64,000 nucleotides of DNA from Candidatus Latescibacterota bacterium. Its GTDB lineage: Bacteria > Latescibacterota > UBA2968 > GCA-2709665. Below, in pieces: positions 1-64,000 of the stretch (its first letter is position 1; the number at the start of each line of letters is the position of its first letter). The notes below the pieces were generated by a model that saw only the letters and a program-made list of their open reading frames with translations, did not search any database and was not told where the DNA came from. The stretch is from assembly GCA_963667175.2 (NCBI GenBank), contig CAXXXF010000006.1:384001-448000 (forward strand), written 5' to 3'. A program made the position numbers and the translations under genes.

Positions 1-1
1 C

Positions 2-328
2 GATGCCGCCGAGGGTGCGATCGCCTTTACCGGCTGGACGGCCACGTCAACCACACCCGGGAATCCGTCCTTCGTTGAGAAGTACAGGTCGAGATTCGGC
101 GCTGAACCGAATCGGTGGGCTGCGCAGTCGTACGCCGCGCTTTATGTTCTTGCAGAAGCGATTGCAAAGGCCGGGTCCACGGATCCAGGCGCCATACGCG
201 AAGCGATGGCCGCCATCACGGACCTGGACACCGTTCTGGGTCAATTCTCGTTCGACCACAACGGAGACGCGGTCTACGATCCCGTCGTACTGGTCGTGAG
301 AAACGGCGAGTTCGAGGATTTCGAGTGA
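2..328 (+). CDS. C-terminal part of a branched-chain amino acid (LivJ/LivK-type) ABC substrate-binding protein, truncated by the window edge
   Basis: Not in the ORF track. Frame 2 is open from the edge and reads DAAEGAIAFTGW...FVEKYRSRFGAEPNRWAAQSYAALYVLAEAIAKAGSTDPGAIREAMAAITDLDTVLGQFSFDHNGD...*, typical of the class I periplasmic binding protein C-terminus. Confidence 0.85.
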   Translation, partial: DAAEGAIAFTGWTATSTTPGNPSFVEKYRSRFGAEPNRWAAQSYAALYVLAEAIAKAGSTDPGAIREAMAAITDLDTVLGQFSFDHNGDAVYDPVVLVVRNGEFEDFE

Positions 329-357
329 GGTGAACGAACCACAGGAGGAGGAGAACG

Positions 358-1197
358 ATGCGCGAGATGCCGGTTGGCGTCATGATGAGCGCCGGTTGGA
401 CTCCGGACCAACTCCGGCAGGTGCGGAATCTGGGCTTCGACAATGTACAGATTCACGCCCCGGCCGAGGACGTCCTGGCGGACAACCGTCGAAGTACCGG
501 TCTGATCCGGGACATTCATTCGGTCGATATTGATATCACGACCGTCTTCGCGGGGTTTTCAGGGGAGAGCTACGCCGACGTTCCAGCCGTCAAGGAAACC
601 GTCGGGTACCTCAATCCATCTCTTCGCGAGGAACGCATCGAAATTACCGCGCGGATCTCCGATTTCGCAAACGCGCTCGGCGTTGACAAGGTCGCCGCGC
701 ACATCGGCTTCGTCCCGGAAGATCCGGATCACCCCGATCACCATGCGATGATTGAATGCGTAAGAAGACTGGCCGACCATTGCGGCCGGAACGGACAGGA
801 CTTCTGTCTGGAAACCGGTCAGGAAACCGCTGCCGCGCTGCGCCACTTCCTCGAAACGCTCGATCGCGACAACGTCGGCGTAAACTTCGACCCGGCCAAT
901 ATGATCCTTTACGGTAGCGGAGAACCCATCCAGGCCCTCGACGTCGTGGCCGACTACGTCGTCAGCGTCCACGCGAAAGACGGGAAATGGCCTCAGAGCG
1001 AGGGCCAGCTCGGTCGAGAGTTTCCCCTCGGTCAGGGGGACGTCGGGATGGATCGTTTCATTGCCAAACTGAAACAGATCGGATACCTCGGTCCCGTCAC
1101 CATGGAACGTGAAATCCCGGATTGGGACCGGAAGGTCAGGGACCTGGTCCAGGGCAAACATCTCCTGGAGAGCCTGATTCAGCCGACAATCGCCTGA
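358..1197 (+). CDS. Sugar phosphate isomerase/epimerase (xylose isomerase-like TIM barrel)
   Basis: GGAGGAG RBS; metal-ligand motifs LETG, NFDPAN, HAKD, MERE. Confidence 0.9.
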   Translation: MREMPVGVMMSAGWTPDQLRQVRNLGFDNVQIHAPAEDVLADNRRSTGLIRDIHSVDIDITTVFAGFSGESYADVPAVKETVGYLNPSLREERIEITARISDFANALGVDKVAAHIGFVPEDPDHPDHHAMIECVRRLADHCGRNGQDFCLETGQETAAALRHFLETLDRDNVGVNFDPANMILYGSGEPIQALDVVADYVVSVHAKDGKWPQSEGQLGREFPLGQGDVGMDRFIAKLKQIGYLGPVTMEREIPDWDRKVRDLVQGKHLLESLIQPTIA

Positions 1198-1392
1198 CCC
1201 CGCGCGCAAAAACGCCCTCTCTCCGCAGGGTCACCTTTTGGCGGGAGGGAAGGTCCAAAAGGAAAACGACGGTAGAAAGGGCGTCTTCTGTAATATTATA
1301 CGTCTGCGGGTGGTCGAAGTTTCAATCGGAAAGACGTCTGCCGCGGCGCTACACCTGCCGGACGTTGAACCGTACATGTTCACCGAACATGC

Positions 1393-2559
1393 CTACGGCG
1401 TAATCACCAGGATCCGATCGTCGTCGGTGCGCGGCTGTCCGCGGCCGTCCCGGTTGCTGGTGGCCAGGTACACCTCGCCGTCCGGACCCACCAGTACATC
1501 CCTGAGGCGGCCGAACCTGCCGGTGAACCGGTCATCCCTCGCCGTGGCGCGCCGGCCATCGGCAGACAAAGAGATGACCCAGAGCGCCTGCCCCTTCAAC
1601 GTTGTAAAGAGAAGGCTTCCCTTCCAGGCCGGTATCAGGTCCTCGTTATAGACGTCCGCGCCAGCGGGTGCGATCGTCGGCGTCCACGCGGCGAGCGGTT
1701 CCACCACGTCGTTGGACGTGCAGAACGCGGTCTCGTCCGCCAAGACGTCATTATCGCAGAATCCGCGCGCGCCCGGCCAGCCGTAATTCCGCCCGGACAG
1801 AATCAGGTTGACTTCGTCGTTGTCGAGAGGTCCGTGTTCCGTGCTGTAAAGCAAGCCGGTCGCCGGGTGAAACACAAGGCCCTGGGCATTCCGGTGTCCG
1901 AAGGAATAGACCGCTGTGCCGAACGGATTGTCCTGTGCGGGCCGACCTTCGAGGTCCAGCCGCAGGACCTTTCCCGCCAGTGAATTCAGATCCTGCGAAA
2001 GCGCGGGCAATTGCGCGTCGCCGGTTGTCAGGTAAAGCAGTTTGTTCGGGCCCACGGCGAGCCGGGATCCATCGTGGTTCGGCGCGCCGGGGATGCCACT
2101 CAGCAGGATTTCAGGTTGCCCCAGCGCCGATCCGTCAAAACTCATCCGCACCAGACGGTTCTCAATGCCGTCGCCCGTCCGGTAGGAATAAACCGCATAG
2201 ACAAAGGGCTGATGCCGAAAGTCCGGGTGAAACGCGATCCCCATCAACCCGCTTTCGCTCAGTTCGAAGGCTTCGATTCGACCCGCCACCGTTACTGCGC
2301 CCGTCTCCGTATCCACGCGGGATATCGCGCCATTGCGCTCGCTTACCCAGATGAACCCATCAGGTCCCCAGGCCAGATCCCACGGCGTATCCAGGCCGGT
2401 TGCCAGCGTCCGCACCGCAAAACCATCCACCCTGTTGTCGCCTGCCGACCCGACTCCGTTTTCGGTCGGGGGTTCCTCCGGTTGGGAGTCGTTGGCGCCT
2501 TTTCCACAACCGGCAACCGCAAACATCACGAGCAATGCCGCCGTGGCGCGGTGTACCAC
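1393..2559 (-). CDS. PQQ-dependent glucose/sorbosone dehydrogenase family lipoprotein
   Basis: Lipobox VAGC; GLDTPWDLAWGPDG, GLMGIAFHPDF, HDGSRL, GHRNAQGL, GRNYGWP, GRLRDV. Confidence 0.9.
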   Translation of the reverse strand: MVHRATAALLVMFAVAGCGKGANDSQPEEPPTENGVGSAGDNRVDGFAVRTLATGLDTPWDLAWGPDGFIWVSERNGAISRVDTETGAVTVAGRIEAFELSESGLMGIAFHPDFRHQPFVYAVYSYRTGDGIENRLVRMSFDGSALGQPEILLSGIPGAPNHDGSRLAVGPNKLLYLTTGDAQLPALSQDLNSLAGKVLRLDLEGRPAQDNPFGTAVYSFGHRNAQGLVFHPATGLLYSTEHGPLDNDEVNLILSGRNYGWPGARGFCDNDVLADETAFCTSNDVVEPLAAWTPTIAPAGADVYNEDLIPAWKGSLLFTTLKGQALWVISLSADGRRATARDDRFTGRFGRLRDVLVGPDGEVYLATSNRDGRGQPRTDDDRILVITP

Positions 2560-2638
2560 CGTTGCCAGCCTCCGTTCGTGAACAGCGCAAATCGACTCAC
2601 GGCCGGATGCTTGTTGACTCCGCCCTGAAATGCGCAGC

Positions 2639-5600
2639 CTAGAACAACCCCGTGAAATCTATCGAGAAATACTGCTTGGGATGGACTGTTTCCGCGAAAT
2701 CGGTCGGCCATGCCAGGTCGTACCGGAACAGAAAGGCGCCGAGATTGGCTCGAACGCCGAATCCGTAACCCGCTTTCAGATCCCTGAGTTCAAAACCGCC
2801 GTCCCGCGCTTCCCACGGCTCGAAGCTGTCTCGATCGAACGCACTCCCTACATCCAGGAACAATTCGCCCTGGATATTCTGAAAGAAGAGCGGCAATGGC
2901 CAGCCCATGGCCAACTGCCGGATCAGCGGAAAGCGAAAGGCGACGTTGGCCAGCAGGAACGAGTCTCCGGCCATCTCGAATACGTCGGCGCCGCGCAGCG
3001 GCCAGACAAAACTGGAAAAAAACACGCGTTCCCGGTCGACAGACGCGAATGTGGCGTAATTCGGATTGATTGAATTGTTCACGCCGCCGAGAAAGAAGAC
3101 CTGGCTGTTCCGGCCGAAACTGGTCCCTCCGGACATGCGGATCGCAAACGTGTATTCCTCCAGCATCGGGACATATTTGCGGTAGTCGGCCTGCACCGTG
3201 CCGTACTGCATCCCCGCCCAACTGCCTCTGAGAGACAACCTCGCACGCCGTCCCTTAATTGGGCCGAACTGGGAATACAACGCATTGTCTTCAACGACGT
3301 CCAGACTGTTGATTACGGCCCAGTTGTCGGAGACGGGCGTTCCACTCCCGCGGATGACCCTGCCCGTATAGCCGGCCCGAAGGTATTGACTTTGATAAGA
3401 GCCCAGATTCTCGCGTGAAATATTGATCCCCTGCATACTCGTCTCAATTCGCGTAAACCTGTTGAACGGACGCTGGAATACAGCCCCGCCGCCGTAGATC
3501 CGATCGGCTACGATCTGACCGTTCGATATGAAGAAGTTCCGAGTATGCAACGCATTCAGGTAATAGTTGGTCTGGTTCTTGAGGTTCTGGTATCCCAGGA
3601 AGAGGTCGCTGTCTTTCAGCGAGAAGCTCAGCCCGGTCTGTACGACGACGCGGTGGTCGCCCATCACGTCGGTCAGTGAAAGGTAGAGCAGGCTGCTGAC
3701 ACCGTAGAAGGTGTCGAAGCCCGCGTTGGCTCCTAGAGATTCGGGTTTGAGTTTCACGCGGTATTTGTTGATCGTGAACGCCTTGTTCCAGTCTCTCAGC
3801 GTCAGCTCTTTGTCGCCGTCGGTCTCCAGCGTGTCGGGCTGCGACGCCTCCTCCTCGTCGTCGTCTCCGCGCGCTTCGGCGGCCGCCAGCGCCATCTGGT
3901 CCGACATCCACGTCTCCACCTTCCTGTCCGCCGCCACCGTCGCCACCGCCGTGTCCGCGTCTGCTGCCGCGCCCGCGCCGTCGGGTTCCTCGCCGCCGTC
4001 CGCGGCTTCCTGCCTGCGCTTCTTCTGCAGCTCGACGAACGGCCGATCTTCGATGCCCGCCAGACGCTTCGCGTACCGCGTCAGCGGCAGGTCCTCCATC
4101 CCGCGCTTCTGCTTCGCCGGGTCCTTCATCACGAAGATGTCATAGCCCCCGCGGTGAAACGTCGTGAACGCCAGCTTCTTGCCGTCCGCGCTCCAGTCGA
4201 TATACCGCGCGCCGGACAGCAGGTTGCTGATCGGATACAGCTGCGACCCGTCCACGTGCGCAATGTAGACGTTGCCCACCCCCGTCCTGTCAGACACGAA
4301 CGCCAGACTCTGTGAGTCCGGCCCCCACGTGGGATGGCTGTCGTTCACCTCGCTTTCCACCACCTGCCGGATCTCGCTGCCGTCGGCCTTCAGCACGAAC
4401 ACGTCATACGTCCCGAACGTGAAGTCCTTCGACCCGTCGTATGCCAGATCCGCGCCGGGACGATCCGAACTGATCGCAATCCATTCCCCGTCCGGCGACC
4501 AGTCCAGGTGCTTCTCGTCATACGGGTCCCGCGTCATCCGACGCAGACCCTCGTCCTCCACGTTCACCACGTACACGTCCGACCACCCGTCCTTCAATCC
4601 CACGATCGCGATCTGTTTCCCGTCCGGCGACCACGTCGGCTCGAACAACCCGTCCAGATCGAACTTGAATCGCTTCGTCACCCGCTTCTTCCTCACGTCC
4701 AGCGTATACAGCGTGTTCTTGTTGCGCGACTTCGCCGCAAACGCGATCTGCTTCCCGTCCGGCGACCACGTGATCCCCGGACGCAGCACGAACAACCCCT
4801 CGAAATCCGACGATCGCTCCCCCTCCACCAACCGCCCCAGATCCTGACCGTCGATCGCCGACATCAGATAGATGTCGAACGTACCCTCGCGCTCCGTCAC
4901 GTACGCGATCTTGTCCCCCTGCGGGGAAAACGACGGCGCGATATTGTAAAAACCGCGACCCGCCCCCGCCTCCGTCAACTGCTTCGCCACCTCCTCCGAC
5001 GGATGGTGCAGGTTGATCTCGTTCCAATACTGACGCTTCAACCACAACTGCCACTTCTCGTCCAGCTCCTCCACGCCCTCGCCCACCGACGCCTTCAACG
5101 CCTTGTCCACGGATCGCGCGGAACGAAACGACGAAATGAACTCCGCCACCTTGTCCTTGCCATACTCCTCCTCGATCATCACGAAGACGGACTGTCCCCC
5201 CTTATACGCAAACGCGCCGCTCAACGACGTCATCCCCGGCACGTACCCCGTGATCGTCGCGTGTCGCATGAAATTGTCGCCCTCGAGGTCCCACCCACCC
5301 TGCGACAGATACTCCGCCACTCCCTCCGCAATCCACAACGGCGGCAACGAAGCCGTCTGCGTCATCATGGCGCCCAGCCACCCGCCGCCCGTCCACATCT
5401 CCAGCGTCACCACGTGCGCCAGCTCGTGGTGGATCACGTGACGGAAATCGCCATACGATCCCGTATACGGGATCACCACGCGACCCTGCGCAAACTCCGT
5501 AAAGCCGCCCGTGAACTCCGACTGCTCCGTCGGCGTGATGTTCGTCACCGAAAACCCGTTGTGAGAATTGTAGATCACGATCGGATATCGATCCTTCAAC

Positions 5601-5836
5601 GTATATTTCAGATCCTTCTCCAGACGCACCAGCGCGCGCTCCGCCTCCTTCGCCGCAAACTCCGCCGCAGGCTGCGACGCCTTGTCGAAATAAATCTTGA
5701 AATGCTCCGTCTCCAGAAAATGCCAGTCGTAATCGTCATACGTCACCTTGTTCTTGCCGAAATACTCCTGGCCATAGCCCGTGGCGCACGTGAAGAGACC
5801 GATTAGAATTCCTGACATAAGGCATCGCAGGATCAT
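2639..5836 (-). CDS. Secreted peptidase MA-like + TolB/PD40 beta-propeller + BamA/Omp85-type barrel fusion protein
   Basis: Start moved to the ATG at 5836 behind GGAGG; signal peptide then QEYFGKNKV; HHELAH and WIAEGVAEY; repeated WSPDG; Omp85-like C-terminus (PLRG, GYGFGVR, terminal F). Confidence 0.85.
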   Translation of the reverse strand: MILRCLMSGILIGLFTCATGYGQEYFGKNKVTYDDYDWHFLETEHFKIYFDKASQPAAEFAAKEAERALVRLEKDLKYTLKDRYPIVIYNSHNGFSVTNITPTEQSEFTGGFTEFAQGRVVIPYTGSYGDFRHVIHHELAHVVTLEMWTGGGWLGAMMTQTASLPPLWIAEGVAEYLSQGGWDLEGDNFMRHATITGYVPGMTSLSGAFAYKGGQSVFVMIEEEYGKDKVAEFISSFRSARSVDKALKASVGEGVEELDEKWQLWLKRQYWNEINLHHPSEEVAKQLTEAGAGRGFYNIAPSFSPQGDKIAYVTEREGTFDIYLMSAIDGQDLGRLVEGERSSDFEGLFVLRPGITWSPDGKQIAFAAKSRNKNTLYTLDVRKKRVTKRFKFDLDGLFEPTWSPDGKQIAIVGLKDGWSDVYVVNVEDEGLRRMTRDPYDEKHLDWSPDGEWIAISSDRPGADLAYDGSKDFTFGTYDVFVLKADGSEIRQVVESEVNDSHPTWGPDSQSLAFVSDRTGVGNVYIAHVDGSQLYPISNLLSGARYIDWSADGKKLAFTTFHRGGYDIFVMKDPAKQKRGMEDLPLTRYAKRLAGIEDRPFVELQKKRRQEAADGGEEPDGAGAAADADTAVATVAADRKVETWMSDQMALAAAEARGDDDEEEASQPDTLETDGDKELTLRDWNKAFTINKYRVKLKPESLGANAGFDTFYGVSSLLYLSLTDVMGDHRVVVQTGLSFSLKDSDLFLGYQNLKNQTNYYLNALHTRNFFISNGQIVADRIYGGGAVFQRPFNRFTRIETSMQGINISRENLGSYQSQYLRAGYTGRVIRGSGTPVSDNWAVINSLDVVEDNALYSQFGPIKGRRARLSLRGSWAGMQYGTVQADYRKYVPMLEEYTFAIRMSGGTSFGRNSQVFFLGGVNNSINPNYATFASVDRERVFFSSFVWPLRGADVFEMAGDSFLLANVAFRFPLIRQLAMGWPLPLFFQNIQGELFLDVGSAFDRDSFEPWEARDGGFELRDLKAGYGFGVRANLGAFLFRYDLAWPTDFAETVHPKQYFSIDFTGLF

Positions 5837-6294
5837 GACTGACCTCCTTGCCAGTGCCGTTGCGGCGGCGGCCCTTTCCTCCGGGCGGCAAACGACGCCG
5901 ACGCCTGTGGCGCGCCCGCCCAATTCGTATCCATCGGCGTATTTCACGGTCGACCAAGGGCGATGGGGTGAGGGTCGGCCGCCGGGATTTTACCGCCCCC
6001 ACCCCTGTTCCCGCACGACGTCTGCGGGAAACACTCATTTCCAGAGACCGGATATCGGTCGCTTCAAAGAAAACTGTCGATCCATCCGTCGCACTACACC
6101 TTTTAGAACGACGTTCCTGCCAAATCGTTCCCCCATTTTTTCCAATGACTTCCGCGATGTCTTCCATATATTGGCCTGCAAGGACGTCAGATCCACACGT
6201 CCCGTTTCAACCTGTCTACCGGCCGCCCCGTCAAAAGATCCGGCTTCAATCCGATCCGCCGCGACTCCGGCTGCCGTCACATTTCCATTCAGTT

Positions 6295-8016
6295 ATGGCG
6301 TACACGTCCATCGAACTGCAGCTTCTGAAGAACAGGCTGGAATCCATCGTGGACGACATGGCGCTTACAGTCGTTCGCACCGCCTACTCAACCAATCTCA
6401 GAAATTCAATGGACTTTTCCACCGGCTTCTGCGACGCCCGTGGCCGGCTGGTTGCACAGGGTCTCTGCCTTCCCCTGCATCTGGGGAGCCTGCCTGACGG
6501 TCTCTCCGCCGTACTCCAACGGTTTCGCGATGCCATTGACGACGGCGATGTGTTTCTGCTCAACGATCCGTATGAAGGTGGCACGCATCTGCCCGACCTG
6601 TACATCTACAAACCCGTGTTCGTCGACTCCCGTCTGCTCGGATTCGCCACGGCCATCGCACACCATACCGATATCGGCGGCCGGGTTGCCGGCGGAAACG
6701 CTTGCGATTCCACGGAAATCTACCAGGAAGGACTGCGGATCCCGCCACTCAAGCTCTACGCTTCCGGACGTCCGGTCCAGGCGATTTTCGATCTGATCGA
6801 ACGCAACGTCCGAGTCCCCCGCAACGCCTTGGGTGACCTTCGCGCCCAGCTGTCCGCCTGTCACATTGGCGAAAGCGCATTTGCCGACCTGGCGCGGGAA
6901 CAGGGTTTCAGTCGCCTTCAGAACGGATTCTCCGAGCTTCTGGATTACTCCGAACGCCTTACGCGATCGGAAATCACCGCTCTGCCGGACGGTCGCTACA
7001 GCTTTACCGACGTACTCGACGACGACGGTATCGACCCGGGCCCGATCCCGATCACCGTCACAGTCGAGGTCGCGGGCAGCGCGCTGTCGGTAGACTTCAC
7101 CGGCACGGCGCCCCAGGTGGCGGGGGCCATCAACTGCGTCGCTTCATTCACCAGGTCGGCGGTGTACGCGTGCCTGCGCTGTCTCATGCGGGCGGACGTC
7201 CCGACGAATTCCGGCTTCTTCCGCGCCGTTGACGTGCGGATCCCGCCGGCCACGATCGCCAACCCGTCGCCGCCGGCGCCCGTCGCCGCCCGCGGCCTCA
7301 CCGGCTTTCGACTCGCCAATACGATCATGGGCGCGCTCGCCCAGTCGGCGCCGCACATCGTGCCCGCGTGCGAAGTGGGTGGAGACACGGGTATTTCTAT
7401 CGGTGGATACCGGGCGGACCGTACCGCGTTCGTCTTTCTGGAGTTCCTCTTCTGCGGATGGGGAGGACGTCCGGACCGGGACGGTATTGACGGCTGCGCC
7501 AGTATCGTGGTCAATTTCTCCAACAACCCGGCCGAAGTCGTCGAAGCCGAATATCCGCTCCAAATTCTCGAATACGGATTCCTGCCCGACACGGGCGGGG
7601 CGGGCAAATACCGCGGCGCCTGCTCGATCGTTCGCGAATACAGGTTTACGGAAACACAGGCGACCCTGCAGATCCGCTCGGACCGCCACGAGTCCCGCGC
7701 CTACGGCCTGTCCGGAGGGTTGCCGGGGTCTCCGTCCAGGAACATCCTGAACCCGCACACGGAAGCCCAGGAATTGCCCGCCAAGACGTTGCTGACCCTC
7801 AAAAGAGGCGACGTCCTGCGGCACGTACTCGCAGGGGCAGGCGGCTGGGGCAGTCCGCTGGAACGCGACCCTCAGCGCATACTGGAAGACGTCCGAAACG
7901 GAAAAGTCTCAATCCGGTCCGCCGAATGCGACTACGCCGTCGCCATTGACCCGGAAACGTTGGAAATTGACGTTGAGCGCACCACTCGGCGCCGCTCCGG
8001 TTCCGATCGCACGTAG
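6295..8016 (+). CDS. hyuB: Hydantoinase B / 5-oxoprolinase subunit B family
   Basis: Start at MAYTSIEL; RTAYSTN..DFS, LNDPYEGGTHLPD, HHTDIGG, EIYQEGLRIPP, DTGGAGKYRG, GAGGWGSPLERDP. Confidence 0.9.
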   Translation: MAYTSIELQLLKNRLESIVDDMALTVVRTAYSTNLRNSMDFSTGFCDARGRLVAQGLCLPLHLGSLPDGLSAVLQRFRDAIDDGDVFLLNDPYEGGTHLPDLYIYKPVFVDSRLLGFATAIAHHTDIGGRVAGGNACDSTEIYQEGLRIPPLKLYASGRPVQAIFDLIERNVRVPRNALGDLRAQLSACHIGESAFADLAREQGFSRLQNGFSELLDYSERLTRSEITALPDGRYSFTDVLDDDGIDPGPIPITVTVEVAGSALSVDFTGTAPQVAGAINCVASFTRSAVYACLRCLMRADVPTNSGFFRAVDVRIPPATIANPSPPAPVAARGLTGFRLANTIMGALAQSAPHIVPACEVGGDTGISIGGYRADRTAFVFLEFLFCGWGGRPDRDGIDGCASIVVNFSNNPAEVVEAEYPLQILEYGFLPDTGGAGKYRGACSIVREYRFTETQATLQIRSDRHESRAYGLSGGLPGSPSRNILNPHTEAQELPAKTLLTLKRGDVLRHVLAGAGGWGSPLERDPQRILEDVRNGKVSIRSAECDYAVAIDPETLEIDVERTTRRRSGSDRT

Positions 8017-8119
8017 CGCAATTGGCACTAACCGCATACGGCGGGCGTTCGGACAAAAAAGACGCGAGCGATCCCTGGACCGCCCGCAATTCAATCCGGA
8101 CGTTTCGCGTAGACCGCGG

Positions 8120-10198
8120 TCATTCCACGTCGATCACGACATTCCTCCAGTCGTCCACGCGGACGGCAGCGTCCGGAGGGACCAGCGTGGTGGCGTCGTA
8201 GTCCTCGACGATGACCGGGCCCGGGCCCGGCGTATCCCGGAGGAAACGCCGGGACAAGACCGGTGTTTCGATCCATCCCCAGGGTTCGCCGAAATAGGCG
8301 CGCCTGCCGCCCGGTCCTCCGCCACGTCCTTCCGGCTCATCGATGTCTCTCCCGTGTGGTAACGGCGGCTGGGGTAGAAACGCGCGGACCCTCAGGGTAA
8401 CGACCTCGACAGCGTCGCTTTCGGCGCGGTGTCCGTACGTCCGCTCGTGTTCGGCTTCAAAAGCGTCCCTGAGATCGGCCAGAGTACCGCGGTCCCATTG
8501 CCCCAGGGGCGCCCTGATCGAGAGTTCATAGGATTGCCCCGCATATCTGAGGTCCACGAAGTTTTCTACGGCTGAACCTGGCAACCTCTCTCTGGCCTCG
8601 TCAGCCATCCTTCCAAACGTGGACTGTAGCTCAGCCGGTTCTGTTTCCATCAGGTGTTTCAGCCTGGTTTGCGCCAGATCGTACTGCAATCCTGCCGCGA
8701 CCAGACCGATCGCGCTGAAGAGACCCGGAGCCGGCGGAACCAGTACCTTCTTGATTCCGAGCGCTCTGGCCATGCCGACGGCGTGCAGGGGACCGCTCCC
8801 GCCGAAGGCCAGTAACGAAAACCTTTGGGGATCGCGGCCGCGCTCAGACGAAACCGCCCGTACCGCCCTCACCATTCGGGCAACCGCGATCCGGTGCGCT
8901 CCAAGGGCGGCCTCATCCTCCCCCAAGTCCATCTTCGACGCGACCCATTCCCGCATGGCGCTTCGGGCCGACGCGACGTCCATAGACAGACTGCCGCCAG
9001 CGGGTCCTTCGGGATTCAGATATCCCAGTAACAGGTTGGCGTCGGTGAGCGCAGGCCGATTTCCTCCGCGCCGATAGCTGGCGGGTCCGGGGTCCGCTCC
9101 GGCACTCTCCGGTCCCACCTGAAGGGCTCCGCCGCCGTCGACATGCAGGATACTGCCGCCGCCTGCTCCGATTTCGGCCAGATCGATGCAGGGCGCCCGT
9201 ATGGGGTACCCACCCCCGCCCATCAATCTTCCCGCAACAGACAGCCCGCCGCCGACCTCGTAATCCGATACGCGGGAGATTCGACCGTTTTCTATGAGCG
9301 ACGCCTTGGCCGTCGTCCCGCCCATATCGAACGCAATCAGATCAGGGCATCCGACGCGCCGGCCCAGCGCCGCGGCCGCGACGACTCCGGCGGCCGGCCC
9401 GGATTCGAGAATCTGAACCGGTCGCTCGACCGCAGTAGTGGTCCCGGTGACCCCTCCGCTCGACTGCATGATCCTCAGCGGCGCGTCGATATCCAGGTCC
9501 TTCAACCGCGCGTGAAAATCGCCCAGGTAGCTCCGCACCACCGGCATTACGTATGCGTTTATCACCGTGGTGCTCGTGCGCTCGTATTCCTTGATCTCAG
9601 GCAGGACTTCTGACGACAGCGTGACCGTCCACCGCCCGGCCGCACGCAGCAGTTCGCCTATCCTGATCTCGTGGCCGGGATTCACGTATGCATTGAGCAG
9701 ACACACCGCAACCGACGCAACACGCTCTCTTTCCAGGTGTTCGATCGCAAGCTGAACGCTCTTTTCGTCCAGTGTTTCCAACACGTCGCCGGCGGCGTCA
9801 ATCCGTTCATTGACCTCCAGACGGAGATACCGGGGCACGAGTGGTTTCGGCTTCTCCCATGAAAGATCGTACAGCCGAGGCACCCGCAGCCGCCCGATCT
9901 CCAGCACGTCGCGAAAACCCCGTGTTGTGATCAGGCCGGTGCGCGCCCCGGCGCCCCCCAGAACGGCGTTGGTCGCCACGGTGGTACCGTGGATGACTTC
10001 CGTCACCTCCGCCCCCGCTCCCCTGACAACCTGACTTACACCATCTACGATGGCAGTCCCGTAATCACGGGGCGTGGACGGCACCTTGCAGACTGCCACG
10101 CGGCCGTCCCTGCGCACAGCCACAACGTCCGTGAAGGTGCCGCCGATATCAATGCCGATACGCACAGTCGGTACGATCCGGTTAGCGGGTGTCCTCAC
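8120..10198 (-). CDS. hyuA: Hydantoinase A / 5-oxoprolinase subunit A family
   Basis: IGIDIGGTFTD, HGTTVATNA, EYERTSTT, ESGPAAG, DMGGTT, GPESAGADPGP; the GTG start overlaps the TGA of the upstream permease. Confidence 0.9.
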   Translation of the reverse strand: MRTPANRIVPTVRIGIDIGGTFTDVVAVRRDGRVAVCKVPSTPRDYGTAIVDGVSQVVRGAGAEVTEVIHGTTVATNAVLGGAGARTGLITTRGFRDVLEIGRLRVPRLYDLSWEKPKPLVPRYLRLEVNERIDAAGDVLETLDEKSVQLAIEHLERERVASVAVCLLNAYVNPGHEIRIGELLRAAGRWTVTLSSEVLPEIKEYERTSTTVINAYVMPVVRSYLGDFHARLKDLDIDAPLRIMQSSGGVTGTTTAVERPVQILESGPAAGVVAAAALGRRVGCPDLIAFDMGGTTAKASLIENGRISRVSDYEVGGGLSVAGRLMGGGGYPIRAPCIDLAEIGAGGGSILHVDGGGALQVGPESAGADPGPASYRRGGNRPALTDANLLLGYLNPEGPAGGSLSMDVASARSAMREWVASKMDLGEDEAALGAHRIAVARMVRAVRAVSSERGRDPQRFSLLAFGGSGPLHAVGMARALGIKKVLVPPAPGLFSAIGLVAAGLQYDLAQTRLKHLMETEPAELQSTFGRMADEARERLPGSAVENFVDLRYAGQSYELSIRAPLGQWDRGTLADLRDAFEAEHERTYGHRAESDAVEVVTLRVRAFLPQPPLPHGRDIDEPEGRGGGPGGRRAYFGEPWGWIETPVLSRRFLRDTPGPGPVIVEDYDATTLVPPDAAVRVDDWRNVVIDVE

Positions 10199-11508
10199 TC
10201 CATGAACAGATACCTGGCGATGAAGATCACCGCCAGCAGATCCACCAGGGGGTTCACTTCGTCTCCGCGACCTCCCAGACGTTTGACAATGGGAAACGCG
10301 ATAAACCCCAACGCAAGACCGTCCGAGATACTGAACGTCAACGGCATGGCGATCATCGTCAGAAACGCCGGCAGCGCATCCGTGACCTCGTCCCACTTCA
10401 CGTTCACTACCGATGCCATCATCAGCACGCCCACTACGATCAGCGCGGGCGCGGTTGCAAACGCGGGAACGGCCTCCATCAACGGAGTAAGGAAGAGCGC
10501 GAGCAGAAACATGGCGCCCGTCACCACACTTGCGAAACCGGTGCGCGCGCCGGCCGAAATGCCCGCCGCACTTTCGATATACGTCGTCACCGTCGACGTC
10601 CCGAAGAGGGAGCCGAACATCGTGCCCAGCGAATCGGCCAGGAGCGCACGGTTGGCACGTGGCAGGCGGCCGCGTCTGTCCATGAATCCGGCCCTACCGG
10701 ATACGCCGACCAGGGTACCCATCGTGTCGAACAGGTCCACAAACAGGAATACAAGGACAATGCCGATCAGTCCCACGTCGAACGCGGCCGTCAGGTTGAC
10801 GACCGCGACTCCGAACAGTCGATCCGGCCAGGCGGGGAGGCTGATGAGGCCCTGAGGCGTCGAGGCCACGCCCGTCACCATACCCAGAACCGCCACGCCC
10901 AGCATTCCCAGCAATATGGCTCCCTTGACACCTCTTGCCAACATGATGCCCGTGCCCAGCACACCCAACAGCGTAAGCCCAACGGGTCCGCTTCTGATGT
11001 CGCCCAGCGCGACCAGCGTCGCCGAGTCTCCCGATACGATTCCCGCGTTCTTCAATCCGATGAACGCGATAAACAGCCCGATGCCGCACGCCGTCGCCTG
11101 TTTTATGGCGTCGGGTACCGCGTTGATTATGGCTTCCCTTACACGTATCAGCGTCAACAACGTGAACAGGATGCCTGATGCAAGAACCACCCCCAATGCC
11201 AGATCCCAACGCACCCCCATGCCGAGTACAACCGAATACGCGAAGAAGGCGTTCAGACCCATACCGGGCGCCAGCGCAAACGGGTAATTCGAGGCGATGC
11301 CCATGATCAGCGTCGCCATTGCCGCTGAAATGCACGTTGCGAACAACAACTCTCCAAACAGATCCTTACCGAGCGCTTCCGACAACATACCCGGATTCAC
11401 CGCAATTATGTACGCCATCGTTACGAACGTCGTCAGCCCGCCAACCACTTCCGTACGGTAGGTTGCCCCGTTCTCTTCGAATCGAAAATACTTCGCAATC
11501 GCCCGCAT
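10195..11508 (-). CDS. NCS2 family (AzgA/PbuG-like) purine/nucleobase permease
   Basis: EVVGGLTTFVTMAYIIAVNP, LAPGMGLNAFF, FDTMGTL, TTYIESAAG, GARTG; many TM segments. Confidence 0.9.
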   Translation of the reverse strand: MRAIAKYFRFEENGATYRTEVVGGLTTFVTMAYIIAVNPGMLSEALGKDLFGELLFATCISAAMATLIMGIASNYPFALAPGMGLNAFFAYSVVLGMGVRWDLALGVVLASGILFTLLTLIRVREAIINAVPDAIKQATACGIGLFIAFIGLKNAGIVSGDSATLVALGDIRSGPVGLTLLGVLGTGIMLARGVKGAILLGMLGVAVLGMVTGVASTPQGLISLPAWPDRLFGVAVVNLTAAFDVGLIGIVLVFLFVDLFDTMGTLVGVSGRAGFMDRRGRLPRANRALLADSLGTMFGSLFGTSTVTTYIESAAGISAGARTGFASVVTGAMFLLALFLTPLMEAVPAFATAPALIVVGVLMMASVVNVKWDEVTDALPAFLTMIAMPLTFSISDGLALGFIAFPIVKRLGGRGDEVNPLVDLLAVIFIARYLFME

Positions 11509-11742
11509 TCGTCTCTCCATCCGCGAATCCAGCCGCCGCTGACCCGCATTCTGCCTCCGTAGCGCCGGTTGGCCCGTAATTGACATTTCGGACCCCATCG
11601 GCCGGGCAGTCGGCTTTAGGCTTGATTTTGCATTGAACTTGACTACCTTTATCCCTGTCGGCGAACCTTCGATTCAGCGATCAACTGCCTTCGGCCGATC
11701 CCTTTGAACTGACGATTTCGTGCAAACCGACGGAGCCCAGGG

Positions 11743-12507
11743 ATGTCGGAAGATATCGGATCGATCCTCAAAAGCTGGCCGTACGATCCGCAAAACAGCA
11801 TCCGTAAGGTCATCGATCCCCGCGGCGTGGAGAAAATTCAGGTGCGAGTGGACCAGGGCGCGTTCCAGGGTGTTCTGCAGATGGAACTGGACGGGCGCCC
11901 CGACGGCCAGAAACCCTACAATCAGACCTTTGTCCTGGACTACCACAAGAAACTCCTGCAGAAACACGTGGGCGCGTCCGGATCGCCCGCGGGCTTCAAT
12001 CTGGACGAGCGCGCCTGTTCCGAAATCTTCGATGAAAGCCGGCGGATATACGAGCGTTACGTCTTTCTTCTGCAGATTCGGGACTACAACCGGGTTGTTC
12101 GCGATACCGAAAGAAACATGGACGTCTTCCGCTTTGTAAACCGGTACGCGGAACGCGCGGAAGACCGGGAAAACCTTGAAAAGTGGTGGCCGTACATTCT
12201 AAGAATCCACGCCGTCGCCCGGGTGATGATTGCAACCCAGCAGGAAGATTACGATACCGCACTCGAGATTATCCGCGAGGCGCAGACAAAGATCGCAGAC
12301 CTCGATGGCGTTGAGGCCGAAGAGTTCGAAACAGAAAAAAAGCGGTCTCAGGACTCGCTTAAAGAACTGGAAGACGAAATACTGAGCAAACGCCCTCAGA
12401 GTCCCGCGGAAAAACTAAGGGAGGAACTGGCTCAGGCCGTTGAGGAAGAAGATTTCGAACGCGCCGCGGCGATCCGCGACAAGATATGGGAACAGGAAGA
12501 GCGTTAG
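11743..12507 (+). CDS. UvrB/UvrC motif-containing protein of unknown function
   Basis: C-terminal LAQAVEEEDFERAAAIRDKI UVR motif; N-terminal LQMELDGRPDG. Confidence 0.75.
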   Translation: MSEDIGSILKSWPYDPQNSIRKVIDPRGVEKIQVRVDQGAFQGVLQMELDGRPDGQKPYNQTFVLDYHKKLLQKHVGASGSPAGFNLDERACSEIFDESRRIYERYVFLLQIRDYNRVVRDTERNMDVFRFVNRYAERAEDRENLEKWWPYILRIHAVARVMIATQQEDYDTALEIIREAQTKIADLDGVEAEEFETEKKRSQDSLKELEDEILSKRPQSPAEKLREELAQAVEEEDFERAAAIRDKIWEQEER

Positions 12508-12745
12508 TGTTCTGACCCGATAACCTACCGGGTATTCCACAGTTCGCCGGGAAGTTTTGACGTACCCGATCCGTTTCTGCGTTCACCGGAATATGTACGC
12601 GGCATGTCTAAAATAGTCAAATACAGAGGGTCCGTGCAAGACATTTGACACACGGACGCGGGTATGACTGGAGATGATTCCAGGGAGTGCATTCGACGTC
12701 AAGGAGCCTTCCGCAGGGAGAACAACCTCGCGGTGTAAGAAAAAC

Positions 12746-12774
12746 TTGACTTTTCGTTACAAAACCAATACAAT
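12746..12774 (+). promoter_or_regulatory. Sigma70-type promoter for the ilvB leader
   Basis: TTGACT-N17-TACAAT. Confidence 0.75.
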
Positions 12775-12891
12775 ATCCGTTCACGGACAGACGCTCATCC
12801 GTCGTGTCGACCGGCAAGTATTGCACCGGATCGGAGTATTAATACAAGCCTGAACGGCGAGACCGCGGAGTCGTTTGAAAGGATTCTCCCA

Positions 12892-12999
12892 ATGGTTCCC
12901 ACTCTGTGCGATATCCCCGTTGCAGTCATGGTTGACAGTAGCGCGAACCGGATCGGCGGCCTTCCGGTATCCGTATCCAGGCGGCGGCAGGGCGCGTAG
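12892..12999 (+). CDS. Putative ilvB leader peptide (35 aa)
   Basis: GAAAGGA RBS, then MVPTLCDIPVAVMVDSSANRIGGLPVSVSRRRQGA*, with 6 Val, 2 Leu and 2 Ile, directly before a terminator. Confidence 0.65.
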   Translation: MVPTLCDIPVAVMVDSSANRIGGLPVSVSRRRQGA

Positions 13000-13027
13000 C
13001 CAGATTGGCAGATGCACGAGTTCAGCC

Positions 13028-13061
13028 CGCCGTCGATATCGATTCGACGGCGTTTTTGTTT
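13028..13061 (+). terminator. Attenuator terminator of the ilvB leader
   Basis: CGCCGTCGA-7nt-TCGACGGCG followed by TTTTTGTTT, about 100 nt before ilvB. Confidence 0.8.
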
Positions 13062-13159
13062 GCGGTTTTCGCACGCAAATTTGACGGACCGAGAGTGCGT
13101 GTGTATATTGCACTCGAATCATCCTTAAGCGGCATCTTAAATTCAGGAGTAAACGCCAG

Positions 13160-14935
13160 ATGGCAAAGCAATCCGAGCAGGTCTGCGCATCCGAAACCAA
13201 CGGGCGCCCTGAACGGCAGGCGGGGTTCGGTGACGCGACGCCGCATCCCCCGTCCCCGATGAAGGGCGCGGATATCCTGGTGGAAGCACTGGTCAGGGAA
13301 GGTGTCGACGTCATTTTCGGTTATCCTGGCGGCGCGAGTATGGAAATTCATCAGGCGCTCACGCGTTCCAGGATCCGAAACGTCCTGTGCCGGCACGAAC
13401 AGGGTGAGATCTTTGCCGCAGAAGGCTTTGCCAAGGCATCCGGCAGGGTCGGCACGTGTCTTGCCACCTCCGGTCCGGGCGCCACCAACCTGGTCACCGG
13501 ATTGGCCGACGCGAAGATGGATTCCGTCCCTCTGGTCGCCATAACGGGTCAGGTGGCGACACACGTGATGGGCGGCGATGCCTTTCAGGAGACTCCCATC
13601 GTCGAGGTCACCCGGCAGATTACCAAACATAACTTTCTGATCGACCGCATCGAGGAAATTCCACGCATCGTAAAGGAATCCTTCTACATCGCAAACACGG
13701 GCCGGCCCGGACCCGTGTTGATCGACGTGCCGAAAGACGTGCAGCAGGCCATGCATGCGCCGCTCTGGCCGGACGACGTGGCCATTCGAAGCTACAATCC
13801 ACAGATCAGAGCCGACAGCAGATCCATCGATCAGGTCGTCCGCGCGATCCGGGAAGCCAAACGGCCGGTTCTCTACGTCGGCGGGGGCGTCGTGGCTGCC
13901 GGGGCGGCGGAACAGCTGCGCGAGCTTGTCCGTAAGACCGATATCCCCGTGGTGCAGACGCTCATGGGGCTTGGCGTTTTTCCGGAGACCCACCCGCTCT
14001 CGCTCAGGATGGTTGGCATGCACGGCACCGTATACGCCAACTACGCGATCAATCACGCAGACCTGTTGCTGGCCATGGGCGTTCGCTTCGACGACCGCGT
14101 CACGGGAAAGCTCGAGGAATTCTGCAAACATGGAAGAATCGTGCACGTCGACGTCGACCCGTCTGAAATCAATAAAAACAAGACCGCGCATATTCCCGTG
14201 GTCAGCGACGTCAGATTCGCACTTGAGGACCTGAATAGGCAAGTGGAGCCCGGAGACTACACGTCGTGGCATGCCGAATTGGAAACCTGGCGTCAGAAAC
14301 ATCCGCTCGCTTACCAGGAAGCGGACGACGAAATCCTGCCCCAGCACGCCATCGACCTGCTGTACCGAATGACGGGCGGGAAGGCGGTGGTCTCTACGGG
14401 CGTGGGTCAGCATCAGATGTGGGCCGCCCAGTATTACCTGTTCGACGAACCCCGCAACTGGCTCACGTCGGGAGGGCTGGGCGCGATGGGCTTCGGCCTG
14501 CCCGCCGCGCTGGGCGCGCAGCTGGCCAGGCCGGGCGAGCTTGTCGTCAACATCGACGGCGACGGGAGCTTTGTGATGAACGTTCAGGAACTGGCCACGC
14601 TATACGTTGAGAAGCTCCCCGTCAAGACGATCGTCATCAACAACCAGCATCTGGGTATGGTGGTACAGTGGGAAGACCGGTTCTATCAGAGCAACCGGGG
14701 ACACACGTTCATCGGCGATCCGGACGGCGGCATCCATCCCGATTTTGTCAGAATCGCAGAGGGTTTCGGGATTCCATCGGCACGCGTGGACCGAAAGAAG
14801 GACCTTCACGGCGCCCTGGAACGCCTGCTCGAGACGCCCGGTCCCTATTTGCTGGACGTGATCGTGCCGTACCAGGAGCACGTCCTGCCCATGATCCCCG
14901 CCGGCCACACCTTCGCGGATATTATAACCGAATGA
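13160..14935 (+). CDS. ilvB: Acetolactate synthase large subunit, biosynthetic type
   Basis: [58 protein letters not shown] motif GDGS...NN. Confidence 0.95.
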
Positions 14936-14997
14936 ATCGAGGCAATGGGCTTGACCTCCGGATGTTGTCCCGCAACATCCGGATTTTTATGCCTGCC

Positions 14998-15026
14998 GGG
15001 AACGCCGGCGGCAACCCGCATGTCTA
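14998..15026 (+). promoter_or_regulatory. ECF sigma-type promoter upstream of the sigma gene
   Basis: GGGAAC-N17-TGTCTA; the same boxes and spacing recur at 17067-17095. Confidence 0.7.
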
Positions 15027-15163
15027 AAAATCGGATAGACGAGACGGGAGGCTGCACGCCCCGCTCGAAGCCTTACGTGGCTGTTCTTCGGATCTCTGCC
15101 GGTTGCCCTGTGCGACCGCGATAACTGCTGGTATGGACCCATGCCGTGTTTTCGGGAGCCCGA

Positions 15164-15754
15164 ATGGGTGAAGATCTGGTGCTGGTCAGACGCTGCCAGG
15201 AAGGAGACCATCACGCGTATCGCGCGCTCGTCGAGCGTTACGAAGGCCGGATCTACAACCTCGCCTGCTCGATCGTCGGCGACCGGGAGGCCGCTCGCGA
15301 TGCCGCCCAGACAGCCTTCATCCGGGCATACCAGGCGCTTCCGGGATTCCGTGCCGACGCCGGCTTCTACACGTGGCTTTACAGAATTGCCGTCAACGTC
15401 TGTCTCAATGCGGCCCAGAAAGAAAAACGCCGTCGGGATACCACCTCGCTCGACGATCTGCTGGAATCGGGGCATTTTACTTCGGAGCACCTCTGGGAAC
15501 GTCGCACACCCCACGGCGATTTCGAACGGATGCAGCTGCAGGATACGATCCACAGAATTCTGGGGCATCTCTCGCCCGATCACCGGCTGGTTATCGTCCT
15601 CAAAGATATACAAGGATTCTCGCAGGAGGAAATTTCGGAAACACTGAATTGTTCGGTCGGCACAGTCAAATCTCGTCTTTCTCGGGCGCGGGCGAACCTG
15701 AGAGATTTGCTCCGTCCCGTATACGACGAATGGAAAGAGGGGGCAGCGCCATGA
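15164..15754 (+). CDS. ECF RNA polymerase sigma factor (RpoE/SigW-like)
   Basis: DAAQTAFIRAY, FYTWLYRIAVN, region 4.2 SQEEISETLNCSVGTVKSRLSRAR. Confidence 0.93.
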   Translation: MGEDLVLVRRCQEGDHHAYRALVERYEGRIYNLACSIVGDREAARDAAQTAFIRAYQALPGFRADAGFYTWLYRIAVNVCLNAAQKEKRRRDTTSLDDLLESGHFTSEHLWERRTPHGDFERMQLQDTIHRILGHLSPDHRLVIVLKDIQGFSQEEISETLNCSVGTVKSRLSRARANLRDLLRPVYDEWKEGAAP

Positions 15755-16191
15755 ACGATTCCGACGTCAAGAGCCTTTTGCCCGATTACCTGGAATCCAA
15801 CTTACCTGCCGAACAGATGCGGGAGATCGAGGCGCGCCTGGCGGTCTCGGCCGCCTGCCGGGATGAACTGGATTATCTCAAACGCCTGCAACACCTGCTT
15901 GCAGGCAGGCCTGAATCCGCGTCGCCCGGGCTCTGGCGGAGCATTGCACGGCATATCGTCCCCGAAGACGTCTCGGAGCCGTGGCGGCAGTTCGAATGGG
16001 TAGGAAAAAGGTTCCTTCCGGTCCTGGCCGCCGCGGTCCTGCTTCTGGCGGTCCTCGGCAATCTCACGTCCGAAGCGCCCGCCCTTACGCTGGAAGACTA
16101 TTTGAATGCCCAGTGGGATGAACAGGAAGCCGAACTGCTTAGCGGCGCGGAACTCTCCGGCGACGTCCTGAGAGTCATACAATCGAGGTAG
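15751..16191 (+). CDS. Membrane anti-sigma factor (zf-HC2-like, degenerate)
   Basis: ATGA overlap with the sigma gene; LLPDYLESNL...IEARLAVSAACRDEL; single TM segment. Confidence 0.8.
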   Translation: MNDSDVKSLLPDYLESNLPAEQMREIEARLAVSAACRDELDYLKRLQHLLAGRPESASPGLWRSIARHIVPEDVSEPWRQFEWVGKRFLPVLAAAVLLLAVLGNLTSEAPALTLEDYLNAQWDEQEAELLSGAELSGDVLRVIQSR

Positions 16192-16195
16192 TCGC

Positions 16196-17059
16196 ATGAC
16201 CGAAAACGCAACCCGGCTCAAAGCCGCTCTTCTGGCGCTGGGCATTCTCGTCGTAGGTGTGATTCTGGGCGCAACTGCCCATCGCTGGGTTCCCGCTGTA
16301 GGCGATAGACAGGCGCATAAGCCCCCCCCGGAACGCCCACGCATTCCTCAACCGGGCGCAACGTCAGAACGCCTGTTGAAGCGATACTCCCGGAATCTGG
16401 ACCTGACCGATGTACAGCAGACGGAAATCGATCAGATCCTGGATCAGAGCCGGGAACTGATGGTCGAGGTGCGGAAGAATATCGGTTCGAAGATCGAAAC
16501 GGTGAGGCGGGACACGTGGGCCAAGATCCGCGACGTCCTCACACCCGGTCAGCAGGAGATATTCGACGAGTTGACCAGCCCGGTATCCCCGAACATTATC
16601 CTTCGGCAATTCAAGAGACGTCTCGACCTCAATGAGGATCAGCAGGCGGAAATCTCACGCATTCTCAAGAGCAACTGGGCAGAAATGAGAAGAATGCGCC
16701 GGAAAATCCGGGAGAGACTGAAGGAGATTCATAAAGATTCACGTGCCGAACAACTCAACCTTCTCACGCCTGAACAGAGGAAACAGGCCAAGGGCAGATG
16801 GAACCCGAATCTCTCGGGCGAGCAGCGTACGGAAATGGATCGCATCAGGAGAGAGAGTCGCGAGACAACGCGCCGGCTCTTTCAGGAACGCGACGAGCAA
16901 CTGGGTCTGGCGGTGCGGAAGACGTGGCTGGAAGTCAAGACCCACCTCGACTCCAGTCAGGTGGCGAAGTTCCATCGAATCACGGACGGTATCGAGCGGC
17001 GCATGAAGTGGGAACGGCAGTCCCGACGTAGACCGGGCGGCAGACCTACCAGATTCTGA
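16196..17059 (+). CDS. Periplasmic Spy/CpxP-like (LTXXQ) helical protein
   Basis: N-terminal TM; LDLTDVQQ, LTPGQQ, LDLNEDQQ, LTPEQR. Confidence 0.75.
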   Translation: MTENATRLKAALLALGILVVGVILGATAHRWVPAVGDRQAHKPPPERPRIPQPGATSERLLKRYSRNLDLTDVQQTEIDQILDQSRELMVEVRKNIGSKIETVRRDTWAKIRDVLTPGQQEIFDELTSPVSPNIILRQFKRRLDLNEDQQAEISRILKSNWAEMRRMRRKIRERLKEIHKDSRAEQLNLLTPEQRKQAKGRWNPNLSGEQRTEMDRIRRESRETTRRLFQERDEQLGLAVRKTWLEVKTHLDSSQVAKFHRITDGIERRMKWERQSRRRPGGRPTRF

Positions 17060-17066
17060 GGGACGA

Positions 17067-17095
17067 GGGAACACTCTCAGTCTATCATTTGTCTA
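17067..17095 (+). promoter_or_regulatory. Second ECF sigma-type promoter (internal)
   Basis: GGGAAC-N17-TGTCTA, same as 14998-15026. Confidence 0.7.
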
Positions 17096-17213
17096 TAGCG
17101 TAGAGCCCCTCCGAGTGGACGACCGGACTGCAGCCGGTCACGGCAGGGCTGGTCGCCTGCGGGCAACCGCCCCTAATGAACAGCAAGCCGGGTTAACGGA
17201 AAGGAGAAACAAC

Positions 17214-17729
17214 ATGAAACGTCTCGCCATCATCGCGGCCGTCGTCATTCCCATCCTTGTCATCGCCTGGGTGCTGCCCACAAACGCACATCGGGGCAAG
17301 CGAGGCTGGAAGGGCGGGAAGGCGCCAATGGCGGCCCTGGAACTGACAGCGGAACAGAGAACCAGGATGGAAAAACTCAAACTGGCGCAGGCCAAACAGA
17401 TGGCTCGACTGCGTGCCGACCTGAAGGTCGCCAGACTGGACCTCCGGGCCGCGATGAGGAAGGACGAGCCCGATGCCGCCGACGTCAAAGCGAGCGTTGC
17501 CGCCGTAAATGGCGCCCGATCCCTGATTCTGGAAAGCCGCGTCGACCACCGGCTCAAGGTCAACAGCATCCTGACACCGGAGCAGCGGACCAAGCTTCGT
17601 GAAATGCGAAGGGATCGATCCAGGAAGGGGTGGGGCAAAATGTGGCGCAAGGGACGCTACCATAAGCGGTTTCGGGGGATGGGAGAAAAACGCCCCGACG
17701 GCGCCGACAACCGCCCGTCTTCAATCTGA
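17214..17729 (+). CDS. Spy/CpxP/ZraP family periplasmic chaperone
   Basis: AGGAG RBS; signal peptide; LELTAEQR and ILTPEQR motifs. Confidence 0.85.
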   Translation: MKRLAIIAAVVIPILVIAWVLPTNAHRGKRGWKGGKAPMAALELTAEQRTRMEKLKLAQAKQMARLRADLKVARLDLRAAMRKDEPDAADVKASVAAVNGARSLILESRVDHRLKVNSILTPEQRTKLREMRRDRSRKGWGKMWRKGRYHKRFRGMGEKRPDGADNRPSSI

Positions 17730-17760
17730 CTGAATCTGCCGGGATAGGAAGGTTTTCGAG

Positions 17761-18813
17761 ATGTTGTTTCGCAAATTATCCATCACGTCCGTCATTGCCT
17801 CGATCGCACTCTTCGCGTGCGGAAACAAGATCCCCGTCGAGTCCCCGGCGGGGGCCGGATCCAACGAAAGCGCAACTCAGGCCGCAAAGGCGTCCACGGA
17901 CGAAATCAGCTCCAAACTGTATGACGAACGCTCCGACAAGTCCCGGTTCGGACACCACGGAGGACGGAGATTATCCATTGACGCGCTGACCGACTCCCTG
18001 GGCCTGAGTGACGAACAGGTTTCAGCGCTCGAGGAACTGAACGAATCCTTTGCCGAGAACGTCAAAGCAGCGATCGAAAGTGCCAGGGCATCCGGCGACC
18101 GCAAGGGGCTTCGCGTGAAGTTGCGGGAACTGAGAAAGGAATATGAGAAAGACTTCAACGATGTCCTGACGGACGAGCAGCATGCCCGACTCGAAGAAAT
18201 CAGGGCCAATGCGGCCGTGCGCAGGAAAGACCAGGGGTGGGAAAATACCATCGCCGCGCTCACCGACACCCTGGGCCTGAGCGACGCACAGGTCGCGGAC
18301 CTCAATGAGTTGTATGAAGACTACCAGGCCGACGTCAAGACCGCGATCGAAAACGCTCAGGAATCGGGGGACCGTTCCGAACTCCGCACCAGTTTGAAGG
18401 TATTGAGACAGGCATTCGAAGACGCCTTCAACGACGTCCTGACGGATGAGCAACAGGCCCGACTCGAAGAAATCAGGGCCAACGCGGCCGCCCGCAGGAA
18501 AAACCGGGGATGGGAAAATACCATCGCCGCACTGACCGACTCCCTGGGTCTGAGTGACGAACAGGTCGCGGACCTCAACGAATTGTATGAAGACTATCAG
18601 GCCGACGTCAAAGCCGCGATCGAAAACGCTCAGGAATCGGGTGACCGTTCGGAACTCAGGGAGAAGCTGCAAGAATTGAGAGAAAATTTCGCGGAGGACT
18701 TCACCTCCGTGCTCACCGATGAACAGAAGGAGAAGCTGGACGAGATGAAGTCCGAGGGGCGGAAACGCAAAGGAAAGGGACGCCGGCACGGCCACAAGGG
18801 CAGAAAGGGTTAG
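17761..18813 (+). CDS. Lipoprotein with three tandem LTXXQ (Spy-like) modules
   Basis: Lipobox LFAC; three LGLSD(E/A)Q...VLTDEQ units. Confidence 0.8.
   Translation: MLFRKLSITSVIASIALFACGNKIPVESPAGAGSNESATQAAKASTDEISSKLYDERSDKSRFGHHGGRRLSIDALTDSLGLSDEQVSALEELNESFAENVKAAIESARASGDRKGLRVKLRELRKEYEKDFNDVLTDEQHARLEEIRANAAVRRKDQGWENTIAALTDTLGLSDAQVADLNELYEDYQADVKTAIENAQESGDRSELRTSLKVLRQAFEDAFNDVLTDEQQARLEEIRANAAARRKNRGWENTIAALTDSLGLSDEQVADLNELYEDYQADVKAAIENAQESGDRSELREKLQELRENFAEDFTSVLTDEQKEKLDEMKSEGRKRKGKGRRHGHKGRKG
17983..18750 (+). repeat. Intragenic tandem repeat, 273-bp (91 aa) period, about 2.8 copies
   Basis: Unit starts GC(G/A)CT(G/C)ACCGAC at 17983, 18256 and 18529. Confidence 0.9.
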
Positions 18814-18857
18814 GATTCCGAGAGTCAATCGGAGCGTCGCACAGTCATATCCAAACG

Positions 18858-18899
18858 ACCCGCCGTCGAATCCACACCGACGGCGGGTTTTCTTCCTTT
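18858..18899 (+). terminator. Rho-independent terminator
   Basis: ACCCGCCGTCG-9nt-CGACGGCGGGT plus a T-rich tail. Confidence 0.85.
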
Positions 18900-19021
18900 A
18901 TTTTCCATTTCCAGTGTCTTCAGATCGCCATTCGCAAACAACCCCAGGCATACATGACGCACTTTGCTCGCGCGCTCGGCTATGGACGACGCGGATTGAC
19001 CTGTTGGCCCCGATCGGCCGG

Positions 19022-19996
19022 CTATCTCGCTTCAAAAAAGAACCGGATTGTATCCCCCTCTTTTAAAATGGCATCGAAGAACTCCTGATCCTCCTCGTTC
19101 AGTTCTCCCGCAGCCTGAAGCACGAAACGCATGTACTGTTCCCTCGTAAACGTGAGTGTCAAATTGCCGTCGTCCAGGTCGTAGGAACCCTCCATCGTCA
19201 GCCCCTCTTCGTCCGTCATCGTCAGGGTGCTGCCGCTGACCGACCACGTGCCGGCGCGGGACAAGGCGCCGTTGCCATCATGATCCGTGAAAGTGCCGTC
19301 TGCGTCGAAGCGCCGGGTCGACGACAGGACGCTGTCGCGAAGGCTTGTCTCCAGACTGGACGTGAACTCCCGGACAATGGCGGCGGCAGTCGCGCTATCC
19401 ACCATCCCCTGTTCGAGGATGGCGGCAGTCAGATTCCTGCTTATCGTCTCAACCATATCCGTTCCAGCGAATTCCCACGAACCGACAATGCCCGGAGACC
19501 GAAGCGGGGACGACGCCGTCACGCGCGCCTTCCCGCCAACGTGCAGTTCAACAGTTACCTGGTAACCGCCATTGACCGGAATACTCGACCAGGAACCCTG
19601 AACGGCGCCATCGATAGCGGCGCGCGCGCGGTAATATCCGTTCACGTTGTCCGAACCGATTTCGATGCGGGCCTCGCCCTGCGCATCGGTTGCGCCCGAC
19701 CAGGCGAAATCCGCGGGGCTGCCCGATATCGACCGCGAAAGCTCCACGGTGACACCACTCAACGGCGCTCCGTCCTTCAGCACGGTGACGCTCAGAACGG
19801 CCTGACTCATCGTCCCGCCAACCGCCAGCTTGCCCAGCGGCTGCCCCGTGCGCCCCTGCCGCGTTGCAGGGTTCACCACGTCGGACGTCGGGTCCGCTTC
19901 CGGTGCAATGGAAGTGGTTACGCGGTCCCCGCCGCAGCCGGATATCACGGCTGCGGCAATCGCCAGACAAGACGCGCTTCGAATTGCGCAAGGCAT
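19022..19996 (-). CDS. Lipoprotein with Ig/transthyretin-like N-domain and lipocalin-like C-domain
   Basis: Start at MPCAIR behind GGAGG; lipobox ISGC; GAPLSGVTVEL..ATDAQGEA; IVGSWEF..FDADGTF..GTWSVSGSTLT. Confidence 0.7.
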   Translation of the reverse strand: MPCAIRSASCLAIAAAVISGCGGDRVTTSIAPEADPTSDVVNPATRQGRTGQPLGKLAVGGTMSQAVLSVTVLKDGAPLSGVTVELSRSISGSPADFAWSGATDAQGEARIEIGSDNVNGYYRARAAIDGAVQGSWSSIPVNGGYQVTVELHVGGKARVTASSPLRSPGIVGSWEFAGTDMVETISRNLTAAILEQGMVDSATAAAIVREFTSSLETSLRDSVLSSTRRFDADGTFTDHDGNGALSRAGTWSVSGSTLTMTDEEGLTMEGSYDLDDGNLTLTFTREQYMRFVLQAAGELNEEDQEFFDAILKEGDTIRFFFEAR

Positions 19997-20057
19997 CGCG
20001 AACCTCCTGTTTTGGAGTGTTTCATGAGACGACCGCAGGCATTTCCCGCGGCCATAC

Positions 20058-20217
20058 CAGCCCGTTGAAAAAGTCCATCCGGGCTGCGTCCGGCCCCTAT
20101 GGCCGAAATACGGCGTTGCGCTCCCTCCCCGAATCCAGGGATTCGCGTCGGTCGCGCGTCTTGTCTTCGGCCACAATGACTCGGCCTCGCCTGCAGAGCG
20201 ACTTTTTCAACGGACTG
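20058..20217. mobile_element. MITE-like element, copy 1 (160 bp)
   Basis: 18-bp terminal inverted repeats CAGCCCGTTGAAAAAGTC / GACTTTTTCAACGGACTG (17/18 match); near-identical copy at 59079-59257. Confidence 0.85.
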
Positions 20218-20435
20218 AGACGCCCTTCGGCCAACAACCTGTAACCGTGTCGTGACGCAATGAAAGCCGGAAACAGGCAAAGCGGATGCAGCCACGTTCC
20301 AAGACTCGCCAGACGGTGATTTGTTTCTGGGCTGGTCCGGTCTTGGCGAAAGTCGCGGCAAACGACAGATGCGCCCGCCAAGTTGCGGGCATTCATCACA
20401 CGGACGACCGTTCGCGGGAATCGTGAACAAAACAC

Positions 20436-20464
20436 TTGACATATCGAGTGAATCCTGTTATTTA
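20436..20464 (+). promoter_or_regulatory. Candidate sigma70 promoter for the STAS operon
   Basis: TTGACA-N17-TATTTA with a TG extension; the -10 box is imperfect. Confidence 0.45.
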
Positions 20465-20547
20465 AACGTTTCGGCACCCATCCGTCAATGAATTCCAAAT
20501 TAATAGCAACTGAGTGGTCGGTCCACAACAAAAAAGGAGATCGGTCG

Positions 20548-20892
20548 ATGGAGGTTAACACCGAGCGGAACAACGGCACCTTGATCGCGAAGGCTGAGGG
20601 GCGCGTCGACGGGTCCAATGCCCGAGAGTTCGAGGAGGCGCTCGATTCCGCGATCACCCAGCATGAAGACGGTCAGGCCGTGATCGTGGATTTCGAAGGG
20701 CTTTCATATATTAGCAGCGCGGGCCTTCGGGTCATCCTGCTGACCGCCAGAACGCTTCGAAAACAGGACAAGGAATTTGTAGTCTGCTCGCTCTCTGACC
20801 CGATCAGGGAAGTCTTTGAAATCAGCGGATTCGACAAGATAATACCGGTTTACGCCTCCAGGTCCGAAGCGATGGCAGCAGTTGGAGGATAG
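20548..20892 (+). CDS. STAS-domain anti-anti-sigma factor (RsbV/SpoIIAA-like)
   Basis: AGGAG RBS; GRVD, DFEGLSYISSAGLR (phosphoacceptor Ser), VFEISGFD. Confidence 0.92.
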   Translation: MEVNTERNNGTLIAKAEGRVDGSNAREFEEALDSAITQHEDGQAVIVDFEGLSYISSAGLRVILLTARTLRKQDKEFVVCSLSDPIREVFEISGFDKIIPVYASRSEAMAAVGG

Positions 20893-21092
20893 CAACGGGT
20901 TGGTCCGGGACTTCTTCACGCAAGCACATTGTGTTCGCTGCGGAAGTACCACGGGTGGAAGCGACATTGTAACCGTACCGGGTTCTCCGGGCGATCACCG
21001 GGGCGTCGGCAGAATGGCCGGCGCGACCGCCGTGTTGTCCCCGGGTAGCCGACGGTTCCACCTGAATCTCCCGAGAAACTGAAAGGCCGACC

Positions 21093-22766
21093 ATGATCGA
21101 AGACCTGCTGCCGATCGGTTTGCTCATCGTCGTCGCCAAGCTCCTCGAGTGCCTCCTCGACCGCATCGGACTGAGCTCGATTGTCGCCTACACGGCGGCG
21201 GGAGTAATCCTCGGCCCCATCGCGGGTATTGTTGAGCCAACCAGCAAGCTTCAGATCTTCCTGGGCATCGGCGTCTTTATCCTCTTCTTCCTCGTCGGCC
21301 TCGACGAAATAGACATCCCCGGCTTTGTGGCAACCATCCGGGGGCGTTTTTTTTATGCGGCTATCCTTTCAGTTGCGATCTCGATGGTTGCGGCCATGGT
21401 GGTCACGTCGAACCTCTTCGACGTGGATTTCTCTCTCAAACTCCGCTTCAAGGATGCGCTTGCGCTCGCCGGAATCCTTTCGATGTCAAGCCTGGGGCTT
21501 GTGGCGAAGGTGCTGGCAGACAAGGGATATCTAAAGGAACCCCTTGGCCTTGAAATCTTCACCACCGTCATCATCGCCGAGATGATCACACTCCTGGTCG
21601 TTGGATTCAGCATCGGCGAACATACCATCGGCGCGCACGACCACCTCTGGGGCGGCGCCGTCAGCGTGGTATTCCTGCTTGCGCAGGTCGCGGCTTTCGC
21701 GGTTGTGGCGTGGATTCTGTCCGCCAGAGTGATGCCGCCGACAATTCTCTTTCTGAAACGGATCTTCAACGTCCCCGAGCTGTCGTTCGGATTGCTGATG
21801 GGCGGCCTGTTTCTGATGGTCGTCGTTGCCGAAGAAATGGGGCTGCACGGGTCCATCGGCGCTTTGCTATTCGGCGCGGCGCTCTCGGGCCTGCCGCGTC
21901 AGGTACACAATGACGTTATGCCCGGCATCCGCAGCGCGGCGGAAGGCCTCTTTGTTCCTATCTTCTTTGCGTCGGCCGGCTTGCGGCTCGATTTTTCCTT
22001 CCTTTCCCTGCCGGCGGCAACCATTATCGCGGTTCTGACGGTTCCCGCCGTGGGGAAATTCGCCGGCGCATTCATTGGCGCCTACGTGGCTCGACTCGAC
22101 AAACCCTACGCGCAAGCGACCGGACTGATGGCAAAGGGTGTGGCCGAAATCGCGCTGCTGCTGGTCCTGCTGGAAAACGGCGTCATTGGACAGGACGTGT
22201 TCTCGCTGGTCGTGCTCGCGATGTTCGGCTATATCGTGCTGATGCCACAGGCAATTTCATCTGCGGTCAACAGAGCACGCCTGACTCACCGCCCGACGCC
22301 GCCGGACGTTGTACCGGCCTCCTTCGCGCGCCGCGCCCTCGACGACATCAGAGCCAGTCACGTTCTGGATCCATCCCGGTCGTATCCCGATGTATCGCTG
22401 TCAATCAGGAGATTCGCCGATGAGTGGATCGTACCGGATCAACAGGACTACGTCGTGGTTGACAACGGCGCCGTTGCGGGGACCGTTTCGCCGGCACGGC
22501 TGACGTCTGTACCGACGGGGTCCTGGGCGGACACGCCGCTCCAGCGTGTGCTCCGACCCGACCCGCCCCACGTCGAACCCGACGAGCCCATTGTAGACGT
22601 TCTTCAAAAGCTGTCACGCCACTCCATGTCGGTGATACCGGTCCGGGACAAGGACTCACACGATTTCCTCGGCACCATAACCAGTCACGACGTCGTCGAC
22701 CTTGTCCTTCTTATGGATGAAATCGCCGACGAGTTGAAGGAGATGGAAAAACAAAGGGCGAATTGA
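21093..22766 (+). CDS. CPA2-type cation:proton antiporter with C-terminal CBS pair
   Basis: About 12-13 TMs, AGVILGP, FLVGL, IGALLFG, FVPIFFASAGL, GKFAGA; CBS-like end IPVRD...FLGTITSHDV. Confidence 0.85.
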   Translation: MIEDLLPIGLLIVVAKLLECLLDRIGLSSIVAYTAAGVILGPIAGIVEPTSKLQIFLGIGVFILFFLVGLDEIDIPGFVATIRGRFFYAAILSVAISMVAAMVVTSNLFDVDFSLKLRFKDALALAGILSMSSLGLVAKVLADKGYLKEPLGLEIFTTVIIAEMITLLVVGFSIGEHTIGAHDHLWGGAVSVVFLLAQVAAFAVVAWILSARVMPPTILFLKRIFNVPELSFGLLMGGLFLMVVVAEEMGLHGSIGALLFGAALSGLPRQVHNDVMPGIRSAAEGLFVPIFFASAGLRLDFSFLSLPAATIIAVLTVPAVGKFAGAFIGAYVARLDKPYAQATGLMAKGVAEIALLLVLLENGVIGQDVFSLVVLAMFGYIVLMPQAISSAVNRARLTHRPTPPDVVPASFARRALDDIRASHVLDPSRSYPDVSLSIRRFADEWIVPDQQDYVVVDNGAVAGTVSPARLTSVPTGSWADTPLQRVLRPDPPHVEPDEPIVDVLQKLSRHSMSVIPVRDKDSHDFLGTITSHDVVDLVLLMDEIADELKEMEKQRAN

Positions 22767-22890
22767 CCCCGTACCGGACTATTCGTATCACGATGGACCG
22801 CGAACGAAACGGGGACCGGATAAAACCCGTTCACGCATGTCCGCAGGATTCGGAAATTCAGCAAACCATCCTATCCCTGGACAATTCGAA

Positions 22891-24060
22891 ATGTCAGCAC
22901 TCCCGTACAAAATTCTGGTAGTGGACGACGAACCCGACCTCGAACCGCTCATGCTGCAGCGAATGCGGCGTCCGATCCGCCGGGGCCGTTACGCGTTCGT
23001 ATTTGCGCAAAACGGGATCGAGGCTCTCGAACGGTTGAACCAGGACAACACCATCGATATGGTGCTGTCCGACATCAACATGCCCAAGATGGACGGCCTC
23101 ACGCTGCTCGAGCAGATACCCAAAGTGGACCCGAATATCCGTTCCGTGATTATCTCTGCGTACGGCGACATGAAGAACATCCGGATCGCAATGAACCGCG
23201 GCGCGTTCGATTTCGTCACCAAGCCCATTGACTTCTCGGACCTTCAGGTCACGATCGATCGAACCATGCGCCATCTGATCGAGTGGCGGGAAGCGCTCGA
23301 ATCACGCGACAAGCTGATTGCACTGCAGAACGAACTCGACGTGGCCAGCAAGATGCAGCAATCGATTCTTCCAACCCGGTTTCCCGAGTATCCGGCCTAT
23401 CAGGCATACGGAAGCATGGAACCCGCCCGTAACGTCGGCGGCGACTTCTTCGACATCATCCGGCTCGAAGACGGTCGTATCGGCATTGCGATCGCCGACG
23501 TTTCGGACAAAGGCGTTCCAGCAGCCCTCTTCATGATGTCGAGCCGGACGGTGTTGCGGGGCGCGGCAATCGGAACCACAAATCCCGGTGAGGTATTGTT
23601 CGAAGTCAACAATTCGCTCTACGAGAACAATGAAGCCGCGATGTTTGTCACCGTCTTCTACGCGGTATTCGATCCCGCGAACCGGCAGTTCACGTACGCC
23701 AACGGCGGCCACAATTCTCCGCTCATCGTCAACGCGAACGGTGAAGCGACCCTGCTGCCCCTGACGGGCGGAGTCGCCCTCGCAATGATGCCGGACATCG
23801 AATACGGATACAATTCGGTCACACTGGCGCCGGGCGATACGGTTATACTTTACACCGACGGCGTGACGGAAGCCATTGACAGCGCGGAGGTAGAATTCGG
23901 CGTCAAGCGCCTGCAGGACGTTTTCTCGGGCGCGCCTCCGCAGGACGCCCGGGAAGCCAACGGCGCGGTCTTTGATGCCGTGAATGACTTCGTGGGGGAC
24001 ACTCCCCAGTTCGACGACATAACCTGCGTTACGTTTCGGTACAGGGGGGAAGAGACGTGA
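22891..24060 (+). CDS. Response regulator receiver-PP2C (SpoIIE/RsbU-like) phosphatase
   Basis: ILVVDDE, SDINMPKMDG, FVTKP; VGGDFF, IADVSDKG, YTDGVTEA, DDIT. Confidence 0.93.
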   Translation: MSALPYKILVVDDEPDLEPLMLQRMRRPIRRGRYAFVFAQNGIEALERLNQDNTIDMVLSDINMPKMDGLTLLEQIPKVDPNIRSVIISAYGDMKNIRIAMNRGAFDFVTKPIDFSDLQVTIDRTMRHLIEWREALESRDKLIALQNELDVASKMQQSILPTRFPEYPAYQAYGSMEPARNVGGDFFDIIRLEDGRIGIAIADVSDKGVPAALFMMSSRTVLRGAAIGTTNPGEVLFEVNNSLYENNEAAMFVTVFYAVFDPANRQFTYANGGHNSPLIVNANGEATLLPLTGGVALAMMPDIEYGYNSVTLAPGDTVILYTDGVTEAIDSAEVEFGVKRLQDVFSGAPPQDAREANGAVFDAVNDFVGDTPQFDDITCVTFRYRGEET

Positions 24061-24476
24061 GTGCGAGACAATCCTTTCGTATTGGCGCGGATCTCGACGA
24101 ATTGCGACGGGTCGCCGAAGCAGCCGAGGAACTGGGGCTGCAGGAAGACTGGTCCCCGGCCATGGTGCACCAGGTAGATCTCGCCATTGAAGAACTTGGA
24201 AACAACATCGTCCGACACGGGCTCGCCGGCGGCCCGGGCGAGATAGAGATTACATTGACCTCGGACGCCAAAACGATCAAGATTGAGATTTCGGACGACG
24301 GCCAACCCTTCAATCCGCTTAAGGACGCGCCGAAACCCGATCTGGAAGCCGCGCTTGAGGATCGACCCATCGGCGGACTCGGCATTCACCTGGTACTTAC
24401 GATGATGGATGAGATGCACTACCGGCGAGAGAACGAAAGGAATCACCTGACACTGGTGAAGCGGAGGGCCGGATGA
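24057..24476 (+). CDS. RsbW-like anti-sigma factor Ser/Thr kinase
   Basis: LAIEELGNNIVRHG, SDDGQPFNP, GGLGIHLV; GTGA overlap with the phosphatase gene. Confidence 0.9.
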   Translation: MSARQSFRIGADLDELRRVAEAAEELGLQEDWSPAMVHQVDLAIEELGNNIVRHGLAGGPGEIEITLTSDAKTIKIEISDDGQPFNPLKDAPKPDLEAALEDRPIGGLGIHLVLTMMDEMHYRRENERNHLTLVKRRAG

Positions 24477-25654
24477 GATTCGCGCTCCGCACGTCGACGA
24501 GGTTTTTTGTCGCTTGGGTCGCGCTGGCGCCCGCCATTGAGGCCGGCGGGTTGGAAACGGGAGTCTCGGACACGAGCATCGTTTTCGGCCAGTCCGCCGC
24601 CTTCACAGGGCCCGCGGCGCAACTCGGCGCCGACATGAAACGCGGTATTGAAGCGGCATTTCACGAGATCAACCGGCGCGGCGGTGTCCACAACCGACGG
24701 TTGGAGCTCGTTTCTCGCGATGACGCATACGAGCCGGAAGCCGCCATTGCAAACACCCGTTACCTCATCAACGAAGCACAGGTGTTCGCGCTCATTGGCG
24801 CCGTAGGCACGCCCACGTCCCGTTCAGCCACCCCGGTCGCTGCAGAAGCAAATATTCCATATATCGCGCCGTTTACGGGTGCGGCGTTTCTCCGCGAAGC
24901 CAAATGGAACAACGTGATTAACCTGAGGGCGTCGTACAACCAGGAGACGGAAGAAATGGTGGCGCGCCTGACAGGCGACCTTGGTGTCAGGCGCATCGCC
25001 GTCCTGTACCAGGACGATTCCTTCGGAAGGGCCGGATACCACGGCGCGCGTCGCGCACTCGAACGGCGAGGTATGGAGGCCGTGGCCGTGGGGTTGTATC
25101 CGCGCAATACAACGGCAGTGAAAACGGCATTGCTCGACTTGCGCATGGCGTCTCCCGAGGCGGTGATTCTGATTGGCGCGTATGGTCCGGTTGCCACGTT
25201 TATCGCATGGGCGCGGCACATCGGTTGGGACCCTGTTTTCATTACCATTTCATTCGTGGGCAGCAATGCGCTCGCCAGGCAGTTGGGCCCCGAGGGAGCG
25301 GGAGTCTACGTCACCCAGGTCGTGCCGTTTCCTGCCGACGACTTCTTCCCTGTCGCATCGGCCTATCGCCGGGCGCTCGCAACCTCCGAGCCCGGTGCGG
25401 CTCCAGGGTTCGTCTCCTTCGAAGGGTACCTGGCCGGTCGCCTCGCCATCGCCGCTCTCCAGCGCTGTGGCCAGGACGTAAGGCGGGCCACCTTTCTCAA
25501 CAGCCTTCGCAGTACCAGAATTGTCGATATCGACGGATTTGAACTGCGATACGGCAGCCAGGACAACCAGGGGTCGGATGCCGTTTTCCTGACCATGATC
25601 GGTCGTGACGGACGCTACTATCCAATCGAAAAGCTCCAGGAAGCGGCGCCGTGA
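24473..25654 (+). CDS. Stand-alone LivJ-like periplasmic binding protein
   Basis: FGQSAAFTGPAA, INRRGGVHNR, DDAYEP, GAVGTPT, LRASY, YQDDSFG; no permease or ATPase genes adjacent. Confidence 0.9.
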   Translation: MRFALRTSTRFFVAWVALAPAIEAGGLETGVSDTSIVFGQSAAFTGPAAQLGADMKRGIEAAFHEINRRGGVHNRRLELVSRDDAYEPEAAIANTRYLINEAQVFALIGAVGTPTSRSATPVAAEANIPYIAPFTGAAFLREAKWNNVINLRASYNQETEEMVARLTGDLGVRRIAVLYQDDSFGRAGYHGARRALERRGMEAVAVGLYPRNTTAVKTALLDLRMASPEAVILIGAYGPVATFIAWARHIGWDPVFITISFVGSNALARQLGPEGAGVYVTQVVPFPADDFFPVASAYRRALATSEPGAAPGFVSFEGYLAGRLAIAALQRCGQDVRRATFLNSLRSTRIVDIDGFELRYGSQDNQGSDAVFLTMIGRDGRYYPIEKLQEAAP

Positions 25655-27852
25655 TCCGTACACTGAAACAGCTTCTCAAAGGCCGCTTCCGCATCGCCAC
25701 GCAACTCTATCTGGGAATCGGCGGCGCGGTTGCCATCACCATGGTCGCGAGCCTGGTCGGATGGTTCTCATTTGACCTCGTCGGCGATATCCAGAACCGC
25801 GTGAACGAGGGCAGCGTCCCGGAAATGGCCGCCGCGTTTGGCGTCGCCCAGCAGAGCGGCACCCTGGTCGCCGCGGCGCCCCGTTTGACCTCGGCCGCTA
25901 CGGTGGCTGACTTCGTTCGAGTCAAGGCGGACATTGCCACAGAGCGCAGGGCCTTTGAATCACAGTTGGCAGCCCTGGTACAAGGGGACACCCGGAAGGA
26001 AGACGAGGAGCGATTCCGCCGAATACACAGCTATGCCGCCGCGCTGATGTCCAACATCGACGCGATTGAGCGGGAGGTCGCCGAGCTGTTCGAGGTCAAC
26101 TCGCGAAGCGAAGAACTGCGTGCGGAACTGTCCAATCTTCGGTCGAAATTGTCCGGCATGCTCATTCCGGCCATCGACGACCAGTTGTTCTACGCGATGA
26201 CAGGCTACCGCACAATCGGCCAGCCGCCCGCGTCCCGCGAGCGGCATTTTTCGGACGAAGAATTCGATCGGTACCGCCACCTCGCCGATTTAAAAGCCGA
26301 TGCCACCATCGCGACACAGCTGCTTTCAAGTTCATTCAACCTTTCGGACGCACTCCTGTTGGAGCCGTTGCGCGAACGCTTTGAGGCCGCTGCCGGGCGC
26401 ATCGAACGCAGCCTGTCGGCACTGGGTACATCTCCATGGCGCGACCAGATCGCACCGCACCTGAACTGGCTCTTTGAACTGGGACTGGGCGAACAGGGCG
26501 GGTTTGACCTTATCGTTCGTGAGTTCGAGCTGACCGACCGGCAGCGCAACCTCCTGCAGGACAACCTGAGTCTTGAAATCAAGCTCGGCGCGGAAGTCGA
26601 GGGTCTCGTCAGCGCCGCCCGCGAACGCACACGCGAGGCCACGCTGGCATCCACACGGGCCATTGGAACCGGTCGCAGCGTACTGCTGGGGCTGAACGTG
26701 GTCAGTATCACCGGCGCCCTGCTGATCGCGTGGCTCTTCGTCGGCCGCGTGCTATTGCGACGGCTCGGACGGCTGTCGAACAGAATGCAGGGGATGGCCG
26801 ATGGCGACCTGGAAGCCAAAGTCGATATCAGCGGAAACGACGAAGTCGCGGATATGGCGGCGGCACTGGAGGTATTCCGGCGGCATGCCCTCGAAGTCCA
26901 GCGCCTGAACCTCGTGGAAAAACTCGCAGAGGAGTTGCGTGAGAAGAACGAACAGCTGGAAGCCGTGCTGGAGGACCTCCGGAAGGCGCAGGACCAGATC
27001 GTAATGCGCGAAAAGCTGGCGGCGCTCGGCGAACTTACAGCCGGGGTGGCGCACGAAATCAAGAACCCGCTGAACTTTGTCAAGAATTTCTCCGAGGTCT
27101 CGCAGGAACTTCTGGAGGAACTTGGAGAGGAACTCCAGGACACACTCAGCGAAGAAGGCGGTGAACTTGACGAAGAGGGGCGCGAACTCGTCCAGGAAAT
27201 ATGCCAGGATCTCAACGACAACCTCGCGCGCATCCGGGAACACGGCGAGCGGGCCAACCGGATCGTACAGGACATGCTTTCAATGGGTCGGGGTTCGGCT
27301 CAGCGACAGGCCACCAACATCAACAACCTGCTCGACGAGCACGCCCGGCTCGCCTACCATAGCGCCAGAGCGAGCGACACCGAATTCCAACTCGATATCA
27401 AACAGGATCTGGACCCTTCCGTTGGTGACGTCGAGGTCGTCCCTCAGGATCTGGGCCGCGTATTCCTGAACATGGTAAGCAACGCCTGCCATGCAACCGA
27501 CGAGAGACGACGCGGCGTCGAACAGTCGGAAGACAACAAGGATTCTTACATGCCCACATTGTGGTTGACGACCCGACGTGACCCGGAACATCTGGTCGTG
27601 AGAATCCGGGACAATGGCACCGGAATGCCGCCGCAGGTCGTAGAAAAGATCTTCAACCCGTTTTTCACCACGAAACCGACAGACCAGGGCACCGGGCTCG
27701 GTCTTGCACTCTCCAATGACATCGTGCGCGAGCATGGAGGCAGCATCCGGGTCGAAACCGAGCCCGGCGAATATACGGAGATGATTGTAGAGATTCCCCT
27801 GGAAGCGCCCGCGTTGGTGGCGGAGGAGACCACCGTTGAGGATTCATCCTGA
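25651..27852 (+). CDS. Membrane sensor histidine kinase (TorS-like helical periplasmic sensor, HAMP, HisKA, HATPase)
   Basis: Two TMs around a long helical domain starting ...SVPEM...LVAAAPRL; HAMP GNDEVADMA; GVAHEIKNP, NMVSNA, DNGTG, FFTTK, GTGLGL. Confidence 0.9.
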   Translation: MIRTLKQLLKGRFRIATQLYLGIGGAVAITMVASLVGWFSFDLVGDIQNRVNEGSVPEMAAAFGVAQQSGTLVAAAPRLTSAATVADFVRVKADIATERRAFESQLAALVQGDTRKEDEERFRRIHSYAAALMSNIDAIEREVAELFEVNSRSEELRAELSNLRSKLSGMLIPAIDDQLFYAMTGYRTIGQPPASRERHFSDEEFDRYRHLADLKADATIATQLLSSSFNLSDALLLEPLRERFEAAAGRIERSLSALGTSPWRDQIAPHLNWLFELGLGEQGGFDLIVREFELTDRQRNLLQDNLSLEIKLGAEVEGLVSAARERTREATLASTRAIGTGRSVLLGLNVVSITGALLIAWLFVGRVLLRRLGRLSNRMQGMADGDLEAKVDISGNDEVADMAAALEVFRRHALEVQRLNLVEKLAEELREKNEQLEAVLEDLRKAQDQIVMREKLAALGELTAGVAHEIKNPLNFVKNFSEVSQELLEELGEELQDTLSEEGGELDEEGRELVQEICQDLNDNLARIREHGERANRIVQDMLSMGRGSAQRQATNINNLLDEHARLAYHSARASDTEFQLDIKQDLDPSVGDVEVVPQDLGRVFLNMVSNACHATDERRRGVEQSEDNKDSYMPTLWLTTRRDPEHLVVRIRDNGTGMPPQVVEKIFNPFFTTKPTDQGTGLGLALSNDIVREHGGSIRVETEPGEYTEMIVEIPLEAPALVAEETTVEDSS

Positions 27853-28016
27853 ACGGATAGGGCGCTCGATCCAACCGGCGGTCCTGCAGGTGGTCAGGGA
27901 CGGCAGTTTCGAAACGCTGGGGAGTTGACCGCACGTCGCGGCGGCGCAGAACCCGGCGAAGATGCCCTTCGATACCGACAACAAACATTGAAACCCGGGA
28001 TGTTCAGGCTGTCGCC

Positions 28017-29450
28017 ATGAATTTCGACACGTACGCTATGGATCGGGAGTTTTACGACGAGATGTTTCTTCCGGACGGCAGTCCCAGGGAGCACTGCCGC
28101 CCGCTTTTCGAAGCGCTGAGCGATCTCTCCAGGGAAGAACTTTCGAGCATCCAGGACCGGGTAACGCGTTCTTTTTCCAACGAGGGGATCACGTTTACCG
28201 TTTACGGCGACGAGGAAGCCACGGAACGCATCATCCCGGTCGACTGCGTGCCGAGGGTCCTATCGGGCGCCGAATGGGGTCAACTCGTTAACGGACTCAC
28301 CCAGCGCCTCGCCGCCCTCAATCGCTTTCTCCAGGACATATATAACGAGGCACGCATCATAGAAGACGGCGTTATCCCGGTGGATATGGTTAAGGGTTGT
28401 CCGCAGTACCGCGTGGAAATGCGCGGCGTTTCTCCACCCCATAGCGCCTGGGTTTCGATCTGTGGGACCGACCTCGTTCGCACCAACGACGGCTTTCTGG
28501 TCCTTGAAGACAACCTGCGCGTCCCCTCGGGTGTTTCGTATATGGTAGCGAATCGTAAGGCGGTGAAGGCAAGTCTGCGCCGCCTCTACAGACGTTCCCG
28601 CGTACAGGACGTGGAACATTATGGCAGGCTGCTGCGCGAGATTCTCGTCGATCTCGCTCCGGGCGGGCGGTCCGAACCCTGCATCGTGCTGCTGACGCCC
28701 GGCGTTTACAATTCGGCTTTCTACGAGCACATGTTTCTTGCCCGCGAGATTGGCGCTGCGCTTGTCGAGGGGCGTGACCTCCTCGTCAACGACGGCTTTG
28801 TCTACATGCGCACGACCACCGGCCTCCGGCGGGTGGACGTGGTCTACAGGCGCGTCGACGACGACTTTCTCGATCCCCTCGCCTTTCGCGCGGATTCCCT
28901 TCTTGGCGTGCCCGGCTTGCTCCACGCCTACAAACTTGGCAACGTGACCCTTGTGAACGCGCCGGGCACGGGTGTGGCCGACGACAAGAGCGTCTATGCC
29001 TACGTTCCGGACATTATACGTTACTACCTGGGAGAAGAGCCCTTACTGGCCAGCGTCGAGACGTACCTGTGCCGCCATCCGGAACAGCTTGAATACACGC
29101 TTGATAACCTTGAGAACCTGGTTGTAAAGCGGGTTGGCGAGTCAGGGGGTTACGGCATGCTGATCGGGCCCCACGCCACGCCGGAAGAACGCGAGGATTA
29201 CGCCAGGGAGTTGCGCGCCGACCCCGCCGACTTTATCTCCCAGCCGGTTCTGTCGCTTTCCCGCTCGCCGTGCCTGGTGGACGGCCGGTTCGAACCGCGG
29301 CACGTCGACCTGCGTCCATTTGTGCTCCACGGCCGGGAGACGCGCATCGTTCCCGGCGCATTCTGCCGGGTTGCCCTGCGTCGGGGCAGCCTTGTCGTGA
29401 ACTCAAGCCAGGGGGGCGGCGGGAAGGATCTCTGGGTCCTGGAAAACTGA
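28017..29450 (+). CDS. Circularly permuted ATP-grasp type 2 protein
   Basis: YDEM, GITFTVY, LEDNLRVPSGVSY, YRRVDDDFLDP, GVADDK, HVDLRPF, VVNSSQGGGGKD. Confidence 0.93.
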   Translation: MNFDTYAMDREFYDEMFLPDGSPREHCRPLFEALSDLSREELSSIQDRVTRSFSNEGITFTVYGDEEATERIIPVDCVPRVLSGAEWGQLVNGLTQRLAALNRFLQDIYNEARIIEDGVIPVDMVKGCPQYRVEMRGVSPPHSAWVSICGTDLVRTNDGFLVLEDNLRVPSGVSYMVANRKAVKASLRRLYRRSRVQDVEHYGRLLREILVDLAPGGRSEPCIVLLTPGVYNSAFYEHMFLAREIGAALVEGRDLLVNDGFVYMRTTTGLRRVDVVYRRVDDDFLDPLAFRADSLLGVPGLLHAYKLGNVTLVNAPGTGVADDKSVYAYVPDIIRYYLGEEPLLASVETYLCRHPEQLEYTLDNLENLVVKRVGESGGYGMLIGPHATPEEREDYARELRADPADFISQPVLSLSRSPCLVDGRFEPRHVDLRPFVLHGRETRIVPGAFCRVALRRGSLVVNSSQGGGGKDLWVLEN

Positions 29451-29526
29451 GAAGACTGATTCCGAAGACGTTGGGAAGGCAAACCACGTATTCCGCCGTT
29501 GTGGCGAAACCACGAAAGGAGAGGGT

Positions 29527-30912
29527 ATGAGAAGTTCCACGAAAGTTCCATTTTACAAACGTGTCGGCGGTTCTCTGGGAAGAAACGTCCTGCTGCTGAT
29601 TGGCTGTCTGCTGTGCGGGAGCACCGCCGCATACGCGGCGGTCGACCAGGAGACCATGTTCGTCTTCAACACCTTCGCGTTTCTGATCTGGGGCGCGCTC
29701 ATTATGTGGATGTGCGCCGGTTTCACGATGCTGGAGTCCGGATCGGTACGCACCAAGAACGCCTCCATGATCTGTATGAAGAATATCGGCCTGTACTCCA
29801 TCGCCGGGCTCGCCTATTACTTCCTCGGTTACAACCTTATGTATACCGACGTCGGTAAGTTCATCGGCTCATTTTCACTCCTCTACGGCCCATCTACCGC
29901 CGACGTCGCGCTCGTGGGCGGACAGGAAACGGCGAAGGCCAAGGTGATCGCGAACAAGTATTCCACCATGTCCGACTGGTTCTTCCAGATGGTATTTGTA
30001 GCAACGGCCGCATCGATCGTCTCCGGCGCATTGGCAGAGCGGGTCAAGATGTGGTCCTTCTTCCTATTCACTCTGGCTCTGACGGCCGTCATCTACCCCG
30101 TGGTGGGCGCCTGGACCTGGGGAGGCGGGTGGCTGAGCGCAATGGGATTCAAGGACTTCGCCGGTTCGACCATCGTTCACAGCACCGGTGGCTGGGCGGC
30201 GCTTGCGGGGGCCCTGGTTGTCGGCCCGCGACTGGGTAAATTCAGAAAGGACGGCACTGTCAAGGCGACGCCGCCGTCCAATATCCTGGCGGTGACTCTG
30301 GGCGTATTCATCCTGTGGTTCGGCTGGCTCGGATTTAACGGCGGGTCGCAACTCGCGTTGGGCAGCGCCGCCGACGCGGTGGCAATGAGCCATGTGCTGG
30401 TCAACACGAATCTGGCGGCCGCGGCCGGCGTGGTCGTTGCCCTCATCATATCGAGACCGATCCTGGGCCGCATGGACCTGTTCGCCAGCCTGAACGGAGC
30501 CATTGCCGGCCTGGTCGCCATTACCGCAGGCCCCGACATCGTCCAGCACTACTGGGCCGTCGTTATCGGCGGCGTTGGCGCCATCGTCTGTACGGCCGGT
30601 ATCCGGCTGCTGGAGAAGTTGAGAATCGACGACGTCGTCGGCGCGGTACCTGCCCACCTGTTCGCGGGTGTCTGGGGAACGCTTGCGGTCTGCATCGCCG
30701 CGGGCGGCAACTTCGGCGTTCAACTTCTGGGTTGCGTCGCGGTCGGCGTGTTCGTCTTCTCGGTTTCTTGGGTGCTGTGGCGTCTGCTGGCAGCGACCCT
30801 GAGTGTCCGCGTGTCCGACAAAGTCGAACGGCTGGGCCAGGACGTCGGGGAACTCGGAATGGAAGCGTATCCCGAGTTCGTGCTTACACCCGAAGAGGCA
30901 GATGAGGACTGA
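29527..30912 (+). CDS. amtB: Ammonium transporter
   Basis: GFTMLESGSVR, FFQMVF, IVSGALAER, DFAGSTIVH, GWLGFNGGS, DDVVGAVPAH (both pore His retained). Confidence 0.95.
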   Translation: MRSSTKVPFYKRVGGSLGRNVLLLIGCLLCGSTAAYAAVDQETMFVFNTFAFLIWGALIMWMCAGFTMLESGSVRTKNASMICMKNIGLYSIAGLAYYFLGYNLMYTDVGKFIGSFSLLYGPSTADVALVGGQETAKAKVIANKYSTMSDWFFQMVFVATAASIVSGALAERVKMWSFFLFTLALTAVIYPVVGAWTWGGGWLSAMGFKDFAGSTIVHSTGGWAALAGALVVGPRLGKFRKDGTVKATPPSNILAVTLGVFILWFGWLGFNGGSQLALGSAADAVAMSHVLVNTNLAAAAGVVVALIISRPILGRMDLFASLNGAIAGLVAITAGPDIVQHYWAVVIGGVGAIVCTAGIRLLEKLRIDDVVGAVPAHLFAGVWGTLAVCIAAGGNFGVQLLGCVAVGVFVFSVSWVLWRLLAATLSVRVSDKVERLGQDVGELGMEAYPEFVLTPEEADED

Positions 30913-31895
30913 TGACGACGAATCCTGGAAACCCCAGGCTTCTGGCCCGTAGCGCGCAGGGCCTCTATTGGATGGGCCGCTACCTGGAACGGGCGGAGCA
31001 TCTCTGCCGCCTGCTGCGATTTCAGGCCGAAGCGCTGGTGGATCGGCCAATCCGGGAGATTTATTTCGGATGGAGTCGAATCTACATGAGCCTGAACCGG
31101 CGGCCTCCCGGCGGCAGCATCACTATGGTGGGAAACGACGACTTCACGCTGGCGGATTCCTACACACTGGCCGACGATCTCACGTTCGAACGCGCAAATC
31201 CCGACTCCGTCTGGAACTGTTTCTCGCTCGGCCGCGAGAACGCGCGGCAGATGCGTCACTGCATCAGCGGGGAAATGTGGACTTGCCTGAACCTCGCGTA
31301 TCTGCGACTCCGGAAACTGAGCACTCCGGATATCTGGACGCCCTCTCCCGAGAGCTTTTATGCCACAACTGCAGGTGACATCAACACGTTTGCCGGCGTG
31401 GCGGAAGCAACGATGTATCGCGACGAGGGATGGCACTTTCTGCGGCTGGGGAAGCATATCGAGCGCGCCCAGTGTTCGGCTTCGTTGTTTCTCTCCCAGC
31501 TCTCAGTGGACAAACTGATGGACGAGTCCTCCGACGCGGACTGGATGAATCTCCTGCACGTCAGCCAGGCGTTTGATGCGTACAGCCGGAATTATAGCGT
31601 CGACGTCCAGCCACGTCGGGTCCTCGACCTCCTCGTTACCGACCCTTTGCTGCACGGCTCTCTCTGCTACTCGCTCGATGCGGTGGCCGCGGAACTCGAC
31701 GCCATCGGTCCGGGTTCCGGCGAGCAGTCCAGCGCAACAGCCCTGCGCATGGCCCGGCGTATGTGCGCGCTGATCCATTACGACTGGCCCGACCGGGAAG
31801 ACAGGGAGGCCCTCCTGGGAAACATCATGGGTTACTGCCGGGAACTGCACGATCTTGTTAGCGCCGCCTATATCGATTACGCCGTTGTCGATTGA
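30912..31895 (+). CDS. Alpha-E domain protein
   Basis: LYWMGRYLERAE, RENARQMR..IS.EMW, FLRLGKHIERA. Confidence 0.92.
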   Translation: MTTNPGNPRLLARSAQGLYWMGRYLERAEHLCRLLRFQAEALVDRPIREIYFGWSRIYMSLNRRPPGGSITMVGNDDFTLADSYTLADDLTFERANPDSVWNCFSLGRENARQMRHCISGEMWTCLNLAYLRLRKLSTPDIWTPSPESFYATTAGDINTFAGVAEATMYRDEGWHFLRLGKHIERAQCSASLFLSQLSVDKLMDESSDADWMNLLHVSQAFDAYSRNYSVDVQPRRVLDLLVTDPLLHGSLCYSLDAVAAELDAIGPGSGEQSSATALRMARRMCALIHYDWPDREDREALLGNIMGYCRELHDLVSAAYIDYAVVD

Positions 31896-32788
31896 CTCCC
31901 GGGTGTACAGATACCGTGTCCCGATCCGTCCAGTACGAAATCAGGCACGTCTCAAGCTACCTGTACGCATTCCCCGCGCGTGAGTGCGTGATGATGCTTT
32001 GCCTGAAACCCCTCGACAACGGGGGGCAGCGCGTCGTCCATTTTGAAATCGAAACGAAACCCCAGGGCGCCCTGAGCGCTGAAAAGGACCCCTTCGGCAA
32101 CACGCGGCACGTTCTCAACGTCCACGCGAAACACGCAGCGCTGGAGATTGCAGCTCAATCCACCGTAAGACCGGCACGCTCCAGACCGCTGCCACCCGGA
32201 CTGGGCGCCGATGCGTGGAAGGAGATCGACGCCCGGAGGGACTCGTTTCTTCACTGGGACTTTACGCAGCCAAGCGCGATGGCGACGCCGTCCCGCGCGC
32301 TCGCCGATTTCACGAGAAAAAATGGCATCGCGCGCGGGAACGACCCACTCGCGGACCTGACCCGGCTGTCCGAAACGTTGCACAATGCGTTTCAATATAC
32401 ACCGGGAAGCACGTCAGCCGCGTCATCGATTGACGAAATCCTGAGCACGGGCCAGGGAGTCTGCCAGGACTACGCCCACGTCATGATCGCGGTTGCCCGC
32501 TCCTGGGGCGTTCCCGCGCGTTACGTCTCGGGCTATCTCTACGTTTCCGGGTCTCCCGAAGGCCGGGCCTGGAGTAACGCCACGCACGCATGGGTGGAGT
32601 GTCTGCTGCCGAGACTCGGCTGGGTGGGCTTCGACCCCACCAACCGAAGCGTCGTCGACGAACGACACGTCCGGATCGCGACGGGGCGCGATTATCTGGA
32701 TGTCTCTCCTACCCGGGGCGTCCGGCAGGGCGGCGGTGAGACGCAGCTGGAAGTCAACGTCCGGATGCGTCCCCGGACCAACCATTAA
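31892..32788 (+). CDS. Bacterial transglutaminase family protein
   Basis: DPFGN; GVCQDYAH, PARYVSGY, HAWVE, GFDPTN, GRDYLDVSP. The start may instead be the GTG at 31916. Confidence 0.92.
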   Translation: MTPGCTDTVSRSVQYEIRHVSSYLYAFPARECVMMLCLKPLDNGGQRVVHFEIETKPQGALSAEKDPFGNTRHVLNVHAKHAALEIAAQSTVRPARSRPLPPGLGADAWKEIDARRDSFLHWDFTQPSAMATPSRALADFTRKNGIARGNDPLADLTRLSETLHNAFQYTPGSTSAASSIDEILSTGQGVCQDYAHVMIAVARSWGVPARYVSGYLYVSGSPEGRAWSNATHAWVECLLPRLGWVGFDPTNRSVVDERHVRIATGRDYLDVSPTRGVRQGGGETQLEVNVRMRPRTNH

Positions 32789-32796
32789 TTCCGGCC

Positions 32797-32825
32797 TTGA
32801 CAGGTTTCTTTTTCCCCTTTATCTT
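32797..32825 (+). promoter_or_regulatory. Sigma70 promoter of the thiC leader
   Basis: TTGACA-N17-TATCTT directly before the riboswitch. Confidence 0.8.
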
Positions 32826-32835
32826 CTACGACAGA

Positions 32836-32910
32836 TCCGCGCGGGGTGCCGAACGGCTGAGATCATACCCTTGGAACCTGATCTGGATTATGCCAGCGTA
32901 GGGAAGCGGA
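32836..32910 (+). promoter_or_regulatory. TPP riboswitch
   Basis: TCCGC..GGGGTGCC..GGCTGAGA..TACCC..GAACCTGATCTGGATTATGCCAGCGTAGGGAAGCGGA upstream of thiC. Confidence 0.97.
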
Positions 32911-32930
32911 ACAAAGGTCTTGTAACCAAC

Positions 32931-32972
32931 AAAAGAGGCCGTTCCTTCCAATGGGACGGTCCTTTGTGTTTA
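32931..32972 (+). terminator. Riboswitch expression-platform terminator
   Basis: AAAGAGGCCGTTCC / GGGACGGTCCTTT stem plus T-rich tail; GGAAC..GGTCTT at the aptamer 3' end can pair with the 5' arm (antiterminator). Confidence 0.65.
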
Positions 32973-33027
32973 TGCGCGCCACGACCCTTCAATACGGGTG
33001 GATTTGACCAACGCCGACCGGCGCTTT

Positions 33028-34809
<1,782 letters not shown>

Positions 34810-34926
34810 TACGCGGCCGCGTTGTACCCTTCGAACGGTCACCGGGCGATTGCGGTTGATTCGCAACTCGCGGGTGGCCGTTCGAGTTTCTCGGAAGTAC
34901 GCTGTCAGGTAGTCTTCCCACGTCGA

Positions 34927-36291
34927 TCAGTTCAGTGCTTCCTCCGCGGACACCCGTCGTTGCCTGGCTTCTCTGGCATCGGCCGGTTCGACGTGGGGCG
35001 CATCCTCGCCGGCTGCGACCATGCGCCGGATCAAGCGCTTTCTCATGATCCGCGCAACCTCCTGGTGGGACGTCATCCCGATCAGGTTGCACAACTCATA
35101 GGGGTCCGCCTCCAGGTCGTACAGATATTGTTCCACGTACCGGTCCGACCCCGAGTGTTGGCCACCGTGGCATTCCGGCGCGTCCACACCGTACTTCCAC
35201 CGACGGGTGCGCACTGCCCGTCCCACCTGGGCCTCGCTGATCTGCACAAACGTCTCCTCTGGCCATCCGTCGCTGTTCCCAACCGTCAGCGGCAGGATTG
35301 ACCGGCCCTGCATCTCTGCAGGCGCCGCGACCCCCGCCGCATCCAGCAGCGTGGGCGTCAGATCGACCGTACTCACCAGATCGCGCACCTGACCCCCGCC
35401 GTCGAATCCCGGTCCCTGGAACGCGGTTGGCACACGAATCGAGCTCTCGTGGCAGGACCGCTTGTACTCGGCATTCCGCGTTTTGAAGTGGCAACCGTGG
35501 TCGGACGTAAACAACACGACCGTCCGTTCCGTCAGGCCCATACTCTTCAGCGCGTCCAGCATCCTGCCAAGCGCCTCATCCAACCGCTTCACCATTCCGT
35601 AATAGCCGCCCAGATGGCGATGGGCGGACCCTCCCAGCGCCGCAAGATCCGGTGGGACCCACCCGCCGGTATACCGTTCACGGTACCCGTCCGGCGGCGG
35701 ATAGTCGTCGATATGGTTCTGGTGATGAGGCTCGATAGTTGACACGAAAAGAAAAAACGGCTGTTCCCGGTTCCCGTTAATGTACCGGATGGCTGCATCC
35801 GTTACGGCATCGACCCTGTATCCCGGCAATTCAACCGGGGCGCCCTCGTTGTCGTACATCACCGTCCGGTATGCCTCGGACGTAGACTCCAGGGTGTTCG
35901 ACGCCAACCAGTACTCGTAGCCTCCACGCCCCTCTGGAGGCACCGGTCCGGTCGATCCGCGTCCGTTCAGATGCCACTTGCCGATGTAAGCCGTTCGGTA
36001 GCCCGCGTCTCCGAAATGGTGCGCCAGGGTCCGACGGTCCGGCGGGAGAGGAATCCCGTTGCGAAAGCAACCCGTCGTGGTGGCATACAACCCGGTCTGC
36101 AGGCAGGCGCGCGCGGGACCACATACGGGCTGGCAGGTGAATGAGTTGAATGCATGGGTGCCCCGTTGCGCCATCCGGTCGAAATTGGGCGTCAGGTCCA
36201 TAGGATTCCCATGAACCCCTGTTGTATCCCACCGCTGTTGGTCCGTAAAGAAGACAACGACGTTCGGCTTCTTTGAAATGCTTTCAACCAT
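34927..36291 (-). CDS. Sulfatase (Cys-type, FGly-dependent)
   Basis: KPNVVVFFTDQQR, CGPARACLQTG, GKWHL, TSDHG, LYDLEADPYE. Confidence 0.92.
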   Translation of the reverse strand: MVESISKKPNVVVFFTDQQRWDTTGVHGNPMDLTPNFDRMAQRGTHAFNSFTCQPVCGPARACLQTGLYATTTGCFRNGIPLPPDRRTLAHHFGDAGYRTAYIGKWHLNGRGSTGPVPPEGRGGYEYWLASNTLESTSEAYRTVMYDNEGAPVELPGYRVDAVTDAAIRYINGNREQPFFLFVSTIEPHHQNHIDDYPPPDGYRERYTGGWVPPDLAALGGSAHRHLGGYYGMVKRLDEALGRMLDALKSMGLTERTVVLFTSDHGCHFKTRNAEYKRSCHESSIRVPTAFQGPGFDGGGQVRDLVSTVDLTPTLLDAAGVAAPAEMQGRSILPLTVGNSDGWPEETFVQISEAQVGRAVRTRRWKYGVDAPECHGGQHSGSDRYVEQYLYDLEADPYELCNLIGMTSHQEVARIMRKRLIRRMVAAGEDAPHVEPADAREARQRRVSAEEALN

Positions 36292-36589
36292 GACGACCTC
36301 CATCTCTGTGATTTTTCAGTCCGCCAGGGGCATGATCCCGTTACTTTACGCGCTGCAGACGTTTTTCGGCAAACCGACCCGTCATGACGTTAAACCCTGC
36401 GCCTTACTCCTTCACTAGCCCGTCTCGTCGCTTCAATTCGTGATACACGTACCCGTCGTTTGTGCGGGTTCGATCGCGCCCCTTTCAATCGCACTGCAAA
36501 AGGGCGTGACAGAATGCGCCGGCGGGGATATCTTATGGCGTCCGTAGACGCCGACCCGCCCCCCTCATACGTTGCCCGGAGACGGTTCG

Positions 36590-37885
36590 ATGGATAATCT
36601 GTCGATGCGCGAACTGCTCGTCAAGGCCGACCGGTATCTTGCAGGCGGCTGTCTGGGCAGCTTTCGGATGCCGGATGAAGTCGCAACCGTCATCCAGCGC
36701 GGAAGCGGATGCCGCATCTATGACGTCGAAGGTCGTGAATATATCGACTACATCCTCGGCTCCGGCCCGCTGATTCTGGGTCACGCCCACCCCGCCGTGG
36801 TGGAGGCCGTCCAGCGCCAGGTTGCGCTGGGGTCGACCTTCTACGCGCTCAATGAACCCGCCATCCGCCTCGCCGAACGCATTGTCGACGCCTCGCCCTG
36901 CGGGGAGTCGATCCGCTTCACCTCTTCGGGCACCGAAGGGACATTTTCCGCCCTCCGAATGGCGCGGGCATACACCGGCCGGGAGAAAGTCCTCAAATTC
37001 GAGGGCGGCTGGCACGGCGCGCACGACTATGCCCAGCAGAGTACGACACCGACGCGCCCCACGGACGGGCCGCTGCCCATCCCGGACTCCCAGGGCATTC
37101 CCAGGGCCGTCGGCCAATCCGTCCTGGTTGCCTCCTTTAACGATACCGCCGCTGCCGTAGAACTCATCGACTCGTACGCGGACGACCTGGCGGCCGTTAT
37201 CGTCGAACCCTTTCAGCGCGCCCTCCGGCCGGCGCCAGGCTTTCTGGAATCCATCCGGAAAGCCGCAAGCGCCCGCGGCGTCGTCCTCGTTTTCGACGAA
37301 GTCGTCACCGGCTTTCGCATCGCCTGGGGCGGCGCACAGGAGCGCTACGGCGTCCTGCCCGACGTTGCCGTCTACGGAAAGACGATCAGCGGAGGGTACC
37401 CGATGGCCGCCGTCTGCGGGCGGGCGGACGTACTGGCGTGCGCCGACCCACGTCGGAAGGGGGCCGCGCCGTATACCTTTGTGAGTGGAACGACGAACGG
37501 GAATCCCGTCTCTGCCGCCGCCGGCCTGGCGACGTTGGACGTCTTGGAAACCCAGGGCGTCTATACAAGGCTCTATGACGTCCCTTCCCGCCTGAGGCGC
37601 GGCCTCGAAGCCCTCGGCGCGGAATTCGGGCTGCCGCTTCAAATCCTGGGCGAAGGGCCGGTACTGCAACCCTATTTTGCTGACGGAGAAATTCGAAACT
37701 ACGCCGACACCCTCAAGGCCGATGCCGCCGCCGCTCGAAAACTGGGCATTGAAATGATGAAGCGCGGCATCTTCTTCAATCCGGGCGGCAAACTCTACTT
37801 TTCTCTGGCCCATACCGAAGCCGACGTCGACCGGACACTAGAGGTCGCTCGAGCAGCACTCAAACAGATTGAAGTCAACCTGTAA
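36590..37885 (+). CDS. Class III PLP aminotransferase (GSA-aminomutase-like paralog)
   Basis: DVEGREYIDY, ILGHAHP, SSGTE, KFEGGWHG, FDEVVTGFR, YGKTISGGYP. Confidence 0.88.
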   Translation: MDNLSMRELLVKADRYLAGGCLGSFRMPDEVATVIQRGSGCRIYDVEGREYIDYILGSGPLILGHAHPAVVEAVQRQVALGSTFYALNEPAIRLAERIVDASPCGESIRFTSSGTEGTFSALRMARAYTGREKVLKFEGGWHGAHDYAQQSTTPTRPTDGPLPIPDSQGIPRAVGQSVLVASFNDTAAAVELIDSYADDLAAVIVEPFQRALRPAPGFLESIRKAASARGVVLVFDEVVTGFRIAWGGAQERYGVLPDVAVYGKTISGGYPMAAVCGRADVLACADPRRKGAAPYTFVSGTTNGNPVSAAAGLATLDVLETQGVYTRLYDVPSRLRRGLEALGAEFGLPLQILGEGPVLQPYFADGEIRNYADTLKADAAAARKLGIEMMKRGIFFNPGGKLYFSLAHTEADVDRTLEVARAALKQIEVNL

Positions 37886-37981
37886 TATCGGCCGATAACA
37901 ATACGGCGCGGCACATGCCGGCGTATTTCTGAAACAACCATTTTAGCGTTGTCGCCCTTCACTGTGGACCCATCCCAATAT

Positions 37982-38962
37982 ATGGACGTTTTCCTGAAAA
38001 AAACCACCGTTGTCGGCGCCGGTCTGATGGGCGGTCAGATTGCCCTCGTTCTGGCACTGGGAAGCAGAGAGACCTGGCTGATCAGCCGACGGAAGGAAAG
38101 CCTGGCCAGTGCGCGAAGAAATATTGAACGGTACGTACAGGATCTCGAACGCCACAACCGGCTTCGAGGCGACTCGCCCGACGCCGTGTTGAACCGCATA
38201 CACACCACCACCGATCTGGAGGTCGCCGTTGGTGAATCCTCCTTTGTCGTGGAATCCATCACGGAAGACCTGACGTCCAAACAGGCGCTCTTTCACCGGC
38301 TGGACGCCCTCGCGGCAAACGATGCACCCCTTGTCAGCAATACCTCCGGCCTGCCCATTACCAGCCTGGCGGAAAAAGCCCGGCACAGAGACCGCATTGC
38401 CGGCTCCCATTTCGTCCAGCCGGCCCACGTCGTGCCCGTTGCCGAAATCGTCCGCGGGGAGAAGACTTCGAACGAAATCATGGGTCGTATCGCAGGAATC
38501 TGGCAGCGGCTGGGCTACATGCCGCTTCGCGTGAACAAAGACGTGCCAGGATTCCTCGTCAACCGGCTTCAACATGCCCTTATCCGTGAGGCCGTCGACC
38601 TGCTGGCTTCCGGCGTCGCCTCCGCCGAGGACATCGACGCCGCCTTCCGACTGGGACTGGCGCCAAGATTCACCACCGCAGGCCCGCTGGAACAGCGCGA
38701 CATCAACGGACTGACCATGCACGTCCGCGTAGCCTCGCATCTCTGGCAGACCCTGGGAGGATGGGAGCAGCCCCTGGCCTACCTCCAGGCGCTGGTCGGG
38801 AAGGGAGCGACCGGGCTGGAGTCCGGAAACGGCTATTACAACTGGTCGGGAAGAGAGCCGCAAACGGTCCGCGCCGAAAAGGACGAGCAACTCCTGCGCC
38901 GGACCGCCGAGGTGATGGCGGACTGGGAGGAGGAACAGGCGACGCGCGGAAAGGGGCAGTAA
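37982..38962 (+). CDS. 3-hydroxyacyl-CoA dehydrogenase family protein
   Basis: VVGAGLMG, ESITEDLTSK, SNTSGLPI, SHFVQP, PGFLVNRLQ, GPLEQRD. Confidence 0.88.
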   Translation: MDVFLKKTTVVGAGLMGGQIALVLALGSRETWLISRRKESLASARRNIERYVQDLERHNRLRGDSPDAVLNRIHTTTDLEVAVGESSFVVESITEDLTSKQALFHRLDALAANDAPLVSNTSGLPITSLAEKARHRDRIAGSHFVQPAHVVPVAEIVRGEKTSNEIMGRIAGIWQRLGYMPLRVNKDVPGFLVNRLQHALIREAVDLLASGVASAEDIDAAFRLGLAPRFTTAGPLEQRDINGLTMHVRVASHLWQTLGGWEQPLAYLQALVGKGATGLESGNGYYNWSGREPQTVRAEKDEQLLRRTAEVMADWEEEQATRGKGQ

Positions 38963-39015
38963 ACCCGGGATTCACGTTAGATCAAAGGACGTATGTCGTC
39001 GTTTCAGGAGGCACG

Positions 39016-39891
39016 ATGGGCGCCAAACGATACGTGATGTCGGCGGAAGAGCGATATTTCTTCGACCTGAACGGATATCTTGTTGTGCGCAACGCGCTCA
39101 CGGCGGAAGAGGTTGCCGAATGCAATGCGGCCGTGGATCACTTCGCTGAACTCGTCTCCACCCGTTCCGTCGACACCGGCGGCCTCGCCGGCGGGTCGTC
39201 CGTCCTGAAGGGCACACAGGGGCGAAAGGAGCTCACCGGGATGCTGGGCTGGCCGGCGCCGTACAGGGCGCCGTTCCGCCGGCTGCTCATCCATCCCGTT
39301 GTCGTTTCTCGTTTAAATGAAATGTCGGGCAAGGGTTTCCGACTGGACCACGGCCCCCTGCTCATCGGCGCGGAAGCCGGCGCGGAGGGGCACCGGTTGC
39401 ACGGCGCGGGCGAGCCCTTCAGTCAATCCGTGTGGTACCACCAGCAGAACGGCAGGATGTACTGCCGTGGCGTCACGGTGGCCTGGCAACTGGCGGACGT
39501 TCACAAGGGTGACGGGGGCTTCTGCATCGTGCCCGGCAGCCACAAGACGCGCGAACCCACCCCGGCGGGCGTACGTTCCGTGGACGACCCCATGGACCTG
39601 GTTGTACAGCCAGTGATGACCGCCGGCGACGTCCTGTTCTTCGCAGAAACGGCTACGCACGGCGCCCTGCCATGGAAGGGCGGACACGAACGCCGCTCGG
39701 TACTCTATAAATACGCGTCGCGAGCCGCCGCGCGCGCGACCGGGCGCCACTTTACGCCTGAAACCCGCTGGGGAACCTGGGTGCGAGACCTTACACCTGA
39801 ACAGAAAGCTGTCCTTTACGGTCCCGGCGTCCACACCGGTAGGAACTTTCCAAGGCTGGATTCCGACGGCGAGAAGACCCGGGTCGTCTGA
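39016..39891 (+). CDS. PhyH-family Fe(II)/2OG enzyme with HxA motif
   Basis: FDLNGYLVVRNAL, HPVV, LHGAG, GGFCIVPGSHK, AGDVLFF..THG, RRSVLYKY. Confidence 0.88.
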   Translation: MGAKRYVMSAEERYFFDLNGYLVVRNALTAEEVAECNAAVDHFAELVSTRSVDTGGLAGGSSVLKGTQGRKELTGMLGWPAPYRAPFRRLLIHPVVVSRLNEMSGKGFRLDHGPLLIGAEAGAEGHRLHGAGEPFSQSVWYHQQNGRMYCRGVTVAWQLADVHKGDGGFCIVPGSHKTREPTPAGVRSVDDPMDLVVQPVMTAGDVLFFAETATHGALPWKGGHERRSVLYKYASRAAARATGRHFTPETRWGTWVRDLTPEQKAVLYGPGVHTGRNFPRLDSDGEKTRVV

Positions 39892-39897
39892 GAAAAC

Positions 39898-40800
39898 GTG
39901 ACAAACGGCGCACACAGTATGCGATCGGAGTACGTCATGAACGCAAAGGAACGCTACCTGTGGGATCTTACGGGCTACCTGATTGCACGCGAGGTTCTTT
40001 CGTCCGGGGAACTCGCAGCCGCGAACGAAGCCGTCGACAGGCAGCGGGACCGGATGCAGGTGGGCGATGACAATCTGGGCGCGCGAGACTCGCACTCCCT
40101 CCGCGGCACCGGCCGTCCGACCATGCACGGCCTGCTGCAGTGGGAACCCCCATATTGCGAACCGTTTCGACAGATGCTTGTCCACCCCGCCGTCGTCCAG
40201 CGCCTGAACGTCATGTGCGGGACGGGTTTTCGTTTGGATCACGGCCCCTTGCTCATCTCCGGTGTCAAAGGCACCGAGGGATTGACCATGCACGGCGCCG
40301 GCGAACCGCACAGACCCCACGTGGCGTACCATCACCAGAACGGCCAGACCTACTGCGGCGGCGTCACGGTGAGCTGGCAACTCGCCGACGTGAACCCGGG
40401 GGACGGCGGCTTCACCTGCGTACCCGGCAGCCACAAATCCGGATTTCCGATGCCGCCGGGCGTACGCACGTGCGACGACGACATGGGTACCGTGGTGCAG
40501 CCGTCCATGCGGGCCGGCGACGTCCTGTTCTTCATGGACGGCGCACAGACCCATGGCACACGTCCCTGGCAGAGCGAGCGGCCGCGGCGTTCGGTACTGT
40601 ACAAATACGCTTCCAGAACCTCCATTCGGGGCGGCCCCGCCAGGGATCTGGCCCCCCCTGAGATTTACTGGGGCGAAGATCTGGTGGAGGGGATGACCCC
40701 TGAACAGCGCGCGGTCATGTTCGGACCCTATTCCAACCACGGGAGCGAGGTTCCATTCCTTGCCGTGGACGAACACGGAAACGTCTGCATTGAACGCTGA
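39898..40800 (+). CDS. PhyH-family Fe(II)/2OG enzyme with HxA motif (tandem paralog)
   Basis: WDLTGYL, MHGAG, GGFTCVPGSHK, AGDVLFF..THG, RRSVLYKY. The start may be 39919. Confidence 0.88.
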   Translation: MTNGAHSMRSEYVMNAKERYLWDLTGYLIAREVLSSGELAAANEAVDRQRDRMQVGDDNLGARDSHSLRGTGRPTMHGLLQWEPPYCEPFRQMLVHPAVVQRLNVMCGTGFRLDHGPLLISGVKGTEGLTMHGAGEPHRPHVAYHHQNGQTYCGGVTVSWQLADVNPGDGGFTCVPGSHKSGFPMPPGVRTCDDDMGTVVQPSMRAGDVLFFMDGAQTHGTRPWQSERPRRSVLYKYASRTSIRGGPARDLAPPEIYWGEDLVEGMTPEQRAVMFGPYSNHGSEVPFLAVDEHGNVCIER

Positions 40801-40811
40801 ATAAGAGCTTT

Positions 40812-41804
40812 ATGGACCCGCCCGAAGCCGAAACAATCACACGCCTGATTCGAAATGCATATCCGTCGTTCGCCCTGCTGGCCGGCATGCAACTCGGCGT
40901 ATTCAGCGCACTGGCCAACGGTCCGCTGGACGCGCGGCAAGTCGCGGAAGAAAGCCAGGGTTCGCCGGAGCGCCTCTCACGGCTGCTTTACGCGCTGGTG
41001 GCGGCTGGCCTGCTGCACGTCGAAGACGATCGCTTTATCAACGGTAGCGAGGCACAGCGTTTTCTTGTAAAGACCAGCCCCGATTACGTCGGAAACCTCC
41101 ACCACCTGCTCTCCGACCTGTGGTCGGCATCGCTCAAGACGGCGGACTCGATCCGGTTCGATCGACCACAGGCCGAACACAGCTTTGGTGACATGTCCCC
41201 CGGTCAGTTGAACGCCTTCTTTCGCGGACTTCACGACGATGCGCTGGCAACCGGACGGGACCTGGCGGCGCGTTTCGATTTTTCGTCCCGCAGGCGCCTT
41301 CTGGACGTTGGAGGAGGTTCGGGCGGCGTGGCCATCGCCGCCACCGAAGCCTGTCCCAGCCTGAACGCAACCGTGCTGGATCTGCCTGACGTCGTCCCTA
41401 TTACAAGGCGTTTCATCCGTGAGGCGAACGCGAGCGACCGGGTCGACACACTCGCATTGGACGTTACCCGAGAATCCGTACCGGAGGAATTCGACGCGGC
41501 GGTCGTGAAAGCCTTTCTTCAGACCCTTTCCCCGTGCCAGGCAGCCCGGACACTCACCCACATAGGCGCGGGGCTCGAGGAAGGGAGCGCCATCTATATC
41601 CTGGGTAACGGCATCCTGGATGACAGCCGTCACTCGCCGCGCGAAGCCGCCCTTTTCAATATCGTCTTCCTCAATATCTATCGCGGGGGGCGCGCCTACA
41701 CGGAAACCGAGTACCGTGCCTGGTTGGAGTGCGCGGGATTCGGAAACGTCCGGCGGGTCAGGCAACCGAACGGGTCGAGTATCCTTACGGCGAGAAAATA
41801 CTGA
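40812..41804 (+). CDS. SAM-dependent O/N-methyltransferase with N-terminal dimerisation wHTH
   Basis: LGVFSALANGP..LLYALVAAGLL; LLDVGGGSG; VLDLPDV. Confidence 0.88.
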   Translation: MDPPEAETITRLIRNAYPSFALLAGMQLGVFSALANGPLDARQVAEESQGSPERLSRLLYALVAAGLLHVEDDRFINGSEAQRFLVKTSPDYVGNLHHLLSDLWSASLKTADSIRFDRPQAEHSFGDMSPGQLNAFFRGLHDDALATGRDLAARFDFSSRRRLLDVGGGSGGVAIAATEACPSLNATVLDLPDVVPITRRFIREANASDRVDTLALDVTRESVPEEFDAAVVKAFLQTLSPCQAARTLTHIGAGLEEGSAIYILGNGILDDSRHSPREAALFNIVFLNIYRGGRAYTETEYRAWLECAGFGNVRRVRQPNGSSILTARKY

Positions 41805-42004
41805 ATGGGATACCGCACCGGTCACGCGGCGCGGAATGCGGATTGCCGCTAGAATCGTGTTGACAAACAGGAATTCCCTGTTTACCTGTAGTCTATCGCT
41901 ACATTCGGGGGGGTTCGGTAGATGCCGTGCACCTGAAACGGAACGGGGCGCGTCTGGCGAAAGCGATCCGTTCCGAGGTTTAACGACAACCCGCAGGAAT
42001 CATC

Positions 42005-42814
42005 ATGGACACCGACCTGGCAACGTACCTGTTTGACCTTCGCGGCTATCTGCATCTCGAGAACGCGCTCTCCGGCGGGGAAGTCGGCGAACTCAACACC
42101 TGCCTGGACGAGATTCCGCCGCTCCGGCCGGGGGAGTGGTTCGGCAACGTCCACGCCCACACCTACGGAGACGACACTTCCGGACTGAACCTCCAGCAGA
42201 TCTACGAAGCCGGGGCGCCCTTCGAGAACCTGATCGACCATCCTTCCTGGTTCGAAATGGTCAAGCGGTTTGTGGGAGGCGAGGGCAGCTTCGACCACCA
42301 CCACGGCCCCCTGTTCATCGACGAAAATTTCGCGAATTTTCGCGAACCCGGCGAAGCCATCGGGCTGCACTCCGGCGGGTACCCGCCCATTCTGCGAAAT
42401 CAGTTTCGCTACCACGGCGGACGCTTCATGTGCGGGCAGATCAACGTACTCATCGCGCTTACCGACGTCGGGTCCGGCGACGGCGGCACCATGGTCATCC
42501 CGGGGAGCCACAAGTCCAACTTCAAACACCCGCACTTCGACAGGCACAGGATGTCCCGAAACGCCACTGTGGAAGGCATCGAGGGCGCCGTGGAAATCCA
42601 TATGAACGCGGGGGACGCGCTTCTCTTTGTGGACGGCATCTCGCACGGCTCCGCCCGGCGCTCCAACCCGGGCACCCGGCGCGTGGTTGTCTACCGGTAC
42701 GGACCATCATGGGGAAACTTCCGACACGGCTATCAGCCCTCACCTGAACTGCTGCAAAGACTCACGCCTGAGCGCCGCCGGATCGTACAGCCGCAACGCC
42801 TCATCCCTCGATGA
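42005..42814 (+). CDS. PhyH-family Fe(II)/2OG enzyme with HxG motif
   Basis: FDLRGYL, LIDHP, LHSGG, GGTMVIPGSHK, AGDALLF..SHG, RRVVVYRY. Confidence 0.88.
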   Translation: MDTDLATYLFDLRGYLHLENALSGGEVGELNTCLDEIPPLRPGEWFGNVHAHTYGDDTSGLNLQQIYEAGAPFENLIDHPSWFEMVKRFVGGEGSFDHHHGPLFIDENFANFREPGEAIGLHSGGYPPILRNQFRYHGGRFMCGQINVLIALTDVGSGDGGTMVIPGSHKSNFKHPHFDRHRMSRNATVEGIEGAVEIHMNAGDALLFVDGISHGSARRSNPGTRRVVVYRYGPSWGNFRHGYQPSPELLQRLTPERRRIVQPQRLIPR

Positions 42815-42899
42815 TCGCAGGAAAGGCCGATTCCACGTGACGGTCGGAACCGGATCGACGTACTTATTTCAGTTTCATACAAGGCCCAAGGAGGCTCAC

Positions 42900-43631
42900 A
42901 TGGCTACCACTCAGAACATGCTGGAAGCATTGAAGAACTTCGACACCCCGTCGATCACGAACGTCGTGGCCACGTATCCCGGCAATCCGCTCTGCCTGAG
43001 CCTCTACAATCCCTGGACGGAAAACTGGTACACGGACCAATCGATCCGGTGCATGTATCCCGAACTGGGCCGCACGGTGGGTTACGCGGTGACGTGCGTC
43101 TTCGGGCTGCCCGATCCCGACTACACCTCTCTGTCGTTTCTGGACGTGATCGACGCGCTCGACGCGTCTCCGAAACCGACCGTGCTCGTCTTCCAGCAGA
43201 AGTTCCCTCCTGAACTCGCGGCCAGGGTCGGACTGGCCGGCGGCAACATGACTTCGGCCATGAAAGCGGTCGGATGCGTGGGCGCCATCTCCAACGGGCC
43301 CTCTCGGGACATCGACGAGATTCGTCCCATGCAATTTCAATATATGCTCAGCGGCGTCACCGCAGGACACGGCGGCATGGACGTGCACGCCGTCAACGTG
43401 CCGGTCTCGGTAGGCGGAATGGACGTGGCGCCCGGCGAGATCATCCATATGGACGAGAACGGCGCGTGCAAATTTCCCGCCGACAAACTGGAAGCCGTTC
43501 TCAACAACGTCCGTGCGCTGCAGAAGGAGGAGGAAGAACGAATGGGCGCCCTGCTGAACGCCTCTTCAGCCGATGAAGTCCGGGCGATCATGGGCGGACA
43601 CACTTACGCTGACGAGGACGAAGAAAACTGA
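42900..43631 (+). CDS. RraA / HMG-aldolase family protein
   Basis: GGAGG RBS; DTPSITN, VGYAVT, GGNM, NGPSRDIDE, VGGMDVAPGEIIHMDENG. Confidence 0.85.
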   Translation: MATTQNMLEALKNFDTPSITNVVATYPGNPLCLSLYNPWTENWYTDQSIRCMYPELGRTVGYAVTCVFGLPDPDYTSLSFLDVIDALDASPKPTVLVFQQKFPPELAARVGLAGGNMTSAMKAVGCVGAISNGPSRDIDEIRPMQFQYMLSGVTAGHGGMDVHAVNVPVSVGGMDVAPGEIIHMDENGACKFPADKLEAVLNNVRALQKEEEERMGALLNASSADEVRAIMGGHTYADEDEEN

Positions 43632-43759
43632 CGCGGCGATGTCCGCCTTCCCCGACCCGGACCCTTGGACGGGACCTTTCCTCGCCGGGTCGCCGGCATT
43701 GCTCTCAGGGTCACAGAGGGGGCGAGACTCGGATGTTTCAATTCCGGGAGTGACGAATG

Positions 43760-46700
43760 CTACGCGACGATTCTGACGCGATCGCCGACAGCCGTTGAAT
43801 ACACTTCGAATGATTCGTCGATAACCTCCGAAAAATCAAATGCTTCCCTCACGACAAATTTCGTTCGCCCTCGCACCCTGCGAATGCTGAACACACGATC
43901 GCCGATCCGCAGCCGGCATCCCGGATATGCCCCTTCTTTCGGGTGATCCACGTTACTGTCGAACATGGATCGCTTCCCGGATGCCACCTTGCCCCTGCCC
44001 CTCACGAACCTGGGCATGTCCGCCAGGAAGACACGGCTGCCGCCGCTCTCACGCTCGATTCGCCGCACCAGATACACCGTTTCAAGCTTTGACGGATGCC
44101 GGACGTAGACCACCTTTCCGTCAAGCGATCCATCCTCAGGCAACGCGACGTCCAGCACCATTTCGCTCCGCCCCGGTGTACCGGAAATGTCTCCCGCCAG
44201 TTCCGTGACGACCCCTTTGTAGTCGGAAATCCTCTGAACTTCCGATTCGCCGACCCTTAACCGCGACCCTTCAATCACATCGAGATCGAGGTTTGCGGAG
44301 GTCTCGCTCACCACGCCCGCCCGTCCTCTGAGTTCAAATTGCCTGCCGTTCGGCAGGGTCGTAACCAACCCCACGCCCCGGGGATCAATCGCGATTGTCC
44401 GATCCCGGTCGCGTTCATTCACCTGCACCACAACGCCGGACCCATCCCGCGCCACCAGTTTCGCATCTCTCACGAAACCCTCGCCGGCATGGGCTTCGAT
44501 AACCGTAACAAACATGCTCGTGTCGGTTCGATGCCGCAAGCAGACCGTTCGCAGCCAGAAATCGTCCAGCTTGCCGTCGTCCTCCCGCGTCCGGCGGATG
44601 GAGGGCGCCTCGCTGATCAGCAATCGGCCCGCCTGCACGCCCAGAAACCTGACGTCCACCTGCGCGCCTCCACCCTCGAACCGCACGTTGAAATCTCCGG
44701 ACACATCTGCCGCGCGCGTGCGCTTCAGATATCCGTAGAGGGCGCCACCGGTCCCATCTCCGCCCAGAATCATCTCCGCTTCGGCGGCTCGCAGTCCCAC
44801 TTCCGTGGAAATCGTCTGGTCGAAGTCGGCCGATCCGTGCAACAGATAGTCGTGCGCGTCACCGCCCTTCACCTCGAACAGGTCCACCACGTACCCGCTA
44901 TCGGGCCCCGTTGGGACGAGCATCATCGATCGGCGGTACACGGTCGTGTTCTCGAAGGCGCCCGCTGCTTCCGCGCAAACGAACCCAACGCGCGTACGGG
45001 ATGCCGGGCGATAACAGAGCAGCCGCCCGCTTTCTCTGGTCTGCTCCCGTCCGTCGACGACCACGGTATTGTGGCTGCCGACCGTCGTCGCCCACTCCCG
45101 GTAACGGGTATGCGTGTACCCGATATCCGACAGCAGTTCCTGACCGAACGTATCCAGGCCCATCGCGAGGGTATCGTAATGGTGATGTCCGCCCCACGGA
45201 CCGTAACCCAACGTCGCGCGTACGGCTTCCTTCGATCGTCCCACGCCCAGAATTACGTCGCCGGCCGCCGGCAACAGATAATTCGAGGGCACGAGCGCGA
45301 GCAGATCCTCGTCCGTGACGCGCCGGTCGGCTTCCGCCGTCCGTCGAAAGAGCGCATACTCGACGTCGGCGACTGGAATGCGGGAGCCGCCTCTGATTTC
45401 ATCCGCCGCTTCCACGAATTTGCCCATAGACGCAATCTGACTGGAAACACGTGCAAAACCGGTACTCAGCGCCCACGTATCGTTGGCCATGAACGTGCGT
45501 CCGTCCGGCATGAACAACCCCAGCGGCGCGGTATAGATTCGCTGCAGGAAGGGCATCTCTTCGTAGACGTCGATTCCGCCGGGCCCACTGATGACATCAG
45601 GCACACGAAGGGTCCCGCTTGTAATCATATTGAAGTAGTTGAGGGTATTCTCGTGCCAGTACCCGTCGTAATAATAACAGTTATCGATCAACGTACGGTA
45701 CAGGCTGTACGATCTGCTTACGAAATCCGTTTCGTCCAGCGCCCTGCCCACGAGCGCCATCCCGTTGATTCGCCCCCCGTCGTAATTGGTCGAGCCATGG
45801 GGAATCTCCAGTGTGTGCCGGATTGCCTCGTACAGGAGATCGCGCTCAATGGCCTTGCGCACATCCCTGCCCTCGACTTTGGACAGCCTCTCGATGGCGC
45901 CGCTGTCGGAAATCAGGTCGTAAACCTGGGCCAGCCGGAACGCGTTGTACGCGTCCGAAAAGGGGCTGGCATGAAAATTCCCCATTCTGGCGGAAACGAA
46001 TGGAAAGGGCGGATCCTTGTAGAAATGGTTCTCGTAGAATCCCTTCCGATCGGCGTGAAGATAGGCCCGGCCCAATCCGTGAACAGGGTAGTTCTTGTAG
46101 ACTTCCGAAAGCCGGTCCAGGATCACCGCCGCTTTCTGCGCATACGCAATTTCGCCGGTCAGCACATAGGCGATCGACAGGGGATCTGCCATCCGGACCA
46201 CCTGGTATTGCGTGTAGTTCAGCAGCATATTTTCGAAAAAATACCGCATCCCCTCTTCATCCTCCCAATACCGGTATCGCACCGTCCCGCCGGCAGGACC
46301 GATCACTTCGATCTCTCCCACGGGCTGATGTTCCGGGCCCGGGAACACGCTCCCGCAAATCTTGCACCGAACGCGGTCCGGCGCCTCCGGCGACCATTCC
46401 CAGAAATGGATCCGCCAACTCCGCTTTCTCCGGTCCACGGGACATCGCGGGAGTGGAAAGTTAACCTGGTCTGAAATACCGGCACGAATCTGCGCGTCGG
46501 GCATTTCGAGAATCTTGCGGTTGATAATCCACCTCAATTGCCCGTCTCTGAACCGCTCTGCCCATTCGTGCGATTCCACTCGCCGGCGCGCGCGCTCGAT
46601 CTGATCCGGAGTGTAGAAGAGCGGGTGTTCCACCCCTCTGGGAAACGGCCGTTCGCCTTCCCAGTACCGTGTGTCTCTTGAACAGTCGATTCGCTCGATT

Positions 46701-46807
46701 CCCATATCGCTCCTCCACAAAGCCGTATCGCATCCGGCCGCAAGAACCGCGGCGCCCAAACCGGCGTCCCGCAGAAACTCCCGTCTCGTAAGATCCCTGT
46801 CAGACAT
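43760..46807 (-). CDS. Tat-exported heparinase II/III-like lyase (lipoprotein)
   Basis: TRREFL twin-Arg plus LAAGC; YYDGYWHE..NY, GHHHYDTL, DIGY, SHNTVVVDG, YVVDLFEV. Confidence 0.82.
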   Translation of the reverse strand: MSDRDLTRREFLRDAGLGAAVLAAGCDTALWRSDMGIERIDCSRDTRYWEGERPFPRGVEHPLFYTPDQIERARRRVESHEWAERFRDGQLRWIINRKILEMPDAQIRAGISDQVNFPLPRCPVDRRKRSWRIHFWEWSPEAPDRVRCKICGSVFPGPEHQPVGEIEVIGPAGGTVRYRYWEDEEGMRYFFENMLLNYTQYQVVRMADPLSIAYVLTGEIAYAQKAAVILDRLSEVYKNYPVHGLGRAYLHADRKGFYENHFYKDPPFPFVSARMGNFHASPFSDAYNAFRLAQVYDLISDSGAIERLSKVEGRDVRKAIERDLLYEAIRHTLEIPHGSTNYDGGRINGMALVGRALDETDFVSRSYSLYRTLIDNCYYYDGYWHENTLNYFNMITSGTLRVPDVISGPGGIDVYEEMPFLQRIYTAPLGLFMPDGRTFMANDTWALSTGFARVSSQIASMGKFVEAADEIRGGSRIPVADVEYALFRRTAEADRRVTDEDLLALVPSNYLLPAAGDVILGVGRSKEAVRATLGYGPWGGHHHYDTLAMGLDTFGQELLSDIGYTHTRYREWATTVGSHNTVVVDGREQTRESGRLLCYRPASRTRVGFVCAEAAGAFENTTVYRRSMMLVPTGPDSGYVVDLFEVKGGDAHDYLLHGSADFDQTISTEVGLRAAEAEMILGGDGTGGALYGYLKRTRAADVSGDFNVRFEGGGAQVDVRFLGVQAGRLLISEAPSIRRTREDDGKLDDFWLRTVCLRHRTDTSMFVTVIEAHAGEGFVRDAKLVARDGSGVVVQVNERDRDRTIAIDPRGVGLVTTLPNGRQFELRGRAGVVSETSANLDLDVIEGSRLRVGESEVQRISDYKGVVTELAGDISGTPGRSEMVLDVALPEDGSLDGKVVYVRHPSKLETVYLVRRIERESGGSRVFLADMPRFVRGRGKVASGKRSMFDSNVDHPKEGAYPGCRLRIGDRVFSIRRVRGRTKFVVREAFDFSEVIDESFEVYSTAVGDRVRIVA

Positions 46808-47113
46808 CGGACGCACTCAAAAAAAGCGGGCGGAAGCACGACGATCCCGATTACGCCAGGTGAACATCCCGCGGATTCCACGGGCCCGGTTTCAACCAGG
46901 GCGCACGTTTCGCGCCGATTGCGCAATATACGACGGCCCCCAATTGAAGTCCAGAGACTCCTTAATCACGATTCTGCATTCCGCAGCTACTGAATCTGCA
47001 GGGAACACTGATGCCGGCGGCCGGAACGCGAAACACATCGGATTATACATCATGTCATCCGGTCTTCACGGATAATTCGGGGGAAGCGACAAAAGAAAAA
47101 TGCGCATTTGCAC

Positions 47114-47142
47114 TTGACATTTCCTAATTGATTCGTCATATT
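47114..47142 (+). promoter_or_regulatory. Sigma70 promoter of the blaI-like operon
   Basis: TTGACA-N17-CATATT. Confidence 0.7.
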
Positions 47143-47158
47143 ACTAATATATTAGTAA
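47141..47158. promoter_or_regulatory. BlaI-type operator palindrome
   Basis: Perfect 18-bp palindrome TTACTAATATATTAGTAA over the -10/+1 region. Confidence 0.85.
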
Positions 47159-47185
47159 CTCAATGGTTCTTTCCGGGAGGTTCTA

Positions 47186-47584
47186 ATGAGTAAGAAACAA
47201 CGGCTGGCGCAGGCCGAATGGGAGGTGATGGACGGCATCTGGCAATTCGGTCGCCGGGTTACCGTTCGCGAGGTTGTGGATCACCTCTATCCCAACGGCG
47301 AGAAGGCCTATACGACGGTTCAGACGATCATGAATATCCTGACTGCAAAGGGCGTACTTGACCGGGAGAAGATCGGTCCCGTCAATGTGTACAGACCTGC
47401 GCTGTCGCGGCAGGACGTCGCTCAGGCCGAAACGCGCACCCTGGTATCGCGCATGTTCGAGGGTTCCTTCGGCGCCCTGGCGACGTATCTCGTGGATTCG
47501 GGCGAACTCTCGCAGAAAGAGCTCGATGAATTGCGGGCGCTGATCGAGGAAAGAGAAAGAGCGAAGGAAGGAGACCCGGAATGA
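47186..47584 (+). CDS. BlaI/MecI/CopY family repressor
   Basis: EWEVMDGIW, TVREV, AYTTVQTIMNILTAKG, FEGS..L..YL, LSQKELDEL. Confidence 0.93.
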   Translation: MSKKQRLAQAEWEVMDGIWQFGRRVTVREVVDHLYPNGEKAYTTVQTIMNILTAKGVLDREKIGPVNVYRPALSRQDVAQAETRTLVSRMFEGSFGALATYLVDSGELSQKELDELRALIEERERAKEGDPE

Positions 47585-50418
47585 ACGATCTGATCTACCT
47601 GGCCGAAGCGTGGTGGCCGCTCTACGCGTTACACATGGTCGAAATCTCGTTCTTCATTGTTCTTGTGTGGTCCGTCGACCGGTGGTTGGCGCTGGATTCA
47701 CGGTTGAGATACGCGCTCTATCTGCTGGCACTGGCAAAGGTGTTCGTGCCGCCGGTACTGGCCATTCCGATACCCGCGTTTCTGGTTTCTCCAGCAGGTG
47801 TCGCAGTGGACGCGCCCGCTTATTTCGGTGCGGTATCCGGAGCCGTCGCAGTCTCTGCCGAACCCGCGACCGCGCTTCCGCCGGCGTTCTATCTGTTCTG
47901 TCTGTGGAGTCTCTCTGTCCTCGTCTGGACGGGCGCGGCGCTGTGGAAAAACGCGGCGTTTCGCCGTGCGCTGAAATCGGCAACCCCGGTGGACCTGGCA
48001 AGCGAGGCTGCGTCACTGAACGCACCGGAGACCTTGAAAGTGTATTCCAGGCCAACCCTGCCTTCTCCCATTCTGGTGGGCTTGCGGAGACCGCGTTTGT
48101 TTCTGCCCTCGAAGTGGTCTTCGTGGTCCTCCGAGGAACTGCGGGGCGTCTTAAGGCACGAACTGGCGCACTTTGAACGGCGTGACATCTACGTGCTGAT
48201 TCTGCAGGCCCTGGCCACGGCGCTCTTCGGCGCCAACCCGCTGATCTGGCTCTTGAACCGCAGGTTGGTGTACCTCCGTGAATTGCGTTGCGACGAAGCG
48301 GTCTTGCGCGAAACGAACCTGACGCCCGCCGAATACGGACGCCTGCTGCTGGGCTTTGTCGAAAGGCGGTCCTCACCGAGTGCGCTGACCGTCTTTTTCA
48401 CCGAGCGTGGAACGAAGCTGAAGAAACGCATGGAGCACATCCTCAACTACAAGGAGAGCGATATGGAGCGGTCAAAGTGGCAGATTTCAACGCTATTACT
48501 CGTCGGCCTTGCGATTGTGCCGCTCTCGATCCGAGAGGCATACACCCAGAATGACGTTGGACACGATGTGTCAGATTCTACCAACGAGCGTGAAATCTTG
48601 CCCGCAAAGAGAACCGGCCAAACTCCCACTGAAAATCCCAATCGAGTTACCGCACCAAAACCTGGTCAGGGAGATAATGGCGATCAAAAAACTCTCGAAT
48701 TCTGGTCGGTAGACGAGAAACCAGTCGTCTCGCAGGCCGTTGAGCCCATTTATCCCGATGCGGCCAAAAAAGCAGGACTGACGGGAAACGTGTTCTTGAA
48801 ATTCAAGGTGAACGTGGATGGATCAGTAAGCGATGTAAACGTGCTCAAAGGCAATGTGGTCTTTGAAAAACCGGCGATCGACGCCGCGTCGCAATATCGG
48901 TTCATTCCAGCGAAACACGACGGTAAGCCCGTCGCGGTGTGGATGACGCACAGGATCAAATTCAATCTGCCCGGAAAAGAGGCCGCGCCGCCCTCCGACG
49001 AAGGCGATGTTGAAAATCCCGATCTGCATACCACACCACAATCAAGCCTGGGAAAAAATGGCGACCCAAAGACCCTCGAATTCTGGTCTGTAGACGAGAA
49101 ACCGGTCATCTTGCATGCCGTTGAGCCCATTTATCCAGACGCGGCCAAAAAAGCAGGACTGACGGGAAGCGTGTTCTTGAAATTCAAGGTGAACGTGGAT
49201 GGATATGTGAACGAAATAGACGTACGTGCCTTAAGGGGTCGATCGATATTTGCGCGACCCGCTATTGATGCGATCTCAAAGTATCGGTTCACGCCTGCCC
49301 AGCATAACGGCAAGCCTGTCCCGGTGTGGATGACGCACCGAATCAAGTTTAATCTGCCCGGAAAAGAGGCCGCGCCGCCCTCCGACGCAGGCGATGCCGT
49401 CGTTGAAAAGGTGTTCGATATGTCGTCCGTAGACGTAAATCCTGCGATCATACGTTCCGTTCGTCCTGATTATCCCGACTTGGCACGGAGGATCGGTTTT
49501 ACGGGAATCGTACGATTGAAATTCAAGGTGAACGTAGATGGATCTGTGAGCGACGTACGTACCTTAAGGGGTCGACCGATATTTGTGCGACCTGCCATTG
49601 ATGCGATCTCACAATATCGGTTCACGCCTGCCCAGCACGACGGCAAGCCTGTCCCCGTGTGGACGACGCACACGATCAAGTTTCAGCCGCCCAGACCGAA
49701 TGCCGGGCGACCCGCAGAAAAAACCGACGCCGAAGCTGACAAAGTCTACGAGTTTTGGGACGTGGACATTAAACCTGTCGTTACCCATTCCGTTCAACCA
49801 TTCTATCCAGATTCGGCACGAATAGCTGGAATAACAGGTGCCGTGTTCGTTAAGTTCAAGATAAATACGGATGGCTCGGTGACCAACGAACGCGTACTCA
49901 AGGGCAATGCGATATTTCACGAACCGGCGATTGATGCCACATCGCAGTATCGGTTCAGCCCTGCCAGGAAGGATGGAGATCCAGTCGCAGTGTGGATGAC
50001 ACTTCGTCTCAGATTTCACCCGCCCAAACCGAAGGCCGGACTACCCGAGGACCAGAGCGACACGGATGGTGACAAGGTGTACGAGTTTTTGGAGGCAGAC
50101 GTTAAGCCCGTCAATCTTAACTCGCATTCTGTTCGACCGAATTATCCGGATTCGGCAAAAGAGGCAGGATTAACAGGCAACGTCTTTCTGAAGTTCAAGA
50201 TCAACGTGGATGGATCCGTGAGCGACGTACGTGTCCTGAAAGGCGATGAGATATTTCGCAAGCCGGCGGTTGACGCGATTACACGATTCAAATACACACC
50301 TGCTGAACTTGATGGCAAACCCGTCCCGGTGTGGATGACTCAGCGCATTGCGTTCGCGCTGCCTGAACGTCAGGACGAGGCAGTTTCCGATACGAGCGAT
50401 GCGGAACCTGGAAATTAA
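47581..50418 (+). CDS. BlaR1-like M56 peptidase fused to five TonB C-terminal domains
   Basis: ATGA overlap with blaI; HELAH, NPLIW, RELRCD, LKKRM; five copies of P.YP..A...G..G.V.(L/V)KFK.N.DG...(F/Y).PA...G.PV.VW. Confidence 0.9.
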   Translation: MNDLIYLAEAWWPLYALHMVEISFFIVLVWSVDRWLALDSRLRYALYLLALAKVFVPPVLAIPIPAFLVSPAGVAVDAPAYFGAVSGAVAVSAEPATALPPAFYLFCLWSLSVLVWTGAALWKNAAFRRALKSATPVDLASEAASLNAPETLKVYSRPTLPSPILVGLRRPRLFLPSKWSSWSSEELRGVLRHELAHFERRDIYVLILQALATALFGANPLIWLLNRRLVYLRELRCDEAVLRETNLTPAEYGRLLLGFVERRSSPSALTVFFTERGTKLKKRMEHILNYKESDMERSKWQISTLLLVGLAIVPLSIREAYTQNDVGHDVSDSTNEREILPAKRTGQTPTENPNRVTAPKPGQGDNGDQKTLEFWSVDEKPVVSQAVEPIYPDAAKKAGLTGNVFLKFKVNVDGSVSDVNVLKGNVVFEKPAIDAASQYRFIPAKHDGKPVAVWMTHRIKFNLPGKEAAPPSDEGDVENPDLHTTPQSSLGKNGDPKTLEFWSVDEKPVILHAVEPIYPDAAKKAGLTGSVFLKFKVNVDGYVNEIDVRALRGRSIFARPAIDAISKYRFTPAQHNGKPVPVWMTHRIKFNLPGKEAAPPSDAGDAVVEKVFDMSSVDVNPAIIRSVRPDYPDLARRIGFTGIVRLKFKVNVDGSVSDVRTLRGRPIFVRPAIDAISQYRFTPAQHDGKPVPVWTTHTIKFQPPRPNAGRPAEKTDAEADKVYEFWDVDIKPVVTHSVQPFYPDSARIAGITGAVFVKFKINTDGSVTNERVLKGNAIFHEPAIDATSQYRFSPARKDGDPVAVWMTLRLRFHPPKPKAGLPEDQSDTDGDKVYEFLEADVKPVNLNSHSVRPNYPDSAKEAGLTGNVFLKFKINVDGSVSDVRVLKGDEIFRKPAVDAITRFKYTPAELDGKPVPVWMTQRIAFALPERQDEAVSDTSDAEPGN

Positions 50419-50424
50419 CAGAAT

Positions 50425-50595
50425 ATAGCCGGTTTCTTCGCAGCGTCCATCAGTTCCTATGTGCGCGCCCTTGTTGTAGCGCGCTTCCTTCAGACGCCGC
50501 CTCGCAACGACTCCCTTGCACTTCGCTGCCCCTTCGGCGCCGTCAGGCTGGGTAGAGGACTCTCACCGCCAAGCTAACGATCATGCTCGGCACAC
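50425..50595 (-). mobile_element. Group II intron 5' fragment (domain I start only, no RT)
   Basis: Minus strand reads GTGTGCCGAGCATG...GGTGAGAGTCC...CGAAGTGCAAGGGAGTCGTTGCGAGGCGGCGTCTGAAGGAAGCG, a GUGYG boundary followed by bacterial domain I motifs. The 3' limit is approximate. Confidence 0.7.
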
Positions 50596-50642
50596 ACAGA
50601 GACACCCCTGGGCCGGTAAGCCCAGGGGTGTCTCTGTGTGTG
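50591..50642. terminator. Perfect 23-bp hairpin between convergent genes
   Basis: CACACACAGAGACACCCCTGGGC-CGGTAA-GCCCAGGGGTGTCTCTGTGTGTG. Confidence 0.75.
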
Positions 50643-50662
50643 GGTGGTTGGACCCCACCCAA

Positions 50663-51493
50663 TTAGCAATCAGCAGGCTGTCCAAATGCTTCCTTTTCAA
50701 ACAACCCTTTATCTTCTTCATTCCATAAAACAGTCTCATCCATGTCTTCGAGCAATGCGTATTTTTCGACCAAATCCTTGAACTTAGAACCTCTCTTGCT
50801 TAGGCAATTATAGAAAAGAAGACCCAACTCATTGCTCGATAATTGAGCACGAATAAGATTTGTATATCGCTTTTGGTCATTAAAATCGGAAAAAATATCT
50901 TGTTGGTCTACAAATTTAACAATATTATATAGACATCGAAAATAATGACCGATTAATGGTTGATATTCTTGAAAAAATCGGCGCCAAATATAATTAATGC
51001 CACTATCAGAGTAAGCTCCACGAATATCATCCAATGATGATAAAAGAAATGTGAAACAAGAACGTCCACTTACTTGCCGACCATTCAAATTAATAGATAG
51101 AGAGGCAACCATTTTGTTGTGAAAATCCAATAGTTGAAAAAATGAATGTTCGAAATTTTGTCTTTTTAACGTTAAAACTTGCGCCTCCAATTGTTCCTTC
51201 TGCCCCTTAATTTCCTTGCGTGTCAATTCCAATTCTTCGTTTTGTGTTTCAAGTACCTTTCTCTGAAGTTTTAATTCTCGCTTTTGCAGAACAATCGCAC
51301 AGATCACGCCAGCAAATGCCCAACCAGAAAATAAAGCATTAATAGAGCCGAACATATCACCCGATTGTCCGCGTTCACTCCAACTCCAATTCGTTCCAAA
51401 TAACCAAAATCCGCTAGGCACAATAGCCCAAATAATGAAAATCGCCACTCCGATATACACCATATGCCGAATTTCAAATTCTCTTTCCTCCAC
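50663..51493 (-). CDS. Putative phage abortive infection protein (putAbiC-like) with N-terminal TMs
   Basis: GQSGDMFGSINALFS, FEHSFFQLL, GHYFRCLYNIVKFVD, YTNLIRAQLSSNEL.LLFYN; AT-rich. Start chosen at a GTG behind GGGGAG (ATG 51531 is also possible). Confidence 0.78.
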   Translation of the reverse strand: MEEREFEIRHMVYIGVAIFIIWAIVPSGFWLFGTNWSWSERGQSGDMFGSINALFSGWAFAGVICAIVLQKRELKLQRKVLETQNEELELTRKEIKGQKEQLEAQVLTLKRQNFEHSFFQLLDFHNKMVASLSINLNGRQVSGRSCFTFLLSSLDDIRGAYSDSGINYIWRRFFQEYQPLIGHYFRCLYNIVKFVDQQDIFSDFNDQKRYTNLIRAQLSSNELGLLFYNCLSKRGSKFKDLVEKYALLEDMDETVLWNEEDKGLFEKEAFGQPADC

Positions 51494-52029
51494 AGCAAAT
51501 CTCCCCACATTAAAGATGATTGGTAGCATCATCCAATATAGGGAAGGACAAGGAGAAGTGTGAGAAATAAGAAAAACCCTCCGTGACCCCTTATCCTCGT
51601 TTGTGGAGCCCTCAACTTTTGATATTTCAGGAGTTGGATCTTTTAGGGACATCGAGACTTCGGAACCTGGAAGGTCGAGGTTCGAAGGACCGAGACCGAT
51701 CAGGGGAAGTCGAGATGGGGTGTGTGGAGTTAAGTTGGTGGTGGCGACTCGAATTCTTCTATTGTTGTACGCATGAATACTGCCTATTTTTGAACAATGA
51801 TGAGAAATTGACGTAATAGGCAAAAAGGAGTTGGTTTGATCAACCGGCGTGTGGGCTGTTGACGATCCAGAGCAACCAACCACCAGCATCCACCAGGCGC
51901 CTGCCAGTGGCAATTCGTCGTAAACTATCCCACAAATGGCTTGGCCGACCTTGAGATAATGGACAACAAAGCAACATGTGAGCAATTGCTGCTCGCAAAG
52001 CCTTCGACACTTCCTAATGTGAGTGGAAC

Positions 52030-52992
52030 GTGAGCGACAAAGGCCTACAAGCGAGTTCATTCGAAAATCGTCAGCTTGCGCTTTTCGGGCATTCCGTACA
52101 ACCGTGTCCGAACGTAGAGAACGCATCGCAAGAGCCCCATGTTCGAGTTGACACGCTGAACAGAGCGCCATTCGAGGCGATTACTCGCCCAATGGTGATT
52201 TGCGGCGATGCCACGCAAGCTCTGAAGCTTCTCCCTGATAAGTCCGTTCAAACGGTTGTCACGTCACCGCCCTATTGGTCACTGCGCGATTACGGTGTTG
52301 CGGAACAGATTGGGCGCGACGAAAGCCTAAGAGGCTACGTTACGAGCATCGTTTGCGCCTTCGAGCAGATAAGGCGCGCCTTGCGCGACGATGGCACTGT
52401 TTGGCTGAACGTTGGTGATTCCTACACGTCCGGCAATCGGAAATATCGGGCGCCAGACCGGAAAAACAGCGCACGCGCCATGGCAGTGCGACCGCCGACG
52501 CCGGAAGGACTTAAGCCAAAGGACTTGATAGGTGTTCCCTGGAAATTGGCGTTTGCTCTACAAGACGCGGGTTGGTGGATTCGGAGTGAAATCATTTGGC
52601 ACAAGCCGAATGCCCATCCTGAGTCGGTTCGAGACCGGCCAACCAAAGCTCACGAGACTGTTTTCCTCTTGTCAAAAGACAAGCAATATTACTACGACCA
52701 CGAAATCGTCAAGGGGCCGCGTGACCGTCGCCTGCGAACGGTTTGGGAGATTCCCACTGAACCGTTGAAGCGCGTAAACGGGAAAGCAGATGACCATCCC
52801 GCGATGATGCCTCTATCGCTCGCTCGATGCTGTGTAGCCATTACAAGCCGCGATGACAGTATCGTACTCGATCCCTACGCGGGTTCGGGAACAACCCTCC
52901 TGGCGGCACGTGAACTCGGACGAAGGTGGGTTGGAATTGAAATCAAGCCCGCTTTCGTGGACCTCATTGAACGGCGGTTGCGCGCGTCTTGA
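52030..52992 (+). CDS. Beta-class N4-C/N6-A DNA methyltransferase, apparently orphan
   Basis: VTSPPY (motif IV) precedes LDPYAGSGTT (motif I); WLNVGDSY, IIWHKPN, HPA. The start is uncertain. Confidence 0.9.
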   Translation: MSDKGLQASSFENRQLALFGHSVQPCPNVENASQEPHVRVDTLNRAPFEAITRPMVICGDATQALKLLPDKSVQTVVTSPPYWSLRDYGVAEQIGRDESLRGYVTSIVCAFEQIRRALRDDGTVWLNVGDSYTSGNRKYRAPDRKNSARAMAVRPPTPEGLKPKDLIGVPWKLAFALQDAGWWIRSEIIWHKPNAHPESVRDRPTKAHETVFLLSKDKQYYYDHEIVKGPRDRRLRTVWEIPTEPLKRVNGKADDHPAMMPLSLARCCVAITSRDDSIVLDPYAGSGTTLLAARELGRRWVGIEIKPAFVDLIERRLRAS

Positions 52993-53038
52993 CGCCAAAT
53001 GATCAGTAGCAGGATGGCAAACCGAAGAGAGCGACAAC

Positions 53039-53072
53039 AGAGCCCGGCAGGTCGTACCCTGCCGGGCTCTTT
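53039..53072. terminator. Bidirectional terminator-like hairpin
   Basis: AGAGCCCGGCAGG-6nt-CCTGCCGGGCTCT between convergent genes. Confidence 0.75.
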
Positions 53073-53093
53073 ATCCAGGACGTCATTTCGGGC

Positions 53094-53540
53094 TTAGATC
53101 TCACCAAGCGTTTCAAGGTCGGCGAGGTCTTTCTGTCGTCCGGTTGATCGTTTATTCTGGATCAATTGCCGCCGGCCAACGATAAATACGGAGATGTCTC
53201 CATAAACGCCCCGCTCTTTGCCCGACTCTGCTTCTTCCCACGTAACGCCGGTAATTGAGGTCATAAGATCCACCCGCACGGGAGGAAATCCAAGCTGAAT
53301 AACCCTGTCAGAAGCAGTAAAATCACCTGACTTCAATCCGAAATCTCCGAAGCCGAAGACAGACAAGGCATTGAGAATACGCCGTGCATTTTCCGACGTC
53401 GGAGCAACCAGTATATCCAGATCGCCAGTGTAGCGAGGTGCGCCGTGGTGCGCAAGAGCATACGCTCCAACGATCACGTAGGACACGTTATGATCGTTGA
53501 ACAACGCGAGCAACTCTTTGAAGTCTTGCTGCGCTTCCAT
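53094..53540 (-). CDS. Minimal nucleotidyltransferase-fold protein (DUF6036-like)
   Basis: YVIVGAYALAHHGAPRYTGDLD, RVDL, NKRSTGRQKDLAD. Confidence 0.8.
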   Translation of the reverse strand: MEAQQDFKELLALFNDHNVSYVIVGAYALAHHGAPRYTGDLDILVAPTSENARRILNALSVFGFGDFGLKSGDFTASDRVIQLGFPPVRVDLMTSITGVTWEEAESGKERGVYGDISVFIVGRRQLIQNKRSTGRQKDLADLETLGEI

Positions 53541-53670
53541 GTTCCTGGCGCCTGAGGGTTTCGACTGCGAGGATTCGCGACTCCGCCGGCTGGCGAAGCC
53601 AATATGCAAGATCCTCTTTCTCCTGGGAAAATACACGCAAGTCTCGAGTTTTGACAACTCTTCGCATCAA
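53488..53670 (-). CDS. Small partner protein upstream of the nucleotidyltransferase (putative antitoxin-like)
   Basis: 60 aa, DLAYWLRQPAESRILAVETLR...RLQRV; overlaps the NT start. Confidence 0.6.
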   Translation of the reverse strand: MMRRVVKTRDLRVFSQEKEDLAYWLRQPAESRILAVETLRRQEHGSAARLQRVARVVQRS

Positions 53671-53765
53671 GGCCTGTCTCCCTGTCGGATCAAGAGCGAT
53701 GGCACGATAGGCGCTTCAATGATGAACTGGATCCCTTGTAATGCGCTCAATATAGCCGATTCAAA

Positions 53766-54959
53766 CTACAAATGCAATGGCGCCCTGCTCAACATCAGTT
53801 CCTGATATACCTTGGCGCCTCGTTGGAGTTGCTCCAGTTCAATCCACTCGTCCGCCGTGTGGGCCTGCGCAATGTCACCGGGCCCGAGAACGACCGCAGG
53901 GATGCCCGCACGGCTGAAGCTGCTGGCATCCGTACCGTAGCCGACGCCGGTCAGTCCGTCCGGAAGTCCCATCGATCCAAGCACGGAGGCCACAAATGCG
54001 CCGAACGCTTCCCCACCGGCCGGGTCCAGCGGGCTATCCACCATATCGGGCGTTTCCTGAACGACGGTCAGGTGCGGGTTGCTCTCGCGGAGTGCCTCCA
54101 GAATGCGTTCGACCGCCGGGATTACCGTGTCCGGGTCCTCGCCCGGCACCACGCGGCGGTCCACGTGGATCTCGCAATGTTCGGGAATGATGTTGATCTG
54201 GGTTCCACCCCTGATGAGATTGATGCTGCATTGCGCCCGGCCCGTCAGAGGATGTTCTGACGTCAGTCTGAGAATATAGCGCTCCTCGAGCGCCGCGATC
54301 ACCTCCGTCATCATGCGGATGGCGGACCGGCCACGCCCGGGGTCCGAAGAGTGTGCGGCCACGCCTTTCGTGCGAATCCGCCAGCGCACCACGCCGTTGT
54401 GCGCAACCACGGCCCGAAGGCGCGTGGGCTCACCCACGATCACGCCGGCCGGCCGCCAGCCCAGATCCGGCAACTGTGACGCCACGAACGTGCGAACACC
54501 CGTCTTCCCGACCTCCTCGTCCAGGGTAAACAGGATTGCCACGTTGTTCGGGCCGTCTCGCTTGCGGTATCGCGAAAGCGCCCAGAGCATCGTCGCGCCG
54601 GTTCCTTTGGTATCGCACGTCCCCCGGCCGTACATTCTCCCGTCCACAATCCGTCCTGCGAACGGGTCCACCGTCATCTTGTCCACGCTCACCGTATCGA
54701 GGTGGCTTTCAAACAACAGCCACGGCGCCTGCCCGTCCACCTCGTGAGTGACCAGCAGATTGAACCCGTCCCCCGTCACCGGCAACCTGCGCGTGTCCAG
54801 TCCCATCGCCCGGGCCTGCCCGTCCATATAAACCGACAGCGCCAGTTCCGCATCCGGCTTCCCTGAAATTGCCGAATTGACGGTATCGAACCCAACCATC
54901 GCACGAAGCAAGGACTCGCACGTATCATGGGTCCCCGGCGCCGATGTCTCACCTGTCAT
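53766..54959 (-). CDS. M20 metallopeptidase (ArgE/DapE-like)
   Basis: SHLDTV, GRGTCDTKG, DEEVG, VGEPT, GTDA, GPGDIAQAHTADE. Confidence 0.92.
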   Translation of the reverse strand: MTGETSAPGTHDTCESLLRAMVGFDTVNSAISGKPDAELALSVYMDGQARAMGLDTRRLPVTGDGFNLLVTHEVDGQAPWLLFESHLDTVSVDKMTVDPFAGRIVDGRMYGRGTCDTKGTGATMLWALSRYRKRDGPNNVAILFTLDEEVGKTGVRTFVASQLPDLGWRPAGVIVGEPTRLRAVVAHNGVVRWRIRTKGVAAHSSDPGRGRSAIRMMTEVIAALEERYILRLTSEHPLTGRAQCSINLIRGGTQINIIPEHCEIHVDRRVVPGEDPDTVIPAVERILEALRESNPHLTVVQETPDMVDSPLDPAGGEAFGAFVASVLGSMGLPDGLTGVGYGTDASSFSRAGIPAVVLGPGDIAQAHTADEWIELEQLQRGAKVYQELMLSRAPLHL

Positions 54960-55990
54960 CGCCAGCGTTCCTCGAAAACCGAAATCGCCGTTCGTGCCGC
55001 CAGCATGGACGTCTCCACGCGCTCCCTGTAGCCGCCCTTCATCGCCATACCCGTCTCAATGGTAAAAGAAGGTCCGTACCTGTTCGCCCCGTAGTCTGCC
55101 AGGTTCAACCCTTCGCCGCGTTCCGCCGCGATCAGCCAGAGCACGCCGGGTTCGCCGATCTCGAAGAACGGACCCGGCGCATACCCCTGTGGCGCAAGCT
55201 GCGCTCCCGAATCGGCGACTGTCCGAATCATCGAATCGGCCATTCGCTTTTCCCACAGTTCGTCGTCTTCGTTTCGCTGGTGCCGCGCCGAAAACCAGAA
55301 TCCGTTGCCGCCATACTCGTGTAGATCCAGCGTCAGACCCGGATCTATCCTCGCCATCAGATCTCGCGCGCAGCGGGATTCCACGGGCGCCCACGGCGTA
55401 TCGTGAAACCGGTTGACGTGCAACACCTCGCCGTCCGGGCTGACAATCAGCGTATAGGCCCTCTGGCAGGGCGCCGTGCCTTCGCCCTCATCGCTGGATG
55501 GATAGAATATGCGTCGTCCGAACAGGGGTTCCAGGAATTCGGCGCCGACCTCGAATCGGCCGAGAAGACCCGTCGTCGAATACCCGTACTCACCGATGAT
55601 CGCAACGACCGTCTCGTCCTCTTCGTAAAGCACCTCGCCCCTCGCCTTCAGAAGTGCCCGGACGTCCTCGACCGACCCTACGTCAGGCTCCTCGCCCAGA
55701 CTCAGGCTCAACGCGTACCCGTACCCATTCATCCCCATGGGATCGCGACTGGGAATCACGCAGACCCGATGCTCGGTGTCCAGGGCCTCAAGGAGCCCGA
55801 GGGCTGACCCTACGCCCGCCTGTTCGGTCGAATGGCTGCCGGCGCTGATGAATATCGCCGGCGGTTTTTCACCTCCTGTCTTGAGACACACCACCGGCGC
55901 CCCGTCAGGCGCGCACCCGAGCACTTCCCGCTGAAAGCCCTTTTGGTCGACCCATTCAAGGAGATCCGCGTATCGATCGAAAATCCGCAT
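54956..55990 (-). CDS. M14-like zinc peptidase / desuccinylase family
   Basis: AGSHSTE (HxxE), NR, LDLHE, FTIET; ATGA overlap with the M20 gene. Confidence 0.75.
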   Translation of the reverse strand: MRIFDRYADLLEWVDQKGFQREVLGCAPDGAPVVCLKTGGEKPPAIFISAGSHSTEQAGVGSALGLLEALDTEHRVCVIPSRDPMGMNGYGYALSLSLGEEPDVGSVEDVRALLKARGEVLYEEDETVVAIIGEYGYSTTGLLGRFEVGAEFLEPLFGRRIFYPSSDEGEGTAPCQRAYTLIVSPDGEVLHVNRFHDTPWAPVESRCARDLMARIDPGLTLDLHEYGGNGFWFSARHQRNEDDELWEKRMADSMIRTVADSGAQLAPQGYAPGPFFEIGEPGVLWLIAAERGEGLNLADYGANRYGPSFTIETGMAMKGGYRERVETSMLAARTAISVFEERWR

Positions 55991-56069
55991 GAAATTCCTC
56001 CCGCATTTTGTACAGAAAAAGCCGATTTCCCGCATACAACCGACGGTTTTGCACGGGCACTCTCACGAC

Positions 56070-59057
56070 TCAGTTTTTCGCCTCGAACCAACCGGAGTTC
56101 AATATCGTCAGCGTCTCGGTTGGAATCGCAGGATAGTCCCTGACCGTAACGGCGTTTTCCGTGGCCGATTCAATCTCGAAACCCGTACGAGGCGCCTCGC
56201 CGGCCAACAGATACGACCCCGCGACGCGCGCGGGATCGGGCAACGGTTCCGAAAGATGGTACGTCCGGTCTTCTACAGACCGGACGCGCAACCTCGTGCT
56301 GGCTTCGGGCAGCGAAACATTCAGATCGCCGCACGTCAATTCCGTACCGTTCAACAAATAGCCCTGGACGGCGCCACCGTGCTCGTTCACCGACACAAAT
56401 CCAAATCGACCCGCCAGACGAACGGGACCATATTGACGTTGCTCCTGGTCCGTCGAGGAAATGATATAGTCGGTGCGGCCGGCCAACTGAACTTCGATCG
56501 CCACAACACCGGTTTCCGGATTGTCTTCGATCAATCGCGCACCGGCAACCGGCGAACTTCCCGATATATAAGGCACAATCAGTGCGGTATACTGGCTTGA
56601 GAGCGCGGTACGGTCGTCGCCGGCGCGGTCTTCCGCAAGTAGTTGCCCGATGGATGGCTGTTTCAACTCTTCGGTATCGAATACCCGCCAACCCGGAGCG
56701 TCGGCGACGACCAACCTCTGCGGCGTATTCAGCAGCATGAGATCCAGATTCACGCCCCGATATTTCCACGTAAACGACGTTGATTTATCCGGCAGAGTCG
56801 CCCTCGGATTCTCAAGCCATTCAGCCCAGACATCCGGAAGTTCCATTGCATCGTACTCGGCGAAATCCGGCGACCCTCCCATGAGAGATCCGTTGCAGTG
56901 AAATCCGTATTGATGGGTTCTTCCACCTCTGACGCGGAAAATGTCGACGACGTAACGCTGATTCTCAGGCGCGTCCACCAGAACGCAAACTCGCTGGTAG
57001 ACGTCGCACTGCGGGTACACGTTGACACCCGAAGCCTGCACGACCTCAATTCCCGGAGCCAACCCGAAAAGCTCCAGGTTGGAGCCACACTCGCTTCGCT
57101 CCTGCTCCTGTTCGTCGACGACCACCAGATTGTGTGAAAGGGTACTCCGCATCCACCTCTGCCCGCTCCGACCGTCCGGCAGGCGCTGGTCGCTGCCGGA
57201 AAAATACCCCCGGTCCGACGCCAATTCCTCGCCGAAGGCATACAGACTAAAGCTCAGCACATCCTGGTGCCGATGCCCGGTTTCCACCGTCCACTGGTGC
57301 TCGTTGCCGTTCAGATAGAGCGCCGTATCGTTTGTCTTTCCATCGCCTCGCAAAACAGCCACATGCCATCCTGGAAACCACTCAGAGCGAAGCGGCAGCT
57401 CCGCCGCGACGGACGTCAGACCGGAGGGCCGATACCACAACGCATACTCGCTCCCCTTCCGTGACAATTCCTCACCCTGTACAAGCTCCAGCATTCGACC
57501 ATATTGCCCGCCGAGGCGTGCCGCCAGGATTTCGAAGGAAAGATGGTCCGCGTACGTATCATAACGCGTATCCCCAATTACCGGCATGTGGTTTCCGGGT
57601 GCAAGCAGGCGAACATGTGACTCGACGGACTCACGAAAGCGGCCCCTCGAAAACATGTCCAACGTCTGGATCCGTTCGCCTTCCTCGGGCACGTAATCCG
57701 GCGGGTCGCTGTAACCATGCAGCAGATCGGCCAGTTCGCGCACGTTCGAAAGGTTGTGGGCCGAATAGGACGGCGTTTCCGCGTAGAACCCATCGTGGTG
57801 GTAGCGTGCGTCCAGCATGCGGTGGAAACCGTCCAGCGCGCGCCGGACCCGGTCCGGCTGCCTGAATAGCATCCCCGCTCCTGCGCTCAACACGAAGACG
57901 GCGGTGCCTTTATTCGAAAGAGAATTCCAATGTTCCATGTCCGTGCAACCGGCCAGCAACAGGTCATCGACGATCCGGCGATCGGTAGCCTCATCCAGCA
58001 CGCGGCGACCGTCGGGAAATGATGCATCTCGAACCAGATCATACGCGACCATCAACGAAAACAGCGGGCCTGCATCGCTTCCCTTCCCGTGTACGTTCAT
58101 TCGCCCCGCCCCCCAGAATCCGTTGTTCAGCGTGGACCAGGTCTCAAACTGGTGCAGGCCGTAGGCGTGTCGTATCGCGCCCGGCGGAAAGCGGCCGCCA
58201 TGGGGGCCACCCGCCGATTCCTCCCTGCCCATATTGGCGGCCACCTCCGCGGGCGGCAGGTCCGCGATGCTGCCGTCGTACGAATGGTAGAGATAATTCG
58301 GATAAACACGGGCGAACCGATCCAGTATCCAGACGACCCTCTCGGCGTATTTCACCTCGACTGTAACGGCGTACAGCTTTGCCAACGTCAACGCCTGGCC
58401 CGTGGCCCAACCCACCTTGCGATCTCGAATATGACCCGTGAAACTGGTCATCGTTGGACGTTCCCCGAGCCACTTGAGCGCGTGTTTCGCCCGGTTTTCT
58501 GGATCAGCCACTTCCTCGGGGGTCTGGTAGTAGGTAAACTGCTGTCCCATCCTGGGGCATTCGAGCACGCCGGTTTCCGGATACCGTGCGTTCGGATACA
58601 CCGTCCCACAGGCGCTGCAGGCTATCTCGTCGGGACGCGCAATATTCCATCTGAACCGCCCGCCGCCCATCAGCGACTGTGTCCCCACGCAGTGGGGGCA
58701 ATTCTGACCATAGTGGGTCCCGGGCGTCAACTCCGGTATCAGCGCATCGAAGAACGCCCGGTCCTTCCGCATCGCCAGCGCAACGCTCCTTTTCCATCCC
58801 GCCACGATTTCATTCGCCCAACCGTAGCGCGTCACGTTTCGGCGGGCATTTTCGATATCCCCGGGTTTGTACATCGTCCGCGGTTGCGCGTGCGCCGCCT
58901 TACACGCCAACAGCAGTGCGCTCGCAGCCAACAGGAGCGCCGGCGCCGGGACACTCCTCAACATCCACACGGCGAGCACCGAAAGGGCAACTCCGGGGAT
59001 CACCAGGGCGGCGATAGCGACCACCCGCCCGACGTCTTTCACGGTCGTCCTTCTCAT
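56070..59057 (-). CDS. Heparinase II/III-like lyase with N-terminal CxxC...CxxC
   Basis: Start at MRRTT behind GGAGG; CPHC/CSAC; DGFYAETPSY, GHRHQD, DRGY, SHNLVVVD, YVVDIFRV; paralog of 43760-46807. Confidence 0.82.
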   Translation of the reverse strand: MRRTTVKDVGRVVAIAALVIPGVALSVLAVWMLRSVPAPALLLAASALLLACKAAHAQPRTMYKPGDIENARRNVTRYGWANEIVAGWKRSVALAMRKDRAFFDALIPELTPGTHYGQNCPHCVGTQSLMGGGRFRWNIARPDEIACSACGTVYPNARYPETGVLECPRMGQQFTYYQTPEEVADPENRAKHALKWLGERPTMTSFTGHIRDRKVGWATGQALTLAKLYAVTVEVKYAERVVWILDRFARVYPNYLYHSYDGSIADLPPAEVAANMGREESAGGPHGGRFPPGAIRHAYGLHQFETWSTLNNGFWGAGRMNVHGKGSDAGPLFSLMVAYDLVRDASFPDGRRVLDEATDRRIVDDLLLAGCTDMEHWNSLSNKGTAVFVLSAGAGMLFRQPDRVRRALDGFHRMLDARYHHDGFYAETPSYSAHNLSNVRELADLLHGYSDPPDYVPEEGERIQTLDMFSRGRFRESVESHVRLLAPGNHMPVIGDTRYDTYADHLSFEILAARLGGQYGRMLELVQGEELSRKGSEYALWYRPSGLTSVAAELPLRSEWFPGWHVAVLRGDGKTNDTALYLNGNEHQWTVETGHRHQDVLSFSLYAFGEELASDRGYFSGSDQRLPDGRSGQRWMRSTLSHNLVVVDEQEQERSECGSNLELFGLAPGIEVVQASGVNVYPQCDVYQRVCVLVDAPENQRYVVDIFRVRGGRTHQYGFHCNGSLMGGSPDFAEYDAMELPDVWAEWLENPRATLPDKSTSFTWKYRGVNLDLMLLNTPQRLVVADAPGWRVFDTEELKQPSIGQLLAEDRAGDDRTALSSQYTALIVPYISGSSPVAGARLIEDNPETGVVAIEVQLAGRTDYIISSTDQEQRQYGPVRLAGRFGFVSVNEHGGAVQGYLLNGTELTCGDLNVSLPEASTRLRVRSVEDRTYHLSEPLPDPARVAGSYLLAGEAPRTGFEIESATENAVTVRDYPAIPTETLTILNSGWFEAKN

Positions 59058-59078
59058 GTCAGCCCCTCCTTGGATTAG

Positions 59079-59257
59079 CAGCCCGTTGAAAAAGTCCATC
59101 CGGTCTGCGTCCGGCCTTTGTGGCCGAAATACGGCGTTGCCTGCCTGCAGCAGGCAGGCGCTCCCTCCCCGAATCCAGGGATGCGCGTCGGTCGCGCGCC
59201 TTGTCTTCGGCCACAATGACTCGGCCTCGCCTGCAGAGCGACTTTTTCAACGGACTG
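59079..59257. mobile_element. MITE-like element, copy 2 (179 bp, carries a 19-bp palindromic insert)
   Basis: Same terminal inverted repeats as 20058-20217; 6 substitutions plus an insertion at 59140-59158. Confidence 0.85.
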
Positions 59258-60079
59258 TTACGAACCATACAGCGAATCCGCTGTTTTGCCCAGAATCCAG
59301 GCCTTGTCTTCGTCAGAAAGAAAATCCATCGCTTCTTCGATCACGCGGAAGCCGACGGCCTCGCCACGCTGAGGGTCTTCTGGAAAACCCGTACATCCCA
59401 GCATCCGGTGAGACCCGAACGCCTCGTAAACGGCTCTGACGTAGGGATGAACGTCTTCGTGCGGCCATGGCTTCGTGGATATCCCGTCAATCCTTGTGGC
59501 CTTCACGTAGAGATTGGGATATTTCGCGGCGTGCAGGAGGTGCTGAAAACTGCCATCCACGCCCTCCGCAAGAAAGGGCTCTCCCAGGTGATCCACGATC
59601 ACGTTCACCTCGGGGAATCGCCGCAATATCGGTTCCAGCAACGGAATCTGATGGCACCGGCCGAACCAGGTGAACGGAACGCCCAGACGTCGGGCCGTCT
59701 CCCATAGCGGTGTCTGATCATCGCGTGACAACCACGATGCGTCCTTATCCTTGACCGGATACAACCGCATCCCCTGTACCCCATGTTCGCGGTGCAGCCG
59801 CTCCATCTTATCAGCAGCGCCGGGTTTCAAGGGATCGATCAACGCCACGCCGTGCAGACGACCGGGAAATCGGCGCATGCAGTCACACATATAGCTGTTG
59901 TCATATCCGTGATACATGCACTGAATGAGTACGGTCCGGTCGATGGCGTTCAGGTCCATAAACCTGATGAGATCCTCGACAAGACCCGGATACACCGGCC
60001 TGTTTGTCGACATCTGGTCGTTGTGGATGAACGGTGGCGCCCCCATGGTCCACACGTGCACGTGAGAGTCGATTCGCAT
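59258..60079 (-). CDS. Amidohydrolase 2 family protein
   Basis: IDSHVHVW, GYDNSY, GMRL, IVDHLG, PNLYVK. Confidence 0.88.
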   Translation of the reverse strand: MRIDSHVHVWTMGAPPFIHNDQMSTNRPVYPGLVEDLIRFMDLNAIDRTVLIQCMYHGYDNSYMCDCMRRFPGRLHGVALIDPLKPGAADKMERLHREHGVQGMRLYPVKDKDASWLSRDDQTPLWETARRLGVPFTWFGRCHQIPLLEPILRRFPEVNVIVDHLGEPFLAEGVDGSFQHLLHAAKYPNLYVKATRIDGISTKPWPHEDVHPYVRAVYEAFGSHRMLGCTGFPEDPQRGEAVGFRVIEEAMDFLSDEDKAWILGKTADSLYGS

Positions 60080-60203
60080 CGTTTCCTCCTATCTGAAAAC
60101 AGGCTCAAGAAAGGCACGAGAAAACGAACAACGGAAACTACGAAATACGCGAAAAAAACGAAAAATCCGTGGCTGCAATCAACTGTGCCCCTGGCGGCCA
60201 GCA

Positions 60204-60267
60204 TGCGGCCGCCTGCCTTGCCTGCGGCAGCAGGCAGGCGCGAATACCGCTGGGAATTTCAAAACAG
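60204..60267. repeat. 64-bp REP-like repeat, copy 2
   Basis: Matches 33028-33091. Confidence 0.85.
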
Positions 60268-60299
60268 TTGTCATGCCCCTTTGGGGCACCCATAATGAT

Positions 60300-60505
60300 G
60301 AAAATGGTTGCGTCAACAGACTTGTGTGGTAGGTTGTTGGCCACCATAACCCTTGGCTGGTCGAAGGTCGTTTTGTAGATGGTGCTATGAGCCTGAAAAA
60401 CAGTTGGACCTGGGTATCTGGAGGTATCCATTATTGTCGCCCCCTGTAAAGGGAGAGCCCGCCAAGTAGACTCTTATCCCAGCAGATACCCGACCAGCCG
60501 GATCA
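60300..60505 (+). ncRNA. Candidate IS110 bridge RNA
   Basis: Nested stems GGCTGGTCG/CGACCAGCC, AGGTC/GACCT and GGTATCTG/CAGATACC enclose two loop domains; one contains CATTAT and AAGTAG matching the element ends. Confidence 0.6.
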
Positions 60506-60522
60506 GACACAGGAGGCCTGCG

Positions 60523-61863
60523 ATGCATGTCATCTACCCTTGTTGCGCTGGTTTGGATGTCCACAAAAAGACGGTCGTTGCCTGCCGGATGAAGGCCGAA
60601 GGGTCAAAGCCGAGCCGGCGAGAGGTAAAGACCTTCTCCACAATGACCCGGCAGTTGCTGGCGTTGAGCGATTGGCTTTCTCAGTGGGGCTGCACCCACG
60701 TGGCGATGGAAAGCACCGGCGAGTATTGGAAGCCCATCTTCAACGTGCTGGAAGCCAACTTTGAAGTCTTGCTGGTCAATGCGCAGCACGTCAAACAGGT
60801 GCCAGGACGCAAGACCGATGTCCGGGATGCTGAGTGGCTGGCCGGGCTGCTGCAACACGGCTTGCTCAAAGCGAGCTTTATCCCCCCTGCCCTCCAGCGG
60901 GATTTGCGTGATCTGACGCGGTATCGCACCACATTGGTGCAGGAGCGCACCCGGGTGATCAATCGGGTGCAGAAGGCTTTGGAGGGCGCCAACATCAAGC
61001 TGTCCAGTGTGGCCAGCGATACGCTGGGCGTGTCGGGTCGGGCCATACTAAAAGGGCTCATCCAAGGCCAGGAAGATCCAGCAGCGTTAGCGGAGTTGGC
61101 CAAGGGCCGCTTGCGCAACAAGAAGGCCGACCTAGAGCAGGCGCTGACCGGCTTTTTCCGACCCCACCATCGCTTTTTGTTGAGCCACTTGCTGGTGCAT
61201 CTGGACTTTCTGGAAACACAACTTTCTCAGCTGTCCGACCAGATCGCTCAACACATTGAGGCGATGGGTGTGCCCCCAAAAGACCCGCAGCCTCCTTCGG
61301 GCGGTTCGCCCAAGCCTGCGCAGTCACCAACCGCCGCCTCGTCCAAGCCTGCGCAAGCTTCTCGGCTCCTTCCCAATCAGGCCATGGCCTTGTGGGATAC
61401 GATTCCTGGCGTCAACCAGACCGTGGCCGAGGTTATGGTGGCCGAAATGGGCGTGGATATGGGCCGCTTCCCCACCCACCGGCATCTGGCCTCCTGGGTC
61501 GGCTTAGCGCCTGGAAACCATGAAAGCGCAGGGAAACGTCAATCGGGGCGCACCACCAAAGGCAATCCTGCGTTGCGTCTTGCCCTCGTCCAGGCGGCCT
61601 GGGCGGCCTCGCGCACCAAAGACACTTATCTGTCCGCTCTCTATCGTCGGTTGGCCGCACGACGGGGCAAGAAACGCGCCTTGGTGGCAGTGGCTCATTC
61701 CATTCTCACAGCCGCCTATCATATGGCCTGTCACACACAACCCTATCAAGATCCGGGCAGCAACTATTTCGATCAGCGCAAGAAACACGACGTTGTCTCT
61801 CGGCTCTCCCATCGCCTGGAAAAGTTGGGGTACAACGTTGCGCTTACGCTACAAGCTGCTTAA
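60523..61863 (+). CDS. IS110-family DEDD transposase/recombinase
   Basis: GLDVHK, MESTG.YW, KTDVRDAEWLA, TIPGV, WVGLAP..HESAGK, ALVAVAH. Confidence 0.95.
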   Translation: MHVIYPCCAGLDVHKKTVVACRMKAEGSKPSRREVKTFSTMTRQLLALSDWLSQWGCTHVAMESTGEYWKPIFNVLEANFEVLLVNAQHVKQVPGRKTDVRDAEWLAGLLQHGLLKASFIPPALQRDLRDLTRYRTTLVQERTRVINRVQKALEGANIKLSSVASDTLGVSGRAILKGLIQGQEDPAALAELAKGRLRNKKADLEQALTGFFRPHHRFLLSHLLVHLDFLETQLSQLSDQIAQHIEAMGVPPKDPQPPSGGSPKPAQSPTAASSKPAQASRLLPNQAMALWDTIPGVNQTVAEVMVAEMGVDMGRFPTHRHLASWVGLAPGNHESAGKRQSGRTTKGNPALRLALVQAAWAASRTKDTYLSALYRRLAARRGKKRALVAVAHSILTAAYHMACHTQPYQDPGSNYFDQRKKHDVVSRLSHRLEKLGYNVALTLQAA

Positions 61864-62053
61864 ATAAAAGAAAAACAACAGGATTCTTCGAAATCTGAAA
61901 GGTTATTTTCTAAGTAGCTTCTTGGAGCGCGCTTTTGAGCGAAAGCTTACACAATGCATCCAGCGTACTGCCCTCCGGACGCATCCCCATCCGCCGGCAA
62001 GGGTCCGGTGTTGTCTTGAGGATCAGTTCACGTACGAAGAGAATAGTCTGGCA

Positions 62054-62923
62054 CTATCCTCGCCAATCCACGTCGATGCTCGTATAGCCATGGGTATATT
62101 TCTTCAAGTGTTCCGGCAGATTCTCCAGAAACCATCGTCCGGATTGCGGGATCTCCCACGGAACGTCGATTCTGTGCCCGCGGTCCCTGAACCCGATGGC
62201 GCACGACAGTCTCGTCTCCCCTGTCCGGTTGGGAAACGCGCCGTGGTACGTCCGGTGCGCAAATACGATCATATCGCCACCCTGCGTAAACAACGGCACA
62301 AGCCCGGGAATGTCAAACCCGGCGTAGGGTCGCTCTTCCCCGCCTTCGGGGTAGAACGACCGCCTGTCCGCCGTCATCCTGAACCCCTCCGGCCCTTCCC
62401 AACCGCCCACGTGGGAATCTTCGATGACACACAGTCCGCCATGTACCGGGCGGGACCCCGTCAGGTAGAACCACTTGCCCGACGGCCAGTGACCGCGGTT
62501 CAAAACATCGCCGGAATTCCTGATCTTCGTAGAAAACCCGCCCCAGTCCGTATGCCATGCCACGGGTTGGGACCCCGGCATCCTGATGATTGCGGCCGAC
62601 CGGTGTACGGTCAACTCGTCGGTACCGATCAGATGGCGATGAATGGCCATGAACGGTTCGTATTCCAGGAGCGACCATGCGCCGGGCCCGGATTCGATCC
62701 ACGCGTGGCGTGTACGACTCTGACCCGGCGCCAGCGCGCCCTCCGGATCCGTGCCGTCGTACACGGCCTGCTTCAGCCGCTCAACCCAGTCAGGAGGCAG
62801 CACGTCCTTGATGACCGCAAACCCGTGCGCCTCCAGACATTCGCTCATTGCGTCCAGATCCTCAATCCCGAACTCGTACTGATATTCAACGTCGGGTTTC
62901 TGCACGTGTGAATCGTCTTCCAT
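62054..62923 (-). CDS. PhyH-family dioxygenase with canonical HxD
   Basis: HGFAVIKDVL, WHTD, GGLCVIEDSH, GDMIVF..TYHG, R. Confidence 0.85.
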   Translation of the reverse strand: MEDDSHVQKPDVEYQYEFGIEDLDAMSECLEAHGFAVIKDVLPPDWVERLKQAVYDGTDPEGALAPGQSRTRHAWIESGPGAWSLLEYEPFMAIHRHLIGTDELTVHRSAAIIRMPGSQPVAWHTDWGGFSTKIRNSGDVLNRGHWPSGKWFYLTGSRPVHGGLCVIEDSHVGGWEGPEGFRMTADRRSFYPEGGEERPYAGFDIPGLVPLFTQGGDMIVFAHRTYHGAFPNRTGETRLSCAIGFRDRGHRIDVPWEIPQSGRWFLENLPEHLKKYTHGYTSIDVDWRG

Positions 62924-62974
62924 CTCACTCTCGCTTTGGTTCAACCGCGTTGTGTGACCGGAAATGACAGCCTC

Positions 62975-63784
62975 TCAATCCCCAATGGCCGTGCGCATCG
63001 TTGGATCCGCCGAACTCAGAAAGTGGTCCACTGTATTCCGGGTTGCAGGCCGGGTACGGAAATCGGCGATCCATGGCTCGCGAAACCAGGCCCGCTTCTC
63101 CCTCGGCAAACCGTTCAAAACAACGGGAGGCACGTTCAGCCGGTGCCAATGCGTCGCCAGGTGTGAGTAGGCGTGCAACACGGCGATACGCGGCGTATCG
63201 CGAGTCCACTCGGGGCCGACGTGGCACACGTTCTCGGTGAAAAACACCGCGCTTCCGGCGGGGCAGGCATATCCCATAAGGAATGGGCTCCGCTTTCCCG
63301 GCTCCATCGAAAGGTGGTCGGGATGCATGTCAAAATTCGCCTTATGGCTGCCGACGATGAAATGCGTGCCTCCATCTTCCTGCTGCACTTCCGTCAGCTC
63401 GAAGACCACGCGCACCATGCCAGCGTGAATCCGCCCGTTCTGGCATCGATATCCGAATATGGGATCGATCTGGCTCGGACCGCCTCCGTGAAGCCCCCCG
63501 CCGTGAGACTCTCCCTTTTTTCTGACTACGCAGTAGCACCCTTCCATCCGGATCTCAGGCCCGATGATCTCGTGCAACACCTCCACGACTTTCGGGTGAT
63601 CGATCAATAGACTGGACGCCCCCCCTGGAACGGTACGGTGTTCGGGCGGCAGGGAGTCCGGATCGTGGACGATGCGATCGATCTGCTCGACGATGGATGC
63701 AATCTCCTCCTGATTCAGAATGGCGGGACGCACCAGAAAACCCGTCAGATCGAACCGGAATTTCTCTTCATCCGTCATTCCCAT
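62975..63784 (-). CDS. PhyH-family Fe(II)/2OG enzyme with HxG motif
   Basis: GGAGG RBS; FDLTGFL, LIDHP, LHGGG, GGTHFIVGSHK, AGSAVFF..VCH, R. Confidence 0.85.
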   Translation of the reverse strand: MGMTDEEKFRFDLTGFLVRPAILNQEEIASIVEQIDRIVHDPDSLPPEHRTVPGGASSLLIDHPKVVEVLHEIIGPEIRMEGCYCVVRKKGESHGGGLHGGGPSQIDPIFGYRCQNGRIHAGMVRVVFELTEVQQEDGGTHFIVGSHKANFDMHPDHLSMEPGKRSPFLMGYACPAGSAVFFTENVCHVGPEWTRDTPRIAVLHAYSHLATHWHRLNVPPVVLNGLPREKRAWFREPWIADFRTRPATRNTVDHFLSSADPTMRTAIGD

Positions 63785-64000
63785 CTCGATTCCTCCTGAG
63801 TGTGGTTCGGTATTGGCCAACCATACCGCAATATATCCAAACACCCTTCGCTTGCAAACTCCCTTCAAGGGGTCCCGGCCCGGGCCCGAAAACAGCTTTC
63901 AACCAGGCGCCAGGATATTATCTTGTCTCCGTACAGCACAGCCGCAAAGGATGATGGAAAGCAGGGGAGACGAACGGATGGGCGACGACAAACGTCAATG

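What the first reader, a model, noticed from the sequence alone, without database searches (positions are those of the whole stretch)
60291..60522. IS110 left end looks like a bridge RNA with readable donor guides and a junction promoter
Seen: outer stem 60355-60363/60491-60499 encloses two stem-loop domains (60365-60411 and 60413-60490). The second holds CATTAT (60429-60434), the reverse complement of ATAATG at the left end, and AAGTAG (60464-60469), identical to the right end (61912-61917). The first holds GGTGC, complementary to the left flank GCACC. Joining the ends gives CTGAAA-N17-CATAAT. Established: IS110 circles create a promoter across the junction and express a bridge RNA with target- and donor-binding loops. 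Inference: an intact RNA-guided recombinase whose fold and apparent single-C core differ from IS621. The matches are only 5-6 nt, so chance is not excluded.
Basis: partly seen in the sequence, partly recalled or inferred. Interest (0 to 1): 0.72.

Follow-up and report, generated by a model that had tools for sequence, protein, structure and literature searches.

The report
Bridge-RNA insertion sequence, ends corrected

Summary
A 1,650-bp IS110-family element lies at window 60268-61917. The genome holds 8 left and 10 right ends of it, a head-to-tail dimer, empty sites and 7 miniature derivatives.

His left end (60291) is 23 nt too far in. That removes his junction promoter, single-C core, empty site and GGTGC/GCACC target guide.

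About 100 relatives were collected. The helices covary. The 9 nt at 60397-60405 spell 5 nt of left flank + AG + the first 2 nt of the element. In relatives, 53 of 72 have their own 9-mer exactly at their own junction, against 0.02 expected. AAGTAG sits where relatives spell their own right end (57 of 72 against 0.66).

The core is AG, which is IS621's CT on the other strand. The guide that reads the left flank lies 3' of the inner hairpin. That is the order reported for IS1111-type seekRNAs, although the RNA gene is upstream as in IS110-type elements. A complete promoter lies inside the left end.

Expression is untested. This scan has already reported bridge RNAs on other DNA. Verdict: a real, active bridge-RNA element and a layout variant of a known kind.

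The parts
60268..61917 (+). Whole insertion sequence, 1,650 bp
   Evidence: 8 left ends and 10 right ends in the own genome share exactly these limits. A tandem copy joins 61917 directly to 60268.
60261..60267 (+). Left target half AAAAC plus core AG (60266-60267), outside the element
   Evidence: 6 of 7 non-tandem left flanks read AAAACAG and 1 reads AATACAG. It is identical to guide A.
60268..60296 (+). Complete sigma-70-like promoter inside the left end: TTGTCA, 17 nt, CATAAT
   Evidence: It is the only promoter-like site in 60150-60600, with 10 of 12 matches against 0.2 expected. It is not conserved in relatives. Function is inferred.
60274..60288 (+). Left-end inverted repeat TGCCCC/GGGGCA
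   Evidence: Relatives keep a stem here with different sequences. The stem is 5 bp or longer in 25 of 59 against 3% of shuffles, with 27 distinct arms. Its role is unexplained.
60285..60297 (+). Sub-terminal left-end segment that resembles RNA segment 60423-60434 in the sense orientation
   Evidence: Across the family the six variable positions next to the conserved CACC (N6) match at 3.91 of 6, against 3.00 +/- 0.09 when elements are re-paired. The reverse-complement relation is at chance (n=58). The segment is retained in the miniature elements.
60298..60305 (+). ATGAAAAT, inverted repeat partner of ATTTTC at the right end
   Evidence: Conserved in nearly all relatives. The right ends read ATTTTC-N5-AG.
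60327..60335 (+). Extended -10-like motif TGnTAnnnT shared with relatives
   Evidence: The motif occurs in the 50 nt before the outer stem in 26 of 86 relatives, against 2.3 expected. Function is inferred.
60349..60513 (+). Bridge RNA core (covariance-model match)
   Evidence: Model R1 scores 114 bits. The structure is supported by covariation.
60356..60361 (+). Outer stem, 5' strand (pairs with 60493-60498)
   Evidence: All 6 of 6 pairs have compensatory changes.
60366..60410 (+). Target-binding domain: stem 60366-69 with 60407-10, inner hairpin 60381-93
   Evidence: The stem is paired in 97.6% of cells and appears as GGTC/GACC, GATC/GATC and GGCC/GGCC variants.
60371..60379 (+). 5' strand of the target domain, a weak guide complementary to the right flank
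   Evidence: In the family the longest complementary run to the element's own right flank averages 3.83, against 2.70 +/- 0.11 when re-paired (n=59). In this genome it pairs 4-5 nt with 2 of the 3 AAC-type right flanks and about 3-4 nt with the CTTCT-type.
60397..60405 (+). Guide A: 5 nt of left flank, AG, then the first 2 nt of the element
   Evidence: Identical to 60261-60269. Among relatives, 53 of 72 have their own 9-mer exactly at their own junction, against 0.02 expected.
60412..60490 (+). Donor-binding domain: stem 60412-19 with 60483-90, small hairpin 60423-38, hairpin 60439-58
   Evidence: All 8 of 8 stem pairs and 5 of 6 hairpin pairs have compensatory changes.
60462..60471 (+). Guide B: matches the last 8 nt of the element at 7 of 8 positions (AAGTAG 60464-69 exactly), followed by 2 further nt
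   Evidence: Among relatives, 57 of 72 have their own 7-mer exactly within 130 nt after the stop codon, against 0.66 expected. The AG is invariant in 63 of 63.
60523..61863 (+). Recombinase gene, 446 aa
   Evidence: It is a distant relative of the IS621 and ISCro4 recombinases with solved structures. Residues D12, E63, D99, D102 and S335 are invariant in 78 of 78.
61905..61917 (+). Right end: ATTTTC, 5 nt, and core AG (61916-61917)

Best explanation
Window 60268-61917 is an intact, recently active IS110-family insertion sequence. Its 255-nt left end encodes a bridge RNA of about 165 nt (core 60349-60513), followed directly by the gene for a DEDD/serine recombinase.

The RNA has an outer stem that encloses two domains.

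In the target domain, the strand 3' of the inner hairpin (60397-60405) is identical to the sense strand of left flank (5 nt) + AG + the first 2 nt of the element. [quoted passage not shown] After exchange it would pair with 2 nt of the donor, which is a handshake. The 5' strand (60371-79) is weakly complementary to the right flank.

In the donor domain, the equivalent 3' strand (60462-71) spells the element's right end plus AG. A 5' segment (60423-34) resembles a sub-terminal left-end sequence.

By homology with IS621, the RNA-recombinase complex would bring the joined ends of an excised circle together with a target ..AAAAC-AG-.. and exchange strands at AG/CT.

Relative to IS621 the geometry is rotated by 180 degrees. 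The RNA's 3' guides end in AG plus 2 nt as in IS621, but they read the left flank and the right end. On the RNA's sense strand the core is therefore AG rather than CT. In this element a full promoter sits inside the left end, so RNA synthesis would not need a circle.

Shown here: the ends, the core, guide-to-flank covariation, helix covariation and catalytic residues. Inferred: expression of the RNA, the RNA-protein complex, the circle and the order of strand exchange.
For: Ends:
- 8 left and 10 right ends share the same limits. There is a tandem junction and there are empty sites.
- 7 miniature elements keep about 45 nt of left end and about 16 nt of right end between the same kind of flanks.

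Protein:
- PF01548 (E 7e-34) and PF02371 (E 8e-24).
- The IS621 recombinase is the best solved relative (E 1.4e-13).
- The five catalytic residues are invariant in 78 of 78.

Structure:
- 27 of 38 pairs have compensatory changes, in 260 cells against 80.5 in shuffles. 89.9% of cells are paired, against 32-42% when partners are slid.

Guide A:
- Using an anchor that does not depend on the guide, 5.71 of 8 variable positions are identical, against 2.65 +/- 0.15 (maximum 3.21 in 2000 permutations).
- The 9-mer is exact at the element's own junction in 53 of 72, and within 1 mismatch in 67 of 72. Controls give 0.02 and 1.5. There are 58 distinct 9-mers.

Guide B:
- The 7-mer is exact in 57 of 72 against 0.66, with 27 distinct 7-mers.

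5' target strand:
- 3.83 against 2.70 +/- 0.11.

Same layout elsewhere:
- It is seen in an ISArsp3-family copy and a Burkholderia copy.

Published layouts:
- IS621 layout: passages of PMC11208160 and PMC11208158.
- Guide order in IS110-type against IS1111-type elements: PMC11187229, passages and section 12.
Against: - There are no expression data.
- The single-sequence fold is no more stable than shuffles (z -0.78).
- No Rfam family matches.
- The 5' target strand does not pair with the CTTCT right flanks found at 3 of the 9 distinct right flanks in this genome (10 right ends, one of which is the tandem junction). Right-side recognition is therefore weak or dispensable.
- In this copy guide B has one mismatch to its own right end (C against T at the seventh base from the end).
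- Most relatives pair the segment after guide B with guide B. This copy does not.
- No guide complementary to the first bases of the left end was found.
- Permutation controls ignore relatedness among the elements.
- The comparison with IS621 rests on the papers' text, not on IS621 sequence analysed here.
Confidence: 0.85

Rival explanations
1. The element starts at 60291. The RNA is an IS621-like bridge RNA with a donor guide CATTAT for the left end and a target guide GGTGC for the flank GCACC. The core is a single C, and a promoter CTGAAA-N17-CATAAT forms only across the circle junction.
For: All the strings exist at the given coordinates. CATAAT is a good -10 box.
Against: All 8 copies, the tandem junction, the empty sites and the miniature elements put the end at 60268. 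GCACC is inside the element. TGGTGC is nearly invariant in 63 relatives whatever their flank. The -35 box for CATAAT is the element's own first 6 nt.
Confidence: 0.02
2. The left end is only an mRNA leader or regulatory structure. The identities with the flanks are recombination-site sequences read by the protein, or by DNA-DNA pairing as with the guide sequences of IS200/IS605 ends. No guide RNA is involved.
For: No expression data are available. The left end has a covarying inverted repeat and a sense-identical sub-terminal segment that could act in DNA. The fold energy is unremarkable.
Against: Helices with many compensatory changes show selection on a folded single strand downstream of promoter-like motifs. 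The protein belongs to the family in which RNA guidance has been shown experimentally (PMC11208160 and PMC11187229, passages). The guide format of 5 variable nt, AG and 2 further nt, placed 3' of an inner hairpin, matches the right guides plus handshake positions described for IS621 (PMC11208158, passages).
Confidence: 0.08
3. The layout is not really rotated. The true pairing scheme is IS621-like, and the strand assignments made here result from a wrong secondary structure or a misreading of the published convention.
For: IS621 DNA was not analysed here. An alternative long-range pairing of GGUGC (60381-85) with the donor-domain segment cannot be excluded. It is paired in 93.3% of cells, and 3 of 5 pairs have a few compensatory cells.
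Against: The stem that encloses the 5' strand, the hairpin and guide A has three covarying forms. [quoted passage not shown] An IS4321 copy set examined here shows the order 'top-strand complement first, bottom-strand match second' that PMC11187229 reports for IS1111-type elements (by eye).
Confidence: 0.12

Closest known systems
IS621 bridge RNA system (IS110 group; Durrant et al. 2024, PMC11208160; Hiraizumi et al. 2024, PMC11208158)
   Same: - A DEDD/serine recombinase with all five catalytic residues.
- The RNA is encoded upstream of the gene in a long left end.
- Two pseudo-symmetric domains, each consisting of stem, guide, hairpin, guide, stem.
- The 3' guides end in AG followed by 2 nt that read the other DNA partner (handshake).
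- A dinucleotide core CT/AG.
- No target duplication beyond the shared core.
   Different: - The 3' guide of the target domain reads the left flank (bottom strand) and the 5' guide reads the right flank. This is the reverse of IS621, so the core on the RNA's sense strand is AG.
- The long, well-matched guides are the 3' ones.
- The donor domain is multi-branched.
- There is an extra sense match to a sub-terminal left-end segment.
- The promoter lies wholly inside the left end.
- The protein is 446 aa against 326-328 aa and only distantly related (E 1.4e-13).
- No Rfam or model-level similarity was available to test.
IS1111-type seekRNAs (ISEc11, ISKpn4, ISPa11; Siddiquee et al. 2024, PMC11187229) and IS4321
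   Same: - Order of guides: the complement of the top strand lies 5' of the match to the bottom strand (seen by eye in IS4321).
- Sub-terminal inverted repeats: 7 bp in the family, 6 bp here.
- Donor contacts lie in a multi-branched region, a feature stated for many IS1111 members in PMC11208160.
   Different: - The RNA gene lies upstream of the recombinase gene, not downstream.
- The left end is long and the right end short.
- Model R1 finds nothing in the IS4321 copies (best E 0.49).
- The proteins are 25-27% identical over two segments.
ISEc21 seekRNA (IS110 type, PMC11187229)
   Same: The non-coding region is upstream, and both strands of the target are matched by short RNA segments.
   Different: ISEc21 has the bottom-strand match 5' of the top-strand match. 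This family has the opposite order.
ISArsp3 family (label in the annotated plasmid record NZ_CP043625.1)
   Same: It is the closest named relative found, at 44.7% protein identity. Model R1 matches upstream of its gene (40 bits, E 2.6e-9). Its guide A and guide B match its own left junction and right end.
   Different: It has different guide sequences and host phylum. I found no paper that describes its RNA (search).

Membership tests
IS110 family insertion sequence | Recombinase with DEDD_Tnp_IS110 and Transposase_20 domains | tested here: met
   PF01548 E 7.1e-34 (residues 9-156) and PF02371 E 8.1e-24 (residues 292-374), both above their cut-offs.
IS110 family insertion sequence | Catalytic D, E, D, D of the RuvC-like domain and the serine of the Tnp domain | tested here: met
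   E63, D99, D102 and S335 align with the IS621 residues in the phmmer alignment to 8wt6 (numbering checked against PMC11208158 passages). D12 is assigned from the GLDVHK motif at the start of the Pfam match. All five are invariant in 78 of 78 family proteins.
IS110 family insertion sequence | No terminal inverted repeats, no target duplication, site-specific insertion | tested here: met
   The ends TTGTCA.. and ..AAGTAG are not inverted repeats. Only AG is shared between the left flank and the right end. 6 of 7 left flanks read AAAACAG.
IS110 family insertion sequence | Circular intermediate with abutted ends | not testable with these tools
   The only indirect evidence is a head-to-tail dimer with exactly abutted ends in contig 2.
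Bridge RNA / seekRNA | Conserved structured RNA in the long non-coding end | tested here: met
   The model also finds it in Actinomycetota, Burkholderia and Bacillus copies.
Bridge RNA / seekRNA | Loop segments covary with the target flanks | tested here: met
   Guide A. The 5' strand against the right flank is weaker.
Bridge RNA / seekRNA | Loop segments covary with the element's own ends | tested here: met
   Right end. The first 2 nt of the left end are read by guide A. No guide was found for left-end bases 3-8.
Bridge RNA / seekRNA | The RNA is expressed and bound by the recombinase | not testable with these tools
Only promoter-like motifs are available.
IS621-type layout (IS110 group as described) | [quoted passage not shown] | tested here: not met
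   The match to the left half plus core lies 3' of the inner hairpin in both domains.
IS1111 group | Guide RNA encoded downstream of the recombinase gene in a long right end | tested here: not met
   The left end is 255 nt and holds the RNA. The right end is 54 nt.
IS1111 group | Sub-terminal inverted repeats of 7-17 bp | tested here: inconclusive
   The family has TGAAAAT / ATTTTCA, 7 bp. This copy has 6 bp, and the repeats sit at unequal distances from the two ends: 30 nt and 7 nt.
IS1111 group | Top-strand complement 5' of the bottom-strand match | tested here: met
   compared with PMC11187229.

The most novel reading that the evidence does not exclude
This family is spread over at least Chloroflexota, cyanobacteria, Actinomycetota (ISArsp3), Burkholderia and Bacillus. 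It combines the IS110-type position of the guide-RNA gene (upstream, long left end) with the IS1111-type recombination geometry: guide order, a multi-branched donor domain and a 7-bp sub-terminal inverted repeat.

It also adds a third donor contact, in which an RNA segment of about 11 nt is sense-identical to a sub-terminal left-end sequence beside a covarying hairpin.

If real and undescribed, it would be a living intermediate in the proposed move of the bridge RNA between the two ends of the element. It would also show that natural insertion can be driven almost wholly by the left half-site.
Probability: 0.35. Interest if true: 0.65.

Novelty: new variant of a known kind. Interest (0 to 1): 0.5.

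Why it matters
Bridge recombinases are being developed as programmable genome-writing tools, and almost all mechanistic knowledge comes from IS621 and close relatives.

This family keeps the IS621-like gene order but uses the opposite strand and side assignment of guides. It has a natural, fully matched handshake, an internal promoter, and natural insertion that follows mainly one 7-nt half-site. That gives a second design template. It also gives a test case for how guide geometry and the position of the RNA gene evolved between the IS110 and IS1111 groups.

The seven miniature elements define the minimal cis-acting ends: about 45 nt on the left and about 16 nt on the right.

For genome annotation, the corrected ends and target (AAAAC-AG) allow all copies, dimers and derivatives in this genome to be read correctly.

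Tried and rejected
- Rfam: only two chance matches, below the gathering scores.
- Single-sequence fold energy: not informative.
- A guide complementary to the first bases of the left end, which the rotated IS621 scheme predicts: an unbiased scan of the 5' side of the donor domain gave no clean diagonal.
- Reverse-complement relation between 60429-34 and 60292-97 across the family: at chance (1.98 against 1.91).
- Long-range pairing of GGUGC with the donor-domain segment against the local hairpin: both fit, so this stays undecided.
- Placing the recombinase in the IS110 or the IS1111 group: only pairwise comparisons were possible. IS621 gave E 1.4e-13 and IS4321 gave 25-27% identity. These are about equally distant and not decisive.
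- Looking for an IS621-like reference among other IS110-family genes on three enterobacterial plasmids: none is close to IS621, so the IS621 layout is taken from the papers' text.
- A more distant Paracoccaceae relative with several copies: its ends were read, but the core and register were unclear, so it was dropped.
- Model R1 on IS4321 and other plasmid IS110-family loci: no match.
- Literature: searches for bridge RNA with IS900/IS116/IS901/IS1110 and passages of a 2026 review and a 2026 preprint gave no description of this layout. Supplements, which are closed, and figures of PMC11208160 (Fig. 6d, Extended Data Fig. 10c, Supplementary Data 1-2, Table 5) could hold it.
- Rows dropped before counts:
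  - Of 117 loci plus the window were carried into. Truncated matches were left out.
  - 89 of those 98 parsed with the anchor pattern.
  - Elements with too little flank were left out, as stated there.

Full report
**What is there**

The window holds a 446-aa open reading frame at 60523-61863. It carries both IS110-family domains, PF01548 (E 7.1e-34) and PF02371 (E 8.1e-24). Its best solved relatives are the IS621 and ISCro4 recombinases (E 1.4e-13 and 5.5e-11). E63, D99, D102 and S335 align with the IS621 catalytic residues. Together with D12 they are invariant in 78 of 78 full-length family proteins.

**True limits of the element**

A search of the window's own genome found 23 matches, 7 of them near full length. 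A direct scan found 8 left ends and 10 right ends.

All left ends start at 60268 (TTGTCATG..), 23 nt outside his 60291.

Seven left flanks are unrelated beyond their last bases. Six end in AAAACAG and one in AATACAG. The eighth copy sits head to tail behind another copy, with 61917 joined directly to 60268.

Two unoccupied sites of the same genomic repeat read ..AAAACAG|CTTCTGAAGGAG and ..AAGACAG|CTTCAAAAGGAG.

The only bases shared by the left flank and the right end are AG (60266-67 and 61916-17). The crossover core is therefore AG, which is CT on the other strand. The element is 1,650 bp, with a 255-nt left end and a 54-nt right end.

- All his strings are at the stated places.
- ATAATG (60292-97) is 24 nt inside the element.
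- GCACC (60286-90) is also inside it and is not flank.
- His junction promoter would have a 40-nt spacer across the true junction.
- His single-C core and his empty site disappear.
- Instead, the element's first 29 nt form a complete promoter-like site, TTGTCA-17 nt-CATAAT. It is the only one in 60150-60600, with 10 of 12 matches against 0.2 expected. Relatives do not conserve it.
- A weaker extended -10-like motif just before the outer stem is enriched in the family: 26 of 86 against 2.3 expected. In this copy it lies at 60327-35.

**Relatives and RNA structure**

One scan of genome contigs gave 37 loci and one scan of metagenome contigs gave 80 of 122. The proteins are 32-64% identical and come from Chloroflexota, cyanobacteria and others. 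The upstream regions align. An anchor pattern parses 89 of 98 of them.

On 63 non-redundant RNAs, RNAalifold predicts:
- an outer stem;
- a first domain (stem plus inner hairpin);
- a second domain with a stem, a small hairpin and a larger hairpin.

For my 38-pair version, 89.9% of cells pair, against 79.9% in shuffles and 32-42% with slid partners. 27 pairs have compensatory changes, in 260 cells against 80.5. The single-sequence energy alone would not have shown it (z -0.78). Rfam has no matching family.

**Guides**

Guide A. In every member, the 10 nt after the conserved GAGCCUG of the first domain read x-N5-AG-NN. In the window, 60397-60405 equals 60261-60269. That is five flank bases, AG, and the element's first two bases.
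- I placed the junction without using the guide, at 4 nt before a conserved CATG. On that basis 5.71 of 8 variable positions are identical in 72 distinct pairs, against 2.65 +/- 0.15 when elements are re-paired (maximum 3.21 in 2000 trials). Most misses are one-base register errors of the anchor.
- The 9-mer occurs exactly in the element's own 90-nt junction region in 53 of 72 and with at most 1 mismatch in 67 of 72. Guides of other elements give 0.02 and 1.5. There are 58 distinct 9-mers, and 5 elements miss.

Guide B. The second domain has the same format after AGCACG. In the window, 60462-71 matches the last 8 nt of the element at 7 of 8 positions, and AAGTAG matches exactly.
- Relatives carry their own right-end 7-mer exactly within 130 nt after the stop codon in 57 of 72, against 0.66 expected. 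There are 27 distinct 7-mers.
- The right ends read ATTTTC-N5-AG.
- The AG of guide B is invariant in 63 of 63.

5' strand of the first domain. It is complementary to the first 4-6 nt of the right flank, but weakly. The longest run averages 3.83 against 2.70 +/- 0.11, n=59. The left flank used as a control gives 2.73 against 2.77.
- In this genome that strand pairs 4-5 nt with two of the three AAC-type right flanks and about 3-4 nt with the CTTCT-type flanks.
- Natural insertion therefore seems to follow mainly the left half-site. A 2026 preprint on half-match recombination may be relevant. I saw only its listing and the start of its abstract.

**Comparison with the known systems**

IS621. The papers state the following (passages of PMC11208160 and PMC11208158):
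- The RNA is transcribed from the junction into the left end.
- The 3' side pairs the top strand of the core plus right half (4-7 nt).
- Two handshake bases follow, which pair with the other DNA after exchange.

In this family the 3' sides have exactly the format 'right guide ending in AG, then two handshake bases'. But they are identical to the sense strand of the left flank and of the right end.

The simplest reading is the same complex rotated by 180 degrees on the DNA. The core is then CT on the antisense strand. Guide A's last two bases are a natural, almost always matched handshake with the donor.

seekRNAs. Siddiquee et al. report that IS1111-type seekRNAs, encoded downstream, have the top-strand complement 5' of the bottom-strand match. 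The IS110-type ISEc21, encoded upstream, has the reverse order (PMC11187229, passages and section 12). I saw the IS1111 order by eye in three IS4321 copies on plasmids.

The window's family has the IS1111 order but an upstream RNA gene. It also has a multi-branched donor domain and a 7-bp inverted repeat, ATGAAAAT in the left end and ATTTTCA in the right end (6 bp in this copy). Both are IS1111-like traits according to PMC11208160 (passages).

My model of the RNA finds nothing in IS4321. The recombinase is about equally distant from IS621 and IS4321. Group membership stays open.

Named relatives. The model does find the RNA upstream of an ISArsp3-family gene (40 bits), a Burkholderia copy (84 bits) and a Bacillus copy (24.7 bits). 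In the first two, both guides match their own junctions.

**Unexplained features**

1. The 5' segment of the donor domain (60423-34) resembles, in the sense orientation, the sub-terminal left-end segment 60285-96 just before ATGAAAAT.
- Across 58 distinct pairs the six variable positions match at 3.91 of 6, against 3.00 +/- 0.09.
   - The control ignores relatedness, so this is moderate evidence.
2. Between the conserved CATG and CACC the left end keeps an inverted repeat whose sequence varies. The stem is 5 bp or longer in 25 of 59, against 3% of shuffles.
3. In most relatives the bases after guide B are complementary to it (74% of cells paired). In this copy they are not.
4. GGUGC of the first domain could pair either locally or with the donor-domain segment.
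5. No guide for bases 3-8 of the left end was found.

One untested idea: the inverted repeats fold the joined ends so that bottom-strand stretches are offered to guide B and to the 5' segment.

**Activity and derivatives**

The copies are 98-100% identical. Two of them carry a 33-nt deletion.

Seven miniature elements of about 190-260 nt carry the first ~45 nt of the left end and a right end of the form ..ATTTTC-N5-AG. Between these lies host repeat DNA, with no recombinase gene or RNA. Their flanks are ..AACAG on the left and, in one case, CTTCT on the right. They are best read as non-autonomous elements moved in trans, and they delimit the cis-acting ends. One of them (contig 16) has CCAAGTAG at its right end. 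That matches all 8 guide B positions, where the full element's own end (CTAAGTAG) matches 7 of 8.

**Verdict**

This is a real, active bridge-RNA insertion sequence, a kind known since 2024 and already met several times in this scan on other DNA. Its ends, core, promoter and target are corrected here, and its guide layout does not fit either of the two published patterns as I could read them. Expression and function were not testable. Figures and supplements that I could not see may already cover this clade.

Noticed in passing
own genome: contig 15 at 819011, contig 14 at 282638, contig 6 at 456759, contig 3 at 37041, contig 16 at 134525, contig 1 at 5878, contig 10 at 54160: There are seven miniature elements of about 190-260 nt. 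Each has the IS left end (about 45 nt, including the internal promoter) and an IS-like right end around host repeat DNA. They have no recombinase gene or bridge RNA and sit in the same kind of target. They are probably mobilised in trans.
   Followed up: partly
window 60100-60267, also window 33028-33091 and other contigs (L013-L017): A genomic repeat family consists of a GC-rich palindrome followed by a T-rich tail and ending in ..AAAACAG. The IS sits at its end in the window. Unoccupied copies lie just upstream of ribosome-binding sites.
   Followed up: partly
own genome contig 2, 256751-260050: Two full IS copies lie head to tail with exactly abutted ends. This is the sequence expected for a circle junction.
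   Followed up: partly
own genome contig 4, 83523-85296; contig 6, 511924-511979: One copy is followed directly by a second 157-nt copy of the element's 3' part. Elsewhere there is a solitary 56-nt right end next to a CTTCT flank. Both are rearrangement or deletion products.
   Followed up: no
L025, L028, L058, L059, L060, L072, L115, L036, L130 (left flanks): With one mismatch allowed, 13 of 74 family members, the window's copy included, have a left flank that looks like a family right end (ATTTTC-N5-AG). The control is 4 of 58 right flanks. In L036 and L130 the target guide equals the donor guide. These elements seem to insert behind other copies or behind relatives' ends.
   Followed up: partly
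L164 (plasmid NZ_CP047272.1, 76300-78900): An IS4321-family copy lies beside merR, inside a transposon end repeat. In its downstream non-coding region, a 10-nt complement of the target's top strand lies 5' of a 7-nt match to the bottom strand, as published for IS1111-type elements.
   Followed up: partly
window 28209-28336, minus strand: The bridge-RNA model gives a weak match here (11.2 bits, E 0.14). It is probably chance and was not examined.
   Followed up: no
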